A DNA stretch of 8,360 nt from Vitrella brassicaformis CCMP3155. Taxonomy: Eukaryota > Protista > Chromerida. The notes beneath the pieces were generated by a model. It was not told the DNA's origin, did not search any database, and saw only the letters and a program-made list of their open reading frames with translations. Made by a program: the position numbers and the translations under genes. The stretch lies in assembly GCA_001179505.1 (NCBI GenBank), contig CDMY01000955.1:1-8360 (forward strand), read 5' to 3'. This document shows positions 1-8,360 of this stretch, piece by piece; the first letter of the stretch is position 1, and the number at the start of each line of letters is the position of its first letter.

Positions 1-740
1 GGCCAGACGGCCAAGGGCATCCAGCACGACGTGTGGCGGTCGACCAACGGCATCGACTGGGAGCGGCTGAGCCGCCGCGCGCCGTGGAGGGGCCGACGGC
101 TGTTCCAGACCGCCGTCACGGGCTGGCCAGGCGGGAGTGAGGGCAAGAACATGAGCGTCTATGTGATGGGGGGCGAGGGGCTGAGCGAGGGACACCTCAG
201 CGACCCCTACAACGACGTGTGGAGGTCCGATGACCTCGGTAAGGCACATCCATAGGCGCACATGCGCGCATATGGTCTGCCTGCATCCCTTTCGTGCGCT
301 TCTATCCATCTGTCGCTGTGTGTAGGTGTGACGTGGTCTGAGGTGACGAAGTCGGCTTCCTGGTCTCCCCGTTATGGTTTTGGTGCGTTGGGATTCTTTC
401 ATGGCGGCCTCCTGGTCATAGGCGGGGCCACCATCTCTGACGGAGGCATGGACGAATACGTCAACGACATCTGGTGCGTACAAACGCCACGAAGACACCC
501 AGACCACAACTGCATCTTTTTGCTCGTCTTGTGTGTGTCGGTTCGTTCGTCAGGTATTCTCCTGACGGCGGCAAGACGTGGAAAGAGCTGCTGGCAAACG
601 AGACCAAGCCTTTCTCGCCCCGCGCCTTCTTCGGCCTAACTATCCGGATCAACGAGCTGTGGCTGATCGGCGGCATGCACCTTGCACAGCTCGGTCAGGG
701 ACGCGTCACCATCCCCACCAACGAGGTCTACAGGGCGATA
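1..740 (+). other. Kelch-like / Asp-box (BNR) beta-propeller repeats (at least 3 blades, partial)
   Basis: Repeating unit (A/P)-W/F-x-x-R...hydrophobic-GG...NDVW-x-S-x-D/N-G-x-x-W: HDVWRSTNGIDW, VYVMGG, NDVWRSDDLG|VTW, LLVIGG, NDIW|YSPDGGKTW, LWLIGG. SxDxGxTW is the Asp-box motif and the GG doublet is Kelch-like. Confidence 0.8.
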
Positions 741-3700
741 CTCAAGGCGCGAGAGACCTACCACGACGTCACCGACTGTGAGCAGTCAGCATGGAGCGAG
801 TGGACCCGATGTGACGGGCAGCGGACGCGCATCCGCACTACGATCACGGAGGCGCGAAATGGCGGGGAGCCGTGCGGAGATTCAGTTGAGACAGAGAACT
901 GCACCTTCCACGACGTCACCGACTGTGAGCAGTCAGCATGGAGCGAGTGGACCCGATGTGACGGGCAGCGGACGCGCATCCGCACTACGATCACGGAGGC
1001 GAATGGCGGGGAGCCGTGCGGACATTCGGTCGAGACAGAGAACTGCACCGTCCAACGGGTGGAGACGTGCGAGGGCGACGAATGCGCCGCGCGGACCGTC
1101 TTGTTCTCCCTCAGAGGCTGTCCATGCATCGAGAGGAGCTGCCAGAAGCCCGAGGAGGACGACGTGGATATCCCCGGTGCGCGCTTCTGCAGGGTCCCGA
1201 AGGAGGAGTGCGACAAGGGCCCATGCAAGTGCCTGGGGCCCATCTTTGGCCAGTATTACGATGCGTGCGTCGAGGGGGGCATCGAGCAGGTCTTCACAAA
1301 CGGTGGGTGCCGGTGCACCAAAGAGTGCCGGAGGCGGTCGTCCGACGATAAGCCGACGTGCCCGATCCATCCAAGGGAGGATTGTGCCGACCAGTCGGCA
1401 ACTGGCTCGTATACATTGCCTGAATGCGACAGTCCCAAGTGGGAGTACCAGCTGAGGCCGCCCACTTTCTGCGCGGGGGTGGAGCAGCGCCTCAGCAGCA
1501 GGAGGAAGGCACACTGGACGCATCTCGTGTATATGAACGCGGTGAGTGGGACGGACGCTGCCATGTCACGGAGACGACGCTTTCGTCCGTTTGTGTGTGT
1601 CCGTGTGTGTGCTGGTACATCAGGACAATAATTTGGAGAGCTATGCCATGAGTGACTTAAAGGAGATGCTTCAGATCCCCAAGAGCGACTTCAACCTGCT
1701 GGTGCTTGTCGACCGCGCCGACCCTGAGGTGGAGGATTCGTCTCATAGGGCGATCCACGATATGGTCATCTGTCCAAATGCCACCTCAGACGTCAATGCC
1801 AGAGTGGTATGCATACATGCACGCACGTCCAGTCATCTTCATCCCGACCGATAGAAGAGCATGGATGCCTCATTCGTTCTGTATTTGGATGGCGTCAGTT
1901 GGTTCAGGCAAGGCAGCAGTTTTCCGGGGCTTATGAGCTGCTGATGATTGGCGACCCGTACGAGAACCAGAACAGTACCAGCCGGCGCCGCTGGCTTCTG
2001 AAGAGGGACTTAGAAGAAACTAACATGGACGACGGCCAAGTGCTTCGGGTGGGTCAGACGAGACGGCGTCAAGACATGCCGCTTCCTTCCCAGATGACGA
2101 TTGCCCCTTCCCGTTCGTGTGTGCGATGTATGCAGGAATTCATCGGGGGCGCCTTGAAGGAGTTTCCCGCGGAGCACTACGCCCTCACTTTTTGGGATCA
2201 TGGCGTCGGCCGGAAAGGGTAAACTACCGCGGACAAAACGAAATGCATGTATCAAGAAGCCTGGGTGGACCGTGTGTGTACAGTTTCGGCGGCGATTCTA
2301 GCCACGGCAACTGGGATTCGCTGATGAGCCTCTGGGATCTAGAAACGAACATCAGAGTAAGCAACACAGACCATTCTACGCCATTGATCTTGCTTTCCTC
2401 TAACATCGAGCTTGTCTTGTCTTGTCTTGTCTTGTTTCATTATCCCAGGAAGGCGTTAAGGACGCGGGCATGCCTGATGACTTCCGCTTCGACCTTCTGT
2501 CGTTTGACGCGTGCCTCATGGCGTCGTATGAAGTCACAACGGCCCTCGCATCGCACGGACACTTCTTTCTCGGTCGGTGAATACCACCCATATCATGCAC
2601 AGACAGACAGCTGTTTTCAATACCAATCATGGCCCTCCTTCTCTTCTGCGTGTACGCATGCAGGCAGCGAGACCCTCATCAGCGGCACTGGCTGGGACTG
2701 GAAGTCGCTGAGACCCACACAGCCGAACGGCCAGGCGACGGAGCCATTGGAGTACGCCAGGAAGATCGCGCTGGCGACGATGGACTATTACGTGCGCAAC
2801 GACCGCCTCATGACTCTCGCCATTGTGGACCTCTACAAGATCCTGGAGTTCCGCGAGGCCTTCGCCCAACGCCAGAAGACGCTCACCAGCCGCCTGAACG
2901 ACTGCGTCCAGACAAAGGAGGTCGACCGCATCCGGACGGCCTATCAGAGGGCCGATGACAGTCTGCGAGGTCGCCAAGTCTCGCTATTCAGCCGTGAGAT
3001 AAAGAGTCCGGTGGACATGGGTCAGTTGCTGCAGCATCTGGAGACTGAGATGGAGCGGGTGATGCCAGCCGATGAGCTTGATGCTTTCTCTTTCAAGGTA
3101 CAGGAAGTACAGTCAGTGTACAATGCATTGGCGAATGGAAAATTGTGTTTTCAGGACGCCTACAAAAAGTACAACGAGAGCATCGTCTACTTCAATGGCT
3201 CGGACATTTACGGCAACATCCCCCTGACCGGTAAGGAAGTGTGGACATCGGTGGGCTTATGTAAGTAAGGAACTGCAATGCGTGTGTCAATGTCAGGTCT
3301 GCACGCTGATTTGACTGTGGAAGAGGAGCCGGCCACTTCCCGCTGGCTTGGGGCAGATGCGCATTCCACCGGCGAGTCATCTGCATCTGATGCTCGCCAG
3401 CTGCAGGAAGACGCCAAATGGAGAGCAGGCATCGTAAGGCGGCACGTACACTCACTGGACAGAGAGACCTTTGCTATGTCATGTTCCTTGCTGCCTCGCT
3501 GCGCAGAGCGACGACCCGATCTGGCAGAGCACCGGCACGCCGAACGACCTGCGGGTCTTTCTCGAGCCCATCTACGATACCAAGCGCGCCGTGTGTCGGG
3601 CGAGGAAGGGTCCACCGGAGTCTCAGCCCAAGTTTGTCATGCTCAACTGTGAGCTCTACTTCATGAGCAGTGCCGAGGAGGAGGCCGACAGCACTGCGGC

Positions 3701-4837
3701 AGCGCCGCGCTACCGTGTCGAGGCCTTCAGAAACACCTCTAGCGGAGCCGCCTCATACACGGTCAGTGAGGCAGCGGCGGACATTGCCGTGTAGCTATCG
3801 ATTGACCTGTCCTCCGTATGCTGTTCAGGCCTTGAAGGCCATTATGACCAGGCCCAAACCCGAGAATGATGGCAAGTTCCAGAAGGCCTTTGTGGTGGCG
3901 GAAGATGAGTCGCCCAAGAAGGATGAGCTGGCAGACTATGTGATCGACCGTGTGACGGCCGAGTGGGAGGGCGAGGGCTGGATACTCCATCAGAACCTCT
4001 GGACGGAGATCCAGAAGTTTACGACACGGGGTGACTGCGAGGCTCCCTCATGGATCAGAGAGTGCCCGGCGGGATTTGACGATGCACTGCCCCCACGCCG
4101 GGGGGCGGCCATTAATGAGGGAAGCGGCCGCACGTTCAACCGCCAGTGCGTGTGGCTGAGTGCGCTGGCGCCTCCTCGCAGCAATGGCGCCACCCGGCGA
4201 GTCCTGCAGATCCCTGCCCGCCTCTATCGCAGCTTCACCGACTTCACGCGCGAAGTGAAGGACGCTCGTCCCGCCACGCTGGTGATCGACTACGATGTCA
4301 AGACACCTTACAAAAGCCGCCTGTCTCTCTTTGCTGCAAATCGCTTTGGCGGTGAGGCGGAGGTGTCTTCGCGGGATTGGGGGCTGATCGAGCCGCTGCA
4401 CACGTACGTCAATCTCACGGCTGTGGAGGGTTCGGGTCGATACGACATGGCCGACGACGCGGGCATCCAGGTGGATATGCCGTCGTGCTTCGCATTCATG
4501 TAGGCGGACGGAGAGAGGGAGAGGCAAATGCATGTACACAACGTACATGTGGATACATAGGCATACGAGGGCGAGCCCCTCATTCGTGTGGGTGCTGTGC
4601 TTCAGGTGGGGCTCTGATCCTGAGGTTCCTGAACCTGAGGCGGACGAGATCGAGGTCTTGCAGTGGCCGCCAGCCCTCGGACAGGCAGAAGAGGCCGAAG
4701 GCGGAGCTTCTCAACGGGCTCTGCAAGATACTGACGACGACAAGCGTGGTACGTACTGCTATGGCATGACATATCCGATTATATACTTCACCATCTCTCC
4801 TTCTCTCTCTCTCTGTTTCTCTCTCTATCTCTCTCTC

Positions 4838-4869
<32 letters not shown>

Positions 4870-5522
4870 GTGCGTTGGGCATCAAAGTCAAGGAGATCAT
4901 AGGCGCGACGCCGACAGTGATCGGCAGCTTTATGGTCCTCTCAGACGCCAACACCAACTGTCCGGAGTTCGAGAAGGACCCGCCGGAGTATTGCAAGAAG
5001 TGTGAGGCCCTGGTGCAGGTGGATGAGTGCGACACAGAGAAGGAACTGCTCAATTGCAGTGGTATTTGTGGACGGTTTTGTGAGTCGCGGAATGGCGGGG
5101 CGCCTTGCGGACGCTCACCGGCTGTAGGTGTATTTCAAACTTTCCAGGGCAATGCAATAGAAGAAGAGGATAACGGCCACGACGTCACCGACTGTGAGCA
5201 GTCAGCATGGAGTGAGTGGACCCGATGTGACGGGCAGCGGACGCGCAACCGCACTACGATCACGGAGGCGCGAAATGGCGGGGAGCCGTGCGGAGATTCG
5301 GTTGAGACAGAGAACTGCACCCTCCAACTGGTGGAGCCGGTCTTGTTCTCGCTGACCGGATGCCCCTGCATTGAGAAGAGCTGTCAGAGAGAAGGCCTTA
5401 ATCAGCCAGGCTTCAAGGGCTTCTGTCAAGTTAGGAAAGAGGACTGCGGCGTCGGTTCATGGACGTGTACAAGTATCTCTGGCAGCTACGTCGATGCATG
5501 CGTTGACGGGGACGACGAGTAG
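1..5522 (+). CDS. Large spliced multidomain protein (5'-partial): Kelch/BNR propeller + TSP1 x2 + Cys-rich + clostripain-like C11 peptidase + unknown domain + linker + TSP1 + Cys-rich
   Basis: Manual exon model: <1-238, 326-473, 554-1541, 1624-1806, 1908-2048, 2136-2218, 2284-2356, 2449-2572, 2664-3097, 3155-3230, 3297-3433, 3507-3761, 3829-4499, 4606-4748, 4867-5522. All introns are GT..AG, 57-118 nt. Phases match at every junction and the total is 4350 nt (1450 codons including the stop). Splicing rebuilds recognisable motifs across junctions (NDIW|YSPDGGKTW, LVYMNA|DNNLES, VLR|EFIGG, FFLG|SETL). Exons after 4499 are less certain because the gene could end at TAG 4501-4503. Confidence 0.85.
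762..1049 (+). repeat. Two tandem thrombospondin type-1 (TSP1/TSR, spondin-type) coding repeats, period 147 nt
   Basis: HDVTDCEQSAWSEWTRCDGQRTRIRTTITEA(R)NGGEPCGxSVETENCT at 762-905 and 909-1049. WSxW, RxRxR and GGxxC are TSR hallmarks. The copies differ by 3 substitutions and one 3-nt deletion. Confidence 0.85.
1104..1427 (+). other. Tandem pair of unassigned Cys-rich modules (F-x3-GCxC...C...C...C)
   Basis: FSLRGCPCIERSC...FCRVPKEEC...YYDAC followed by FTNGGCRCTKEC...TCPIHPREDC...PEC. Also present in the duplicate at 5346-5672. Confidence 0.55.
1515..3313 (+). other. Clostripain-family (C11, clan CD) cysteine peptidase domain, unit 1, catalytic dyad intact
   Basis: The spliced sequence gives WTHLVYMNADNNLESYAMSDLKEM (typical C11 N-terminus), NMDDGQVLREFIGGALKEFPAEHYALTFWDHG (His codon 2199-2201), FDLLSFDACLM (Cys codon 2512-2514), FFLGSETLISGTGWDW and a later VDMGQL segment. 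Motifs recognised from knowledge of C11; no search was run. Confidence 0.85.
2411..2435. repeat. (CTTGT)5 microsatellite inside intron 2357-2448
   Basis: cttgtcttgtcttgtcttgtcttgt read directly from the sequence. Confidence 0.9.
3297..4499 (+). other. Unassigned ~350-aa region C-terminal to the C11 core
   Basis: Open across exons 11-13. Blocks shared with unit 2: FLEPIYDxKRxVCRA, WxGEGWIL, PSWIRECPxGF, RTFNRQCVWLSALxPPRxNGATRRVL. Confidence 0.55.
4802..4864. repeat. Compound (CT)n-(GT)13 microsatellite ending at the acceptor of intron 4749-4866
   Basis: Interrupted CT tract 4802-4838, then a GT tract 4839-4864 immediately before AG 4865-4866. Confidence 0.9.
5178..5321 (+). repeat. Third TSP1 repeat (start of the duplicated unit)
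   Basis: HDVTDCEQSAWSEWTRCDGQRTRNRTTITEARNGGEPCGDSVETENCT; 141/144 nt identical to 762-905 by manual comparison. Confidence 0.85.
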
Positions 5523-8267
5523 GTCTTCACCAACAACGGTTGCCGGTGCACCGATGAGTGCCGGAAGCGGTCAAGGAAGCGGTCGTCAGACGATAGGCCG
5601 ACGTGCCTGATCCATTGAATGGAGGATTGTGAAGACCAATCGGAAAGTGGCTCGTACCGATTGCCTGAATGCGACAGTCCCAAGTGGGCGTACCAGCTGA
5701 GGCCGCCCACTTTCTGTGCGGGGGTGGCAGAGCGCCTCGGCCGCAGGAGGAAGGCACACTGGACGCATCTCGTGTATATGAACGCGGTGAGTGGGACGGA
5801 CGCTGCCATGTCACGGAGACGACGCTTTCGTCCGTTTCGTGTGTGTCCGTGTGTGCTGGTATCATCAGGATAATAATTTGGAGAGCTATGCGATGGATGA
5901 CTTGAAAGAGATGCTTCAGATCCCCAAGGGCGACATCAACCTGCTGGTGCTCGTCGACCGCGCCGACCCTAAGGTGGACGACTCGTCGCACCGAGCCATC
6001 CACGAGATGGTCGTCTGCCCAGAAGTCACCCCAGAGGTCAACGCCAGAGAGGTATGCAGGCACAGGCACTCTCACAAACATACATACAGACAGACAGACG
6101 AGCGTTTATGGCTTTGCAGTAATGTGCGGTTCAGGTCAGACAGCAATTTTCTGAGACCTATGAGCTGCTGATGATCGGCGATCCGTATGAGAACGAGAAC
6201 AGCACCAGCAGGCGCCGCTGGCTGCTCAAGAGAGACTGGGGGGAGGCCAATATGGACGATGGGGAAGTGCTTCGAGTGAGTGGTGTGATAGCCATTGTCT
6301 CTATCGAGTGACAATGGCGGTCTTCTGTGGGTGTGCTTTTGTGTGGTTCTGGTGTTGTGTGCGAGTAGGAGTTTATCTCCAATGCGCTGAAGGATTTTCC
6401 CGCTGAGCATTACGCACTCACTTTTTAGGATCATGGCGTCGGCCGGAAAGGGTAACTGAAGCTAAACATGGAAGCATGCATCAACAGACCCTAGAATGGC
6501 AAATTTGTGTGGGGGTGTTGTTTGCAGGTTTGGTGGCGACTCCCACACGCCTGAACTTGCAGCACTGCTAAACCTCTTCGCTCTGGAGCAGGGCATTAGG
6601 GCAAGCAGAGCCTTGCTGAACCCGAGAATTGTTTCAGTGTCCTCTTTTGTTGACCACAGAATGGAGTCAAGGGTGCAGGCATGCCTGACGACTTCCGCTT
6701 CGACCTGCTATCATTCGACGCATGCCTGATGAGCTCATATGAGGTCACGTCTGCGCTGTCGGCGCAGGGACACTACTTTCTCGGTAGTGAACGTAATTAC
6801 TCAGTACAAGCGCCCTCTGCTGGCTTGCCTGACATGCTCTCTTACCGCGTCTTGCAGGAAGTGAGACCATTATTAGTGGCGATGGCTGGCGTTGGCAGTC
6901 CTTAAAACCCAACACAACTGGCAGCGATGGCAATGCAACCCCGCCGCTCGACTACGCCAGAGGCATCGCCCTAGCGACGATGGACTCCTACGTGCGGCAG
7001 CATCGATTGATGAATCTCGCCATTGTCGACCTGTACAAGCAGCACGAGTTCCGCTAGGCCTTCGCCAAGAGCCAGCAGAGGCTTGTAAGTCGGCTGGACA
7101 CGTGTATGAAGACAGTCGAGGTCGATCGCGTCCGGACGGCTCATCAGAACGCCGACGACGGACTGCGAGGGTACAAGCAAGAGCTATTCAGCCGTGACAT
7201 CGCTAATCCGGTGGACATGGGCCATCTACTGCGTTCTCTGGAGTCAGAGATGGAGCGCGTGATGCCGTCAGAGGAGCTGGAGATCCTCAGAGAGGCTTAT
7301 CGACTGTACAACCAAAGCATCCTCTACTCCAATGCATCTAGTGGATTTGAGGCCATTCCGTTGACAGGTCCGCATAATTCATCACGACACACAGAAGACA
7401 CACAGTAACGAAACATGAGTATTTGTCCGTATGTCGTTTCATCAGGAGTGCATGTCGATCTGCCTCGGAAGCCAGGGCATCATCGGTGGCTCACAGCGAT
7501 GGGTTCGCCCGCGCTGCCTGCAAGTTGTGAGCTGCAGGTCAATAACGCCACGATATGGGGAGCGACGATCCAACAAGATGAGTACTGGCAGGAGTTCGGC
7601 ACGCCGAGGGACTTGATGGTTTTCCTCGAACCCATCTACGACATCAAGCGCACTGTGTGTCGTGCGGGGCAGAGTCAAGAAGACAGCGATGTGCCCTTTC
7701 GATTTATCAACTCTACTCTTTACCTGATGACCAACGCCACTGTGAAGGAAGACTCGACCACCGCAGAGGCGTTGACGTCTTCAGAAGACAAGCCCTCGCT
7801 ACTCTACAAAATCGAAGTTAGAAACACATCTGACGGAGTTGCTTCCTACACGGTGGGGCGAAGAGCAAGAGAGCGAATCATAATGACTGCATGAGTGCAT
7901 CCTTCATTGCGTTCAGGCCCTGAAGGCCATGGTGACTAAACCCGAATCCGACAGTACCACGTCCCGCCGGGCCTTTGTGGTGACTACAGAAGAGCCACCA
8001 GATAAGGAAGAACGGCGAGAAGCGGGCATCCGATCGATCACGTGACGGCCGACTGGCAGGGCGAGGGCTGGATCCTCTATCAACGCATCTGGGGAGGTAT
8101 CGATGGCAATTTGACACGGTCCAAATGCAACGTCCCCTCGTGGATCAGAGAATGCCCTGAGGGTTTCAGCAATGCCGACAGGAGCAACCGGACATTCAAC
8201 CGCCAGTGTGTATGGCTGAGTGCGCTGGTGCCTCCTCGCAGGAATGGAGCTACCCGGCGAGTCCTGC
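5523..8267 (+). pseudogene. Decayed, telomere-truncated second copy of the Cys-rich + C11 peptidase + unknown-domain unit
   Basis: Exons 4867-5786, 5869-6051, 6135-6275, 6369-6451, 6528-6600, 6660-6783, 6858-7367, 7446-7852, 7917-8267. Internal exon lengths 183/141/83/73/124 equal those of unit 1. In-frame stops at 5520 (TAG vs CAG), 5616 (TGA vs CCA), 6426 (TAG vs TGG) and 7055 (TAG vs GAG). Frameshift at ~8010-8035. GC donor at 6601. His 6432-6434 and Cys 6723-6725 are retained. Confidence 0.82.
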
Positions 8268-8360
8268 CTTAGGGTTTAGGGTTTAGGGTCTAGGGGTTAG
8301 GGTTTAGGGGGTAGGGTTTAGGGTTTAGGGTTTAGGGGTTTAGGGGTTTAGGGGTTTACG
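8268..8360 (+). repeat. Telomeric repeat tract, TTTAGGG type with variants (TTAGGG, TCTAGGGG, TTTAGGGG)
   Basis: About 12 units. The G-rich strand runs 5'->3' toward the window end, the orientation expected at a right chromosome end. Confidence 0.9.

What the first reader, a model, noticed from the sequence alone, without database searches (positions are those of the whole stretch)
1..4499. Unusual architecture: bacterial-type clostripain (C11) protease fused to TSP1 adhesion repeats and a Kelch/Asp-box propeller in an intron-rich eukaryotic gene
C11 peptidases are best known from bacteria (clostripain, PmC11, fragipain), with few characterised eukaryotic members (trypanosomatid PNT1). TSP1 repeats are typical of apicomplexan and animal surface or invasion proteins. 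A single spliced ORF joins both with a propeller and disulfide-rich modules, and the His/Cys dyad is intact. This suggests a secreted or surface adhesin-protease, possibly from an old horizontally acquired C11 that has since gained many introns. I do not recognise this domain combination, but cannot search for it.
Basis: partly seen in the sequence, partly recalled or inferred. Interest (0 to 1): 0.75.

Follow-up and report, generated by a model that had tools for sequence, protein, structure and literature searches.

The report
Secreted clostripain protease with adhesion modules
This is a real gene of the alga Vitrella brassicaformis that joins a clostripain-type cysteine protease to a Kelch propeller and thrombospondin repeats. 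It is an unstudied variant of a protease-plus-adhesion-module design already annotated in related parasites, and the gene itself is already in the public annotation.

Summary
The window is a whole 8,360-bp scaffold of Vitrella brassicaformis CCMP3155. A public gene model (P0004, 1452 aa) maps exactly onto it as 15 GT-AG exons. One uninterrupted exon (554-1541) encodes the last Kelch blade, two TSP1 repeats, a Cys-rich spacer and the first strand of the C11 domain, so the fusion is real. The C11 match is strong (109 bits against a cut-off of 25.8). His591, Cys643 and the S1 Asp641 are intact.

Three corrections apply:
- The gene does not end at 4499. The apparent stop lies inside a conserved donor site, and the ORF continues through an acidic linker into a second protease unit.
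- That second unit (about 5172-8360) carries four in-frame stops and is decaying.
- C11 genes in chromerids, and the horizontal-transfer idea, were published in 2016. C11 fused to extracellular modules is annotated in Cryptosporidium and Toxoplasma, and an environmental protein has TSP1 directly before C11.

What is new is a Vitrella-only subfamily of at least 9 units. It has its own C-terminal region, interchangeable N-terminal modules and tandem units. This scan had already noted sister loci of this family on other DNA of the same genome. I rate it a new variant of a known kind, of moderate interest.

The parts
1..752 (+). Kelch-type propeller: end of blade 3 and blades 4-6 (exon 1 = 1-238, exon 2 = 326-473, start of exon 3 from 554). 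Introns at 239-325 and 474-553. The contig starts inside the gene, so about 240 N-terminal residues are missing.
   Evidence: P0004 mapping. Kelch_KLHDC2 E 8e-7 and 29 bits, below the cut-off. Three hydrophobic-GG motifs and three Asp-box-like N-D-V/I-W-x-S-x-D/N-x(2-3)-W motifs; the closest paralogue P0005 has six GG blades.
753..1052 (+). Two tandem TSP1 repeats with a WSEW motif, inside exon 3.
   Evidence: TSP_1 45.7 bits (cut-off 21.6) and TSP1_spondin 48 bits (cut-off 41). Direct repeat D1 at 761-910 and 908-1057.
1053..1526 (+). Cys-rich spacer with no Pfam family, found just before the C11 domain in every paralogue. Still inside exon 3.
   Evidence: tblastn of this piece finds it upstream of C11 at C243, C223, C708, C405, C209 (twice) and unit B. 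Pfam gave no hit.
1527..3190 (+). Peptidase C11 (clostripain) domain, spread over the end of exon 3 and exons 4-10. Catalytic His591 codon at 2199-2201, S1 Asp641 at 2506-2508, catalytic Cys643 at 2512-2514.
   Evidence: PF03415 109.4 bits over residues 454-819. Alignment to solved C11 structures 6n9j, 6mzo, 9cip and 3uws across the His and Cys motifs. The E3/E4 junction LVYMNA|DNNLE lies inside the domain.
3297..4499 (+). Family-specific C-terminal region (exons 11-13: 3297-3433, 3507-3761, 3829-4499) of unknown fold.
   Evidence: Conserved at 45-82% in all paralogues. No Pfam hit. The AlphaFold model of exon 13 was unusable, pLDDT 42. The Atlas gave no hit above 0.77.
4500..4605 (+). Intron 13. 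Its donor GTAGGC in phase 2 creates the apparent stop TAG at 4501-4503.
   Evidence: All eight paralogues have GT plus a donor consensus here (GTAGG, GTAAG, GTGAG, GTACG). C708 has no stop at this position. Frames fit across the junction. Gene models P0002, P0004, P0005 and P0006 all splice here.
4606..4748 (+). Exon 14, an acidic linker ending in ...DTDDDKR.
   Evidence: Conserved downstream of exon 13 in all paralogous loci. Part of P0004.
4867..5519 (+). Exon 15: Cys-rich tail (4867-5171), third TSP1 repeat (about 5178-5324) and the start of unit B's Cys-rich spacer. It is closed by TAG at 5520-5522, where unit A has CAG.
   Evidence: P0004 mapping. TSP1_spondin hit at residues 1344-1387. 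CAG-to-TAG comparison.
5523..8360 (+). Rest of tandem unit B, a decaying second C11 unit that runs off the contig. Further in-frame stops at 5616-5618 (TGA), 6426-6428 (TAG, replacing the Trp just before the catalytic His motif) and 7055-7057 (TAG). The Cys motif FDACLM is kept at 6660-6782. The public fragment model P0003 covers 7106-7367, 7446-7852 and 7917-8042.
   Evidence: Direct repeats at a spacing of about 4.2 kb. tblastn exon matches of 47-98%. Stops. Splice sites mostly kept. dN/dS 0.17-0.28. P0003 mapping.

Best explanation
The window is a 5'-truncated fragment of one nuclear gene of Vitrella brassicaformis. The gene encodes a secreted, multi-domain cysteine protease of the clostripain (C11, clan CD) family.

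Shown:
- The domain order in one ORF is Kelch-type propeller, two TSP1 repeats, Cys-rich spacer, C11 domain, family-specific C-terminal region, acidic linker, Cys-rich tail.
- The catalytic His, the catalytic Cys and the S1 Asp are intact.
- The gene belongs to a Vitrella-specific subfamily of at least 9 units whose N-terminal modules differ between copies.
- The C11 core groups with the extracellular C11 proteins of apicomplexans.
- Behind the tail the ORF runs in frame into a second unit (TSP1, spacer, C11, C-terminal region). That unit now carries four nonsense codons and is a recently inactivated tandem duplicate.

Inferred:
- The protein enters the secretory pathway, as its full-length paralogues have N-terminal signal sequences.
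- The propeller and TSP1 repeats tether it to glycan or matrix ligands on the cell surface or wall.
- The C11 domain is made as a zymogen and activates itself by cutting the loop between His and Cys, as PmC11 and clostripain do.
- It then cleaves after Arg or Lys.
For: Genome identity: 72,700,666 bp in 1064 scaffolds, the same figures as in Woo et al. 2015.

Fusion:
- Exon 3 (554-1541) is a single open frame running from Kelch blade 6 through both TSP1 repeats and the spacer into THLVYMNA. That stretch aligns with strand 1 of the solved C11 structure 6n9j and lies within the Pfam C11 match.
- P0004 maps exactly onto the window with 14 GT-AG introns.

C11 membership:
- 109 bits.
- FWDHG and FDACLM align to FWSHG and FDACYM of 6n9j.
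- The roles of His133, Cys179, Asp177 and Lys147 come from the PmC11 paper.

Selection: dN/dS is 0.30 against C243 at dS 0.21, and 0.2-0.3 against the other copies.

Secretion: the N-termini of P0005 and P0002 are hydrophobic and there is no other TM segment.

Family:
- define the paralogues.
- A profile of exon 9 finds only three representatives in 1.84 billion proteins, each matching a Vitrella locus of this family.
- The clade with apicomplexans has support 100/99.
- A segment missing from most bacterial-type hits is shared with Cryptosporidium.

Continuation past 4499.

Decay of unit B.
Against: - No transcript data could be examined here. Splicing rests on the public gene models, on conserved splice sites and on frame consistency.
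- The 5' end, including the signal peptide, is off the contig and is inferred from a paralogue that is 92-100% identical in the shared exons.
- Kelch and BNR matches are below Pfam's curated cut-offs.
- No activity, localisation or ligand data exist for any member.
- No basic residue sits exactly at the position of the PmC11 cleavage site (His+14). Candidates are R595/K596 and R626/K630.
- The locus sits on a small orphan scaffold next to a decaying copy, so the whole locus could be on its way to loss.
Confidence: 0.75

Rival explanations
1. The gene encodes a two-unit polyprotease. Both C11 units are (or recently were) translated as one chain and cut apart at the acidic linker, which ends in a basic residue, by the protease itself. 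The four stops in unit B would then be strain-specific or assembly errors.
For: The tail of unit A runs into unit B's TSP1 inside one exon without a break. Two units joined by the same linker also lie in tandem on C209. Unit B has dN/dS of 0.17-0.28, like the live copies, and keeps most splice sites and exon lengths. The linker ends in KR|E, HR|E or NH|E in the four models.
Against: There are four independent nonsense codons, one of them replacing the Trp of the FWDHG motif. One donor has changed to GC. Substitution errors at that density are unlikely in an Illumina assembly. Single-unit paralogue models (P0002, P0006) end soon after the tail.
Confidence: 0.12
2. The whole locus, unit A included, is a non-functional duplicate of the C243 gene, stranded on an orphan scaffold.
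For: The contig is only 8.4 kb and starts inside the gene. The neighbouring unit B is dead. The closest paralogue, C243, has the same architecture.
Against: Unit A has no stop or frameshift in 15 exons, and all 14 introns keep GT-AG. The catalytic residues are intact. dN/dS against C243 is 0.30 at dS 0.21, so the copies are not alleles and have been under constraint.
Confidence: 0.1
3. The propeller/TSP1 part and the C11 part are separate genes merged by gene prediction.
For: Vitrella models can be over-merged. P0005 carries what looks like a complete GST at its C-terminus.
Against: A single stop-free exon (554-1541) spans Kelch blade 6, both TSP1 repeats, the spacer and the first C11 strand. 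There is no start codon context or intergenic gap. The same holds at C243.
Confidence: 0.03

Closest known systems
[quoted passage not shown]
   Same: The C11 core falls in one clade with support 100/99. The motifs WTHL(V/I)Y..ADNNLE, LW(D/N)HG...GFG(G/D)D, FDACLM and GxGW are shared, as is a segment missing from most bacterial-type hits. Both are large secretory proteins that join C11 to cysteine-rich adhesion modules.
   Different: The apicomplexan proteins have C11 near the N-terminus followed by LNR/EGF and a C-terminal TM helix. The window protein has a propeller and TSP1 before C11, no EGF/LNR, no TM, and its own C-terminal region. The post-catalytic region is not detectably homologous. 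Vitrella has a separate, closer counterpart of cgd6_670 on contig C596. None has been functionally characterised; cgd6_670 was only localised as non-micronemal and assigned to the oocyst wall.
PmC11 (Parabacteroides merdae, PDB 3UWS/4YEC), clostripain (9CIP) and the C11 structures 6N9J and 6MZO
   Same: The His/Cys dyad, the Asp two residues before the Cys (S1, Arg/Lys specificity) and the N-terminal strand motif are shared.
   Different: The bacterial enzymes are single-domain proteins of about 370-530 aa. Identity is low (E 5e-11 over about 120 residues). The window protein has an extra segment between strands and a different C-terminal region. The autoprocessing site is not conserved in position.
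Environmental protein P0025 (ENA metagenome, 1760 aa)
   Same: A TSP1 repeat lies directly N-terminal to a C11 domain of the same clade, and the design is extracellular.
   Different: It has EGF-like, Kre9/KNH, fn3 and a C-terminal TM helix, with no propeller. Identity is 31%.
PNT1 of Trypanosoma brucei
   Same: It is a eukaryotic C11 peptidase.
   Different: It belongs to a divergent kinetoplastid clade and is an intracellular, kinetoplast-associated single-domain protein.

Membership tests
Peptidase C11 (clostripain family, clan CD; PF03415) | Match to the family HMM above the curated cut-off | tested here: met
   109.4 bits against 25.8 on P0004, which is the exact spliced product of the window. 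The exon-wise fragments are colinear and sum to about 75 bits.
Peptidase C11 (clostripain family, clan CD; PF03415) | Catalytic His and Cys at the family positions | tested here: met
   His591 in FWDHG aligns with FWSHG, and Cys643 in FDACLM aligns with FDACYM, of the solved C11 protein 6n9j. The dyad is defined in PMC4850288.
Peptidase C11 (clostripain family, clan CD; PF03415) | Acidic S1 residue (Asp177 of PmC11) two residues before the Cys | tested here: met
   Asp641 in FDAC.
Peptidase C11 (clostripain family, clan CD; PF03415) | Autoprocessing after a basic residue in the loop between His and Cys | tested here: inconclusive
   The loop 592-640 holds R595, K596, R626 and K630, but none is at the PmC11 position His+14. 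There is no biochemical test.
Peptidase C11 (clostripain family, clan CD; PF03415) | Caspase-like alpha/beta/alpha fold and activity on Arg/Lys substrates | not testable with these tools
   P0004 exceeds the 1200-aa limit of the fold tool and the domain is split over 8 exons. Activity needs an enzyme assay.
Thrombospondin type 1 repeat (PF00090 / PF19028) | HMM match above the cut-off, with the WxxW motif and conserved cysteines | tested here: met
   TSP_1 45.7 bits (cut-off 21.6) and TSP1_spondin 48 bits (cut-off 41). WSEW occurs at residues 209, 258 and 1349.
Kelch beta-propeller | HMM match above the curated cut-off | tested here: inconclusive
   Kelch_KLHDC2 gives 29 bits (E 8e-7) in P0004 and 44.8 bits (E 1e-11) in P0005. 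Both are below the cut-off of 50.
Kelch beta-propeller | Six repeats of about 50-60 residues with a hydrophobic-GG motif and a conserved Trp | tested here: met
   The full-length paralogue P0005 has six GG motifs, at 114, 174, 237, 296, 349 and 407. The window keeps three and a half blades because the contig is cut.
BNR/Asp-box repeat (PF02012) | S-x-D-x-G-x-T-W motif and an HMM match above the cut-off | tested here: inconclusive
   Three Asp-box-like motifs are present, the best being YSPDGGKTW. BNR scores 16.3 bits against a cut-off of 27. The motif sits inside Kelch-type blades.
Apicomplexan C11-EGF/LNR membrane proteins (cgd6_670 / CBDP3 type) | C11 core in the same clade | tested here: met
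   Clade of Vitrella, Cryptosporidium, Cystoisospora, P0025 and P0028 with support 100/99.
Apicomplexan C11-EGF/LNR membrane proteins (cgd6_670 / CBDP3 type) | EGF/LNR modules after the protease and a C-terminal TM anchor | tested here: not met
   P0004 has no EGF or LNR Pfam hit and no TM segment. The paralogue P0002 has one LNR, but at its N-terminus.
Apicomplexan C11-EGF/LNR membrane proteins (cgd6_670 / CBDP3 type) | Homology of the region after the catalytic Cys | tested here: not met
   The exon 9 profile finds only the three representatives that match this Vitrella family. The C596 locus aligns to Cryptosporidium across this region (157 bits) but to P0004 only around the dyad (57 bits).

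The most novel reading that the evidence does not exclude
Vitrella has evolved tandem 'polyprotease' genes. Several complete adhesin-plus-C11 units are strung in one ORF and separated by an acidic linker that ends in a basic residue. The Arg/Lys-specific protease would cut that linker itself and release the units. The array would grow and shrink by unequal crossing-over, and the window would show one such array with its second unit freshly dead.
Probability: 0.12. Interest if true: 0.6.

Novelty: new variant of a known kind. Interest (0 to 1): 0.35.

Why it matters
Extracellular C11 proteases are present in chromerids, Cryptosporidium and coccidians but have never been studied functionally. 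Vitrella is the free-living relative in which the toolkit of apicomplexan surface proteins (TSP1, EGF, LNR) can be examined without a host.

A lineage-specific expansion that swaps adhesion modules in front of one conserved protease cassette suggests targeted extracellular proteolysis, for example remodelling of the cell wall, cyst or sporangium. It also offers a tractable model for the orphan apicomplexan enzymes.

It does not overturn anything. The family, its presence in chromerids and its probable bacterial origin are already in the literature.

Tried and rejected
- AlphaFold2 on exon 13 (223 aa) with a 7-row paralogue alignment gave pLDDT 42, which is unusable, so I ran no fold search.
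- An ESM Atlas look-up of P0004 residues 860-1195 gave nothing above 0.77 and the Atlas holds no model.
- The PDB sequence search with P0005 was swamped by its GST tail and gave no Kelch structure.
The source organism and gene context of P0025 and P0028 could not be examined, and no transcript-derived contigs were reached.
- I first read the linker exon as a possible first exon with a signal peptide (MYTTYMWIHRHTRASPSFVWVLCF...). I rejected this because only the acceptor AG, not the ATG or the hydrophobic stretch, is conserved in the diverged paralogues.
- I considered that the TAG at 5520 might be skipped by a new intron (GA|GTAGGT). I rejected this because the sequence after it is still homologous coding sequence.
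Exons were searched one by one by reference. The joined step was left out, and for whole-protein scans I used the database protein P0004, which the search tool returned and which maps exactly to the window.
Full report
**What the window is.** The window is the whole of contig C955 of an assembly of 72,700,666 bp in 1064 contigs. Woo et al. 2015 (PMC4501334) give exactly these figures for Vitrella brassicaformis CCMP3155, a free-living photosynthetic relative of the Apicomplexa. The DNA is 53-64% G+C and holds two tandem paralogous units about 4.2 kb apart.

**Checking the observation.**
- I searched the open frames one at a time by reference.
  - Window:441-1628 carries two TSP1 repeats above Pfam's cut-offs.
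  - Four separate frames carry colinear pieces of Peptidase_C11: profile positions 3-40, 71-99, 133-158 and 164-263.
- The protein search returned P0004 instead: a 1452-aa NCBI protein from a contig of 8360 bp.
- A script mapped P0004 letter for letter onto the window as 15 exons: 1-238, 326-473, 554-1541, 1624-1806, 1899-2048, 2136-2218, 2284-2356, 2449-2572, 2664-3097, 3155-3230, 3297-3433, 3507-3761, 3829-4499, 4606-4748 and 4867-5519.
- The 14 introns are all GT-AG and measure 57-118 nt.
- On P0004, Pfam gives:
  - Peptidase_C11 109.4 bits (cut-off 25.8)
  - TSP_1 45.7 bits (cut-off 21.6)
  - TSP1_spondin 48 bits (cut-off 41)
  - a Kelch family at E 8e-7, below its cut-off
  - weak Sortilin/BNR hits

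**The fusion is real.** The strongest evidence does not depend on splicing. Exon 3 (554-1541) is one stop-free frame. It runs from the sixth Kelch blade (YSPDGGKTW...LIGG) through both TSP1 repeats and a Cys-rich spacer into ...HWTHLVYMNA. That last stretch aligns with the first strand of the solved C11 protein 6n9j and lies inside the Pfam C11 match. The next exon continues with DNNLESY, which completes the family's N-terminal motif. The closest paralogue, on contig C243, has the same layout.

**The catalytic machinery is intact.** FWDHG (His591, codon 2199-2201) and FDACLM (Asp641, Cys643, codons 2506-2508 and 2512-2514) align with FWSHG and FDACYM of 6n9j. They also match 6mzo, clostripain 9cip and PmC11 3uws/4yec. 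In PmC11 these positions are the dyad His133/Cys179 and the S1 residue Asp177. That enzyme prefers Arg/Lys at P1 and is activated by self-cleavage at Lys147 in the loop between His and Cys (PMC4850288). The corresponding loop here holds R595, K596, R626 and K630, but none at the same offset, so autoprocessing is inferred and not shown.

**The gene does not end at 4499.**
- The apparent stop at 4501-4503 is part of a phase-2 donor, AT|GTAGGC.
- The same position in all eight paralogous copies has GT followed by AGG, AAG, GAG or ACG. The 'stop' therefore varies (TAG, TAA, TGA) and is absent on C708 (TAC).
- A conserved acceptor follows, then an acidic 'linker' exon (4606-4748) and a Cys-rich tail exon starting at 4867. 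Both are in frame and both are conserved downstream of every paralogue.
- The public models P0002, P0004, P0005 and P0006 all use these junctions.

**The second unit.**
- In the window, the tail exon continues without a break into a third TSP1 repeat and a second spacer-C11-C-terminal unit.
- That unit carries four in-frame stops:
  - TAG 5520, where unit A has CAG
  - TGA 5616, where unit A has CCA
  - TAG 6426, replacing the Trp of FWDHG
  - TAG 7055, where unit A has GAG
- Its exon lengths and most splice sites are kept, with one donor now GC.
- Its dN/dS against the other copies (0.17-0.28) is no higher than among the live copies (0.14-0.42).
- I read it as a recently inactivated tandem duplicate.
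- The public annotation ends P0004 at the first TAG and calls a 265-aa fragment, P0003, further on.

**The family in this genome.**
- Exons 9 and 13 find at least nine units: two here, two in tandem on C209, and one each on C243, C708, C223, C405 and C541.
- Unit A and C243 differ by dS 0.21, so they are paralogues and not alleles.
- The cassette of spacer, C11, C-terminal region, linker and tail is constant. The N-terminal modules differ:
  - signal peptide plus six-bladed propeller plus one TSP1 in P0005 (C243)
  - signal anchor plus LNR plus EGF-like plus a proline-rich repeat in P0002 (C708)
- Neither full-length model has a second hydrophobic segment, so these proteins look secreted or N-terminally anchored.
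- A profile of exon 9 searched against 1.84 billion representative proteins found only three, and their sequences match loci C541, C708 and unit B of this genome. The post-catalytic part is therefore lineage-specific.

**Relatives elsewhere.**
- Searching with the C11 core retrieved 57 proteins of 799-2541 aa.
- After the Vitrella copies, the best hits are Cryptosporidium proteins. [quoted passage not shown]
  - They include the orthologues of cgd6_670, which is described as having a signal peptide, a C11 domain, a notch domain, 2 EGF domains and a TM helix.
  - Its Toxoplasma counterpart is CBDP3.
  - A Cystoisospora protein is also among the hits.
- In a maximum-likelihood tree of the C11 domains, Vitrella, the apicomplexans and three unnamed proteins (P0017, P0025, P0028) form a clade with support 100/99. 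Vitrella sits on a long branch.
- The Cryptosporidium members match the query continuously across a segment that is missing from most bacterial-type hits.
- P0025, an environmental protein of that clade, reads EGF-like, TSP1, C11, Kre9/KNH, fn3, TM. TSP1 next to C11 is therefore not unique to Vitrella.
- A different Vitrella locus (C596) is the closer counterpart of cgd6_670: 157 bits to Cryptosporidium against 57 bits to P0004.
- Only P0004 and P0005 combined Kelch, TSP1 and C11.

**What was already known.** Grewal et al. 2016 (PMC4850289) listed C11 proteins from Vitrella, Chromera, Cryptosporidium, Toxoplasma, Neospora and Eimeria. They proposed lateral transfer from a prokaryote into a plastid-bearing ancestor. 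The chromerid genome paper mentions expansions of TSP1, EGF and vWA proteins but not clostripain, peptidase or Kelch. I found no paper describing a C11-TSP1 or C11-Kelch protein and no functional study of the apicomplexan members beyond localisation. Earlier notes of this scan flagged sister loci in the same genome. One follow-up classed the C11-LNR-EGF gene as a new member of a known family.

**Mechanism proposed.**
- Shown: the architecture, the intact catalytic and S1 residues, purifying selection, and signal sequences in the paralogues.
- Inferred:
  - secretion
  - tethering through the propeller and TSP1 repeats
  - zymogen activation by self-cleavage
  - Arg/Lys-specific cleavage of extracellular substrates
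- Speculative: the linker's basic end (KR|E, HR|E) may be a processing site that releases the tail or, in two-unit genes, separates the units.

**Limits.**
- The C-terminal region could not be modelled: pLDDT 42, and nothing from the Atlas.
- The C11 domain could not be folded, because the protein exceeds the size limit and the domain is split over eight exons.

**Verdict.** The gene boundary is wrong. The family, its chromerid members, the transfer hypothesis and the 'C11 plus adhesion modules' design are already on record, and this protein is already in public databases. What remains new is a Vitrella-specific subfamily with module swapping and tandem units. I rate it a new variant of a known kind, of moderate interest.

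Noticed in passing
L029/L030 (G000:C243:186500-200500); protein P0005 residues 1545-1755: The public model of the closest paralogue ends in what looks like a complete YfcG/YghU-type glutathione S-transferase. An internal MSIDLY... start follows the Cys-rich tail. It looks like two neighbouring genes merged by the annotation.
   Followed up: partly
L039 (G000:C209:135400-145399), minus strand, 327-7257: Two C11 units lie head to tail, joined by the same linker exon. This is the 'tandem polyprotein' noted by another reader. The downstream unit has an in-frame stop replacing a conserved Trp in its last large exon (RRCL*SSAI).
   Followed up: partly
L035 (G000:C405:337500-347499); protein P0006: The public model of this paralogue skips the exon with the catalytic Cys (…AGMPD|GSETL…). 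The genomic exon is only 51% identical to the window's. This may be a pseudo-protease copy.
   Followed up: no
window 3098-3154: A 57-nt intron is in frame and stop-free in unit A. It carries a TAG in C243 and C223 and is absent from unit B, C405, C541 and both C209 units. Intron presence therefore varies among the paralogues.
   Followed up: partly
window 4790-4866: Intron 14 holds a CT-rich run followed by a (GT)n microsatellite that ends directly at the acceptor AG.
   Followed up: no
L001 (G000:C596:12187-15399): A separate Vitrella C11 gene is much closer to Cryptosporidium cgd6_670. It has no intron between the His and Cys motifs, whereas the window's family has two there.
   Followed up: partly
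protein P0025 (ENA metagenome): An unnamed 1760-aa type I membrane protein reads EGF-like, TSP1, C11, Kre9/KNH, fn3, TM and lies in the same clade as the alveolate C11s. Its source organism is unknown.
   Followed up: partly

Follow-up and report, generated by a model that had tools for sequence, protein, structure and literature searches.

The DNA analysed here (the window) is an 8360-nt stretch of Vitrella brassicaformis CCMP3155 with a G+C content of 53–64%. It carries a multi-exon gene of Kelch/TSP1/clostripain-like (Peptidase_C11) type as two tandem copies, the starts of which lie ~4.2 kb apart (repeat families D1–D13). Unit 1 (1..4503, + strand) is apparently intact, as judged from exon frames without stops. 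Its Kelch-like exons (1 to about 750) precede two TSP1 repeats (761–1057), recognized in Pfam as TSP1_spondin (E 1.4e-10) and TSP_1 (E 1.9e-6). A Cys-rich region lies between these repeats and the clostripain-like C11 exons, which begin at 1624 and are assigned by a Peptidase_C11 match of 21.4 bits, below the Pfam cut-off of 25.8 bits. The gene continues with a conserved C-terminal exon (3829–4500), for which a Pfam search returned no family and which is covered by two paralogues: P0001, from a JGI transcript contig (66% identity), and P0002, from V. brassicaformis CCMP3155 (record CDMY01000541.1; 46% identity). All of these features are on the + strand.

The unit 1 gene has two more exons on its 3´ side (4606–4748 and 4867 to about 5100, + strand), reached by splicing from the donor at 4500. 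The alignment of L001, a spliced paralogue transcript, covers first 3835–4504, next 4601–4692 and next 4965–5043, and the donor at 4500 together with acceptors at 4606 and 4867 preserves the reading frame (phases worked out from the sequence). The P0001 protein also runs on (...AAFMWGSD...EVLQWPP...) and then enters a Cys-rich tail. Its gene is found in the sequencing runs of the window itself, where contigs of runs X1 and X3 show the exact five differences of L001 at 4352–4373. A contig on this interval was considered as the missing tail of unit 2 and rejected, since its five differences identify it as L001 in genomic form, a separate and complete paralogue.

Decay of the second gene copy

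Unit 2 (5177..8267, + strand) is the tandem paralogue of unit 1 and, by alignment and codon analysis, now a truncated pseudogene. It has stops at 5520 (TAG, where unit 1 has CAG), 5616 (TGA for CCA), 6426 (TAG for TGG) and 7055 (TAG for GAG), and in its last exon a 5-nt insertion at about 8017–8024, not present in unit 1, shifts the frame into a TGA at 8043. All four stops lie within contigs of runs X1, X3 and X4 that show 0 differences from the window. The frameshift lies within the 0-difference contigs of X1 and X3, while the coverage of X4 at this point is deduced from depth only. With disabling changes in frames that unit 1 keeps open, unit 2 is a pseudogene, and the first-pass annotation, which placed the telomere repeats in a coding exon, has to be amended: the exon belongs to a dead copy, disabled by a frameshift and four stops. 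To look for a version of the gene that is intact or expressed, the final 88 residues of unit 2 were scanned against metagenome and transcriptome contigs of JGI, and there was no relative among the 598 pattern hits. Exact look-ups of two short ORFs of unit 2 gave no match, a blank that carries no weight; the ORF at 8042 begins with GTG, taken as V in the look-up but as M by gene callers. Near-identical DNA does occur in marine-sediment metagenomes (X11 and others).

The decay is a late episode in the history of the gene. Between the two units, dS is 0.60, dN 0.18 and dN/dS 0.30 (Nei-Gojobori, 747 aligned codons), with dN/dS falling to 0.03–0.15 in the central peptidase exons. A dN/dS of 0.30 at a dS of 0.60 implies that unit 2 spent most of its history as a functional gene and that its decay came afterwards; the greater part of the divergence accordingly dates from the time when selection acted on both copies. 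On the assumption that about 4% of random substitutions make stops, the four stops in about 2250 nt correspond to an unconstrained divergence of roughly 4%; this is a rough estimate, with a range of about 1–11%. Neutral divergence of this size means that the decay of unit 2 is not of culture age. The junction itself gives no age for the cut. Truncation may have come first and inactivated the copy, with the stops arising afterwards, or a copy already dead may later have been cut.

The junction and the telomere tract

Homology between the two units ends exactly at 4207/8267 in a global alignment of 741–4520 (unit 1) with 5157–8290 (unit 2). The repeat finder agrees, pairing 4123–4207 with 8183–8267 at 88% identity over the last 85 nt (family D11), so that the earlier observation that unit 2 tracks unit 1 up to 8267, the equivalent of 4207, is borne out by two methods. 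Beyond 4207, unit 1 reads AGATCCCTGCCC, encoding ..VLQIPARL.., and its exon extends for another 293 nt (98 codons, 4208 to 4500). Beyond 8267, unit 2 has a single C and then TTAGGG TTTAGGG. The switch to telomere repeats is thus as direct as had been described, with no subtelomeric spacer. The first-pass annotation had put the loss at ~98 codons. The rest of the exon is indeed absent, but the loss is larger and, judged against the homologous transcript, includes at least two more exons, because the spliced paralogue transcript carries two further exons and those of unit 1 (4606–4748; 4867 to about 5100) are without counterpart after unit 2. This distal loss is defined against paralogues and not against an allele of unit 2. 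A unit 2 lacking the part that starts with LQIPA(R/H) is probably non-functional.

At the junction site, unit 1 and L001 both read CTGCAGATCCC and a further paralogue, L002, reads TTGCAAATACC, where unit 2 has CTGC-CTTAGGG. The three paralogues other than unit 2 keep LQIPA(R/H) and CTGCA(G/A)AT at this site, which argues that the lost sequence was conserved and without a telomere-like seed. No such seed was found at the corresponding position in unit 1, L001 or L002 when these were aligned with unit 2; the absence first noted for unit 1 therefore holds for two other paralogues as well. None of the seven bases after the junction (0/7) agrees with the paralogues, and the ancestral continuation deduced from the three of them, AGATCCC, has no base in common with CTTAGGG; the preceding bases are ...CCTGC(C). 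Complementarity at the junction is accordingly 0 nt, provided that unit 2 once resembled its paralogues. At healed junctions, complementarity of a few nucleotides to the telomerase RNA template is usual, though not obligatory. The orphan C at 8268 (+ strand) is neither the A expected from the paralogues (part of a conserved CAG/CAA Gln codon) nor a canonical telomere base, and in the best reading it occupies position 1 of CTTAGGG, a first unit of variant sequence. In the interval 8050–8360, neither a hairpin nor an inverted repeat was found at the junction, and the DNA fold z-score there is +1.0.

The telomere tract itself (8269..8360, + strand, G-strand outward) was delineated by TRF, a pattern scan and a parse into units. 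Counting (C)TTAGGG as the first, it consists of 13 TTTAGGG-type units that reach the window end, in the order CTTAGGG, TTTAGGG (twice), TCTAGGG, GTTAGGG, TTTAGGG, GGTAGGG, TTTAGGG (three times), GTTTAGGG (twice) and, at the window end, GTTTACG. TRF reports a period of 7, 12.4 copies and the consensus TTAGGGT for 8269–8358. With 2 mismatches allowed at most, the two-unit pattern TTTAGGGTTTAGGG has 11 matches at 8268–8353, all on the + strand, against 0.02 expected by chance, and it has no match elsewhere in the 8360 nt of the window. The G-rich strand reads 5´ to 3´ toward the window end throughout, the orientation in which telomerase writes, as was already recognized in the first-pass annotation. 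The repeat is of the type synthesized in a fellow chromerid, the telomerase product of Chromera velia being TTTAGGG (PMC3622300).

All of the substitutions in the tract (5/5, the C at 8268 included) fall at unit positions 1–2, and TAGGG is intact throughout; under uniform mutation, the chance of all substitutions falling at these two positions is (2/7)^5, or about 0.002. With the substitutions confined in this way and TAGGG spared, telomerase or translocation slippage accounts for the variants better than would an old internal tract decaying at random. The pattern suggests that synthesis started with unit position 1 on a non-complementary end.

The sequencing data consist of Logan contigs of short-read runs, from which rare alternative forms can drop out. 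One contig of run X1 (record 8, 1630 nt) covers 6680–8309 with 0 differences and continues 42 nt past the junction. Its depth is 43.3, compared with 43–70 for neighbouring single-copy contigs, and it is unbranched at 8267. A second contig, L003 (ERR558151, 1662 nt), is 100% identical to 6680–8341 and reaches 74 nt into the tract, variant units included. The junction is thus present in contigs of two runs with 0 differences, and in one of them at a depth of 43.3. The tract is confirmed to 8309 by the X1 contig and to 8341 by L003, its last 19 nt coming from the assembly alone. The junction itself, its orientation and its single-copy depth in the run contigs are real in the data. X1 and ERR558151 are probably data of the project behind the assembly, and for this reason the bridging contigs do not amount to independent confirmation. 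Contigs from two other studies stop before the junction. That of run X3 (L004, ERR558200) ends at 8128, where it continues into Nextera mate-pair adapter, and that of run X4 fades near about 8163 at a depth of about 4–6, an end point calculated from bin depths. A second junction at 8128 was considered from the 23 unlike letters in the X3 contig and rejected, these letters being the mate-pair adapter and hence a library artefact. The window, the short-read contig L003 and that of X1 all end inside the repeats, with no sequence after the tract in the window or L003.

Origin of the probable chromosome end

We find it rather likely that the tract marks a real V. brassicaformis chromosome end, brought about by a terminal break in unit 2 and telomerase addition without a seed. 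The tandem Kelch/TSP1/C11-peptidase gene pair would adjoin the chromosome end, and its distal copy, unit 2, would have lost everything beyond the equivalent of 4207 through a terminal break or erosion. Telomerase would then have put chromerid-type TTTAGGG repeats straight onto the resected 3´ end, using no complementary seed and synthesizing from position 1 of the repeat unit. Abrupt, free of any spacer and oriented as by telomerase, the junction is most simply read as a terminal break that was then capped by telomere addition. To this extent, the earlier proposal of a terminal deletion healed by telomerase inside a gene stands, but the gene copy concerned is a decayed pseudogene, and nothing indicates a recent event, as "de novo" would imply. 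We infer that the tract is probably the physical terminus, and that it was written by telomerase rather than acquired by telomere capture.

The alternative that survives best is an interstitial one: the telomere-like tract would lie within the chromosome, the short-read assembly would have broken there, and chromosomal DNA would go on past 8360. A healed end could have been re-extended or fused at a later time, or a dispersed element with telomere-like repeats could have inserted in the dead copy. The window and both bridging contigs do just stop within repeats, and the units are degenerate, as this alternative would have it. The degeneracy, however, wholly spares TAGGG, unlike random decay, and the repeats, at least 13 units, extend to the contig end. 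The junction is without the hairpin or inverted repeat mentioned above, and among the loose ends listed there was no contig in which unit-2-type sequence resumes after the repeats. The orientation is terminal, although a random interstitial tract has a 50% prior of showing the same. On balance, we regard an interstitial origin as unlikely.

A recent, culture-age healing event in a working gene, possibly still heterogeneous with some cells retaining the full-length exon, is a good deal harder to maintain. It draws on the fact that the junction gives no date for the cut, and on the undecayed state of the TAGGG cores, which show 0 substitutions in about 65 positions versus about 2.6 expected at the age of the pseudogene decay, a weak difference (p about 0.07). 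With four stops, a frameshift and about 4% neutral divergence, however, the gene was not working shortly before, and the X1 contig runs unbranched past 8267 at the depth of its neighbours, although contigs do lose rare variants. We consider this alternative improbable.

The first-pass annotation also raised a developmentally programmed fragmentation site, for which we found no evidence. In this alternative, the junction is a ciliate-like site of primer-independent telomere addition, to which the lack of junction complementarity and the addition from unit position 1 would conform. Ciliates are also alveolates, and Paramecium neotelomeres are described within gene bodies (PMC13076228). Against it, we have one site, without a motif for comparison, at a depth equal to that of neighbouring DNA, and the copy cut short is a decayed pseudogene, as predicted by an accidental and tolerated loss. 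Moreover, we know of no germline/soma dualism in chromerids. We regard programmed fragmentation as very improbable here. An assembly or library chimera of unit 2 with telomeric reads is the least credible of all and can practically be set aside, for even though a mate-pair adapter artefact does terminate one of the Logan contigs (L004), the identical junction and variant units recur, at about 43x and with 0 differences, in two Logan contigs that were built independently and come from different runs.

A break healed by telomerase, the reading that we prefer, is by itself ordinary subtelomere biology, and only a genome-wide catalogue of many such ends would raise the site above this. A literature search on Vitrella telomeres or chromosome ends returned nothing. 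What the locus offers is a read-supported junction for the study of chromerid telomerase with respect to start register, variant units and the apparent lack of a seed requirement. A bolder and doubtful proposition is that Vitrella routinely adds telomeres inside genes without need of a seed, and that a cycle of breaking, healing and re-extension turns over and duplicates subtelomeric gene families in this free-living relative of the Apicomplexa. If this were true, parasitism would be younger than the mechanism by which var-type families are diversified in Plasmodium.

Comparison with healed and internal telomere repeats elsewhere

Several known systems bear some resemblance to the Vitrella junction. 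In interstitial telomeric sequences, as described in the cited source, degenerate telomere-type units abut unique DNA (PMC6410037), and the same is seen here. Such sequences have unique DNA on both sides, whereas none is seen beyond the Vitrella tract in the short-read contigs, and the TAGGG core is spared. Human terminal deletions are reported to be stabilized by neotelomeres (PMC4427916, PMC3136441), in which a break in unique sequence is capped directly by telomere repeats, as in Vitrella. The human cases in these reports differ in being pathological and recent, and in that the intact allele is known. Among alveolates, Paramecium is the case of telomere addition within a gene body, since neotelomeres are described as forming there in macronuclear chromosomes (PMC13076228). 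According to this source, the process takes place in a somatic, polyploid macronucleus and is progressive and heterogeneous, in contrast to the one fixed junction at single-copy depth in Vitrella.

The closest parallel is with the malaria parasite. In the P. falciparum 3D7 reference, subtelomeric elements are missing from 5/28 chromosome ends, at which the repeats join a coding region or the DNA beside it; four of these five lie inside truncated var genes that are now pseudogenes. Breaks induced by X-rays are healed in the same manner, and all of the healing sites (9/9) were capable of annealing with the template of telomerase in one register, the first bases added being GGGTT (all PMC5550746). 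Deletions of pfhrp2 arise through breakage and healing as well (PMC11458181). The Vitrella junction differs in having no visible complementarity and in a tract that sets out from the unit's T end; moreover, the event is reconstructed from paralogues rather than from an intact allele. The missing complementarity is the one possible difference of the Vitrella case from known healed ends. In other respects the two correspond. As in P. falciparum, the repeats are fused into coding sequence of a subtelomeric multigene family, the affected gene is a truncated pseudogene, and there are no subtelomeric repeat elements; the two lineages are relatives within the Myzozoa and share a TTTAGGG-type repeat. 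If the junction is what we take it to be, a known process, the healing by telomerase of a break in a subtelomeric family gene, would extend beyond malaria parasites to a relative of theirs that is photosynthetic and free-living.

Gene conversion and intron content of the tandem units

Recent gene conversion has acted in patches on a duplicate that is otherwise old. Overall, the apparently intact gene 1 (unit 1) and its truncated paralogue (unit 2) share 78% identity with a dS of 0.6, and their identity falls from 86–97% in the 5´ third to approximately 70–79% towards the telomere. A run of 95 identical nucleotides crosses an exon-intron boundary (1498–1592 in unit 1, 5743–5837 in unit 2), and the three TSP1 repeats (761–1057 and 5177–5326) are approximately 97% alike.

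The paralogues also differ in their introns. An intron of 57 nt in unit 1 (3098–3154) is absent from the corresponding positions of unit 2 (7277–7290) and of the more distant C11 paralogue in record CDMY01000541.1 (9570–9594 of that record), and looks like either a gain in unit 1 or a loss in parallel by the others. At a second unit 1 intron (3435–3496), the corresponding stretch of unit 2 reads straight through. The C11 paralogue in CDMY01000541.1 (5393–17248) is annotated as two separate genes encoding a Peptidase_C11 protein of 275 aa and a protein of 336 aa. It has a helicase on either side, one of DEAH type (Helicase_C, OB_NTP_bind, DHX37_C) and the other of PIF1 type.

The 3´ end of gene 1

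The stop codon at 4501 in unit 1 is apparent and probably bypassed by splicing from a donor at 4500 to exons at 4606–4748 and from 4867 onward, for which the transcript of a paralogue (L001) serves as the model. After the predicted splicing, the frame stays open beyond the point that matches the end of the protein encoded by this transcript (P0001) and continues through the TSP1 repeat of unit 2 to close at the TAG at 5520, which could give gene 1 a 3´ end of chimeric origin. The intron ahead of the exon at 4867 is filled by a compound (TC)n(TG)n microsatellite (4794–4864), and this is where Logan contigs break.

Contig ends and possible relatives in marine sediment

In the Logan contig from ERR558200, the terminal sequence (1338–1360) is Nextera mate-pair junction adapter, and read-through of the adapter in this run can mimic a rearrangement breakpoint. 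The contig from run X4 at the loose end at 8291 carries 177 nt of unrelated, unique sequence directly abutting telomere units; it belongs to another probable chromosome end and shows a second junction without a spacer in the same organism.

Marine-sediment metagenomes from 2023–2025 contain pieces identical or approximately 95% identical to the locus (run X11, 7998–8152). One contig of this run has an additional G behind 8021, by which the frameshifting 5-nt insertion of unit 2 would become an in-frame insertion of 6 nt, and may represent an intact orthologue or paralogue in wild relatives.
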